From Eledone cirrhosa (taxonomy: Eukaryota), in the NCBI GenBank assembly GCA_964016885.1, contig OZ024747.1, positions 41,974,001-42,038,000 of the forward strand: 64,000 bases of DNA, read 5' to 3'. The first letter of the stretch is position 1; every line of letters begins with the position of its first letter. The notes beneath the pieces are model-generated. The model saw only the letters and a list, made by a program, of their open reading frames with translations, did not search any database and was not told the DNA's origin. The translations under genes were made by a program, and so were the position numbers. This document shows positions 1 through 64,000 of the stretch, one piece after another.

Positions 1-2711
1 AATAAATGGACAGCCAAAGATGTTCTGTTGGTACAAGATCTACTTACAGAAGCCATCTTAATTGAGATGTTATAAGTAAGAAGCTTCTGCAAAGTTTATG
101 GCAAAGGACCAGAAGACTCGGCTATAATTTGATTTCACAAGTGAGCTTCAAGCTATTTGATGTATGAAGATATCCTTTGCTCCCCCGATAGTTGTCGTGC
201 AGGTGTTGCTGTCATAAATAAACAACTTCTAGCTGATGGTAGTGGGTAAAATTATCTAGGTATTGTAGGCAGTACACTTTGCCTAAGGTGGTCCATTTAG
301 GAGAGTTGTTAGAGCATTGGATATGTGTTCCTTGTCTCTGCATTCTAAGTTCAAATCCTGCCAAAGTCCACTTTACCTTTCATCCTTTTGAGGTTGATAA
401 TGAAAGTACCAGTCCAGTGCAGATGTAGCTTTCTCTCACCTTCCAGCTTGTCGCATCTTGGTTGTTCTGCTGGATCAAGCGAGCAAGAGCCAATAGTTGT
501 AGTACCATTTGCCTACACTGTTATAGAGCAGCTCTGAGTGAATCATTCATTGGTAGTACATAAAAACACATGAGATAAGTGTTATTCCATTTAAAATAAG
601 TATTATTAACACAAACCATCAGTAGTTTCAGTTTAGTTTTCTTTGGCTACTATCATCATTTTATGTGTTTTCCTTACTACGATGGGTTCGATTGGCTATC
701 ATAATCGGAGTCAGTTCTTATTTGAAGTTACTGCCTTCCTAGACAAGTTGAAGGACCTCACCTCTCTTCTATATTTCATTTTTGGCTGGATGTCTTTCCT
801 AAAAACTAACACGAGATGGGTGTGTGATATTATCTTAAATTTCTGAATTAGCTTAAGATGCAACAAATAATTCAGATATTCCATTGTTGTAGCAAAAAGC
901 ACCCAGTACACACTGTAAATGGGATTGGTGTTAGGAAGGGCATCCAGCCATAGAAACCAAGCCAAAATCAGATGTGTGCATTCAGTTTAGAATAGGTACA
1001 CCATATCCCTGCATGTTGTAAGAAGCAGTTAAAACGGTTTGTAGCAGGGAGAGCATCTGGCTGTAAAACAATACTCCCAAAAGTCACATCCAACCCATGT
1101 CAACATGGAAAAGTTGATGAAAAAATGATGATAAACACTTCAAAATACATAGCTTTGTATCATAGAAGCAGGTACATTTTCAAGCAGTTTGGTATCAAAA
1201 GTGTTAAGCTCTAAAATTGGGAAACAAGAGAAAATATTCAGTGCTAAAAAATGCATCTCACTTAATCCACTGATTTGATGGTGCAACAATAGAAATAGCA
1301 GAATGAACCATGGAATCATCATCATCATCATCATACGTCCATTTTCTACCCCATGCTAGCATGGGTTAGATGAGCTGTTCCATTGTGTGACAAGCCAGAT
1401 TGGATGACTGTGTCTTGCTCATGCAGAACATAACTTTATGTAAGAACCTTTGTTATATTCCAAACAGCAGCTTAATAATGAAAATGTTGATTATTTTAGA
1501 TATTATTTGAATATCATAAATAATGTCTTTCATTAGAAATATAGTGATGAAAGGGTTTAGGTGTTTGTATTTATCTAAAAAATCTTCTATCCTAGTCAAT
1601 TATATTATTGGTGGATTGGTAGAGTGCCAGACACTATACTTTGCGACACAGAGTTATGGCTCTTTGCATTCTGAGTTCAAATCCTGCTGAAGTTAGCTTT
1701 GCCTTTCATCCTTAGGGGGTCGATAAAATAAAGCACCAGTAATGCACTGGGGTCAATTTGATCGGCTTTCCCTGTCACCCACAAAATTGCTGGCCTTGTG
1801 CCTTTAGTAGAAATCATTATTAAATCCTTTCAAATTCTTGATCAAAGTTATTTGAAAATCGTAGACTGTTTTTCAATAAGAAATATGGCAATGAAATGGT
1901 TAATGTTGTATCTTGTTAGAAATCTTATTATAGTCAATGAGTTAATAGAAAAATCTTAGCTGTTGATGCCACTACTGTGTAATAGATACTGTACTTATCT
2001 CTGTGAAATAGGAGTTAACACTTTCACAGAATACACCTACTGACAGTGCAATATAACAGTTACAATATATAAATATTCTGTTTACCTTGTTGTCTGTAAA
2101 CTAATCTTTTCACAGTCTACAGCTGCTGGCAACTTTCTATTTTATGGTTACTAATACACATATAACTATGTTAACTTGTAAATGCTCTTTCCTCTTGTCA
2201 GTACATTAGCTTTTGCCAAATGTCACCTGTTAGCATTGAGCCAAAGTAGGAGCCTCTACATGGAAGCTCAACCTTCTAGAAATAGCTGTTAAAAACCCCT
2301 CAATTCATACCATATTGTCTTAAATAAAGGAAGGTCACATTGAGTGATCTAGTGCAAGATTTTCTGTTTGAGAGAGAAAAAATGGAATAGTCACAGCAGG
2401 TGTGCCTCTGATCATAGGTCTGTTTGTTGAGGGTGACCTGTGGCTAAACTAGGATGACAACAACTTGAACAACATCTACTATATAATTGTTATTACCTTT
2501 GGCCGGCAATTACCCCAGTGCATTACTGGTACTTTATTTTATCAACCCCGTAAGGATGAAAAGCAAAGTTAACCTCGGTGGGATTTGAACACACCCGTAA
2601 AGGGACGTAACTCTATGCTGGAAAGCGACCCTCTACCGATACTGGCAATCTACTGCAGTGATGTAGGAGAGATATTGGACATATGAGAAATCGTATATAC
2701 ACCCTGGATAC

Positions 2712-3000
2712 AAAAAGTACCCAGCCCACCCTGTTAAGTGGTAGTGCTGATGTCACAACCAACAGTACCCAGGCCACCCTGTTAGGTAGTAGTGCTGATG
2801 CTACAATAAAAAGCACCCAGTCAACCCTATTAGGTGGTAGTACTGATGCCACAATAAAAAGCACCCTGTTAGGTGGTAGTGCTGATGCCACAATAAAAAG
2901 CACCCAGTCCACCCTGTAAGGGGGTAGTGCTGGTGCTACAACAAAATGTACCCAGTCCACCCTGTAAGGGGGTAGTGCTGGTGCTACGACAAAATGTCAC
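2712..3000 (+). repeat. ~48-bp minisatellite (about 6 units) related to the RTE/SINE 3' tail repeat
   Basis: Repeated AAAAGCACCCAGTCCACCCTGTTAGGTGGTAGTGCTGATGCCACAAT; 16-aa periodic ORF. Confidence 0.85.
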
Positions 3001-3094
3001 AACAAAAATGAATGGTTAAGAGGTCAGATTCAATTTTACTGTGCTGTATCTTGGGCAAATCTAATTTACGATAACCATAGGTTGACTTGTGCCT

Positions 3095-3336
3095 TGTAAG
3101 TGATATTGGTTGGACTCTCTCGGCCTCCACCCGCTTTCCTGTCGCCACAGTGCCGCCCCCCTCCCACGCCGTGCTGCCCTCAACGAGGTCATAAAGCATG
3201 GCTTGGACGCTGCGGGCTTCCCTTCCCAGCTCGAGCTGGTGGTTCTGGACTGATGGGATGGCAAAAGGCCAGATGGCATGACCGTCTTCCCGTTCCATGG
3301 TGGCAAACCCCTTGTCTGGGATGACACTCGAGTAAC
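3095..3336 (+). mobile_element. CRE-clade non-LTR retrotransposon relic, restriction-like endonuclease domain
   Basis: Frame from 3113 reads DSLGLHPLSCRHSA...LNEVIKHGLDAAGFPSQLE...D*WDGKRPDGMTVFPFHGGKPLVWD; GC-rich island. Confidence 0.8.
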
Positions 3337-4547
3337 ATTCCATATTTAAGTATGTGCACTATCATATACTATTATCAGTGAATAGATTAACAGAATTAGT
3401 CTTTTTAATACTTGCCAAGGTAGCATAGTTGGTTAGTGTGAAAGTACACACTGTGGCATGTTTCTCAAGTGTTTTGATACCAAACTGCCTGAAACTGCCC
3501 CTGGTTCTACAAGAGTAAGCTGTTTATTTTAAAATGTTTTATATTTATCTAAAAACCTTTGGCAGTATCGGTAGAGGGTCGGACGCCATGCTTTCACGCA
3601 TAGAGTTACGGTCCTTGCCATTCTGAGTTCAAATCCTGCTGAGGTTAACTTTGCCTTTCATCCTTACAGGGTCGATAAAATAAAGTACCAGTAATGCACT
3701 GGGTAATTGCTGGCCTTGTGCCAAAAGTAGAAACAATTATATAATTCTATGTAAGAACCTTTAAGTTATGCTCCAAACACTAACTTAATAATGAGAAAAT
3801 TGTTGATTATTTTCAAAATTTTTTTTAAATCATAGGCAGTGTTTTTTGATAGAAATATGGTAATAAAAGGGTTAAGAATGGGATAGATTATTGTTGATTA
3901 AAACTATTTTCCATGCTCATATGAGAGGATTGAGAAGATACTGAACTGCAAATTTGTCCTACCTCTACCTAACAGGTATGTCCATTGTTGTTCTTATTTA
4001 GACCCAGGTCAGCAAATGTATGACAAAAATCTTTCCAACCATGGACAATCCATTTTTTAGAGGTGTCTAGATGTACATTATCTAATGTGTACTTTCTGTT
4101 TTGAAGATGGTAAATAGAGGAAGAAGGATTGAATTTTATTTCAATTAAATATATAATGTTTGGAATATAAAAAAAAAAATAAATGTAAGTCAAGGGAAGT
4201 TAGAGATGATGGGGCAGATTCTATACCCCCGTTTAGGTGATATATTTCAGCTGTGCTTTGCAGAGAAGAGCCAGTTACACCTGCTGCATCAGTCACTCCA
4301 ACTCATGGGGCATCTTCCTCAGGTGGGTTGCAGTGGAAAGTGGCAGTTCAGGGATCGAGAAAGACATCAGATGTCTCGACTGTAACTTACATGAAAAAGG
4401 AGGCAGTCAGTCAAGTCCCAGCATTAAATAGTGTGTGAGTTGATGGGAATTTGGCTCCCGTTTCTAATAGGTCAAACAAATGCATAGAAGCTCCTTGATG
4501 TTAATATAATGATGAATTATAACTAATTAAAATGTTTATCTTTACAG

Positions 4548-4627
4548 AAAGAACATTTGGGACAGTTGCGAAGACATTTTTTTAATATCATAATAGATTT
4601 ATCAAATCCTGATGATTTCGGTTATCG
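4548..4627 (+). CDS. TSC2: TSC2 exon (KEHLGQLRRHFFNII...), phase 0-2
   Basis: tttacag acceptor, gtgagt donor; resembles human GERLGVLRALFFKVI. Confidence 0.85.
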
Positions 4628-5293
4628 GTGAGTATTTGTATATTATTATTGCCTTTCATCATTCCAGGGTCAATAAAAAAGTACAGTCAAGTACTAAAGT
4701 AAAAGTAAAAATCCCCTTTGGTCATAAATGACCATGGGCTTTGCGTCTAAAAAGTTCCCTTCTCGAGGCACAAGATCTGGGCATGATTGTTTGTGGAAAA
4801 CCAGCAGTTGCCCATTCATACCGGTCTTCCTTCTCCACACCATCAATGTTGTTCAAGGGAAACATAATGGCTGAGTAAACTGGAGTAATGTGAAATAAAG
4901 TGTCTTGCTCAAAGACACAACGCATCACCTAATCTGAGAATCAAATTCACAACCTCATGATTGTAAGCCCAATGCTCAAACCACTAAGCCATGCACCTTC
5001 ACAGTCAAATACCAAGGTTGATTTAATCAACATTCCCCTCCTCCAAAATTTCTGGCCTTGTGCCGAAAGTAGAAAACATATAATCTTTTTTTTAATTTTC
5101 TTTACACCTTAAAAGCAGCAATTTCCATTATTGTGCCATTATTTATATAGCCCTGCTTCAGTACTGACTTGGTCTATGTAGATCCATCCAACCCTTTCTA
5201 GCTGGGAAAGCAGACGTTAAATGATGATAATGATGATGATGGTGAAATTTATGAAGCTTAATGTTTTGTTTTTTTCCTCATTAAATTTTTCAG

Positions 5294-5358
5294 ATTAGAA
5301 TTATTTTCCACACTTACATCAAATGGCAAGAATTTGACCTATTTTGAAGCAGAAACTG
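5294..5358 (+). CDS. TSC2: TSC2 exon (LELFSTLTSNGKNLTYFEAET), phase 2-1
   Basis: tttcag/gtaag; resembles human LEVFKALTDNGRHITYLEE. Confidence 0.9.
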
Positions 5359-6409
5359 GTAAGCTAAACTACTGAATTACTGTCTATTTCATATATTTAT
5401 ATTAACACTTGTGTATCTGCCTTACCATCTGGAATGTGCAACAAAGCCACTATTAACCCATTGCAAACCTGTAACTAACAATGCTATTCACAAAATTATT
5501 GATTTAATAAAACACAACAATCTTGAGTCTTGTAGCCATCTAAAATCTGTCTGCCTTAAGTCAGAAGGCTCATTAGGCCAATGCTTATCTCGGTTTCATG
5601 GCGTGAAGCGACTGAGAGTACAAGACAGGATGCCAGTCTATCACGGGTAAACCCCAGCTATTGCTGGTACTCATTTTCAACTGAGTATACTGGAGCAATG
5701 TGAAATGAAGTGTTTTACTCAAGAACACAACACGCAACCCAAGCCCAGGAATCAAACCCATGGCATTATGATCATAAGTCCAACAGCCTTACCACTAAGC
5801 CACGTGTCCCTGCAAGGCATCTTGTTATATAAATTTAATGAAGTTCAAGGATTACTGTTGAAATGGCTGAGGAGATAAAGTATCATTTAAGAATATCATA
5901 AGCCATCAGTTGAAATAATGTATTGTTTCTCTGGATTGGAAATGTAATCCTAGAGTTTTTTCAATTTACTTAGTTGAATAAAAATATTGGGCCTTTTTGA
6001 AGAACACTACCTTTAATAGGAATATTTGTCCCTATTGTTCACTGTCCCCATTAGCCTCTAAGGTTTTCAAATAAACTCTTGATACCAAATTGCCTGAAAC
6101 TGTCCCTAGATTAATAATACAATGTTGTCATTTTAAAGTATTTATATTTATCTAAAAATTTTCCATCATTTTATGTAAGACCATTTGTTAAGTAATGTGT
6201 TAAACACCAGCTTAATAATAAAAAAGTTATGTTACTAAATCCCTTCAAACTTTTGATGATTTTTTTCAAAATTATTTTAAAATGATAGGCAATATCTTTC
6301 GTTCGAAATATGGTAATGAAAGGCTTAAAGTATTTATGTTTATCTAAAATCCTTCCATTATAATTTTATCTAAGAAGATTTTTTAAAGCTCTTGCTCCAA
6401 ACACCAATT

Positions 6410-7693
6410 TAACTTTTCGACTGGCTGAAATCCTTCATTCTCAGCCGAAAGGAAGTAGTCACGGTTCTAGGACAGCATTCTTCACCATATGAGATGTCAT
6501 CTGGTGTACCACAGGGATCTGTTCTTGGTCCTCTTTTGTTTGTGGCATATATTAATGACATAGATGCCAACTTACAGAATGCCACGGTACTAAAATATGC
6601 AGATGACATCAAGCTGTACCTTGAAATCAAAAGGACTGATCCTGAAATTTACAACTCTTTCCTACAATTAGACCTGGACACAATGCAGCAATGGATCACA
6701 GACTGGCAACTGAAGTTGGCTGTGGACAAGTGTACCACCATGCATTTTGGAAGGAAAAATCCAGCGTCCACATACTCCCTCCACAACACTGACATCAAAA
6801 AGTCCTCTTGTGAACGTGACCTGGGCATTACTGTCAGCAACGATTTGCGTTGGACAAAGCATGTCTCTAAGATTGTCAAGAAGGCCGAGGGTGTCTTGGC
6901 ATCACTCAGCAAGACCTTTGTTAGCCGCTCTCCAGCCATCTATTTAAAACTGTATACAGCTATGGTGCGACCACACTTGGAATTCGCATCATCAGTCTGG
7001 AACCCCTATCTTGCTCGGAACATTGACCTCCTGGAAACTGTTCAGAGACGTGCAACCAAGCGCATACCCTCCATCAGACACCTACCATACTCTGAACGCC
7101 TTGCTTCCCTGGGCATGGATTCATTGAAGCTCCGACGTCTGGCAATGGACTTGGTGAATACCCACAAAGTTTTTAACCATCTCGCCAACTGCAACCCTGA
7201 GCGCCTCTTTGATCTCCATGTGTCTAACACACGTGGACATGCCTACAAGATAAGAAAACAGCACAGCTCCCATGACTTTCGCAGACATTTTTTCACGCTC
7301 AGAGTTGCTGAAGCATGGAACAAACTACCTGCGTCAATTGTTAGCTGCCGAGACACTGCATCCTTTAAGACACTCATGCTTCCCGAAATACGCCAAAACT
7401 ACACCTGATGTGCCCCTTCCATACACATGCACACATGTGTGCACTGTTCATTTTACTGATGTTTGTGCATTGCCCTATGTACTGTACATGCACTTTTTTG
7501 ATGGGTTGTGGTGCACCTGGGCACTGTGCACAATATTTCATTATTGTTATTGTTATTATATCATGACTCATACACTGTTTATTTTCCTGACATTTGTACA
7601 TTATTCTATGTACTATACATGCACCTTTGATGAGTTGTAGTGCACCTGAGCACTGTACACAATAATTTCATTATTATTATTATTATTATTATT
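6410..7693 (+). mobile_element. CR1/L2-group LINE, 5'-truncated; RT C-terminal ORF 6494-7408, 3' UTR and (TTA)n tail
   Basis: SGVPQGSVLGP, YADD, ERDLG, VRPHLE...W.P, VQRRATK, TRGH, FF.LRV..WN.LP motifs. Confidence 0.93.
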
Positions 7694-7839
7694 TTAATGC
7701 AGGCGATAGGGGCTTACAAGGCTAACTCCTGCTTTAACAGGGAAAATGACCTGAAAATATTATTGCTGTTTTTCTTGACCTAAATAATTGTGTAACTATT
7801 TCATTTGAGTTTCTTTTATTATGTTTTTTTCCCTTGCAG

Positions 7840-7972
7840 CTCATTTGCTGGCAATATTGATTCAAGAAATTACCAAACTGAACTACATCTCAAAGTTTCT
7901 TACTTTGGTTGTTAATGCAATCCTTTTTAATGTTGGTTATTTTGATGAACAGTCTTTATCAACTATCATCCA
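7840..7972 (+). CDS. TSC2: TSC2 exon (HLLAILIQ...FLTLVVNAILFNVGYFDE), phase 1-2
   Basis: ttgcag/gtatgt; resembles human FLLVLVNLVKFNSCYLDE. Confidence 0.9.
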
Positions 7973-8198
7973 GTATGTATTCTTGCCTACTCACTGAATA
8001 TCTCAAACTAATTAATAGATTCTTTAATCATCATCATTAATATTGATGTTGTGTCCTATATATATATATCCATATGTTGTTGAAGGTTGGGAGAAAAGTA
8101 TTCAATACCAAAGTAGAGTTTAAATATTTTATTATGGCTAAATAGTGAGTCTTGTTACTCTGGAGTTTTGCCTGCTTATCACATCTTATCTGATGACT

Positions 8199-8275
<77 letters not shown>

Positions 8276-8323
8276 GACATACGTTTAAATATTCTAATCT
8301 TGTCTTTCTGTTTTTGTCCAAAG

Positions 8324-8372
8324 GTCAACGTGTATGTTGATTACCAAAGTTAAAGACTTAAATGATATTAAG
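8324..8372 (+). CDS. TSC2: TSC2 exon (STCMLITKVKDLNDIK), 49 bp, phase 2-0
   Basis: aag/gtaaga; needed to restore phase between the neighbouring exons. Confidence 0.8.
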
Positions 8373-8946
8373 GTAAGACACATTTCTTTTATAATTGTTC
8401 CCACAACTCCAGGAATAGTTGTTGGTGATGGTGCTTGTAACATAGATAATATTATTATTGGATGTATCTATATCACTTCAAGTAGCCAGTCAGGGAATTA
8501 TAATTCAGTATTGTAACTACTCATTAGTCCATAGTACCATGCACAGCATATACAGGTGAACTATGATCTTTATTTACAGCTATTTGAATTTGGTGAATTG
8601 GCAAAATCACTTGGGTGTCATATTAAAAAAGCCTCAGTATTTGTTCCAGCTCACAGCGTTCTGAGTTCAAATCCTGCTGAGGTCATCTTTGCATTTCTTG
8701 CTTTTGAAGTCAATAAATAAAGTATCAGTCCAGTATTGGTTATCAATCACTCTTTATCACTTGCTCTGAAAAACATTGATTGAGTTACGACCTGGAGAAG
8801 CATGTACTCTACCAGGTTTGAAATTCCCAAGACCCACTGTGCGTCAGGATAGCAATCCAATGACTCCATCAGGAATTAAGGGCCCTTCTTTACCTTATAG
8901 CTACCTACATAGATAGTTTTTCGTCATTTGATTCTCAGATCTTTAG

Positions 8947-9150
8947 CCCTTTAGCATTTAAATTGGCTGTATCCGGCCAGAACTCTCAGCTTTTTTTGTT
9001 TAAACCAGCTGTAACTGGCCATTGATACTGATGTTAAGGTACGGTTCTCTAAATAATATCAAAATCTCATAGATTTTATATTATGAGAGATAAAGCCTTT
9101 ACCATGAACATGTAGTAGTAATTATAGAGTAATGTAAATGCTAAAGCATT
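8947..9150 (+). mobile_element. piggyBac-type MITE (~205 bp family); other copies near 9872-10040, 13763-13972(-), 25922-26129(-), 27930-28122(-)
   Basis: CCCTTTAGCATT termini and shared internal sequence with 57445-57652. Confidence 0.8.
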
Positions 9151-9344
9151 AAAAACAGGTGTCTTGGATTACAGTAGGTGTACATCTGCAATGTGTGTTT
9201 AGATCTGAGCTGCTGGAGATTGTAACTATTCAGTAAGATGGACTCAGTGTACAAGTTGGGATTAATATTTAAAAATTCATGCTCTATAACATAGTTTAAC
9301 ACTTGGCAATTTATGTTGTAGTTATTTTAGTGATAAATGCTTAA

Positions 9345-9582
9345 CCCTTTTGATACCAAACTGCCTGAAACCATCCCTGGTTCTATGATACAAAACTGTT
9401 GGTTTAAAAGTGTTTCTATTTATCTAAAATCTTCCATCATAACTTCATGTGAGAATCTTTGTTGTGTTCCATGCACCAGCTTAATAATGAGAAAGTTAGT
9501 TATATTAATAAATACGTCAAAATTCTTGATTGTTTTCAAAATTATTTGAAATATCAAAGGCAGAAATATAGTAATCAAAGGG
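9345..9582 (+). mobile_element. Second TTAA/CCCTTT-ended MITE family (GATACCAAACTGCCTGAAAC head); copies near 3473-3875, 6075-6328, 12950-13160(-), 43560-43747(-)
   Basis: TTAA|CCCTTT...AAAGGG|TTA termini; dispersed homologous copies. Confidence 0.65.
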
Positions 9583-10081
9583 TTATACTATAATTAAGAA
9601 ATTTTTATCAATTAACCATTTCTTTTTATTGATTAAGCACCCTAGTGTTGCAATGAGATTGTGCTGGTACCACAATAAAAAAACACCCACTCCACCCCGT
9701 AACGTTGTGGTACTGATGCCATGATAAAATGCTCCAAGTAACTGTAAAGTCGTTGATGTTAGGAAGGGTATCCAGCCATAGAAACTATGTCCAAAACAAA
9801 ATGTATGAGTAATACATGGTCACCTGACCAGTTTAGCTTCAGAACATGACAACTTGTCAGATCCATGTTAACCCTTTAGCATTTTAACTGGTCGTATCCG
9901 ACTAGAATTCTCTCACCTTTTTCTGTTCAAACTGGCCACTCATAATAAATAATATCAAAATCTCATAGATTCAATATTATGTGAGATAAAGCCATTACCA
10001 CAACAATACAATAGTAAATATAATGTAAATGCTAAGGGGTATAAACACAGATAATGATAATGATGGTATTATATTTTGCAG

Positions 10082-10207
10082 CAATGTGTAGAACTTTTGG
10101 GTTTGGTTATTGATCTTCAATGTGTTCCAGCAAATTGTTTAACCTATATTGTCACAGTATTATGTCGCACACTTAACATCCGCAACAATGCAACCACGAG
10201 TTGGGAG
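10082..10207 (+). CDS. TSC2: TSC2 exon (QCVELLGLV...VLCRTLNIRNNATTSWE)
   Basis: ttgcag/gtaaat; matches the IVTLCRTIN motif. Confidence 0.93.
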
Positions 10208-10475
10208 GTAAATATCTTTTCTTATTTACTTTTTTGTTTGTTATTTTTTTTTAAATGTGTGTATTTTTATAATTGCTATATTTTATAATGAATTTGCTTT
10301 TTCCTATAGAAAAATTACAGTTTAACATTAGTAAACAAAATACTGTAATATTAGTAAACAAAACACACTAACATTAAGTAAAGAGACACTTGGTTCTGAT
10401 TACTGAAAACCTTACTCTGTCTTTGTCTTCAGTAGATGTAAAATCATTCAATAAATTTTTCTTTCCTTTCTGTAG

Positions 10476-10549
10476 GTGATGAGAAAGTTGCTAAATACAC
10501 ATCTTGGCCATCATGTAATACACATCATGTGTTGTCTACTGGAAGAAAA
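10476..10549 (+). CDS. TSC2: TSC2 exon (VMRKLLNTHLGHHVIHIMCCLLEE)
   Basis: tgtag/gttagt; matches MRNLLGTHLGH. Confidence 0.93.
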
Positions 10550-11206
10550 GTTAGTAGTTACTACTTTTTTACTCTTTCACTTGGTCCAACTTATGGGCTG
10601 TGGCCATACTGGTGCACCACCATGTTTACTACATCTTATAAAAACTGTTTTGGTTTCTTTTCTTTTTTTTAATGGGGGGTGGCTGCTGCTATTGTGGATG
10701 GAATGTTGGGCTTTTTGACTCTTTATCAAAGAGCCTGTCATTGTGCTGTGTTCACTTAATCCAGTCTAAACTATTACCATAAGGTGGTGTAGTTTACAGG
10801 TGAAACATTGTAAAAGATAGAACTGTTTCTGTCACTATATTCTGTCTATAACCAAAACACTTAATACTGGAATGAGTCCGTCTAAAAGGCTGTAAATAGG
10901 TATTATAGTGAGGTACAATTTTCAACTGGAAGCAGTGGGAGCATTGTAAAAGAAAGAAGTGTTTTTGTTATTACATTCTCTTCATAACCAAAACTGTACT
11001 GTATATTTTCTTTATAGTTTAGTGGGACAGGGGGTACTTTCTATGACCTTCATTCACCTTCCCAGTGAACCAGTATAACATCAGTCAGATAACTTAGATA
11101 AGTAAAATAAAAGTTTTTTTTTTCAAATTGCATGATTAAGGGGGAGGGGGGATCAATATTTAAATATAAAAAAAATAATCTAAAATGTGTCTTCTTTTTT
11201 TATCAG

Positions 11207-11333
11207 AAACCACAGTATTGATGAGCAAGTGCTTCGAGCAGCTGTCTATTACTTAGGTATGGCTCTCTGGGGCTCTAAAAAGGTAACAAGTCTTAGCCAG
11301 CCACCATCATCAGTATTACCTTCTTTCAGACAG
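11207..11333 (+). CDS. TSC2: TSC2 exon (VLRAAVYYLGMALWGS...VLPSFRQ)
   Basis: atcag/gtactg; GMALWG motif. Confidence 0.95.
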
Positions 11334-11800
11334 GTACTGATTTCTTCTTTTACTAACTTTTCTCTTTTCTTTTGTGTGTGTGTGTGTGTGTTTGTTGATG
11401 TATCATATGGCTTAAAAGGTTAATTTCACATTCATTCTGGGTTTGATCCCACTGTGTACCTTCTTTCAGATAAGTACTGCTTTCTTCTTTTAGTAGCTCT
11501 TCTCTTTTTTCTTGTGTGTGAGTGCATGTGTGTGTCTGTGTGTGGGTGCATGTGTGTGTGAGTGGATGCATGTGTGCATACATATGCACATATATTCACA
11601 ATCATTAGGCCTTGGCTTTAATCCCACTGCATGTCAGCTTGGACAAGTGTCATTTATGATAGCCTCAGGTTGTCCAATGCCTTGTGTGTGTGTGTGTGTG
11701 TATTTGTATGGTACTTTATATAGAATCTATTGAATTCCAAGTTTAGCTGAGTCAGCTAATATAATTGTTATTTATGTTTTTTTATTTTCCTATTTTAAAG

Positions 11801-11944
11801 GTGTTAGATTGTGGAAGCCAGCTCGTAGCATTTGAAGTGACTCTTAGTGTTGGCCATTTGGTGAAGCGATATGGTAAAATACTCACCTATGCCGGATGGG
11901 ATATAGTTTTGGACATTTTAAGTACATTGTTGAAAAACCCAGAA
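11801..11944 (+). CDS. TSC2: TSC2 exon (VLDCGSQLVAFEVTLSV...WDIVLDIL)
   Basis: taaag/gtaaga; tuberin N-terminal helical region. Confidence 0.94.
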
Positions 11945-13342
11945 GTAAGAACTCTTACATATTATTTCTATTTGGAGTAGTTTACCTCTTATTATGTTTG
12001 CTTGTCTCTCTCTTCACTTTTCTGCCTATCTGATATCACTAATGTAGCTGGTGACATTTGTTTACTTCCCATCTAAACAGAAATCCAGTGGCTCAGCAGT
12101 TAGATATGCAAACATCTGTACTTTACTTAAATAAAATGGGAGTTGACATCAGGAAGATACCTAATCATAGAATTCTGTCTCGAAAAGTCTCATCCAACCC
12201 ATGCCAGCATAGGAAAATGGTTGTAAGGCTGCTAATGATGATGATTATGATATTATATATATATATATATATTATTAATTTATTTATTCTGTTATACATT
12301 TCTGTTGATTAAATATATTACACAGTGCACTTTATGCAGAGTTAGATGTCACTTTAAGTTGGTAGAGTGAAATACTTTATTTTTTAACCTTTTCATTTCC
12401 ATGAAAGAGAGCATAACTTAAAGATTTTTACATAAAATTATGATAGAAGGGTTTTAGATAAATATAAACACTATAGCCGTTTTCTTACCATATTTCTATT
12501 GAAGGACACTGTATATGGTTTTTCAATTAATTTTGAAAATGTTCAAGAATTTAGAGGGATTTAATAATATAACTAACTTTTTCATTAAGTTGGTGTTTAT
12601 CAAAAAATAGCTGTGATGTGAAAAAATATAAGATAGATCTTTCACTCTTTCATTATCATATTCCTAATGAAAGACGCTACCTATAATTTTCAAATCATTT
12701 TGAATTGATTTGGTAATATAACTAAATTTCTCAGCAGGTGTTGCTGGCCATTGTCTGTGGAAATGCCTTTGCCATTTTGTTGGCAGGATGCAGCCAAAAC
12801 ATTGCTCTGACATAGGTGTCGAGTCTGTCACCCTCACCCCTCTCCTTCTATCTTCCTTTGTCTAATAGTCCTTGCTCTTCCTCACCTTTTCCTCTCATTT
12901 AGGGCATTTATAGTCCTTTCAAATTCTGCTTCTTTTTTTATTTTACTTGAAATAAAATTTCATAAAAGTATAAAAAATAATTTTTTTTAAATTAACAAAG
13001 ATTCTTACATAAAATCATAATGGAAGGATTTTAGATAAATATAAACATTTTAAATAAACAGATTATACAATAAAACTAATTTTCAAATCATTTTGGTAAT
13101 ATAACTAACTTTCTCAGCAAGTTAAGGCAGTTTCAGGCAGTTTGGTATCAAATGTGTTAATGCTAAAATATGAAGCTGACATTATGAGTCTCATTGCCAC
13201 AACCACCAAAAATGTGACTCATATGAATTCAAATACATAATTTTCAACAACATAACCACACCAACAAAATATTTATACTACAAGGCAATTTCCTTTTACA
13301 TAATTTAAGTCTGCACAACAGCTTTACTTCTCTGTTTTTCAG

Positions 13343-13486
13343 TGGTCTCCGCCAAGCCAAGTGTCAATGGAGGAAAGCTTACATAATATTTTGACAGATA
13401 TCGAAACTCTTCAACTACATCGACTTTACAGTGGCTCTACGACTAAGTTATTTTGTATTATAGAATCGTGTGCAACTAAAAGACCT
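13343..13486 (+). CDS. TSC2: TSC2 exon (WSPPSQ...LHNILTDIE...ESCATKRP)
   Basis: tttcag/gtaagt; matches VHDLLTTVE...CADQRP. Confidence 0.92.
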
Positions 13487-14313
13487 GTAAGTTGTTTCTC
13501 ACTCAATAGGATTAGAGTATTAAACGACAATACCTTATTGTATTTTTGTTATGTTCTGTTTAAAATACAACGCAAACAAATGTATGAAAGTGGTGCCTTA
13601 GCATGGCTGCATTCCAATGACTGATAGCAATAAAAATGAAAAAAAAAAAAAAAAAAATTTATTTGTTTTTAAAAATAAATATTTGATGTTTTTTTTCAAT
13701 GTTATTAATACTAATACAGGTGCATATGAAAACACATCATACAATATGTATATATATTTTAGCCCTCTAGCATTTACATTACTCTATATATACTATTGTA
13801 TTTTCACAGTAAATGCTTTATCTCATAATTAGCTCACATAATATCGAATCTGAGATTTTGATATTCATTTTGAGAACAATACCTTAACATCAGTATGAGC
13901 GGCTGGTTACAGCTGGTTTGAACAAAGGTTAGAGAATTGTGTCCGGATACGGCCAGTTTAAAAGCTAAAGGGTTAAACATATATAAGTCTTGCTGTGAGT
14001 ATTTTAAACTTGATCATGTCACAGCTACCTCAGTAGCCATGTGATAATGCCAAACACAAGTGGTTTAATCTCTTGTTACTGAGGCAAAATAAGCTATCAG
14101 TTATATAAATTTTGCTTATGGTACATCTAAGGAGATACTCATTTGTGTACAGTGAGTCGATGATTTGGTACTAATTAGCTACTGCTAATTAGTTATTAAT
14201 ATTGGTAATTTGTTATGGGATCTTATGCAACTACAAGACTAAGTTATAGTTGTTGAAGAAATTTCTGTCCTACTGTTCTTCACTGTTTTATCCTTGGTTC
14301 CGTTCTGTTGCAG

Positions 14314-14417
14314 GCGGCATCTGTAATATCTTTGATAGATCATACAGCTGAAAGTTTGCATCCTGGAGAAGAGAATTGGCTTGAAAACCTTCAGCAACTT
14401 TTAGAAAAGTATTTCAG
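14314..14417 (+). CDS. TSC2: TSC2 exon (AASVISLI...LHPGEENWLENLQQLLEKYF)
   Basis: ttgcag/gtaatt; matches [20 protein letters not shown]. Confidence 0.93.
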
Positions 14418-14466
14418 GTAATTTCTTTGCTTTATATTTTGATTAATTCATAAAGTACCAGTCAAA

Positions 14467-14805
14467 TCATCATCATCATCATCATACGTTCGCTTTTCCC
14501 TGCTTGCAAGGGTGGGACGGGAACTGATTCTGGCTTGATTTTTACAGCTGGATGCCCTTCCTAACACCAACCTCATTTACAGTGAGTGCTGGGTGCTTTT
14601 TTGCCATGGCACCTCCACGACCACTTTGCAGTGGAATGATATGGACCCCAGTCCCTATCATCTCATTTCTACAGCTGAGTAAACTGGAGCAATGTGAAAT
14701 AAAGTGTCTTGCTCAAGGAAACAACACATCACCCGGTCTGAGAATTGAACTCACAACCTTTCAATTGCAAGCCCAATGCTCTAACCACTAAGCCATGTGC
14801 CTCCA
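14467..14805 (-). mobile_element. tRNA-derived SINE with RTE-derived 3' tail (family B)
   Basis: Reverse-complement homolog of 55593-55920; (CAT)n tail. Confidence 0.85.
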
Positions 14806-15310
14806 TAAATACATGAATTAATTTAATCTTGTATGATCTCATAACTCCTGGAGGGGGTTGTAGGGCTGCCGTACTGATATATAGCATTTCTAGAGCAGTT
14901 TTATTTATTTTTTTTTTTTTAAACTTGGCAGTGTCCATCACCTTTCCAGGTCTAAGTACATCAGATTTCTTCCAGAAAAGGAGAGAGGGGAAGTGAGAAA
15001 GAGATATAGAAGAAGAATCGACCCCAGTACTGGACTGGTACTTTTTTCATCAACCTCAAATGGATAAAAGACAAAGTTGACATTGGCAGGATTTGAACTC
15101 AGAGAGTAGAGAGCTGAAATGAATACAGCAAAGCAATCTATCTGATGTTCTAATGACTCTGGCAATTAGTCCCCTTTCATCTGCTCTACTCTCCCCTAAA
15201 AATGTTATCGCCTTCTACCAATGTTAGAAATGAGAATTGTATATTCTGTTTCCATGAAGTTTGTAAAATAATAGGTAAACTTTCAAGGTATCAAGTTCAT
15301 AAGTCTAAAC

Positions 15311-15438
15311 CAGTGGTTCTCAACCGGGGTCCACAGGCAAAAAATAGAATAAGCTTTTCTTTTGTCGAATGAGGGGGTCCACCCCCCCAAAAAATAAGAG
15401 AAAGGGGTCCATGAGTAAAAGAAGGTTGAGAACCACTG
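15311..15438. mobile_element. hAT (Charlie/MER5-like) MITE
   Basis: 15-bp TIR CAGTGGTTCTCAACC; 8-bp TSD GTCTAAAC at 15303-15310 and 15439-15446. Confidence 0.92.
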
Positions 15439-15882
15439 GTCTAAACTAATGACCTTTGGAACATCTCATTATACTGTAGTGACCTACATTCCGCGGTCTC
15501 ACATACATTCTCTGTGCGTAATTTGGCTCAACTCAGCCAATCAGCGCCAGTAGAAGAGAATGTATCCCTACGCGCTCTGAGGAAAAAATTCCTGCGTTGA
15601 TTTGAGAAATCTCTCTTGCGCGTTGACCTCGAAAAGGTAAACACCTATTTTCTTTCGTTGTGAAATCACTAGCCAACATGTAACACAACAACTTAACCAT
15701 GGCCTGGCAACACTTCAGCCAGTAGACCGTGCCTTAATTCGTTTGTTTTATCTCTCTTGACATGCCAGCTACTCAGCTCCACTCAGCTCAACCTTATTAA
15801 TAAATAATGTAAAACAAGCCATAGTCGTTGTCGATATTCCTAACATCTTACTACCAAACTTTTACCACAGCAATGCCTTTAA

Positions 15883-17349
15883 CCCTTTAGCATTCAAAGC
15901 GACAAAAACCGACAAGATTATGTCCCCTTTCATTTATTCAAACCGACAAAAACCGACATTTAATACCACACAGAGATTTCCTTCTAAAAATAAACATTGA
16001 CATCATCGAAATCTCGTCAATTCGAGATTACTGCGAGATAAAGCCCTTACGCGTGAAAATTAACTCTTAGTATAGTTAAAGAACTTGCGATAACACGTGT
16101 TTTTAACGTTGAAAGTGTAACATGGCTTCCGAAAGTAGTGACAACGAATTTGAAGGTTTTACGTCCGACGACATTCGAGATCAAAAAGAAACAGAAGATA
16201 ATATCAGTGATTTATTTTCAAATTAATCAGATACAATTATTTCTGATATATCAGATAATGATGATAGTTACTTTGAAAGTGAAAGAGAAGATTTGACTGA
16301 CACCATTGAAAAAACAGCAACGTGGTTGAAAGAAACATCGATACATGTTTCGGATTTTATTGAAAATATTGGACCACAACACACATTACCACCCGATGCT
16401 AAAGCACTGGATTATTATTTTTTATTTTTACCACAATCTTTCTTCGAAGTTGTGGCAAATCGCTATGCACAACAACAAATTTCTAATATCGGAAAACCCG
16501 ATCTGTTATGGCGTCCGACAGATTCTGCCGAAATGAAAGCGTTTTTTACCATAAATATTATGTTTGGTATTAAACAATTTCCACGACTGTGGAATTATTG
16601 GAGTACTGATATAAGGTTTGGTGACCCTTATATATCTAGTATTATGGCAAAAACGAGATTCATTAAATTAAACCAGTATTTGCATCTGGTTGATACTTCA
16701 AATGCCCCTGATAGAAATGAATCAAATTACGACCCACTGTACAAAGTACGACCATTAATTGAAATATTGTCAGAAAAATTTAAAAGTATGTATAAACTTA
16801 TATATTGGGAACTTTCTGTTACGTAATTTTACACCGTACATTTACAGAGTACATTGCCAATATTATTTTGACCGGTGAAAAGGTTTTATACATTTTTTTC
16901 AATGAAAATATTTGCCTGGAATGTAGAGAAAGACTAAAACCGTGTACTGATTACACCTGCATTTTTAATTAATTCACCTGTTCAGAAAACTGCTAGAATT
17001 GATGGAAATCAGCATCTAGGTCATTATTGGATTTTTTTGCAACAAATCTAACAGATAAGGCAGATAAAGTTTAAATTTTTGTGTTTATCCATAAAGTTAT
17101 TACTTTTACACCTGTTAATTAATTTCACCTGCCCATAAAAGTCAAATTTAATAAAAAAAAATCAGGTAAGAATATATAATTGTAAATTATAGTTATTTAA
17201 ACATCTACTGACAAAATTTCAAGTCTGCACATAGAAAATTAAAGTAATTACAAACAAATAAAATTGATAACCCTCTTGAGTATAATTAAGTGAAAATAAT
17301 GCGAATAGATGAACATGACATTTGACAATTCAATGTGAATGCTAAAGGG
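15883..17349 (+). mobile_element. piggyBac transposon, internally deleted
   Basis: TTAA on both flanks; 14-bp TIR CCCTTTAGCATTCA; transposase fragment inside. Confidence 0.93.
16122..16826 (+). pseudogene. piggyBac transposase N-terminal half; premature TAA at 16224, truncated at ELSV just before the first catalytic Asp
   Basis: Acidic N-terminus; EMKAFF...GI...YWS...IMAKTRF...LHL...DPLYKVRPLI motifs. Confidence 0.88.
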
Positions 17350-18112
17350 TTAAATGTTATATGGAAGGATTCCTTCACAGCAGCAACTGAACCTCAAGAT
17401 TCTTTGTGGTGATACATCTACTCTTAAAACTATCCTGTTAAAACTGGTGACTTTCAACGCAGGAGTATTTAAGCATGAAAACTCCTTTACAATATATATA
17501 TATATATATATATCAACCCAGTATTCTGTTAAAATACTATTAATGTGACAAACTGGCAGAGTTCTTAGAGCATCAGATTATATACCTTGCAGTATTTGTT
17601 CTGTCTCTGAGTTCAAATCTGGCCACGGTCAAGGTCAACTTTGCTTTTCATCCCTTTGGTTGGGGTTGATGAATAAAGTACAAGTCCAGAGTTATGGATT
17701 AAGGGAATTTTTATAAATACCTTTCTGCATAACACCTTTAACACTTTTCCCATCCAGGGTGTATTACCTTCTTCACATTACAGGTGAACCACCCCTCAAG
17801 CAACAAGGGAGTATATATCTGGTAGCTCAAATTGTACATAAATAGCAGTTAAATCTCCTAATCACACACTTTTACCTTTAAAAAGGGAAGGACACATTAA
17901 ATAATTTTTCATAAATACCCTTAAGTAGACAAGGATGGTCCTGGTTGGAATGCTTTTGATCATATATTTACTTAGTTAACCTAGGTTTAAACAGCATATC
18001 TAAACCAGCACAATCATCTTTATTTCCTTCAGTGCTCAGCATATTTCTCAAATGTACCTCTTCTTGGCCATTCATATTAATTAATTTTAATCTAACATTA
18101 ATTTTATTTCAG

Positions 18113-18194
18113 CCATGAAATTCGTACAGAAATCAGAATAAAGGCTCTTGAAGTTCTTTCCAATGTGTTATCAGTCAATCGTCAGATGTATGAA
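18113..18194 (+). CDS. TSC2: TSC2 exon (HEIRTEIRIKALEVLSNVLSVNRQMYE)
   Basis: tttcag/gtaagc; matches VRIKVLDVLS...NRQFYE. Confidence 0.94.
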
Positions 18195-18277
18195 GTAAGC
18201 AATCTCTATTTCTCTCTCTCTCCATGTTCTCTATTCCATTATTGAAACTTTAGGGATTGAAAATCTGTTGATGCTTT

Positions 18278-19500
18278 CATCATCATCACCGTTTTACGTC
18301 CGTTCTTCCATGCTAGCATGGGTTAGACGAGTTGTCCTGTTGTGGGCAGTGTCTGGTCGGCTGACCATGCCTTGCTCATACAGGAACTGATTTTGGCTTG
18401 ATTTCTACAGCCGGATGCCCTTCCTAACACCAACCTCATTTACAGTGAGTGCTGGGTGCTTTTTTTTTCGTGGCGCCTACACGTCCACTTTACAGTGTGG
18501 GCTGGGTGCTTTTTTGCTGTGGCACCTCCACGACTACTTTGCAGTGGGAGGGTGTGGGGGGCATATTGTCTATATGCTTCAGCTTGTACCCATGGGAGTC
18601 GGGTACTCTGTATTACTGCGTGACACCAGAGATCACGGTTGTGTGTCATCGCCTTTGAGAGGTGTAATTGGGTAAGGTCGGCTTTTATCACCTCATCCCA
18701 GGTTTTCTTGGGTCTCCCCACTCCGCAGTTTCCATTGACTTCTAGTGCTCTGCATCTTTTTATGCAGCTGTCATCCTTCATACGCATCACATGTCCATAC
18801 CAATGCAACCACCTCTCCTGCACACAGCATTTGATTCCTCTTATGCTCAGTCTCTCTCTCAATTCATTTATGCTTTGCCGTTCACGTATATTACTATTAC
18901 ACATCCATCGGAGCATGCAGGCTTCGTTTCTTTCTAATCTACGTAAGTCTTCCACCTTCAGCGCCCAGGTCTCACTACCATGTAACATTGCTGTTCGGAT
19001 ACAAGCATCATACAGTCTGCCTTTCATTTTGAGGGAGAAGCCTTTTGCAGCTAGCAGTGGCAGTAGTTCCCTGAACTTCTTCCACCCTGTTCTTACCCTA
19101 GTTATTGTACTTTCTGAACACCCACCTCCGCTGGTAATTCGGTCACCTAGGTAGCAGAAGCTGTCTACTGTTTCTACAGAGCCCTCCCAGAGATTGGTGG
19201 TATTTGTTTCCTGTGGCTGTTTGCTGCTTGCTGTCCCAGCACAGCTGCTACATGTGAAGCCTACATTCTTAATTAAGCTTCCTGAGATCCCGCTACATCT
19301 CTTGTGTACCCATTGTTTGCATTTGGGGCAGAGAATGAAGTTCCTACCGACACCTTTCCTACATACTGAGCAAGGCCATTTCCCTGAGGGGATCTGGGTT
19401 CTGTTTTCTCGTCTACTTACAAGGACCTTAGTCTTTGTCATGTTGACTTTCAGACCCTTTCTTTCTAGTCCCTGCTTCCAAGTTTGGAATTTTAGGGACT
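18278..19500 (-). mobile_element. RTE-clade LINE, 5'-truncated (RT C-terminus with zinc-finger insert, 3' UTR, (GAT)n tail)
   Basis: GLKVNMTKTK, FCYLG, LHGSETW, WYGHVMR, GRPKKTW motifs. Confidence 0.92.
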
Positions 19501-19917
19501 GAAAAGCTGTTGAAGCTTCTATATAGTCTTTCAACCTACTAAAAATAGCTACCAAATAACTTTTTGCTGCTTCAAATATATCTTTACTGGTGGACAAATC
19601 ATTGTAAAAATTTACTATATTGAAATGAAGACTTTTATTTTTAATGTGATAAGGTCATAATGCTGTTTTGTACTGTTAAGGAATGTCTTGCTAATGTGGT
19701 TTCATGTAGTTTGTTAATTGAAATGTTTATAGTAATTTTACTAGTGGACAGAACGTTGTGAAAATTTGCACTAAAATAAAGACATAAATATTTAATGTGA
19801 GATAGTCATAGTACTGTTTTGTACTTTCCAAGAATGTCTTGCTAATGTTGTTTTATGTAATATAGGATGTTACGACTTAATAACTTTATCATTTTCTTTG
19901 TGTTTCTTTTTATTTAG

Positions 19918-20064
19918 GATAAGCTTGTGGAAATTGTGATCACATTTCTTCGTCGTTTGGAAACTGATCCAGATTCTGCTGTACGTAAAGCTGGTGCTGA
20001 ACTTTTGTTAAGTATTGTTCCTTACAGTAGACACCATACATACCTACTGGAAATAATTCATAGG
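19918..20064 (+). CDS. TSC2: TSC2 exon (DKLVEIV...DPDSAVRKAGAELL...LLEIIHR)
   Basis: tttag/gtaagt; phase 0-0. Confidence 0.92.
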
Positions 20065-20133
20065 GTAAGTCACACATATTTCTATTGTACACATTTGCTG
20101 TTTCTTTTAAACAGAACAAAAATGGTGACATAT

Positions 20134-20465
20134 ATCATCATCATCATTTCATTTTACGTCCGCTTTTTCCCTGCTTGCAAGGAAGGGACGGGAACTGATT
20201 TTGGCTTGATTTCTACAGCTGGATGCCCTTCCTAACACCAACCTCATTTACAGTGAGTGCTGGGTGCTTTTTTGCCGTGGCACCTCCACCTCCACTTTGC
20301 AGTGGAATGATAGAGACCCCAATCCCTATCATCTCATTTCTACAGCTGAGTAAACTGGAGCAATGTGAAATAAAGTGTCTTGCTCAAGGAAACAACACAT
20401 CACCCGGTCTGAGAATTGAACTCACAACCTTTCAATTGCAAGGCCAATGCTCTAAGTGCCTCCAT
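20134..20465 (-). mobile_element. SINE family B copy
   Basis: Near-identical to 14467-14805. Confidence 0.85.
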
Positions 20466-20477
20466 ATATATATATAT

Positions 20478-20675
20478 CCAGAGTTGACATTGCACTCAGT
20501 GCTCCTGTGGGAGCCCCACACTGGAAGAGGAAGACCAAGGTTAATGTATTTTGATGCCCTAAGGGCAGACACTGGTCTGTTGGAGACGCAGGACATGGCA
20601 GCGATAATGAGGGACAGTGACCGCTGGAGAGAACTCGTCCATGGATCTCGGGAATTTTACCCGCCCTAGATAGAT
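20478..20675 (+). mobile_element. 3' fragment of another RTE-related LINE family; related fragments at 42060-42480(-) and 55940-56510(+)
   Basis: VLLWEP..GRGRP..Y.D.L..DTG...M.D...WR C-terminal motif. Confidence 0.6.
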
Positions 20676-20688
20676 TATATATATATAT

Positions 20689-21053
20689 ATATATTGGTAA
20701 AAGGAAAAGAAAATGCTGACAAATTGTTCCCAGTGAAAAATAGTTTAATTAGGAATAAGTAAAAATTAGTAATAAGTATTGGTTAGTATTCAGTTTTGGT
20801 TTTAAGTTCTACCGGTTGCGCATTTCTAATGCTTTTCAAAAATAATTTTGAGATAGAGCGCCCGTGATCAAACATCACGGGCGCTCTATCTCAAAATTAT
20901 TTTTGAAAAGCATTAGAAATGCGCAACCGGTAGAACTTAAAACCAAAACTGAATACTAACCAATACTTATTACTAATTTTTACTTATTCCTAATTAAACT
21001 ATTTTTCACTGGGAACAATTTGTCAGCATTTTCTTTTCCTTTTACCAATATAT
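20689..21053. repeat. Perfect palindrome (180-bp arms, 5-nt loop) containing a hammerhead-like motif; probable Penelope-like terminus
   Basis: 20689-20868 is the reverse complement of 20874-21053; loop CAAAC. Confidence 0.9.
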
Positions 21054-21220
21054 CATAACTCGTGTGTTACACCTCTATTCTTTTAAATATATATAAAATT
21101 ATAATACAGAGTGAGAAATTCACAATAAGTCCCCTATGATCAAGGGAGCTCAAGGAAAAGAGACCAAGCTCAATATAAATCATATTAATGGGAGAAGGCA
21201 CATAATAAATTATGTCAGAT

Positions 21221-22193
21221 AATAGGGGATAAAATTCTACCCTGGTAAAGCACATAAAAACTACGGGTGGAACAGTAAATACAAATTAATAAAATAATCA
21301 AAATATACATACCTCCACTATAACGATATATACCTGGACATATACGCTATATATACACACATATATTGGCATAATATATACAACACATACATACATATAT
21401 TTCATGTTTCGCTATGAAAAATGCGAAGAATCATAATACTCGCAGGAGCTTTTCAACTGGTGTCCCTGCTTCTTGGGAACCTCACATACTAAAGGGAGAG
21501 AGGGAATATAACTAACCTCAGGAAGTGCATACGGGTTAGCCCAGGGCAGCTTGAATACGGTATCAGCGGTCCATAGTCAATCAAGTGTTGTATATATTAT
21601 GCCAATATATGTATATATAACGTATATCTTATGTCCAGGTCATCATCATCATCACCGTTTTACGTCCGTTCTTCCATGCTAGCATGAGTTAGATGGGTTG
21701 TCCTGTTGTGGGCAGTGTCCAGTCGGTTGACCTTGTCTTGCTCATATGGGAACTGATTCTGGCTTGATTTCTAGAGCTGGATGCTCTTCCTAACACATAG
21801 CTCATTTACAGTGAGTGCTGGGTGCTTTTTTTCCACGGCACCTCCACGTCCACTTTACAGTGTGGGCTGGGTGTTTTTTTGCCGTGGCACCTCCATGACC
21901 ACTTTCCAGGGGAATGATAGGGACCTCAGTCCCTATCATCTCATTTCTACAGCTGAGTAAATTGGAGCAATGTGAAATAAAGTGTCTTGCTCAAGGAAAC
22001 AACACATCACCCGGTCTGAGAATTGAACTCACAACCTTTTGATTGCAAGCCCAATGCTCTAACCACTAAGCCATGCACCAGGTATATATCGTTATAGTGG
22101 AGGTATGTACATTTTAATAATTTTATTAATTTGTATTTACCGTTCCACCCATAGTTTTTATGTGCTTTACCAGGGTAGAATTTTATCTCCTAT
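21221..22193. repeat. Imperfect inverted repeat (21221-21386 vs 21585-21640 plus 22078-22193); right arm split by a SINE
   Basis: Reverse-complement matches read by eye. Confidence 0.8.
21641..22077 (-). mobile_element. SINE family B copy with CCAGGT target duplication
   Basis: Homology to 55593-55920; CCAGGT at 21635-21640 and 22078-22083. Confidence 0.85.
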
Positions 22194-22270
22194 AATTTAT
22201 TATTTGCTTTCTCTCATTGTTATGATTTATATATATATATCTAATATTTATGCACACACACACATATGTT

Positions 22271-22313
<43 letters not shown>

Positions 22314-22315
<2 letters not shown>

Positions 22316-22690
22316 CCGTGTAGGCAACATGGTAAAAACCTCCCAGACCCACACTGTAAATGTGGTTGGTGTTAGGAAGGGCATCCAACTGTAGAAAACC
22401 TGCCAGACAGTCCTATGCGAGCAAGACAGTCACTCTTGCCTCAAGTGGGACTACCCCCGTCCAAACCCATGCAAGCGTGGAACACGGACGTTAAACGTTG
22501 ATGATGATGATGATGATGATATATATATTAACTGTAAATGTGGTTGTTGTTAGGAAGGGTATCCAGCTGTAAAAACTCCCACCCAAATTTACAACCCTGT
22601 CGGAGAAAAGTGTGGCGTGGTCAATCGTGGCCAGTCTTGTCTCTGGATGTGGACGATCCGTCTGGAAAAATGGACGTAAAATGGTGATGT
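22314..22690 (+). mobile_element. Two RTE 3'-tail fragments within a (TA)n tract
   Basis: First is nearly identical to 52493-52696; (GAT)n tail. Confidence 0.8.
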
Positions 22691-23985
22691 AGATATTTAT
22701 ATATATATATATATGTATGTATGTATATATGTATGTATATATGTATGTATATATATGAGGCAAAGTAAAAAGTGTATAATGCTTGTGCTTTGTCCTGTTT
22801 GGTGTATGCATCTGAGACTTGGGTCATTTACTGACAGCATCTCAAAAGGTTGGAGCACTCTCATCAACAGTGTCTTCGACATATACAGGGCATCTACTGG
22901 AAAATTCTTGTGAGTGACACTGAAGTCCTTGAATGCAGTCAGTCGACTAGTATAGAGCCTTTCATATTTCAACATTGATTAAGATGCATTTCTAGGCAGT
23001 TCCTGTATGCTGAGCTGCTCGAATGTAAATAACTGGCGCACAAACCAAAATTGAGGTACAGGGATTGCATTAAAACTAAACTGAAGAAGATGAAAATTTA
23101 TACAGGAATCCTGAGATTGCTCTGGATTTATGATACACATTTGCTCCTTTTAAAATGTTTATTCTTATATCAAAACCTTTCGTCATCATTTTATTCTAGA
23201 CATTTTAAGTGATGTTCTCAATATCAGTTCACTAATGAAAAACTTATTTTTGGTTATGTTCAAAATTATTTGAAACATAAGCAGTGTCTTTCATAAGAAA
23301 CACAGTAATGAAAGCGTTAAAATGGGTTGTTTTGTTTCATAGAACCAAAGGCAAGTTTTCGGTGGGTTCGTATCAAAGGGATTAAACGTTCATTTCTCTG
23401 TCTGGTGATATATTTGTTTTGGCCAATGTTAATATTGATTTTTAATTTAGAAACAAGGTCAACAATTTGTGGGGAGGGGAAAAGGTGATTAAATGAACCC
23501 CAATACTTGACTGGTACTTTATTTTCTCAACCTAGAAAGGCAAAGTTGACCTTGGTGGGATTTTAACTCAGAATGTAAAGAACCAGAACAAATACTGCAA
23601 TAGCATTTTATCTGATGCTCTATCAATTCTGTTAATATTAATTTCTAATTTAGGCACAAGGCCAATAATTTGTGAGGAGGGGGAAAGTCAATTATATTGA
23701 CCCTAATGCTTTACTGATACTTTATTTTATTGATTCCAGAAGGATGAATAGTAAAGTTAACCTCAGCAGGTTTTGAACTCTGTATGAGCAAGACATGGTC
23801 ATCTGATCCAACTTGTCTCACAGTGGGAAAACTTGTCTAATCCATGCTAGTGTGGAAAAATGGACATTAAATGATGATGAATGTAAAGATCAGAACAAAT
23901 ATTGCCATAGCGTTTTATATCCAGCATTCTATTAATTCTGTTAATATTGCAGTTTTATCAGTTGTGCTGTGAATTATTATTGTAG

Positions 23986-24111
23986 GTAATAAAGAAACCT
24001 GTGCAGTTGTGGTTACAATCAATTGAGGGACAGAATGTGAAACACCACTTAAATGATCCATTGGTGGGAGACACACGAGAACTTGTAAAAGCTATGGTGG
24101 ACACTTTTAAG
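23986..24111 (+). CDS. TSC2: TSC2 exon (VIKKPVQLW...AMVDTFK)
   Basis: tgtag/gtgaga; open frame, phase 0-0. Confidence 0.85.
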
Positions 24112-24197
24112 GTGAGAGCAACCTTTTCTAAAAAGCTGCATTACAATAGTTGTATTTCAGTGTGTTAGTAAACAGTGTTCTTTCTTTCTTTTTTTAA

Positions 24198-25648
24198 ACC
24201 TTTAACATTTACAGTACTCTATATATACTATTGTATTTTCATGGTAAAGGCTTTACCTCACATAATATCTCACATAACATTTACATTACTCTATATATAC
24301 TATTGTATTTTCACAGTAAAGGCTTTACCTCACATAATATCTCACATAACATTTACATTACTCTATATATACTATTGTATTTTCACAGTAAAGGCTTTAC
24401 CTCACATATTATCTCACATAGCATCACTTAGCAAGACCTTTGTCAGCCGCTCTCCAGACATCTATTTAAGGCTGTACATGGCTATGGTGCGGCCACACTT
24501 AGAATTTGCATCACCAGTCTGGAACCCCTGTCTTGCTCAGAACATTGACCGCCTGGAAACTGTTCAGAGATGTGCAACCAAGCGAATACCCTCCATCAGG
24601 CATCTCCCATACTCTGAGCGCCTTGCTTCCCTGGGCATGGATACATTGAAGCTCCGACGTCTGGCAACTGACTTGGTAAACACCCACAAAATTGTTAACC
24701 ATCTTGCCAACAACAACCCTGAGTACATTTTTGATTTCCATGTGTCTAACACACGTGGACATGCCCACAAAGTCAGAAAACAGCACAGTTCCCATGACTT
24801 TCGGAAACATTTTTTCACGCTCAGAGTTGCTGAAGCATGGAACAAACTACCTGCATCAGTTGTTAGCTGTCGAGACACTGCATCCTTTAAGGCCTCCATG
24901 CTTCCCGAGATCCGCCAACACTACAGCTAATGTTCCCCCTCCATACACATACACACATGTATACCATGACTCATACACTATTCACTTCCCTGATATTTGT
25001 GTATTATTCTATGTACTATACATACACCTTTGATGAGTTGTAGTGCACCTGAGCACTTTACACAATAATTTAATTATTATTATTATAACATTTACATTAC
25101 TCTATATATACTATTGTATTTTCACAGTAAACACTTTACCTCACATAATATCTCGCATAACATTTATATTACTCTATATATACTATTGTATTTTCACAGT
25201 AAAGGCTTTACCTCACATAATATCTCACATAACATTTACATTACTGTATATTTACTATTGTATTTTCACGGTAAACACTTTACCTCACATAATATCTCGC
25301 ATAACATTTACATTACTCTATATATACTATTGTATTTTCACAGTAAAGGCTTTACCTCACATAATATCTCACATAACATTTGCATTACTCTATATTTACT
25401 ATTGTATTTTCACAGTAAAGGCTTTACCTCACATATTATCTCACATAACATTTACATTACTCTATATATACTATTGTATTTTCACGGTAAACACTTTACT
25501 TCACATAATATCGAATCTTCAAGATTTTGATATTATTTATTTTGAGAATAATATCTTAATATAAGTATGAACAGGCGGTTATGGACGATTTGAACAGAAA
25601 GTGGTGAGAGCATTCTGACCGGATATGGCCGGTTTAAATGGTAAAGAA
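24198..25648 (-). repeat. piggyBac MITE with a 72-bp segment expanded to ~9 tandem copies, interrupted by a CR1
   Basis: Unit AACATTTACATTACTCTATATATACTATTGTATTTTCACAGTAAAGGCTTTACCTCACATAATATCTCACAT; 3 copies before the LINE and about 6 after. Confidence 0.85.
24421..25086 (+). mobile_element. CR1-group LINE 3' fragment
   Basis: Highly similar to 6899-7693; (TTA)n tail. Confidence 0.92.
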
Positions 25649-26359
25649 TTTTTTTTTAAATTTTTTAAATCGACAAAATGTTCTGCATGTTATGTTCATT
25701 TATAATGGCTTCAACTTGTACCTACCATAATCCATTCCTCAAAAATAGCTATTATGTACTTGAGTTACAAGGGAAAGGGTGATATGCTAGAAAGGAGCAA
25801 CTACAAAAGCATAAAACTGATGGACCCAGTTATGAAAGTGACAGATGCTTTTGAAAAAAATCTAGTGCACCGTGAAAAATGGTTATTCAGAGCATATTTC
25901 TTGGGGGGTGTGTGTGTTTAACCCTTTAGCATTCACATTATTTTATATATACTATTATATTTTCATGGTAAAGGCTTTACCTCACATAATTATCTCATAA
26001 TATTGAATCTATGAGATTTTGAAAGTATTTATTTTGAGAACAAAACCTTAACATCAGTTTCAGTGACCAGTTACAGCCAGTTTCAACAGAGAGAGGTAGA
26101 GAATTCTGGCCGGTTTGAACACTAAAGGGTTAGAGAAAGAGTAAATATGCAGTACCCAGAAGATGTTTGGTAAATATATCAGATGAACAGTAACATATAT
26201 ACCAACACAAACAAATGTTAAGATTAATTCTTCATTCTTTACCATTCTAGTCATAACTAAGAGGACCCTTTCTTATGAGGTATACAATGGTATTCAAACT
26301 AAACTCAATTTGAAAACATTTCTATCTCTTTAAATCTGTTAACCATTCTTATTTTCCAG

Positions 26360-26482
26360 GCTAAAATCCTCAGTCCACCAGGTAGCTGTTGCCTTTGTAT
26401 ATATAATTTATTAGTAAAGTATGCATCGTTCCAGTACTCTCATCCTTTATTGGTTACAACTGGTGGTGAAATCCGATGTAGT
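26360..26482 (+). CDS. TSC2: TSC2 exon (AKILSPPGSCCLCIYNLLV...EIRCS)
   Basis: ttccag/gtaagt; matches TKLYTLPASH...IRLQ. Confidence 0.88.
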
Positions 26483-27729
26483 GTAAGTATCATCACTTTA
26501 CATCTATTTTTCATGTTAGCATGGGTTGGACAGGTTGTTATAGTCCAAGACCAGACAGTTTTGATTGACCCATCTTGCTCATAACTTTCATATTTGATAT
26601 GATTTCTATGGCTAGATGCTCCTCCTTATGCCAACCACCTTACAGTTTGTACTTGGTGTTTTTTTTTTTTTTTTTTTTGCACGAACACACATACTTTACA
26701 GGATGTACTTGGTACCTTTTTTCATGGCACCTGCACTGACATTTTACAGGTTGTATTAGATGCAGTTTATCGTGGCATTTCCACTATCACTTTACAGAGT
26801 TGACTGGGTGTTTGTGTTATTTTTTTTTTTTTCATGTGGCACCAACACTAACACTTTATAAGGTGTACTGGGTATATTTTATTTTGGCACTAATACATGA
26901 GAGGTTATTACATACTCATTCGGCCTAAAGAGTCTTCTCAAACCCAATATTGTCTCCATCCAACTGCCAAACACTATAGCCTCTCATCACTCACCATATT
27001 TACTTTTAGTGTCACAGTGCTTGTACAGGTGGGCAAGTCTTTTGTATTATGGCATATTGCCAGTCAGCTCAGCCCTGTGTCATTTTCTTCATCAGTTTAT
27101 TTACTTTAATGGTCTGATTAGTTAGTAATTCTTATTACCACAGTTACATAGCTTACTAAGTATCATCATCATCATTTTGTGTAAATATATATAGTGAGAC
27201 ATTTATATAAAGTGCATATACGTATGTCGTTGTTTTGGTTTGACAATTCCTTCCACCTTAAAGATATTTGTGTATTCTTAGGATAATTTTAGTGAATTAG
27301 ACTCAGACATACATACACACCTCTAAACACATGCACACACACCTCTATACTCACACACTATTGCAAACACATAGCATAGAGACGCATAACTCACACACAC
27401 TCATTCACACAACACCATTACAAACATATAACATGCACACACACATACACAATACACACACCTAACAAACACACGTACATATCTTTATACTCTAACACAT
27501 CATTACAAACGCATAGCATACGCACATGCACTCATTCACACTGCACCATTACAAACATATAACATACACACACACTACACAAACGCAACAAACATACACA
27601 TACACCTAATGCACACACCCAATAAACACACACATACAAACAATGCTCGTGATAAATTAAGATGGTATTTATCCAAAAACCTATTTTTTTATGTGAAATG
27701 TTGTGAGTATTGTGTATTTCTCTTTGCAG

Positions 27730-27842
27730 ATAATTGAATGTCTTCTGTTATTACGCTGCAACAGTAAATATCAGATAGGGCTGGCAGAAAATGCAGACAG
27801 CAGAAAAGTTTCTTATAGCCCACATTTGCTTTGTAAAAAAAC
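27730..27842 (+). CDS. TSC2: TSC2 exon (IIECLLLLRCNSKYQIGL...YSPHLLC)
   Basis: ttgcag/gtaagt; matches FLLLLRADSLHRLGL...FSPYC. Confidence 0.92.
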
Positions 27843-28620
27843 GTAAGTTTTCTCATGTACTTTTATTTTTGTATTTGTTCCACCTCACATATTTTAAAAG
27901 TGGAACTGTTTGGTTCTTGTTATTAATATATTTACTATTGTATTTTCACAGTAAAGGCTTTAACTCATAATTATCTCACATAATATCAAATCTATGAGAT
28001 TTTTATATTATTTATTTTGAAAACAATACCTTAATGTCGGTATGAGTGACCAGTTATGACTGGTTTGAACAGAAAGAGGTGAGAGAATTCTGGCCAGATA
28101 TAACCAGTATAAATGCTAAAGGTTTAAAACAATGGAGACATATCAAGTGTAGGTGTGTGTGCCAAAGTTGTTTATCCCCAATTCCATGGCAGCAAATGCA
28201 GAGAATATATGGAGGCTGGAGAGAAATGAAGTGAGTATGCTTTGATGGATGTGGGATATTAATGTACATGAACAGCAAAGCATGGTTAGGCTGAAAGAAT
28301 AACTGAGTAGTGTTGATTGTCATGAAAAATACAGCCTGTAAGGCAGTTGATGTTAGGAAGGACCTCCTGCTGTAGAAACCATGCCAAATATAGAATGTAA
28401 TAAACAAGATTTGTCACTCGGGCTTGCCTGGTTTTGTACCGTGACAACCTGTCCAACCCATCTCGGTGTGGATAGCAGGTGTAAAAATGATGATGAAGAT
28501 GCAATTGTATTTGAAATGTGTTTTAATGTGAGGTTGATTGTATTTTATAATTAAAACAGTACAGAAACCCTACACTAGAACTCAGTACTAGTATTTCTAA
28601 TGTATCATTTATGTTCTTAG

Positions 28621-28753
28621 CCAACAATATGGGATGAATCGAAGCCCACCTGCTACACCCACCCACCAAGCTTCAGGATTATCTGTTCAGAATTCAGTAT
28701 CTGTTATTGATTTTTCACAAACCCTGCTACTTTTTAGTGATTGTCTAAAGCAT
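28621..28753 (+). CDS. TSC2: TSC2 exon (QQYGMNRSPPATP...FSDCLKH)
   Basis: cttag/gtaagt; phase 2-0; ends CLKH like human CLKQ. Confidence 0.88.
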
Positions 28754-29074
28754 GTAAGTAATACCTTCACTTTCTTCAAGTATTAATCAACCCTAAAAAT
28801 ATCTTCTGATATTCCATTTGTTGTTGTTGTTGAATTACATCTTTGAAATAGTTAAAAGTAAAAATATTACCTGATTAATATAAATGATTAGTGACGGCAC
28901 GTGGCTTAGTGGTTAGAGAATTGGATTTGCAATCATGAAGTTGTGAGTTCAATACCACAAATGAAGTAAACAATCAAGCAAGCAACCACCAAACAAATAA
29001 TCACTAGCAACCACTAATTCCTGAAAGTTAACCTGTTGAGGGCGACTGATGAAATCGGTGGCTGGAGCAGACCA

Positions 29075-31449
29075 TTAGGCAGGAGGAGAGTGACATGGTG
29101 GTGGAACAGTAAGGTGGAGGAGTCCATCAAGGGCAAAAAACAGGCTTGGAAAGAATGGCAGGAAGGGGGTAGTAGAGAACTCTAACGGGTAACTAGGAGA
29201 GAAGCTAGACAAGTATTCTTTGCAAAGAGGCAAGTAGAGGATAGTAAGTTCAAGCATATTCTACAATGTGAGGACCAAAGACGTGAGGTGTTGAGGATTG
29301 TGAGGTAATATGTCAAGGAGAATTGTGATATTGTCGGGGAGACGTGTGTCCATAATGATAAGGGTATACTTGCCCTCACTGATACTGATAAGAAGGTAGC
29401 TTGGAAGTGTCACTACAAGAGACTACTGAATGAGAAGAATGAATGGAATAAAGAGTCTGCCTCACATTTATCCAACAGAAGGACCAGCTGTGCTAGTTAA
29501 TGGTAGTATAGTAAGTAAGACAATCAGAGGTATTAAAACAGGCAAGGCAGCTGGGCCTTTGGGGATAGTTGCTGAAATGTTGAAGATATCTGGAATGGTG
29601 GGCTATACTATAGTCACCTAGATAGTAAACCAAGTAATACAGAATGGGGTCATACCAAATGACTGGCATAGCAGCATCATCGTCAACTGTTACAAGGGCA
29701 AAGGAGATGGCCTGGATAGAGGAAACTATAGGGGCATTAAATTAGTTGACCAGGTCATGAAAGTCACCGAAAGAGTTATTACTCAACTGATTAGGGACCG
29801 AATTGATCTAGATGAAATACAGTTTGGGTTTGTGCCAGGTAAAAATACCACGGATGCTCTTTTCCTTGTACGGCAACTACAGAAGTACCTAGCTAACAGT
29901 AAACCCCTCTACTTAACTCTTGTTGACCTGGAGAAGACCTTTGACAGAGTCCCACACAACTTAATCTGGTGGGCTCTTAGAAAACTAGAAATAGATGAAT
30001 GGCTTGTGAGAGCTATATAAGCAGGTATAGAGGAACAGTCAGCAAGGTTAGAATTAACAATGAATATATTGAAGAATTTAGTGTAATAGTAGGGGTTCAC
30101 CAAGGCTCCGTCCTTAGCCCCCTCCTGTTTATTATTATCCTGCAGGCTATAACAGAAGGGTTTAAGACCGGCTGCCCATGGGAACTTCTATATGCAGATG
30201 ATCTAACTCTCATAGCTCAATCCATGGCTGAACTAGAGAGGAAGTTCCAAACATGGAAGCATGGCCTAGAATCAAAAGGCCTTAGAATCAACTTGTCTAA
30301 GACTAAAGTTCTAGTATGTAGAAAGGAGAATAGGGCACAGGTGCCCTCTGGGAAATGGCCATGCTCAGTGTGTAAGAAAGGAGTAAGTACAAATTCCATT
30401 CTATGTCCCAAATTCAAATTATGGGTACATAAAAGATGTAGTGGGATCACAGGTAAGCTATCTAGGAATGTAGATTTTATATGCTCAGGTGCAGTAAGTA
30501 GCAAGGACCCACTGGATGCTATCTTCTTCAACTGCCCAGATGGTTCTATAGAAATAGACACTTTCCGTTACCTGGGTGACAAAATCAGCAGTGGTGGAGG
30601 TTGTTCTGAAAGTGTAGTAGCCAGAATTAGAACGGGATGGAAAAAGTTCTGAGAGCTAATACTGCTGTTGGCCACAAGGGGTTTTTCTCTAAAAGTGAAA
30701 GGCAGATTGTATGATGCTTGTATAAGAATGGTGATATTACATGGTAGTGAGACCTGGGCGTTGTGTGCTGAAGACTTGTGTAGGTTAGATAGAAATGAAG
30801 CTTGCATGCTCCGATGGATGTGTAATAGTACTGTGCGCGAACGGCAAAACATAAACGAATTAAGAGAGAGAGACTAAGCATAAGAGGAATCAAATGTTGT
30901 GTTCTGGAGAGGAGATTGCGTTGGTATGGACATGTGATGTGTATGAAGGACAACAGCTGTATAAAAAAGTGCAGAGCAATGAAAATTGATGGAAGCTATG
31001 GAGTGGGTAGACCAAGAAAAACCTGGGACGAGGTGATAAAAATCTGACCTTGCTCACTTACACCTCTCTAAGACAATGTCACTGGATCGAGATCTTTGGC
31101 GCCATGCAGTTGTACAGAAGACCCGCCTTCCCTTGCATACAAACCTACAGTCAGTAGACACCTCTTAACCCAATATACACCCCACCCTACACATCGTACC
31201 CCATCCTCCCTCTCCTGTTCTGTCCACTGTGTCAATGACACAACAGTCCACACTGTAAGGTGGTCTTGTAGGAGACACGGTAAAAAGGCTCCCAGTACAC
31301 ACTGTAAATGTGGTTCATGTTAGGGAGGGCATCCAGCTGTAAAAAACCTGCCACAGGCACTTCTGTACGAGCGAGACACGGTCTCCCGACCATTCCTGCA
31401 TCAAATGGAACAAAACTGTCTAACCCATGCTAGCGTGGAAGATGGGCGT

Positions 31450-31486
<37 letters not shown>

Positions 31487-31487
31487 A
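29075..31487 (+). mobile_element. RTE-clade LINE, degraded ORF2 (RT domain) plus 3' UTR
   Basis: NYRGIKL, QFGFVPG, DLEKTFDRV, GVHQGSVLSP, YADD; stops and frameshifts; (GAT)n tail. Confidence 0.92.
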
Positions 31488-31867
31488 GATATATATATAT
31501 ATATATATAACAAAGAAAGTGTGGTAAGATACCAGGTGGACCATAACGCACCAGAGTACTTGATACTTAGGGTAGTAGAGTGGGTAATAGGAAGAGTCAG
31601 GACCCCTGACGGCTGATCCAGCTGTCGAAATGGCTGGACCTCAGCCATCGGGGTCTTTTCCTATATATATATATCATCATCTTCGTTTAACATCCATCTT
31701 CCACGTTAGCATGGGTTAGACGGGAGTTGTCCCACTTGAGGCAAGATTGGTCGGGTGACCATGTCTCACTCATATAGGACTATCTGGTAGGTTTTCTATG
31801 ACTGTCAATAATAATGTATCTTAATGAATGTTCTAAGGACTAGGAATGTAATTGTTTAAACATTGTC

Positions 31868-31916
31868 TATGCTCCGATGATTCCAGACAGTCGTCTGGGA
31901 GAAATGATCGTCACCA
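31868..31916 (+). ncRNA. Decayed minimal hammerhead motif
   Basis: CCGATGA, 8-bp stem TTCCAGAC/GTCTGGGA, GAAAT-GATC-GTC. Confidence 0.4.
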
Positions 31917-32128
31917 ATTAAATGCATTAAACAAAAATTTGATTTTTTAATATTCTGTATATATATATAAATAAATCACATGACCAGTAAGGAAAACATG
32001 CCTGACAATAAAAATAGTAACCTAAATAACTTAATCTTAAACCACAAATAACCAATGATTGCGTTATTTTATTTATTTATTTATTTAGTTTTTATATCTG
32101 TTTAATTCTTTTTTTTTTTTTTCTTCAG

Positions 32129-32254
32129 GAAAGGGATTGGAATGTGTGGAAATGTTTTTTGAATCTTTTCCCAAACTTATTACGAAATAAAACTTTAGTT
32201 CTGTCAGAGAGAGGGCAGTTGATTGATTTGCTGTGTCACAGTCTCTGCAATTTA
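32129..32254 (+). CDS. TSC2: TSC2 exon (ERDWNVW...LLRNKTLV...LCHSLCNL)
   Basis: cttcag/gtaagt; matches ESDWKV...LRYKVL...LCSALC. Confidence 0.94.
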
Positions 32255-33224
32255 GTAAGTATTATTTCTTTATCTCATTTCTGCCAGATTTTTGTCTGAA
32301 AGTTTTCACTAATATATCACTTTTCTTTTAAGACGCATTTCTCTCTTCAACATAAAGATTTTATTATTTTCTCATCTGGCAAAGATTCCTTCATCAACAA
32401 TTTTTTTTTTAGTCACAAGTTTATAAATTCACTGCACCTACCCCTGTTTCTATTGCTATTACAATAATTTTTGGCTCCTCTATGTGGTTACTCGACCTGT
32501 TAGAAATAGAAGCCAGATCTCCCCATACCCTTTTGATACCAACTCACCTAATACCACTCTTGGTTCTGAGAAGAAAAAGAAAAAAGTTTATTTTAAAGTG
32601 TTCATGTTTAAATTAAATTTAAACCTTCCATTATAATCTTTTGTAAGAATCTTTTCTTAAGGTATTGATGTTCATTGCTGGAAGGCCATTGTTCGCTGTG
32701 CTCAATCTCATTGTTTGCAGTGCAAATTAAAAATAAAAGAAAGAAATGTCTAATTTGTAAAATTCAAATTGTTTTCATTTAACCCCAAACCCCAATTCTA
32801 TGATGAAAAACCATTTGTTACAATATATTCCTATTTAAATTAAAAAAATAACATCAAGGAAGAATTTTTTTGTTAAGCTTTCTAGTAAATGGCAGCTTAA
32901 TAATATGGTTATAGCGCTATGTAAGGTAGAGATATATAGTTTGGGGGTGACGTTGGATAATATGATCCTTAATTCCTTGTACATAAGAAAAAGATAGGAT
33001 GATCTGTTTGATCAGGGCTGACCTGGGGCTAAACAACAACCACTGCTCAAAACTCATTATTTCTCTTATCATTCCAAATGTCTCTTGTTGATTATTTACA
33101 ATATTCGAAATATAGGTAGTTGGAAATATGGCAATGAAAGGGTTAAATATTAATTTCATACAGAAGTGATTTAATACCTGCTTCCACTATTGTTTCATTT
33201 CAAACTGTTTTTTATTATTCCCAG

Positions 33225-33365
33225 ATCACAGACCGCAATCTGGGTTTACCTAGAAAATTAATAAAAAGCCCGTCCAAGTTTACGACATCTGATTTTCAAG
33301 CTGCGGTATTTCCTGTCCTCAGTGCCATAGTAACTTACCAGAGTGATTTACAAAGATCTCGACAG
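33225..33365 (+). CDS. TSC2: TSC2 exon (ITDRNLGLP...VFPVLSAIVTYQ...RQ)
   Basis: cccag/gtatat; matches VVPVLTALISYH. Confidence 0.93.
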
Positions 33366-34140
33366 GTATATATGTTGATTGAAAGTCTTTTTTTCTTTTT
33401 TTTTCACTCTTACCTTCTTTCTTGTGTTATTTTCTCCATTTCTCTACCTATTTCATCATCATCATCATCATTTTATGCCTGTCTTCTTTCTTAGCAAAGG
33501 TTAGACTGGTCATCACAAATCAACACAGAACTTAAGTCCTCACAGATGGGCTGGGGGCTTATATCTACTTAACATGTTCCTATGCTCTACTGCATGTATT
33601 ATATTGTGGCTCGAGCACTAAATAGTCCTTTCAGCCTTTTTTATTTGTTTATAAGTATCTTAATATTTACACTGAATGCACTTTTATTACTTGTAATAGG
33701 GGCCCGACTAAAAGTGATTTTGGATTAGGTAGTTAGGACAGAGTCTTACGTCTGATTTAATTCAGCATGGAAAAATAGCCATTATTATGAAAACTGCTTG
33801 TACTAGATACCAAGCTGTGTTTGTATACTATAGACAACCAGACCCATATTAACCCTTAAACATGTGTTTAGAACACCAAAGGAACTGGACATCACAGAAT
33901 GTTCTTCTAAGGCTGGATTTATCATGTCACAAAAACTAATTCAAAAGTGTTGAAAATTTGCATTTATTCCTTCTGTCATGATTATAAATAAATAATTCAC
34001 TTATCTTTTGTACTACTACATTTCGAAATTAATTGAAACACATAGGCAGTCTATTTCATTAGAAATACAGTAACAAAAGAATTGTCTCATCAGACAATGG
34101 AATAATTGAGAGGGCACCATTGTTGGGCTGTTTTTAGGGT

Positions 34141-35091
34141 ATCATCATCATCATCATCATCATCATCAGGTTTAGCGTCCGTGTTCCACGCTTGCATGGG
34201 TTTGGACGGGGGTTTTCCCACTTGAGGCAAGAGTGGTTGTCTTGCTCGCATAGGACTGTCTGGCGGGTTTTCTACAGTTGGATGCCCTTCCTAACACCAA
34301 CCACATTTACAGTGTGGGGCTGGGAGGTTTTTACCGTGTTGCCTACACGGCCACATTACAGCGTGGACTGTCTGGCGGGTTTTCTACAGCTGGATGCCCT
34401 TCCTAACACCAACCACATTTACAGTGTGGGGCTGGGAGGTTTTTACCGTGTTGCCTACACGGCCACATTTACAGCGTGGACTGTGTGTTTTTTGTCGTGA
34501 CACCTACACGATCTCATTTGTTTCGGCCTGGATGTTGTGGGACCAACATAACTTTACATTGAAAGGGGCGGTGTGGGTGGGGTGGAGGTGGTGGGACGGG
34601 GGTGTGTTTTGATAGAGATGCCTACTGACTGTAGTAGGTTTTTACTTTGTATTTAGGTAAGGCGGGTCTTCTCTATTACTGAGTACCGCCAAAGGTCTCG
34701 GTCCAGTGACATTGTCTTGGAGAGGTGTAAGCGTGTGAGGTCGGAATTTATCAGCTCGTCCCATGTTTTTCTGGGTCTACCTACTCCGTGGCTACCGTCT
34801 ATCTTTATTGCCCTGCACTTTGTTATACAGCTGTCGTCTTTCATGCGCATCACGTGACCGTACCAACGTAGCCTTCTCTCGAGTAAACAACATCTGATCC
34901 CTCTTATTTCTAATTTTTTTCTTAGTTCGTTTATGCTTTGCCGCTCACGTATATTACTATTGCACATCCAGCGGAGCATGCAAGCTTCGTTCCTCTCTAG
35001 TCTGCGTATATCCTCTGCACACAATGCCCAGGTCTCACTGCCATGCAGCATTGCTGTTCGTATGCAGGCATCGTATAACCTGCCTTTCATT
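34141..35091 (-). mobile_element. RTE-clade LINE 3' fragment (young subfamily)
   Basis: ORF 34653-35090 differs by 5 of 145 aa from the 51.9-52.3 kb copy; internal ~112-bp tandem duplication in the 3' UTR. Confidence 0.93.
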
Positions 35092-35361
35092 TGGCCTTAA
35101 TCCAGTGCTGTAAACAAAAGGCCTATGGCCACTATTAAAAGCATGGTCTACTGAAGCTCCACTGTGTCTCACTGTTGGGTTCAACCATGTGTCTGTGAAG
35201 TGAACTTCTTAACCACATAGCCATGCCTGTACATATTGTATTGTGTAGTTGACTTTGATAGCTGTTTCTTGTAAGTTGTTGAGAGAGAGAGATTGTATTT
35301 CATTGAATTATTTACCAATTTTCAATCAATGTTTTTTGGGTTTTTTTTTTTTTTATTACAG

Positions 35362-35551
35362 ATGGAATTAATAAATTGCTTTAAGATAGGTCTTGTCTCC
35401 AGGTGTCCTCAGCTGTGTATGAATGCACTTCGAATGTGTGCCTTTGAGATGCCTGATGCAATGACTCGGTTTCTCCCAGATATCATCCTTTCTCTCAGTA
35501 AAATTTCTTCCACTATCTATATGGGAATTCCTGTACTTACCTTTTTATCAA
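35362..35551 (+). CDS. TSC2: TSC2 exon (MELINCFKIGL...EMPD...PVLTFLS)
   Basis: tacag/gtaagt; EMPD and FLS motifs. Confidence 0.95.
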
Positions 35552-36150
35552 GTAAGTAGAACATTTATTGTTTCCTCTCTGGTTATATATATATGTTTTG
35601 TTTCATTAATTAACTATGTATACATGTATAATGTGTGTGTGTGTATTTGGGAGTTTATGTATGCATGTATTCCTCTCTATCTATATATATATATATAGAT
35701 ATATATATATATATATATAGATATATTAGACATATCTAAATTTGTGTTAAAGTTATACTCATCATAGATGAATGGAGTATTGTTGAGAGAGAGTAAGACA
35801 AACAATGAATTGCAGAAGATGGTGGGAATAAAACCAGTAATGAATGTTATGAAGAGAAATGGGATGAGATGGTTGGGTCATGTGTTGAGGGAGGCTGAAA
35901 GTTACTGGATGAGAAGTGTAGTGGGAATAGAACCAATAATGAATGTTGTGAAGAGAAATGGAAGACCAAGAAAAGACATGATTAAAGTTGGTGGAAATGA
36001 AACCAGGTGTTGGTGGGGGTGCAGATGCTAGGATAAAATTGAGAAACTGACTTCTGCAGGGAAAATTGCCGAAAAACAGTTGTTGTTGTATTCTATGTTA
36101 AAGTTATTCAAATTTTTATTCTCTTTCTTTTTTTAAATTTATTTTCACAG

Positions 36151-36244
36151 CTATTGTTCGTTTTCCTAACCTCTATATGAGTTTTACTTCTGACCAGTAT
36201 TTGAGCATTTTTGCTATTGCAATGCCTTATACAAATCCTTTCAA
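36151..36244 (+). CDS. TSC2: TSC2 exon (IVRFPNLYMSFTSDQYLSIFAIAMPYTNPF)
   Basis: cacag/gtaagt; PYTNP motif. Confidence 0.96.
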
Positions 36245-36306
36245 GTAAGTTTTCCTCATCTTTTGCTGTTCTGTGAAGTTTATCTCTCATTATTTCAATT
36301 TAAAAA

Positions 36307-36703
36307 GGTGGTGAATTGGCAGTATCAGTAGAGGGTCGGACGCCATGCTTTGCAACACAGTTACGTCCCTTTACAGACTGAGTTCAAATCCCGCCGAGGT
36401 TAACTTTGCCTTTCATCCTTACAGGGGTCGATAAAATAAAGTACCAGTAATACACTGGGATAATTGCTAGCCTTGTGCTATAAGTAGAAACAATTATTTC
36501 AATTTAAAAAGGGGTGGTGGATTAGCAGAATCAGTAAAGTGTCAGACTAAATGTTTTATAGTATTTAGTGAGGACTTTGTACATTCTGAGTTCAAGTCCC
36601 ACCAAGGTAATACTTTCAGAATCAATAAAATAAAGTACCAGTCAAGCACTGGGGCTGATACAATCGTTTTTCCCCGAACTGGCTTTATGCTTAAATGTGA
36701 ACA
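36307..36703 (+). mobile_element. Two tandem tRNA-derived SINEs (family A)
   Basis: B box GAGTTCAAATCC; body GCCTTTCATCCTTACAGGGGTCGATAAAATAAAGTACCAG; 17-bp flank present three times. Confidence 0.85.
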
Positions 36704-37354
36704 ATTATTTCAATTTAAAACTAAACCATGATCAATCAATTTTAAAATTATTTAGAAAAGTAAATTGATTTTGTGTTTCCTAGTGAAATTATTTTTAATA
36801 ATTAAAAAATTTATCCATAGTTTTTGAGCCTATTAAAAAAGCATTGGTTAATTTGAGAAGAGAGAAAAAAAAATCGCTGTAAGATGTTTCCTAATATAAC
36901 GTGTCTGTATGTCCCTCTAAGGCAGTCAATTTGGCAGTCATTAAAGAGTTAGATATTTATGTCAGTAAAAAAAGTTTCAGCTTAATGCTGGCACAACTCT
37001 CTCTCTCCAGCTGTCACATCTTGAATATTCTGCTGGCTTGAGGGACGGGAGGGTGTCTGATTTTGCTTGTAACTGTATGGGCACTTAAAACCCTCAGTGG
37101 AAGCATGGTATATAGTACAGTGATGGTTTTAGTTTTTATGTCCTATATTGATGACAATAAAGTTGGTGCCTTTTATTGTTGTCCTTGTTTCACCTTAATT
37201 CAATTTATATCAAATGTCTTTACTTTCATACATAGTTGTTGTTTTCCACATATCATGTCCCTCGTACTGCTTTCTGTATTGATTTATATCTGAAATAGGT
37301 GACAGTGTCACGTTGATTCTAATTCTGATTCCCTTTTATTTTGTATTTCACTAG

Positions 37355-37457
37355 ATTCAGTCATTTTATGGTCTCATTAGCATATCATGTGATAGCTGCT
37401 TGGTTTACTCACTGTCGGGTTGAGTGGAGGTGGCATTTTGTAAAGTATGTCAAGAAA
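37355..37457 (+). CDS. TSC2: TSC2 exon (FSHFMVSLAYHVIAAWFTHCR...VKK)
   Basis: ctag/gtaagt; matches LAHHVIAMWFIRCR. Confidence 0.96.
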
Positions 37458-37900
37458 GTAAGTTGAACCCTTATTTTTAATACAAAGTCGAAAAAATTGA
37501 AACCAAACATTTATTTTTTACTTGAAGAGAAATCGTTAATTTTTTTCCTTGCCACGTAATCAAATAAGTACTTGTTATTAATGAAATTGAGGATGAAATG
37601 GGGGTCAGGTGTGAAAAATTAACAATAATTGATGTAGTAATAAAGAATTATCTGCTAATATATAATTGGAATAGAAATTTGTAATGTTTATTTTTCTTAA
37701 TTTAGATTTCTGAATTATAAATGATAAAGAAAATTCTTGTATAAAATAATTCTTGTTGTCATAATATTTAATAAGTTTTTTAAAGCTGATATTTTATTTT
37801 ATTTATTCTATTTTTCTTATGAATATATAACTTCTTGAGTTGTAAAGTTTGTGAAAGTTGTTCAATTAAAGAAATTGCTTTAATGTTTATTCAATTTTAG

Positions 37901-38043
37901 AGTTTGGGTAGATATGTACAGCAAGAATTTGATGAAAATGCCAAGCAAAGTTTAAAGAACTGTGATACTAGTCACAGCCCAGGAAGCAGTAACAGTGCCA
38001 TCCGAGCTCGTGCAGGAAGTTGTGAATCTGCAGATAAAACAAG
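37901..38043 (+). CDS. TSC2: TSC2 exon (SLGRYVQQEFDE...RARAGS...)
   Basis: ttttag/gtaaga; RxRxxS at the position of human RARSTS939. Confidence 0.9.
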
Positions 38044-38930
38044 GTAAGATTTATATTGACTGCAAACAAAGCTATCTTGGATAATGACCGAAAGATTATA
38101 ATCATGAATGCAAGCAGTTAAAATGGGGTTTCTCCAAAGAGTCTTTAAAGTAATGTTACTTGATAGGGTGCATAGCTCAGAGATCAGAGGGTCAGAGTGG
38201 CTTCAGGTAGAGCCACTACTTCTCTGAATCAAGAGATCACAGCACTGGAATTACAAGCATGTTAGAATGTCTAAGGAAAGAATAGCAGGACAGAGTTTAC
38301 AGGCAATGCCAACCAGTAGGAGACCCAGAAGTAGACAGTGGACATGATGAGTGGATAACATCCATAACCTCAGTTGATCTCGTTTGGGGATCTAGCTGGA
38401 TCATTTGGTGATGACTGCTTCTGATAGGACCCTCTGGATAGTGTATCTGGGGATACTGTTCATATGACTCTCTCAGAAATAAGTGGGTTTAAGAAAAAAA
38501 GAATCCATTAATCTATTGGGTTTGAAGTCATTACTCTGAAGACATTGTCTTTGCAAGCATAGCTCTGGAGTTAAGAGGTTTATTTCACAGCCACATGATC
38601 CTAAGTTTGATTCTACTGCACAACACCTGGCACAATTACCTTTTATTACAACCTCAGGTTGACCAATGCCTTGTCAGTGAAATATCTGTATCAAGCTTAA
38701 ACCATTTTCATGGTTGAATGGAAATTAAATTCCATGTTTTTATAGATGAAGACACACACACAAACACACCAGTGCATGTGTTTTTATTAACAGTATGACA
38801 CTCCCAAAATACAGCAATATTTCAAAAACAAAAATAACCTTATTTATTTATTCACTCTCATGTAAAAATGAAATAAAAAAGAAAAGTTCTCTGTTAATTA
38901 ATAGTTTCTATTTCTTCATTATTGATTCAG

Positions 38931-39083
38931 GAGGCGTTTTAAACTTGGATCGTCTTTACAAGAGTCTTCAACTAACCTGCCCATCAATGAGAAAACACAT
39001 CAATTTCACATGGAGCTAACTGAAACCTGTGTTGACATGATGAGTCGATACACTCACGCTAATTTCGCTGCTGTCCCCAAAAG
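38931..39083 (+). CDS. TSC2: TSC2 exon (...FHMELTETCVDMMSRY...AVPK)
   Basis: ttcag/gtatgg; ELTETC.DMM.RY motif. Confidence 0.95.
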
Positions 39084-39920
39084 GTATGGCTTTTTATTAT
39101 ATTTTACCCCCTACAGAAGTGTGACTCCATCCCCTCTCCCATCAATACCTCACAAGTGCTGGAGCCACGATATTTATGCACCCAGTTAACCCTGTAAAGT
39201 GGTAATGCTGGTGTCATGAAAAGCACCTATTCCACACTGTAAAGTGGTAGTGTTGGTGTGCATGATAAAAAGCACCCAATCCACTCTGTAAAGTGGTAGT
39301 GCTGGTACCACAACAAAAAGCACATAGTCCATCCCGTTAGGTAGTAGTGCTGTGGTTATTATAAAATGCTCTCGGTACAAGCTGTAAAGTGGTTGGTATT
39401 AGGAAAAGCATCCAGCTATAGAAAACCAAGCCCCAAACAGATCATATAAGCAAGACATGGTCACTTGATCTCTCTAGCCTCATAACATTACAGCCAATTC
39501 AACCATGGAAAACTGGACATAAAAGAATGATGATGATGATGAGCCCTGTTCATACCAACCTACTCAAGATCCTATTTATATTAAGCATTCAAACAATTTT
39601 AGATAAACATTTAAGTTGTAAGCTACAAATACCATCTTAATAATGAAATAATTTATAATTTTAGTAGATTTCTTCAAATTCTTCATTAATTAATTAATTA
39701 AAATACAATTTATTTCAATAGAAATATAGACATAAAAGGATTGAATTGTTGCTATCTGCCAAGAAGGCAATTGGCAGATTGCATCAGCAACGAAAAGATC
39801 TATGAAAATATTTTTGTTTTTCGTCTGATCTGCCGATTAGCTTCTTTCCTTTTCTTTCTTTTTATTGTTACTCTAAAATATGCCCCCAAATTTACTGTGA
39901 AAAATCTTTATATATATATA

Positions 39921-40117
39921 TAATTAGAAAGTGAACAACTCAAAATATAACTACTCCATTACCAAAGGTTTCTGGATCCCAGACAATATTAATATATGTC
40001 TGGATCGGTCGTCAGACAGAGATGTTATGGATAATCTATAACATTTCTGTCTGATGACCGATCCAGAAACCTTTGATAATGGAGTAGTTATATTTTGAGT
40101 TGTTCACTTTCTAATTA
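39921..40117. repeat. Fold-back inverted repeat with hammerhead motifs in both arms
   Basis: 39921-40029 pairs with ~40037-40117 apart from one hairpin indel. Confidence 0.85.
39954..40021 (-). ncRNA. Type I hammerhead ribozyme motif (Penelope-like)
   Basis: CTCTGT-CTGACGA-CC-GATCCAGAC-loop-GTCTGGGATC-CA-GAAAC-CTTTG-GTA-ATGGAG; stems I, II and III can all form. Confidence 0.65.
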
Positions 40118-40187
40118 AATAGGTCTGTTCTATACATAGATCATTCTTTTTTTCCTTTGCTTTTCCTTCGGAATTACCTAAAACATC

Positions 40188-40220
<33 letters not shown>

Positions 40221-40269
40221 TTTCTTTTTTATTCATTTATTGACAATTTTCTTTTTTGTCTTCTTGTAG

Positions 40270-40703
40270 ACCTCCTTTGATAGAATTTTTACTAGCTGGT
40301 GGTCGCTCGAAATCCTGGCTTGTTGGACACAAGATCATTTCCATAACCACAAGTGGGGGTGGTAAGAAAGTCGGTTCACTCGGAGTCTGTGAGAAATGTA
40401 TCTTGCTGTATAGGCAAGCCTGGGAAGATAGTTCAGCAAAGAAAGCCAAACATACAGCAAAGGAGAGGCAGCGTCATAAATTGGCTGCATTATATACTCG
40501 CAGCAACAGTCATATTGAGCAGACACATCATAACACACACAATAGCATTGGCTCAGAAGATGGTGTGGGAGAAAAGAAACGAGCAGTTGATGATATGGGG
40601 TTGCCGGATTCAGAACAGTCAGTTTTTTTAGACGAAAACGATCCTTTGGTTGAAAACCAGAACATGAAAACTTTTTTTCCATCTAGTCCACATATCCTTC
40701 CAG
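40270..40703 (+). CDS. TSC2: TSC2 exon ([28 protein letters not shown]...HILP)
   Basis: ttgtag/gtaagc; matches [24 protein letters not shown]; phase 2-1. Confidence 0.92.
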
Positions 40704-42549
40704 GTAAGCTGAATTTAGAAAATTTCTATGTAGAAATATTAGTGAAGGAGTAAATTGTTTTTCAATACTGGTACAACACCTTTTTTCTGGCAACTGATGA
40801 TCTGGTACCTCTTTTTTATCATCATCATCATCATTGCTTAATGTCTATTAACTCTGCTAGCAAGGGTTGGCTGTGTTGTCAGAGATCGATCAGTACTCAA
40901 ACAAAGCCACTGACCCCTAGTTTGGCTGGGGGCATGCATCCTATTTACATATGTTCCTATACTCTATCAATTGTTCTGACAAGTTGGAGGTTTAATGTAT
41001 GATTCTGTGCTCTACTGAGAGCATTTTATCATGACACCAACACTAGGGCAGTTATCATGTCTATGACACAGGTGAAGAGTCATCCTGACCCTTTGTTTGG
41101 CAGGTTTTCTACAGCTGGACGCCTTTCCTGTCACCAACCACTTTAGAATGTACTGGATGTGTTTATCGTATAGATATTATTAGTAGGCACTTGAATTTCC
41201 CATAACCCACTAAGTTAATTCAACATCATCATTGTTTAACATCCATTTTCAACACTTGCTAGTTGTCACATTATGAGATAATTCAGGCCAGGAGCCACAT
41301 CTTGCTCATAATATTTAATATTAATGGCATAATATTTAATTGTAAACCTTTGCACCTTCGTATAATTTAAATTGAGGAATGGGGTGTAAGTTTTTCACTT
41401 TGAAACATGTTTCTAATGAAATATTATATGGTCTAGCAAAACAGATACCAGGCAGAGGTTTAGGACTATGGCTGACAATAAATCAGTGATATAGCTGTAT
41501 TTAATTTTGTGTGTTGCTTTATGTTATGAGGTGTGTACAGTATTGTGTATTTTGTGTGTCTGTGTGTGAGGTAAGTTCTTTCTGTTAGTGTACATCAATA
41601 GTCTTGTTTTGTTATGGGGTTTAGCTTTTTGATTTTAATGTTATATTAGTGTTTGTTCTGCTGTCCTGTAACAACTGGAGTTGTAGGGGTGCCATATTGA
41701 CATATGGCATTTCTTAGGCATTTTAAGTCTGGTGGAGCCCATCTCTCACTAGGCTTGAGTATAGCAGATTTCTTCCAGAGAAGGATAGATTGAGATATAG
41801 AGGAAGAATCAACCCCAGTACTAGACTAGTACTCTTTTTATCGACCTTGAAAGGATGAAAGGTAAAGTTGAACTCAGAGAGTGAGAATGAAAACTGCAAA
41901 GCACTCTATGCAATGTTCTAACAACTCTGCCAATTCACTGCCTATTTTATAGGTTGTGTGTAATATGAGTTGTGTTATTTTATACGGTGTTTATTATATA
42001 GGGTGTGTGTTGTACATGGAGGTACTGTTTGACTTGTGCTATTGAATTTCTGGCAATAATTTGGTCAGAAGACTCAGCGATATCTCAGTGTGCATATGTT
42101 TTTTTCTCAAGTTCTTGATTATTGTGACTGGATGGTTTGCCTTCATTTCTTTGTCGGTTTTTTAAGGCATATCCCAAACATCTTGGACAAGTTTCCATTT
42201 ACACTTTCATTTGTAATACATTGATGCCAGTTTATGTTTTGTACAACCTTAAGCATTTTAGTGTATGCATCGCCTTGTTTCTTTTCAAGTGCTTGTATCA
42301 GGGTCCATGTACCGGATACATACAACAACACTAACTAAACAGATGTTCTGATTTTGATTTTTTTTCTGGGTATATCTGACTTCTAAATCCTTTCCATTTT
42401 GTTCATTGCAACCCAGACTTTGGAAATTCTAATGTCCTTTGATGAACTCATCCAGCTGCCCAAATTTAGCTGTTAGAATGTCCTTTATCGTAGATCTTTA
42501 TCAAGGTTCAACAACAATGACACTATAATGATCCTAATAATGATAATTA

Positions 42550-42707
42550 TGGGTAAAATTCCATTATAACGAATACCATTATAACAAATTTTTCAGTACA
42601 AAATTTTTTTTAAATCCTCAGCCACAAGCTCGATGTGTTTTGGTTGATGTCGTTATAAAATAATTTTTTTTATACCCTATAAATTTCGTTATAACGGAAT
42701 TTCTCTG
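42550..42707. mobile_element. pogo/Tigger-like MITE (inverted homolog of 60584-60748)
   Basis: TA flanks; (C)GTTATAAC repeats in the termini. Confidence 0.65.
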
Positions 42708-42729
42708 TATTATAATAATATATTTCCAG

Positions 42730-43077
42730 AAGAAAAGAGTTCATCATCTTCCAATACGATGTTCTTGCCAAATCAGTGCAACTGTTGGACTATTGGTTGG
42801 GCTGAAGTACGGATTCGTTCTCCTAGCGGTAGTATTTCGTGGATGATGCGGATTGAGAACAGCCTGAATCCTTACAGCTGCCCCAGTGATCTTCCAGTAG
42901 CTGACATCAGTGTTCTTCAGATACCTGTACAACAGCAGAGTCAGTTCTTCAAGAGTCGCGAGAAATACAGTAGTGGCACGTTTAGTGACGACGAATATGA
43001 GAACCATTCCACACAGCACACATCTTTAGATCAGGAACTAAAACACCACAGAAACACAGATTTTACTAATAAAGAAG
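42730..43077 (+). CDS. TSC2: TSC2 exon (...CNCWTIGWAEVRIRSPSGSISWMMRIEN...)
   Basis: ttccag/gtaaca; matches GWAEILVRRPTGNTSWLM; phase 1-1. Confidence 0.93.
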
Positions 43078-43769
43078 GTAACATATATTCCCTCCCTTTC
43101 TCTCTCACTCACTCCCTTTCTCTTTCACACTCGCTCACTCCTTGTCACTGGTGCTAAAAAGGTTGTCAAATGTAGAAGTATTAAACAGTTTCCTCTACCC
43201 TGTACCAGTTTTTATTAGAAGTGTATTCTGCAATGCAGCTTGCGAAGTCCATGTCTCAATCTTGGATTCTGTGTTTCATCAATGTAGGGAAATGAGCAAC
43301 TTTAGTTATAGAATGAGTTTAACATAGCAATCACTCTACATTCTTCAGTCCATATATTCAAATTCTACTGACCTGAACTTGGCTGTTCTTCATGTGTGAA
43401 GAGGTGAGAATAAAATAAGGATTAGTTAAGGAATGTACTTCAGTCAATTTAATCAATTGTTTCCACCACCACCACCACAGAATTTGTGACATCACTTCAA
43501 TATTAGGAATCAATATTTTCCCTCTCATGACAGTATCTCTAATGAAATGCACTTTATTTCTGTTAATTAATAAAGAATTTTGAACAATTTACTAAAATTA
43601 TTAATTATTTCATTACTAAGATGATACCTTGTCATTAGTTCTGATATAAAGTTTGTTAGAAGTAACCCTAATTCCTAAATTAAAAATGAGTGGTTTTGTT
43701 TCATAGAACTAGAGCTGGTTTTGGCCAGTTTGGTATCAAAACGGTTAAAGAATTTCTTTTGTTTTTTAG

Positions 43770-43846
43770 ATGCAACAGCTTCCAGTCCTGAAGAAGAGGA
43801 GGCAGAAGAGAAGAAGAAATCTTCAGGTAGCAATGCTCAGGAACAG
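43770..43846 (+). CDS. TSC2: TSC2 exon (ATASSPEEEEAEEKKKSSGSNAQEQ)
   Basis: ttttag/gtaagc; phase 1-0, restores frame. Confidence 0.8.
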
Positions 43847-43872
43847 GTAAGCATCAAGTTTTAGTTTCATAT

Positions 43873-44145
43873 TTGCTGAAGCATGGAACACACTACCTGC
43901 ATCAGTTATTAGCTGTCGAGACACTGCATCCTTTAAAACCTCCATGCTTCCTGAGATTCTCCAACACTACACCTAATATTCCCCCTCCATACACATACAC
44001 ACATGTATATGATGACTCATGCACTGTTCACTTCCCTGACATTTGTATATTATTCTATGTACTATACATGCACCTTTGACGAGTTGTAGAGCACCTGAGC
44101 ACTGTACACAATAATTTCATCATCATTATTATTATTATTATTATT
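43873..44145 (+). mobile_element. CR1-group LINE extreme 3' fragment
   Basis: Matches 24827-25086; (TTA)n tail. Confidence 0.9.
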
Positions 44146-44832
44146 TCATCTGAAATTCTCTATAAATCTATTTTTATTTCACATGTAAATTTTGTTATAT
44201 AATTTTATATACCAGTAAGCATGTAGCCTAGTGGTAAGAGTGTTGGACTTATGATCATAGTGTTGTGGGTTCGATTCCTGTGTTGGGTTGCATGTTGTGT
44301 CCTTGAGCAAAACCCTTCATTTCATGTTGCTCAGCTGAAAATATCGGCAATAGCTGGGATGGAGGGGGGTTTAACCCTGCAATGGACTGACATCATGTCC
44401 AGAGGGGGGGGGGGGGGTCTTGTACTCTCAGTTGCTCCATGCTACGAAACAGCGATAAGCGCCAGCCTAGCGAGCCTTAAATGGCTTCAGACAGACTTTA
44501 CTAGATAGACCATTAGATATTGTCAGAAATGGAAAGACCAATGGAAACATTGTTTCCTTGGTCCAATTCGGTAACTTGTTGATTCAGTTATATATATATA
44601 TATATATATACCTTGTCATCATCATTTCTGCTTGTTCTATGCATGCATGCTTTCTACAGTCAGATACTCTTCTAGACACCAACTGGTACCTTATGTTTTT
44701 AAGTATGGTATATACCACTAAACATTTGTCAGCTATTCTGCAGGACATGTTGTTTACAGGATGTAAACAATGTCACAGTTCACCTTTTATAAGTTATGTC
44801 GATTTGATACATGTAATGATTGGCACATGCAT

Positions 44833-44995
44833 ACCACCACCACCACCACCGCCATCACCACTACTACTATCACCCAATCACCACCACCACCGCCACTACT
44901 ACTATCACCCAACCACCATCACCACCACCACCACCACCACTACTACTATCACCCAACCACCACCACCACCACTACAACTATCACCCAACCACCAT
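44833..44995. repeat. (CAC/CTA)n low-complexity tract; a similar tract lies at 50567-50740
   Basis: Trinucleotide repeats. Confidence 0.9.
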
Positions 44996-45030
44996 ATCTA
45001 TAATATAGACGTTGTTCTTGTCTATTTCAG

Positions 45031-45477
45031 CAGGGAGGCAACTCAGTTGAACCGAAAGTGAAAATGTTGAAGAAGAGCACATCATCTCCATCTCTGTTGT
45101 CTGTGAGTAACAGCTGCAGTAGTAGTTGTGGGGGTGGGGCAGATGCTACACTTGAACCAGGTTGTGTCAGATCAGGCTTACGCTCAAAGGACAGGCAACT
45201 TAAGGGCGCTTCTACAACAGACAACAGCTTGGCATCGGCACTCACTCGAGTGAGGCCTGTGTCTACTGCACCAATGGAAGTGTCGGCTGCTGGCAGCGGA
45301 AGTAGGTATTTTGAGGACTTATTGCGAAGTATAAGACGACAGTTGAATCTGTCGACTACGAAAACAGACTCGCAATTTGATACTAACCAACAGAATCAGA
45401 CAACCGGTCAGTTTTATCATCAGCAACCAGTCACAGCACCAGTTGGCTCCCAGTTACTCAGTCATTCTTCTTTCCCA
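45031..45477 (+). CDS. TSC2: TSC2 exon (QGGNSVEPKVKMLKKSTSSP...SSFP); 3' end less certain
   Basis: tttcagcag tandem acceptor, gttagt donor; LKKSTSSP resembles human LSKSSSSP. Confidence 0.72.
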
Positions 45478-48400
45478 GTTAGTACATATATAGTTTGCCT
45501 GTTGATGTCTTCAATTTTTGTCTAGTGTAGTTGCCATCTCATTTTATTTTTATTATATTAGATTTTCTTTACGTTTTGCTAAGTTTCGGTATTGTGTATG
45601 TGTTCTTTTCGGTTCTTTATACATTATTGGTGTTGTTAGTGTTGTTGGTGTATTTTAAAAATGCTCTGTTCAGCTTTATTTTTTTATTTTCTATCACAAT
45701 TTGTGAACAATATCATACCTCGTTGGTTACAGATTGACAACAGAACATTTTCAATAGGACTCTTCATTTAAAGAACACTATTTTATGACCAATGTTTACA
45801 TTCTTTGCCAATATATATATTGATTTACATTGGTGAAAGATGTATAATAAATGTATGTGTCTGGTCCTGTGACTCCTCAGAGTTGAAGGGGTGCTGTATT
45901 GACAGACAGTGTTTCTAGAACATTTTTTTAACCTGGCAGAGCCCTTCCCTCTCCAGGTTTGAACACAGCATATTTCTTCCAGAGAAGGATTGAGAGAGGG
46001 AGAATGGAAGTGAGAAAGTGATATAGAGGAAGAACCAATCCCATTGCTTGACTGGTGCTTTTTTTATCAACCTCGAAAGGATGAAAGGTAAAGTTGACAG
46101 AGAGTGGAAATGAATACTGCAAAACATTAAATTCGCAGCCTATATATATATTTATATATTTCTCTGAGAGAAGGTCGCTCTGATATAAAACCTGCGACTT
46201 CGTTTCCACCCAATGATGTAACCAGTTCTTTTGGGGCAAATGCATTCGATGTTCAGAGAGTGGGATTGGCCCCATGCAAAGCCTTTCTTCAATTAAAAAA
46301 GGAGAGAGAGAGATTACATAACTATGGTGTCATTTAGGTTCAATTTTTTCTCTGGTCGTTTGTTTCAGATTTTCACTGAGACAGGCCCCAGTTCTTCAGC
46401 CTATTTTGACTCCATTTTAGTGTATTAAATATCTATGTACCATCACTCTTTCCATAGGTTGAGTGATTTAAGAAAATAACACTACACATTATGTGTGTGT
46501 GTAGCTAGCTTCTGTACAGTTTCTGTCTACTAAATTCTATTTGCATGTTATTAGTCAAGATACTTGTGTATGGAACTGCACTATAGTATAAAACCTATGA
46601 CTATGTGGTTATGAAGTAAACTTCTTAACACAAACCATGCTTTTGTTTAGATAGTTTTATGGTACAGACATAGCTGACAAAATAAATCATTGGGTCAATG
46701 TTTTTAGCTATTGCAGTTCCAACTTGATTTTGGAACATGATGTCCAAACTTAAAACTCTAGTTATTTATTTGGTTTTCATTTTGATAACGGTAAGTAGTT
46801 TGTTGAGGGAGATTTAGCTGCTATATTGAGTATATCAAATGTCAATGTTAAAACTGTAATTCTTGGTATCTGAATCTCCTCTCATCTCTGTTGTCTTTGC
46901 TGTTTGTGTCATCACTATTACTCTCTCTCTTCCATTTGGACATCTTTTCCTTATTTTTGTTTGTTTTAATTTTAGTTATTTTCTTTTACCCTTTTCTTTC
47001 ATTGGTTTATTTGTAGGCTACTATAAATTGTGAAGGTGCATGACTTGGTGGTTAGAACATTCAGCTTACAAATTTCAGGTTGTGAGTTTGATTCCCGGAC
47101 CAGGCAGTTTGTTGTGGCCTTGAACAAGTCACTTTATTTCACATTACTCCAGTTCACTCAGCTGCAGAAAGGAGTTATGACGTCACTGGTGCCAAGCTGT
47201 ATTGGCCATTGCCTTTCACTTGGACAACATCAGTAGGGTGGAAAGTGGAGACTGGTATAAATGGATTACTGCTGATCTTCCATAAAAATCCTTACCCAGA
47301 CTTTGTGCCTCAGAGGGGGAACTTTCTAGGTGCAAATGCCATGAACATTCATGACCGAAGAGGGTCTTTACCATCTCCCTCTAGTAGAAATTACTGAATA
47401 ACTGGAGGACCAAAGACTAGTTTATTGTTTCACTGTTTTGTTATCAAATTCTAGTGAATTTCAACTTTGCCTTTTATCCTCATGTGAGTTAATATAGTAA
47501 ATAACCTGTAATATACTGGGGTTTATTTAGTTGACTACACTCTCTCCTTAATCCAGTTATCTATACTTCTCCTGGTTTCTAAGAAAGATTTTACTTTTTA
47601 CTAAATTTTGCAATGTAAGAGGAAATGTAAAATCTAAAGCTTTTGTAAATTTTCTTGAAGACAAAATAGCCAAGTATTTAAATAATAGATGCTATATCAA
47701 TAGGAATTCATATTACACTTTTTAAGTAATTAACAACTCGTTATTTCCTTCATTTGTAATTACCGTACAGTTCCCAATAATCATAGAGGGCATTTTAATT
47801 AGAAACAACATCCAATTTAGATATTTGTATTTTGAAAAGTGTGGACCCCATCGCAAACGTCCATAATAATTGTTGAGAAAATACAGTAAAGTACCCCTGG
47901 GAACAGAAAAAAACTGGATAGATGTTGGGATGCACAGATTTTAAATTTCACATTTTCCCAAAGCTTCCTAATCAACCCCATCGTTTGATATTTCTATTTT
48001 CATTTCATTAAATTTACTAGTTTTCTTTCAAAGAACCATTAAATGATTATGTTCTAATTAGGTATATTTTACATTCATTTATCCTGGCAAACTCTTAAAT
48101 CTCTCTTCTTTATCTAGTGCTTTCTACTGAAGACAGTACCCCAGCATGGTTGCAGTCAAGTGACTGAAACCAGTAAAAGAAGAAAAAAATCAATCAACCT
48201 AACATGGTAGAAGAGATCATACCTCCTTCTACAGAATGTGTATTTTGGGTTTATTTGTTAGTTAGATAAAACCACATTAGCAAGACATTAAACATTTTTT
48301 TTTTTTTCTCCGAAACTTCAAATATTCTTAATGATCTGTCCACTAATAAATATACTGTAAACATTTGAATTAACAAACCACATAAAACCACATCAGCAAG

Positions 48401-49764
48401 ACATTCTTGAAAAGTACAAAATGGCGCTATAACTGTATCACATTAATAATTAAAATCTTTTCTATCTCATACTGCAAATTTTTACTATGATCTGTCAACT
48501 AGTGAAGATACTATAAACATCTGAATTAACAAATTTGGTTTTAGATATTTTATACTAAATTATTACAGGATGTTAATGTCCTCTAAACTGGGAAACCTGA
48601 CACTCACACACTCTCACACATGCACACACTCACACATAATTTATAATTTATTTTAATCTATTTTTTATAATTTACTTTAATCTACTCTGCATTTAAATTT
48701 CTTTTCTTTTTTTTATCTTTTATTTTATATTCTTCTGTCAGTTGTAGCATGTATTTGTTGTTTTATTTCTTTATATTATTATTATTATTATATATATATA
48801 TTGGGGGGGGGTTCTAATTTTAGTATAAGGCCAGCAATTTTTTGGTGGTGGGTACAATTATATCGACCCCAGTATTTGACTGGTACATAATCTTATTAAA
48901 CTCGGGAGGATGAAAGGCAATGTTGACCTTGGGTGGATTTGAACTCAGAATTTCATTGCCTTTCATCGTTCTGGGGTTGATAAGATAAAGTACTAGTCAA
49001 GTAGTGAGGTCAATATTATCGACTTTCTTCTTCCCCCATATAGCTGGCTTTATGCTAATATTAGAAAGGATTATTATAACTATAATTATTATTATTATTA
49101 TATATATGTTGGATTGTATTGATTACATTAACCCTTTCACCAACGAAACAATCTTTAAATCAATCACATTGTCATGTCCTTGAGTTATTACAATATCAAC
49201 ATAGATACATTGAAGATAATTGTTTTAATAATTCTCAGTGATTTCTAAACATTACACAAATAATGTACATATGTAAGGAACTCTTATGAATTGGCTAACT
49301 GCCTGTTTTCATATTTTCTAGTTGTGAAAGGATTAATCTCTTATATTATATAATAATTTTAAAAAATATTCTGTTGATATAAAATATGTAAACCTGTAGA
49401 TATATTATATATATTTTTTAATATTATCTTAATATTGTAATATTTATATTATTTCAATTTAAAGGAAATAATAATGGAAATGATTAATCTAATTCACCGT
49501 TATTCAAGTTGTCAATTTGAAACAAGTTTTAAATTTATTTGTTAAAACATTGTAAATCAGTAACTTTTAGTTAATTATATCATCATCATTTTTATATACA
49601 TACATACATAAGATGCTGTCTGAAGAGGACCTGTCCCACCCTTGCAAACAGGAAAAAGCGGGCGTAAAATGATGATATATATTATCTGATATCATCATCA
49701 TCATCATTATTTTACGTTTGCTTTTCCCTGTTTGCAAGGGAATATATATTAATATATATTATAT

Positions 49765-49796
<32 letters not shown>

Positions 49797-49993
49797 GAAT
49801 ATGTAATGAAGTCTTGTTGAGATTGGTAGATTAACAACATCACTAGAGCATTGTATAAAATACAAAACAAATATTTTATGAATTGTAATAAGAAATTTGT
49901 GATATTAAACTTAGAAATTAAAAAAAATGAAATGTATTGAAAACTATTTTAATGAAACATTCTCACCATTAACAATTTTTTCAAATGCTTCAG

Positions 49994-50392
49994 TATTCTC
50001 AGTCACAGCTGCAACAAATCCAGCCAAAGCGCCAACAAACTCCACCTTTGCCAATTCCCAGTAGTTACTATAATGATGACCCGGGATATAGACCAAGATT
50101 AATGAGTATGAAGGTCGCACCGACTCACGTGGATCCTGATGATTTCGATGAGCATGGTTCCTTAGAATCCATTGTTCCACACAGGCCACGTGGTCAGACG
50201 ATATCGATTCCATCACCGCACCACACCTACCAGACCCTAAAGAAGGTGCAGCAAGACAGTCAACAGAAAGCAAAGGAGGAGAAGGATGAAGTGAAGGGAG
50301 GTATTGATCCTAGCTTTGTCTTTCTCCAATTGTATGATGGCTTAATATGTTTGTCCTCTCCTGACATTCCTCTGCTGTTGCCCAACAATCAG
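49994..50392 (+). CDS. TSC2: TSC2 exon (YSQSQ...RPRGQTIS...GIDPSFVFLQLY...LLPNNQ)
   Basis: cttcag/gtgagt; matches RPRGYTIS and GINPSFVFLQLY. The acceptor could instead be the in-frame CAG ending at 50002. Confidence 0.9.
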
Positions 50393-50738
50393 GTGAGTTT
50401 CATCATCATCATCATCATCATTATTTTTATGTCCATTTTTCCACACTTGCATGAGTTGGACATTTCTTCAAATATCAACTTCTTTGAACTAGACATAAAT
50501 TAGACAGCATAAAGGCTCAAATTCATTGTTTATTGATATATGAGTAGTTAATGGTCTGTATTATATCACAACCACCGGCACTAACACCATCACCACCACC
50601 ACCATCACCACCACCAACACAACCACCGCCACTAACACCATCACCATCACCACGATCACCACCACCACCATCACCATCACCACCACCACAACCACCACAA
50701 CCATCACCACTACCACCACAACCATCACCACCACCACC

Positions 50739-50959
50739 ACAAACATCCCGAATTAAGCCGTACAGTGTCTAGCAACCATCGTTGCTCATTTGTTCAACAC
50801 TGACAAAGGAACGCTGTACGTTCAATCATCTGACAGGAAAGTATACGTTGTTGACAATAGCTAATAAGCTTGAAACTAGTACAGCGTTCCTTTGTCAGTG
50901 TTGAACAAATGAGCAACGATGGTTGCTAGACACTGTACGGTTTAATTCGGGATGTTTGT
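50739..50959. repeat. Inverted repeat (81-bp arms, 59-bp spacer) around a hammerhead motif
   Basis: 50739-50819 is the reverse complement of 50879-50959 with one mismatch. Confidence 0.9.
50846..50886 (+). ncRNA. Minimal type I hammerhead motif, U3-A8 variant, palindromic stem III
   Basis: CGTTG-TTGACAA-T-AGCT-AATA-AGCT-T-GAAAC-TA-GTA-CAGCG. Confidence 0.65.
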
Positions 50960-51168
50960 TTACAAACACACCGAGCATTATAATAAATATTCGGTGAATC
51001 CATACGTACATATATATATATATATGTGTGCATGTATGTATATATATATACATACTACTGTACGCCTGTATACATATATGTATGTACGTATACATACTTA
51101 TATTTAAGTAACAGTCGTACTAAGAGTGAGAAATGAAATTTCGTTTCATTTTTCCGTATATATATGTA

Positions 51169-51203
<35 letters not shown>

Positions 51204-51206
<3 letters not shown>

Positions 51207-52696
51207 TATAAAGAAACAGTCAGCAAGGTTAGAATTAACAACGAATATAGTGAAGAGTTTAGCGTAAAAGTTGGCGTCCATCAGGGCTCTGTTCTCAGCC
51301 CCCTACTATTTATTATTGCCCTTCAGGCTATAACAGAGGAGTTCAAGACAGGCTGCCCATGGGAACTCCTATACGCAGACGACCTGACACTCATAGCGGA
51401 ATCAATGGCCGAGCTAGAGAAGAAATTCCAAACATGGAAGCACGGCCTAGAGTCAAAAGGACTTAAAATTAACCTGGCTAAGACCAAAGTTCTAGTTTGT
51501 AGGAAAGAAAACAAGGCGGCGGTCCCTTCTGGGAAATGGTCGTGCTCGGTATGTAGGAAAGGCGTAGGTAGAAACTCCATCTTATGTCCTAAATGCAAAG
51601 TATGGGTGCATAAAAGATGTAGTGGGATCACAGGTAAGCTAACTAAGAACATAGACTTTACATGTGGCCGGTGTTCTGGTGCAATAAGTAGCAGCAAGTG
51701 CCCACAAAATACTAGCTCTTTCAATTGCGCAGAGGGTTCTATAGAAATAGTGGACAGCTTCCGTTACCTGGGCGATAAAATCAGCAGTGGGGGAGGGTGC
51801 TCTGAAAGTACTGTAGCTAGAGTCAGAACTGGTTGGAAAAAGTTCAGAGAGCTTATACCACTATTAGCTGCTAAAGGGTTCTCCCTAAAAATGAAAGGCA
51901 GGTTGTACGATGCCTGCATACGAACAGCAATGTTGCATGGTAGTGAGACCTGGGCATTGTGTGCAGAGGATATACGCAGACTAGAGAGGAACGAAGCTTG
52001 CATGCTCCGCTGGATGTGTAACAGTAATATACGTGAACGGCAAAGCATAAACGAACTAAGGAAAAAATTAGAGATAAGAGGGATCAGATGTTGTTTACTC
52101 GAGAGAAGGCTGCGTTGGTATGGACACGTGATGCGCATGAAAGTCGATAGCTGTATTACAAAGTGCAGGGCAATAAAGATAGACGGTAGCCACGGAATAG
52201 GCAGACCTAGAAAAACATGGGATGAGCTGATAAACTCCGACCTCACACACTTACACCTCTCCAAGACAATGTCACTGGACCGTGACCTTTGGCGGTACTC
52301 AGTAACAGAGAAGACCCGCCTTGCCAGTAGGCATCTCTAACAAACTACACCCCGTCCCGCCACCACCCCCACCCCATCCACACCACCCCGTTCTATGTAA
52401 AGTTATGTTGGTGCCGCGCCATCCAGGCCAAAACAAATGAGATCGTGTAGGTGTCACGACAAAAAAACACACAGTCCACGCTGTAATGTGGCCGTGTAGG
52501 CAACACGGTAAAAACCTCCCAGACCCACACTGTAAATGTGGTTGGTGTTAGGAAGGGCATCCAACTGTAGAAAACCTGCCAGACAGTCCTATGCGAGCAA
52601 GACAATCACTCTTGCCTCAAGTGGGACTACCCCCGTCCAAACCCATGCATGCGTGGAACACGGACGTTAAACGTTGATGATGATGATGATGATGAT
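51204..52696 (+). mobile_element. RTE-clade LINE, 5'-truncated, uninterrupted ORF fragment to 52340; inserted in (TA)n
   Basis: GVHQGSVLSP, YADD, zinc-finger insert, FRYLG, GRPRKTW; (GAT)n tail. Confidence 0.95.
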
Positions 52697-53041
52697 ATAT
52701 ATGTATCTATATATATATATATGTATCTATATATATATGTATCTATATATATATATATGTATCTATATATGTATCTATATATAATATAGATACATATATA
52801 GGCTTTGTGCAGTGCCTTTGCTCACTATAAAAGCTTCACGGCACAGGCATTGCTTTATATCTGGAGATCTCTCTGCACTTGTCGTCACATGGTACCATGG
52901 GCTCAGCACTATGTGTCAATAATTGTCACAAGTGTAGTGTTTGTACCAGAGTTTTCAAGTCACTCGTTCAGTGCATCGGTGGGGGTTCTCCTACATGGAT
53001 ATAAAGTAGTGGCCGTACTCGAAAACGAGTTGGCAGCCACC

Positions 53042-53105
<64 letters not shown>

Positions 53106-53782
53106 TTCAGGTTATCAATAATGTAGTGATAATATATCGTTACGTTAGAGATGAACAGCATACGTGTAGGTTTGCTCAACGAGTATAAATTACATTCCGG
53201 AGAAAATGTAGAAAAGATGAATATAAAATGAAAGTGCTTTTTTTAAAAAAGGAATTTATTAGGTATTGACATATGTTTCTGTAACAGACCGAATACCTAT
53301 GTATCGCTGCTTGCGTAATCATAAAATGTTAGCAAGTATTCGATAGCAAATGTATAATCAGTTGTCACTTCTTCAGAGATATTGGATAAATTGGAAAAAA
53401 TCAGAAAAATTGAAGTATTTATATTAGTTGTAATAAAGGAAGAAGAGAGGGGATAGTATATGACAGATGGCAATTCAATTTACTGGTAAACAAGTATATA
53501 AAGGGTTTCTAATGAGAATACAATGAGTATATGGTTTATTTTATCAAAATAAGAATTTTTGGGAGTGCCTATTTTAATCTATACTAGACTAATTGAACAA
53601 TGGACAGGGCTGGTCGTTTGGTGTAGTAGTATTAATTATAAAGTGTCAATTAAGGAAGAAGTGACTGCTGACGACACCTAAGACCAATGTTGTCGCTGGA
53701 AACTTTGTCTGTATGACTCTGGGCACGTCTTTGGATGAGACAGCATGCCACCTGCTGTTCTGGGAGTTGATCTTCTGGTCTT

Positions 53783-53993
53783 ATTTGCTTTTTTGCCGTG
53801 GCACCTCCATGACCACTTTGCAGTGGAATGATAGGAACTGGGGTCCCTATCATCTCATTTCTACTGAGTAAACTGGAGCAATGTGAAATAAGTGTCTTGC
53901 TCAAGGACACAACACATCACCTGGTCTGAGAATTGAACTCACAACCTTTCGATTGCAAGGCCAATGCTCTAACCACTAAGCCATGTGCCTCCA
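53783..53993 (-). mobile_element. SINE family B 5' portion
   Basis: Homology to 55593-55790. Confidence 0.8.
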
Positions 53994-54073
53994 TATGAGT
54001 CCATTAATTCTGTATAGGAATATTTAAGCTTTTTTCTTGAATAAATTTCTGTTCTTTCGTTTTTATATCACAG

Positions 54074-54160
54074 GATACACAACGATCATTAGATATCTTA
54101 GACTTTATTCCATCCTATGAAACACACAAAATTGGTGTGTTATATGTTGGTGAGAACCAG
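54074..54160 (+). CDS. TSC2: TSC2 exon, start of GAP domain ([29 protein letters not shown])
   Basis: cacag/gtaaat; IPSY.THKI.VLYVG motif. Confidence 0.97.
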
Positions 54161-54617
54161 GTAAATAAGTTATTCAATTTACTCTTCTATCTGTTGCCAT
54201 CATTGTTATTATTATTATTATTATTGCAGCTCTATGGAAAAAAACAAACAAATTTTAGAGAGTTCTATTTAAATTAAAATCTTTCAACATAATTTTATAT
54301 AAGAACCTTATATTAATGAAATAATTAATAATTTTTGTAAATCCCTCGAAATTCTTCATTAATTGAAATCAAGTGTATTTTATTAGAAATATAGTCACAA
54401 AAGAGTTTAACTGTGCCTCTTGAACTTGTGTCATAATGTTTAAGATTTTAATGATATATCTTTGGTTTTGTTCCATAATTATCACACAAACATCACAATA
54501 ATATCCTAGATTTATTATTCTTCCTCTTTAGTATGGTGACAAAACAAGAAAAAAACAGTCTTTAACTCCAGAACCATTTTAAAAATATTCTTCTTCTTTA
54601 TATTTCTGCTTCTCCAG

Positions 54618-54807
54618 TGCAATAGTGAAGTTGATATTCTATCAAACCAACATGGATCTAATCGGTATCAGAAGTTCATAGAAAACTTGGGACAATTAAT
54701 TCACTTAAAAGACACAGACGGCAAATGTGTCTTTCTTGGTGGACTTGATGGACGGGAAAAATCTGATGGCCAGTTTACCTACAGCTGGCATGATGAATTC
54801 ATGCAAG
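54618..54807 (+). CDS. TSC2: TSC2 exon, GAP domain ([14 protein letters not shown]...FLGGLD...[10 protein letters not shown])
   Basis: ctccag/gtaaac; RapGAP-family motifs. Confidence 0.97.
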
Positions 54808-55592
54808 GTAAACTAACTGTTCTTCATTGTAACTATCATTTTATTCTTTTACTGGTTTCAGTCATTAGACTGTGGCCATTCTGAGGTACTGCCTTGATTT
54901 AATCAACCATATTGACCCCAGCACTTATTTTTTTCAAGTCTGGTGTTTATTTCATCCATCTCTTTTTTGTTGAACTGCTAAGTTAAGGGACTTAAACACT
55001 GACATAGACACACACACGCATGTGTGTGAAAAGCTTCTGCAGTTTTTGGCATTGGTCACCCGAAGGCTAGTAAAAGACCCAAGGTGCAGTGGGACTGAAC
55101 CTAGAACCATATCATTTCAAAGCAAACCCCTTAACCACTATGCCAGGCTTGTGCCTATATTTCTGCGTTTTTCATATTTCATTAATTTATTATGTTTTTG
55201 GTAGTTTCAACCCAGTTTTTTCACTGTACCACTAGGTAGATGACCCTCCATATTTTAGAGCAGTGCACACTTAGTATTTGGCAGGGGAAGTGAATGGGAA
55301 GGTATTTATGTTAGATTTTAATGTTTTGTTGTATTGTGTTAGTATTGCTCTTGTTTGTTAAAGCCTTTAAAAACAGACATGGGCAACATTTATCGAGCAG
55401 TGGGCCACATGAGATATGGCTCATTATAATGTGGGACACACTACTAAAAAAAATTCAGGGAAATCTTTGATTAGGCATGCCATTTAACAGGTCGCAGTTT
55501 GGCCGTGACTGGTTATATTGGGAACTGATATGTGCTGTGAGTATTTTCTTGATGTTTAACCTCAGGTCAGCTTTAATTTCTTATTTGTTGTT

Positions 55593-55920
55593 GTGGAGGC
55601 ACATGGCTTAGTGGTTAGAGCATTGGCCTTGCAATCGAAAAGTTGTGAGTTCAATTCTTAGACCGGGTGATGTGTTGTTTCCTTGAGCAAGACACTTTAT
55701 TTCACATTGCTCCAGTTTACTCAGAAATTAGATGATAGGGACTCTATCATTCCACTACAAAGTGGTCGTGCAGGTGCCACGGCAAACAAAAGCACCCAGC
55801 ACTCACTGTAAATGAGGTTGGTGTTAGGAAGGGCATCCAGCTGTAGAAATCAAGCCAGAATCAGTTCCTGTCCCACCCTTGCAAGCAAGGAAAAGCGGAC
55901 ATAAAATGATGATGATGATG
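55593..55920 (+). mobile_element. tRNA-derived SINE family B, full length, RTE-type tail
   Basis: A box TGGCTTAGTGG, B box GAGTTCAATTC; CCTTGAGCAAGACACTT body; GGTGTTAGGAAGGGCATCCAGCTGTAGAAA...(GAT)n tail. Confidence 0.88.
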
Positions 55921-56768
55921 TAGTAGTAGTAATGCTCATCCATTATGCTCTGTATTCTTCCTGGAGATCACCAAATCTTCTATAAACATTTCTTCGGTGA
56001 CTTCATCAATGAAAGCACCTACAACTTGTGGACAGAAGTACTTCCTCTATTCACATATATCTTGTTAGAAGTAACAGTCTATTATCCAGAAGCTCTTGGT
56101 AACACTCCTTTATTTGCGAGTCCACCCACATATCGCATATGTTTTTCTCCTCCAATTCATGAACAAGTCTCTATATCAATCCTTGCCTCTCACCTCTGAT
56201 GTTGTGAGGTGTCGTCTGGCTCTTGCCAATCATGTCACTCACCATGATGAACCTGCTGAAAGATAGCTCCTCTCGACTCTGGATGCATAGTCAGCCAGCT
56301 GAATATCAGCTTGAAATCAATCATCAAGATGGACACAGGCCTCAAAGGAATCGATCTGCATGCTGCAATGGTCAACCGAGGACTCTGGAGCTCGAACTTT
56401 GTCGATCCCTCGTCACCACCTCAAGGCACCGAATGACTCAAGAAGAAGAATTTATACAATTTGTTGAATCTAACAAGTGTGTATAATAGTTATGAGGTTG
56501 GCACGAAGCCACAATAATAATAATAATAATAATGATTTCTAGTATAGGCACAAGGCCAGTAATATGAGGAGGGGAAAGTCAATTAAATCGACCCCAGTAC
56601 ATTACTGGTGCTTTATTTTATCGACCACGTAAGGATGAAAAGCAAAGCTAACCTAAACAGAATTTGAACTCGGAATGTAAAGCATGGTCTCTGACGCTCT
56701 ACTGATACTGCAAACCACTGCCCTAATAATAAGTGACTTTAACAAACCCTTTTTTTTCCCGTTTTCAG

Positions 56769-56908
56769 TCATCTTCCATATAGCCACATTGATGCCAAAC
56801 ATGAAAAACGATAAACTTCGAAATAACAAGAAGCGTCACATTGGTAACGACTATGTGAATATAGTGTACAATGATAGTGAAGAGGACTATGTAGTAACAA
56901 CTCTTCGG
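56769..56908 (+). CDS. TSC2: TSC2 exon with catalytic Asn thumb (IFHIATLMP...[15 protein letters not shown])
   Basis: tttcag/gtaagt; KKRHIGND at 56828-56851. Confidence 0.98.
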
Positions 56909-57029
56909 GTAAGTACCTATGTTCACTATGTTCACTTTGTTACTCAACGAGATGAAACATTGTAAAGCTGCTGGATCATCTGAGATAGTCGCCCGAGATG
57001 CTGAGATCTTCTAGAGAAGTAGTTAAACT

Positions 57030-57390
57030 AGTCACCCGCATAGTCAGGGCCATACGCAGTAACTGGTACCGCAGCATACTCATTAAATGCTACAAGGAAA
57101 AAAAGTAATGCCCTAGAAAGGAGCAGCTACAGAGGAATAAAACTAATGGACCAAGTTATGAAAGTGACAGAAAGAGTTCTAGTACAACTAATTAGGGAAA
57201 GTGTCAAATGGGATGAGATGCAGTTCGGTTTTATGCCAGGTGTGAGACAACTACAAGAAAAGTTCTTAGCTGAGTGTAAGCCTCTATGTCTAGCTTTTGT
57301 TGACCTAGAGAAAGCCTTTCACAAAGGACCCTGACCTGTCATCTGGTGATCCCTAAGGGCACTAGGTGTAGAAGAGTGGTTTGTGAGAGT
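57030..57390 (+). mobile_element. Degraded RTE RT fragment
   Basis: YRGIKLMDQVMKV, MQFGFMPG, AFVDLEKAF. Confidence 0.85.
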
Positions 57391-57444
57391 AGAAGTGTTG
57401 ACATGAACAAAATGAGAGTATTTGACATATATAATATTTATTAA

Positions 57445-57862
57445 CCCTTTAGCATTTAAGCCGGCTGTATCCGGCCAGAATTCTCTCACCTCTTTCTGTT
57501 CAAACCGGCTGCAACTAGCCACTCATACTGATGTTAAGGTATTGTTCTCAAAATAGGTAATATCAAAATCTCATAGATTCGATATTATGTGAGATAAAAC
57601 CTTTACCACAAAAATACAATAGTATATATAGAGTAATGTAAATGCTAAAGGGTTAACCCTTTAAGCATTTAAACTGATTGTATCTGGCCAGAATACTCTC
57701 ACCTCTTTCTGTTCAAACCGGCTGCAACTAGCAACTCATACTGATGTTAAGGTATTGTTCTCAAAATAAATAATATCAAATTCTCATAGATTTGATATTA
57801 TGTGAGATAAAACCTTTACTGGGAAAATATAGTATATATAGAGTAATGTAAATGCTAACGGG
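57445..57862 (+). mobile_element. Head-to-tail dimer of piggyBac MITEs (57445-57652, 57657-57862) sharing a TTAA
   Basis: TTAA|CCCTTTAGCATTTA...TAAATGCTAAAGGG|TTAA|CCCTTT...CGGG|TTAA. Confidence 0.92.
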
Positions 57863-58045
57863 TTAAATGTCAGTATTCCAGTTGACTCTACCTGTTCATT
57901 ACTTTAAATTTTCTACCACAGGAGGGATATCTTTATATATATTCAATGCAGTATATGATTGATATAGAATACTGAGCATTTACTGACACAGTGAACATGG
58001 TCATATTTTTGAAGTGTTATGTTTTAATTCTTCCTCCATTTGCAG

Positions 58046-58133
58046 AGTGAATTCAATTTTGTAAACATTATCATAGAACCGTTGGACTGTAATACTAATG
58101 CAGTCAAAATAGTCACCAGAGAAAACCAAAATG
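58046..58133 (+). CDS. TSC2: TSC2 exon (SEFNFVNIIIEPLD...RENQN), phase 0-1
   Basis: ttgcag/gtaagg; matches GQFNFVHVIVTPLD. Confidence 0.95.
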
Positions 58134-58555
58134 GTAAGGATTTCATTGCTAAACTTTCTCTTAGTTTATTCATGTTTATCTCTCTCTCTGATGATGATGA
58201 TGAAGGACACGAAAACGTGTACTCAATACCAAAGTAGAGTTTAATAATTATTCTCTATTATGGCTAAATGATGTATTTGTTACTCTGGAATTTCACTTAT
58301 GTGTGCGAGTAAATATCTGTGTGTGTTTCTATACACACACGCACATCATCATCATCATCGTTTAACATCCATTTTCCATACTAGCAGGGTTAGGCAGTTT
58401 GTCACGTTTGAGGCAAGTTGGATCAGGTGACCGTGTCTTGCTCATACAGAACTGTTTCTGGCTTAGTTTCCACAGCTGGATGCCCTTCCTAACACTTCCG
58501 CACACTTAATGTGCAGTGGGTGCTTTTTGTTGTGACTCCTACATGACCACTTTAC

Positions 58556-58722
58556 CAGGGCCTCCAAGAGAAATTTTGCAAGGCAGTACAAGACCTCTTT
58601 GGGGCCCGAAGCAGGCAAACATTTTTTCTCAAAATGGACGGTGCATGGTTGCTGTGGGGCCTTCTTAGTTCTTGGGCCCCGGAACAATGTACCTGCTGGA
58701 AACCCCCTCCTCATAGGCCCTG
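58556..58722. mobile_element. hAT MITE inserted in an RTE-tail repeat
   Basis: CAGGGCC...GGCCCTG termini; 8-bp TSD CACTTTAC at 58548-58555 and 58723-58730. Confidence 0.88.
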
Positions 58723-58774
58723 CACTTTACAGTGTTGGCTGGGTGTTTTTGTTGTGACACCTACACGACCACTT

Positions 58775-58807
<33 letters not shown>

Positions 58808-58958
58808 ATATATATGTATATGTGTATATGTACAAATGTGTGTGTGTATATATATATGTGTCTGTGTGTATATATATATGTGTCTGTGTGTATATATAAT
58901 ATATAATGGTAATAAATAAATTGATGCTAATTAACTAAGAATCATTTTCTACTTACAG

Positions 58959-58985
58959 CTGCTGTCAAAGATGTTATAACGTCTG
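58959..58985 (+). CDS. TSC2: Candidate 27-nt symmetric microexon (AAVKDVITS) in the GAP domain
   Basis: ctaat/ctaag branch-like motifs, ttttctacttacag acceptor, G|gtaaga donor; phase 1-1, no stop. Confidence 0.6.
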
Positions 58986-59864
58986 GTAAGAGTTCTCATC
59001 TTTTATTATTACTTATAATATTCCATGATACTTTGTAATATTAATTTCTAGTTTAGACACAAACCAGCAATTTGGTGGGGAAGGGCAAAGTTGATTAAAT
59101 CAACCCCAGTGTGTGATTGGTACTTTATTTTATCAATCCCGGAAGGATGAAAGGCAAAGTTGACCATGGCAGGATTTAAACTAAGAGTGTAAGGAGCCAG
59201 AACAAATACTGCAATGGCATTTTATCCGGTATTCTATGAATTCTTCCAATCCACCATATTTATTTAATGGCTTAGAAAAGGAAGGGTGGTGCTTCTAAAC
59301 CCTTTGCAGGCCTGCCAAGATAGGTGGGACGAAATGAGGAAGTTATCCTCTGACTGAAGAGCTGTTCTAAATATTTACAACTGAGTGAACTCTCCTAAAG
59401 ATAACTCAATTTTTGTTGTGGTTGTTTAACTCCTTTTGTTGTGGTTGTTTAACTGAATAGCATGTCTTTTTGTCAGATGTAGTGTATCTACATCTTATAT
59501 CTTCTTTTTCTAATCAGCAAGTTTTGACTACTACTTTTAGCAGGTCTATTAACTGCATAAATATGCTTTCATTCGCTTATTGCAATTGCTGTTGTTTAGC
59601 TCCAGGTCAGCTTTGATTAAGCTGATCAAAGGCATTTCAACTGTGACATCTTGTCATTTATTCAGGCAAAGAATATCTAGGATTGGTGTGGTTTGTTTAA
59701 GAATGTATAATGTGGTTTGAAGGAGATCTGGCTACTGTTTCTAGCAGATTGAGTGACTATTTAAAGATTTCATAAATATGTTTATCTTCTTTCTATCAAT
59801 TTTTGTAGTTTTATATCAAGAAAATAATTTTGTATAACATGACCCGTTTCATTTTTTCTCATAG

Positions 59865-59953
59865 ATATTGCTGAATCTTTGGGACAAGAATCAAAGACAA
59901 TTTCTGATGATAAATTAGCTGCTTTGGTTCGGCTGATGGCAATCCATTGTAAT
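59865..59953 (+). CDS. TSC2: TSC2 exon (IAESLGQESKTISDDKLAALVRLMAIHCN)
   Basis: catag/gtaagt; matches IVSDRNLPFVARQMALHAN. Confidence 0.95.
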
Positions 59954-60382
59954 GTAAGTAAGGAGAAGAATTTTGTTATGTTTAAACATTTCCCAAATAA
60001 TTAAGGATTCTGACTGGGTCATAGACACAGTTTACCATTACACTTCTTGTGTCAAGTTTTATAGGAAAGGAACATAATTGCCTGGACACATCTTTATATT
60101 TTAAAGCTATCTATTTTGACCCTAGTGTTGTAAGATGTCAACCCAGTTGTGGCTTGGTCTCAGAATATGACATAGCTAAATGTGTTCCTCAGCAAAACAC
60201 TTTATTTCATCTTGCTCCAGTATGCTCAGCTGAGAGTGAGTACCAACAGTAGTTGGGGAGTTAAACTTGTGACAGACCAGTGTCCTGTCCAGGGAGAGTC
60301 TTATACTTTCAGTCACTTAGTGACACAGAAACTGGGGATAAGCACCGACCTGATTCATGTAATCTATTTATTATATATATAA

Positions 60383-60570
60383 GGGCGGTGGATTGGCAGT
60401 ATCAGTAGAGGGTCGGACGCCATGCTTTCCAGCATAGTTACGTCCCTTTACGATCTGAGTTCAAATCCCGCCGAGGTTGACTTTGTCTTTCATCCTTACG
60501 GGGTTGATAAAATAAAGTACCAGTAATGCACTGGGTAATTGCTGGCCTTGTGCCTAAAGTAGAAACAATT
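60383..60570 (+). mobile_element. tRNA-derived SINE family A; further copies near 1608, 2500(-), 3559, 15015(-), 23450-23790(-), 48815(-), 56530(-), 59045(-)
   Basis: A/B boxes and a conserved body resembling the Meta-type SINE core (recalled, not searched). Confidence 0.88.
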
Positions 60571-60583
60571 ATATATATATATA

Positions 60584-60748
60584 CAGTTAGATTCAATTGT
60601 AACAAAATTCACGGGGTATAAAAACAAATTTGTTGTAATGAAAAGTTCTTTATAACGAGATCGACTGAAACACATCGAGTTTGTGGACAGGGATTGAAAA
60701 TTTCAATTTCATTATACTGAAAAATTTGTTATAATGGAATTTTACCTG
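60584..60748. mobile_element. pogo/Tigger-like MITE
   Basis: TA|CAG...CTG|TA; homolog of 42550-42707. Confidence 0.7.
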
Positions 60749-60781
60749 TATATACATATATACACATTTATTTTCTTTCAG

Positions 60782-60979
60782 TTGGCATCTATGGTCCTTT
60801 GGAGACAGAAAAGTAACCCTAAAGATCCTTTTGCATCTAATTGGTTGGAACGTCTGAGACACATGAAACGGTTACGTAATAAGGTAATGGAGAAATTAAA
60901 GACAGCTGCAGATGAGAGAGCTGGCTATGATCGGACTGAAGCAAAAGTTTTTCACGAAGATTTCACGGACTATTCCTGA
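60782..60979 (+). CDS. TSC2: TSC2 last coding exon (LASMV...SNWLERLRHMKRLR...EDFTDYS-stop)
   Basis: tttcag acceptor; matches W.ARLRHIKRLR and the C-terminal EDFTEFV. Confidence 0.96.
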   Translation: MASMVLWRQKSNPKDPFASNWLERLRHMKRLRNKVMEKLKTAADERAGYDRTEAKVFHEDFTDYS

Positions 60980-61032
60980 AAATTTAATCTTTCTGTAGCA
61001 CACTTCTCTTTCTTCCATTCTACATCACAGGT

Positions 61033-61074
<42 letters not shown>

Positions 61075-61219
61075 TCTCTCTCTCTCATCTGTCAACCCTC
61101 CTTTATATCTGCATCATTACCATTTTCCATCTAGGAATCATTCTTGTTGCCAAAATATGTTGATAATTAGCTGGTGATGTTTTTTTTTTTTTTTTGTCTC
61201 ACCAGTACCTCACCTAACA

Positions 61220-61270
61220 TACATACATATGTGTATATATATATACATTTATATATATATAGCATGTATG

Positions 61271-61330
<60 letters not shown>

Positions 61331-61387
61331 GTGTATGTATGTAAGTATATGTATATATAAATATATGTATGTATATATATAAATATA

Positions 61388-61454
<67 letters not shown>

Positions 61455-61890
61455 ACTCTTTTTGAGAGTGGCCAATTTGAACGTGTGTCTCCTAATTAAT
61501 GAAAGAGAGTAAATGAGCCTCGGAAAGTCTGCTAGACTTTTCAACCCTACTCCAGCTAATTCTGTAACCATGGAAATAGGCAAAAATGGTTGTGTGACAT
61601 GTCTGTCTAAAAACTAAACACTGACCCCAGATCTTCTAGCTCTGGTTCTTATTTGTTTGTTTTGTTTTTCTTACTTCCCTCTCTCTCTCTCGACTTGATT
61701 ATCCCCTTCACCCTTTTGTTTTCCCCCACCCCGCATCACCCCACCACTATATCTACCCCCATACCACCACCACCACCACATTTCTCTATTCTAACTGACC
61801 TGGAGATAAAGGAACGAATGGAGTTCTTTCTTTCATTTTAGTTGATGAGAATTTTAAAAAGAAGACAGAAAGGAAAAAAAAAACTGTAAA

Positions 61891-61922
<32 letters not shown>

Positions 61923-62048
61923 CACACATATATGCATTCAATTATGTGTATATATGTGTCTATGTATATATGTGTTTGTGTGTGTGTATGTGTGTGTACA
62001 TATATATATGTGTGTGTGTGTGCTTATATATGTATATGTGTGTGTGTG

Positions 62049-62110
<62 letters not shown>

Positions 62111-62231
62111 ATCAGCCAAATTCTTGTCAACCTTCTCTCTTTTCTTATTTAGCAATTTTGTACATAACATGACATTTATATATGTATATAGCATATATAT
62201 TTATACACACACACAAACATGCATATGTATA

Positions 62232-62286
<55 letters not shown>

Positions 62287-62311
62287 TCACACACATATAT
62301 ATATACACACT

Positions 62312-62370
<59 letters not shown>

Positions 62371-62391
62371 GTATATATATATACACACACT

Positions 62392-62442
<51 letters not shown>

Positions 62443-62540
62443 TCACACACACACATATATATATATATATATGTACACACTCACACACATATATATATAT
62501 ATGTATATATATATACACACTCACACATATATATATATAT
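61220..62540. repeat. (TA)n/(CA)n/(TG)n microsatellite blocks downstream of the stop codon
   Basis: Dinucleotide runs. Confidence 0.95.
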
Positions 62541-62742
62541 TTAAAACATACAAACAAAACAGCAGAACAAAAACAAAAAGAACTGAAATAAATTTTTAAG
62601 AAATACAGAAAATAAAGAAATCGTTAAAAAAGACATAATTCTGTCCCTGCTAATTTTGACCACTGGGAAGATGTCGATACTAGTTTTCATTAGCTTTCAG
62701 CCTTTTTATTATTACTATTATTATTATTATTATTATTATTAT

Positions 62743-62960
62743 GGCAGTGGATTGGCAGAATCTGTAGAGCATCGGAGACTATGCTTTGTGGCTTACTTAA
62801 GTCCCTTTATGATCTGAGTTCAAATCCTGCCGAGGTTAACTTTGCTTTTCATCCTTACGGGGTCGATAAAATAAAGCACCAGTAATGCACTGGGGTCGAT
62901 TTAATCGACTTTCCCTTCCCCAAAAATTGCTGGCCTTGTGCCTATAGTAGAAACAATTAT
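62743..62960 (+). mobile_element. SINE family A, full-length copy
   Basis: Same A/B boxes and body as 60383-60570. Confidence 0.88.
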
Positions 62961-63334
62961 AATAAACTTTTTTTTTTTTCACTTGAGATATCTAATCAGG
63001 AAATAGTGGTAATTTTTGTACATGTTAAAAGTGAGGGTAAACAAAATATATGAACAACAAAAAATAAGCTCTAAATTCAATTAAATTTTGTTTAGCATGT
63101 GGTGTGTGTGTTTCTGTGTGTGAGACAGACTATAGTTTATATATAAGTATATGTGTATGTATGTGTGTGCATATATATATATGCATACACATACACACAA
63201 TAGTTACTTAAATGGTTTATATGTTGATATCATATACACGTGTGTGTATATGTAGTTAACACATGTTTATTATAGTGTATTGCATATATCCGTCAAAAAT
63301 GGTTTAAATGTGTGTATTTTATGTACAAATAGTT

Positions 63335-63369
<35 letters not shown>

Positions 63370-63745
63370 TGTAAATTTGATCTAAACTTTAAAAAAGTTG
63401 TTTTTTTTTAAAATTAAATTAACAAAGAAATCTTCATTAGTAATTCAAATTAAGTCTACAAAAAATATTATACTGACTTATAATTATTTTATTAAAACCA
63501 ATGGAATATTTTTATCACTTTAACACCCCCTACCTCCCCAGCTACCCATGCTAACTGTGTATGTAGAGAGAACAGATAATGCAACCCAACTGATTGAAGA
63601 GATATGTTTCCTGGTATTAGTTAATTTCTATAATAAATTTGAACTGAAGTTTTGTCTGGTTAAAGAACAGCAACAAAACTATTTCATCTTACAACATTCT
63701 CACCCTATCTCACTAGCAATGACTCTCTTTCTTCTTATAACGCTT

Positions 63746-64000
63746 TCACCCTATCCCACAAACAAGGACTCTCATCTAACAACACTGTCACCTTATCCCA
63801 CAAACAATTAGTGTCTTTCATCTAACGATACTATCAGCTTATCCCACCAGCAGCAATTCTTTCATCTAACAACACTGTCACCCTATCCTACTAGCAATAA
63901 CACTCATCTTACAATACTGTCACCCTATCCCACAAGCAATGACACTCATCTAACAATACTATGCCACTATCAACAACTCTTTCATCTAACAATACTATCA
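63746..64000. repeat. ~42-46 bp minisatellite running off the window end
   Basis: Repeated TCACCCTATCCCACAAACAA...TCATCTAACAACACTG. Confidence 0.85.

Follow-up and report, generated by a model that had tools for sequence, protein, structure and literature searches.

The TSC2 locus and its hammerhead motif

The window, by which we mean the whole 64-kb stretch of octopus DNA analysed, contains the tuberin/TSC2 gene on the + strand, identified by its Rap_GAP exons and by solved-structure matches topped by tuberin; one TSC2 exon of 136 aa is 95% identical to Octopus sinensis tuberin, suggesting an Octopus species as the source. Exon mapping places a repeat insertion in a 3.7-kb intron of this gene, between exon matches ending at 50392 and starting at 54071 (Table 1). 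A sequence-only reading made earlier had put a hammerhead ribozyme on the sense strand of a TSC2 intron, and this is borne out by both the gene identification and the exon mapping. The same intron holds, directly after the (AT)n tract, a 5'-truncated RTE-type LINE fragment on the TSC2 sense strand (51207-52340) with an open 377-aa frame carrying RVT_1 and a PHD finger, and a second LINE reverse-transcriptase fragment, judged by eye from its translation, lies in a later TSC2 intron (57044-57334). A further inverted repeat with 38-nt arms (87%) is found in the intron preceding that of the insertion (49639-49740).

The insertion, which reaches about position 51157, is built around an inverted repeat of 81 nt (50739-50819 and 50879-50959) with 99% complementarity, whose predicted fold has an energy of -156.4 kcal/mol (z -25), a stability that none of 200 shuffled sequences equalled. 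Its two arms belong to two opposite-facing copies of one repeat, and the dinucleotide AC at 50818-50819 is a microhomology common to both. A hammerhead descriptor, composed after the motif was seen, matched the window once and 30 shuffled windows not at all, so that the motif is a single ribozyme without a dimer partner in these 64 kb. Its letters are as first described, including the palindromic stem III (ACTAGT, 50875-50880), but stem I extends to 6 bp and stem II is closed by a U.U mismatch. An Infernal/Rfam-type scan, proposed earlier as a check, did not recover the window copy as a hammerhead, either at gathering score over the whole window or up to E 10 at the locus; the E-value scan of the locus returned miRNA-model noise only, on the hairpin and the microsatellite. 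The sole match at gathering score in the window is tRNA-like (22016-22073 on the - strand, 31.6 bits) and probably represents the head of a tRNA-derived SINE.

Table 1. Positions, in window coordinates, of the insertion, its ribozyme and the surrounding features
Feature	Position	Strand	Remark
Upstream TSC2 exon match	50024..50392	+	Donor CAG/GTGAGT ~350 nt 5' of the insertion
(ACC/ATC)n microsatellite adjoining the truncated outer end of the inverted arm	50569..50738	.	No visible target-site duplication
Inverted arm (second, opposite-facing repeat copy), unit positions -3 to +78 from the cleavage site	50739..50819	-	Outer end reaches neither standard 3' end
Direct copy of the ~429-nt unit, 5'-truncated at -64, reaching the long 3' end	50818..51157	+	
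Type I hammerhead motif	50845..50887	+	6-bp stem I, ACGTTG 50845-50850 with CAGCGT 50882-50887
Core UUGACAA (TTGACAA)	50851..50857	+	Family form CUGACGA; two transitions, C3>U and G8>A
Stem II AGCT-AATA-AGCT (50859-50870), 4 bp, loop AAUA	50858..50871	+	Closed by U.U mismatch 50858/50871
GAAA	50872-50875	+	Sequence
Palindromic stem III ACUAGU, 2 bp + 2-nt loop	50875..50880	+	Expected to need a second copy (dimer model, PMC4209133)
Predicted scissile bond after GUA (triplet ends 50881)	50881..50882	+	Pairs with the upstream arm in the predicted fold
Tail, ~60 nt between the short (+216) and long (+276) family 3' ends	51104..51157	+	
(AT)n microsatellite target at the 3' junction of the direct copy	51158..51209	.	
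Downstream TSC2 exon match, start of the Rap-GAP region	54071..54166	+	Exon mapping

The repeat family and its ribozyme

The 166 nt around the motif have 2,158 candidate places genome-wide, and the 40 that were scored are 96-100% identical. A 35-nt ribozyme pattern with positions 3 and 8 left open gave 5,816 exact matches in the genome compared with none for a control pattern. For a closer analysis we took 143 loci of ~3 kb and removed 13 overlapping ones; an intact ribozyme region was the criterion for all of the resulting 130, of which 30 were selected because they resemble the window and the others from the pattern lists in chromosome order, about half from the lists of U3 or A8 variants. 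The repeat unit of the window's family is ~429 nt long (420-448 in the arrays seen), has a GC content of 37% and no ATG-initiated ORF longer than 68 aa. At least two whole ribozymes in one arm are present at 44 of the 130 loci; the window copy, shorter than a monomer, has a single one. At one locus (448-2378) a five-unit array alternates unit variants of 420 and 422 nt, as would be expected from a dimeric template or from later duplication.

With a looser pattern (9,583 matches, 2 for the control) we found sister families whose units of 466-469 nt are 61% identical overall to the window's family. They carry GUC, GUU and GUA triplets, and an array of one of them reaches about 15 units in one fetched stretch. 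Since their arrays are long and their copies 97-99% alike, the sister families are probably younger than the window's family. Contigs from four sequencing runs, aligned to a family stretch, show stem I variants (T>A/G at -34 together with G>T at +3), and diverged fragments of the repeat, the ribozyme region among them, occur in contigs of two other organisms.

We examined the ribozyme in an alignment of ten chosen, related sequences from a few families. Six of the 15 pairs change on both sides, 96% of the cells pair, and helices I and II are paired to 100% and 90%, respectively; structures slid along the alignment pair at 29-46%. None of 500 shuffles reached the covariation score, although this control is generous as the ten sequences are related. 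The core letters are invariant in all aligned sequences except the window copy. Thus, the core is kept and the stems covary across sister families, the behaviour on which the sequence-only reading had staked its hammerhead.

The family form has the type I core, CUGANGA, GAAA and UH, with a Watson-Crick 3-8 pair. Its helices, of 6 bp in helix I, about 4 bp in helix II and a short palindrome in helix III, match in size those of the canonical metazoan type I form. The G10.1-C11.1 pair is replaced by U.U in the window's family and is intact in the sister families. Taken together, the sequence features suggest that the repeat encodes a canonical metazoan type I hammerhead ribozyme family, for which self-cleavage is predicted. 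The label 'minimal' given to the motif at first had to be dropped: the minimal hammerheads of Penelope elements share with it the type I topology, the palindromic stem III and the dimer requirement, but, according to PMC4209133, combine a helix II of 7-8 bp with a helix I of 4-5 bp and an unpaired nucleotide before helix II, whereas the octopus ribozymes have a helix II of 4-5 bp and a helix I of 6 bp.

Two sister copies match the full Rfam model Hammerhead_HH9 with E-values of 8e-7 and 1e-5, their scores of 37.8 and 34.2 bits lying below the gathering score of 52. The amniote intronic hammerheads of this model are likewise of type I and located on the sense strand of introns. HH9, however, is one ultraconserved motif whose helix III is stable, in contrast to the window hammerhead, a young repeat copy in ordinary decay.

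This decay also accounts for the core of the window copy. Among the 5,816 genome matches, 5,583 (by subtraction) are C3-G8, 110 U3-G8, 120 C3-A8 and 3 U3-A8, the last number comparing with 2.4 expected from independent decay (Fisher p 0.52). The U3-A8 combination, taken earlier for a natural compensatory form, is therefore the outcome of two ordinary transitions and, at 3/5,816, an accident rather than a family trait. In this respect it differs from the Penelope minimal hammerheads, among which Schistosoma Cercyon has U3-A8 as a natural core with ~1,300 hits (PMC4209133). As U3 and A8 still form a Watson-Crick pair, the core of the window copy may be competent; the papers searched give no measured cleavage activity for U3-A8.

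Tandem units (about 150-450 bp) with a type I hammerhead, a GC content below 50% and neither coding capacity nor LTRs are the hallmarks of non-LTR retrozymes, and these are the features found here. Retrozymes of this class occur, in addition, as linear and circular RNAs of monomer length. Metazoan non-LTR retrozymes are described in two reports as short non-coding tandem units with type I hammerheads, low GC and thousands of copies, the mussel units having ~350-390 bp (Cervera & de la Pena 2020, PMC7229834; Li et al. 2026, 10.64898/2026.07.22.740005). The octopus family resembles them in its tandem non-coding units, canonical type I hammerhead, low GC and copy number. Even the U.U mismatch at the base of helix II has a counterpart in axolotl HHR_Amex2, which still cleaves and does so better as a dimer. 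By its sequence the repeat family is a non-LTR retrozyme; no octopus hammerhead or retrozyme family came up in the literature searched, which covered few subscription papers and repeat databases.

Insertion anatomy and the arm in TSC2

The 3' ends of the family pile up at two positions, +216 (short) and +276 (long) from the cleavage site, and 140 of 160 such standard ends run into (TA)3 or longer. Head-to-head inverted pairs occur at 75 of the 130 loci. Four pairs are cut by the locus edge, leaving 71 to be scored, and 26 of these, the window's included, have at least one non-standard outer end. The remaining 45 pairs comprise 44 with one short and one long end, one with two long ends and none with two short ends (p 1e-12 against even chance). 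The same arrangement was read by hand in 29 of 29 pairs of the sister families, with 4 further pairs non-standard and 1 cut off, so that the one-short/one-long rule holds in 73 of 74 pairs overall. The overlaps at the junction between the arms are mostly 0-4 nt long, and the two arms of a pair diverge less from one another (4.0%) than from other loci (5.8%), as seen in 54 of 60. A simple fold-back, in which the short arm is copied from the cDNA of the long arm, was considered as a general model and rejected because the short arm exceeds the long arm minus its tail in 24 of 44 pairs.

A head-to-head copy, a tail at one end, variable 5' truncation and a microsatellite target are features of Penelope-type insertions, and all are present here. 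This finding, together with the family arrays, is in line with the original proposal of a retrozyme or Penelope-type insertion. It is hardly conceivable that the element is a MITE or another DNA transposon with 81-bp terminal inverted repeats: the long, near-perfect inverted repeat of the window would fit, but family homology extends 200 nt beyond its right arm, the window copy has no target-site duplication, fixed terminal inverted repeats are not found, and the inverted junctions differ from locus to locus, which rules out this type of element. A conserved hairpin, GAAAYGAAA...TTTCGTTTC, is found in the tail of both family groups (window 51104-51157 and the sister tails), and the short 3' end sits in the loop of a small CTTA/TAAG hairpin. 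Together they form a candidate signal for protein binding, placed between the two start sites.

Endonuclease-positive Penelope-like elements, as portrayed in Arkhipova 2013 (PMC3846280), Craig 2021 (PMC8557442) and Frangieh 2024 (PMC11167929), differ from the octopus retrozyme in several respects: the latter has no ORF, its tail measures 60-74 nt instead of 30-40, its tail asymmetry is near-absolute (73/74) and its hammerhead is canonical, not minimal. Conversely, retrozymes with inverted head-to-head copies, with two set positions of the 3' end or with (TA)n targets are not mentioned in the consulted text of the two retrozyme reports (PMC7229834; 10.64898/2026.07.22.740005). No rule of two-ended priming is described in the literature searched, which covered few subscription papers.

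The inverted arm of the window had attracted attention by its end, which lies, as claimed, within 3 nt of the predicted scissile bond and was thought to have been set by self-cleavage. The arm, however, runs past the bond, pairing with G16.2, U16.1 and A17. T50817, which matches the inverted arm alone, is the complement of A17 on the 5' side of the bond, implying that the template ran through the cleavage site unless this base was untemplated. Corrected for the picking of loci, 226 5' ends were counted in the family, 175 of them in the unique part of the unit, and their spread is even: none of the 175 is at +1 (0.4 expected), one, the window's own, is within 3 nt of the cleavage site (2.3 expected), and three are within 5 nt (3.8 expected). 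Since a cleaved 3' product would lack A17 and the site shows no excess of 5' ends, the end of the arm was not set by self-cleavage. A similar role of the cleavage site for 3' ends was considered and discarded: of the 19 non-standard ends, three fall within 6 nt of it where 0.9 would be expected (p 0.056), but each extends 3-6 nt beyond the site. For Penelope, Frangieh et al. (PMC11167929) report that hammerhead cleavage is unnecessary for insertion and that no reads end at the site, and the 5' ends of the retrozyme agree with this result in that the cleavage site is not an insertion end.

The arm nevertheless affects the predicted fold of the ribozyme. In its presence formation of stem I costs 13.9 kcal/mol and has a probability of 8e-8, compared with 0.79 without the arm, which agrees with the earlier expectation that the hairpin would sequester the 3' strand of stem I. 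In equilibrium folds of growing transcripts the probability of stem I is 0.96 when the transcript ends at 50887 and falls to 0.006 by 50890. The models thus predict that the arm buries the lone ribozyme, with no sign of a second, regulated state. An arm end set by self-cleavage combined with a hairpin that switches cleavage of the TSC2 pre-mRNA, as the sequence-only reading had suggested, could draw on the sense orientation in the intron, the arm end next to the scissile bond, the preservation of the 3-8 pair by both core changes and the brief co-transcriptional opportunity for stem I in the equilibrium model. We consider it very improbable, as it conflicts with the distribution of 5' ends and the A17 complement, with the chance frequency of U3-A8, and with a penalty of 14 kcal/mol on the only ribozyme of the window that no alternative state relieves; moreover, inverted arms are routine in the family (75/130). 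The copy also bears the marks of ordinary decay. Of 237 unique positions in the direct copy, 10 do not carry the base most common in the family, and 7 of these are rare C>T or G>A changes. A third change in the ribozyme, G>A at 50840, disrupts a base pair on the far side of stem I's internal loop, one that the other nine of the ten aligned sequences retain.

How the window obtained its arm is taken from the family, the outer end being non-standard with no (TA)n on that side. We regard it as unlikely that the arm arose after insertion by a local event outside retrotransposition, i.e. a fold-back or template switch during DNA replication or repair. The non-standard outer end adjoining the (ACC)n tract is compatible with such an event, as is the divergence of the arms at 1 of 81 nt compared with about 4% between the direct copy and other loci; yet head-to-head pairs are the norm of the family (75/130 loci), 17% of the comparisons with other loci are equally close over 81 nt, and at the sole mismatch it is the arm that has the family base, the direct copy carrying a C>T change.

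We therefore favour, with a probability of roughly 85%, the interpretation that the window contains a decayed two-armed insertion of a ~429-nt non-LTR retrozyme, likely made by a borrowed Penelope-type reverse transcriptase/endonuclease, with a ribozyme that is predicted to be inactive in the TSC2 pre-mRNA. Tandem transcripts would self-cleave as dimers and may circularise. The enzyme would cut (TA)n and prime one cDNA at either DNA end, using a different start site for each, and two cDNAs on related tandem or circular RNA would stop at random points and be joined head to head via microhomology. In the window the direct arm would have used the long site and the other arm would have lost its outer part by later deletion or started by internal priming; the junction would have come to lie beside the cleavage site by chance, two transitions later giving U3-A8. 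TSC2 is very likely unaffected, given one decaying copy whose ribozyme is predicted to be masked, and the family matters modestly.

A coding Penelope-like element and the mobilisation of retrozymes

The genome also contains an abundant coding element with reverse transcriptase (RT) and GIY-YIG motifs, for which a first look gave 40,122 candidates. It has a hammerhead of its own, of the minimal type and different from that of the retrozyme, a 60-nt tail and head-to-head pairs, and its two ends lie 60 nt apart at (TA)n targets. Eight pairs were fetched, and all seven readable ones combine one short and one long end. The Penelope-type assignment is based on motifs recognised by eye and on Atlas look-alikes, which carry HTH_animal, GIY-YIG and RVT_1, since Pfam gave no family for the 1,061-aa stretch of the element or for four ORF fragments. 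Compared with a published passage, and by its CX4CXXC linker only, the element appears Neptune-like.

Sequence comparison of the retrozyme with the coding element revealed no clear homology, the best match being 18 of 21 nt in antisense orientation (E 0.011). ORF fragments at the family loci indicate that other Penelope-like families are present as well. The genome comparison suggested by the sequence-only reading thus had a mixed outcome: tandem retrozyme arrays were found, and no autonomous element with an RT and GIY-YIG ORF bounded by the repeat was detected in the ORFs and 5' flanks of the 130 loci of ~3 kb. This result bears on whether the repeat is a detached pLTR of an autonomous Penelope-like element, its copies being 5'-truncated stumps and not a free non-autonomous family. 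Such an origin is quite unlikely in our view. It would explain the insertion anatomy identical to that of the coding element, and an origin of retrozymes from pLTRs is argued for in 10.64898/2026.07.22.740005. In the 5' direction, however, the copies enter another repeat unit and never a common ORF, the 66 free 5' flanks listed have no junction sequence in common, and arrays reach about 15 units in one sister family stretch.

In contrast to homology, anatomy connects the two elements, and their shared anatomy is anatomical evidence for Penelope-type machinery moving these retrozymes. New here are the near-absolute one-short/one-long rule and its occurrence in a non-coding retrozyme. A joint reading, for which we see the chances as evenly balanced, is that the two related groups, with no fewer than 15,000 ribozyme copies between them, arise by strictly two-ended Penelope-type insertion, in which both ends of the cut (TA)n would be primed, at the short and the long site of the same hairpin-bearing region of a tandem or circular RNA.

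If this reading is true, the 73/74 rule, with 7/7 in the coding element, would be the trace left in the genome by an enzyme acting as an asymmetric dimer, and the genome would contain thousands of long perfect hairpins, many of them intronic, that are open to RNA editing. It would also provide direct anatomical evidence of what mobilises animal retrozymes. How this mobilisation occurs is still put forward as a hypothesis (10.64898/2026.07.22.740005), and the mechanism of Penelope insertion has been worked out only in part (PMC11167929). This octopus harbours both young retrozyme families and an abundant coding element whose insertions have the same anatomy, which makes both questions testable in one system.
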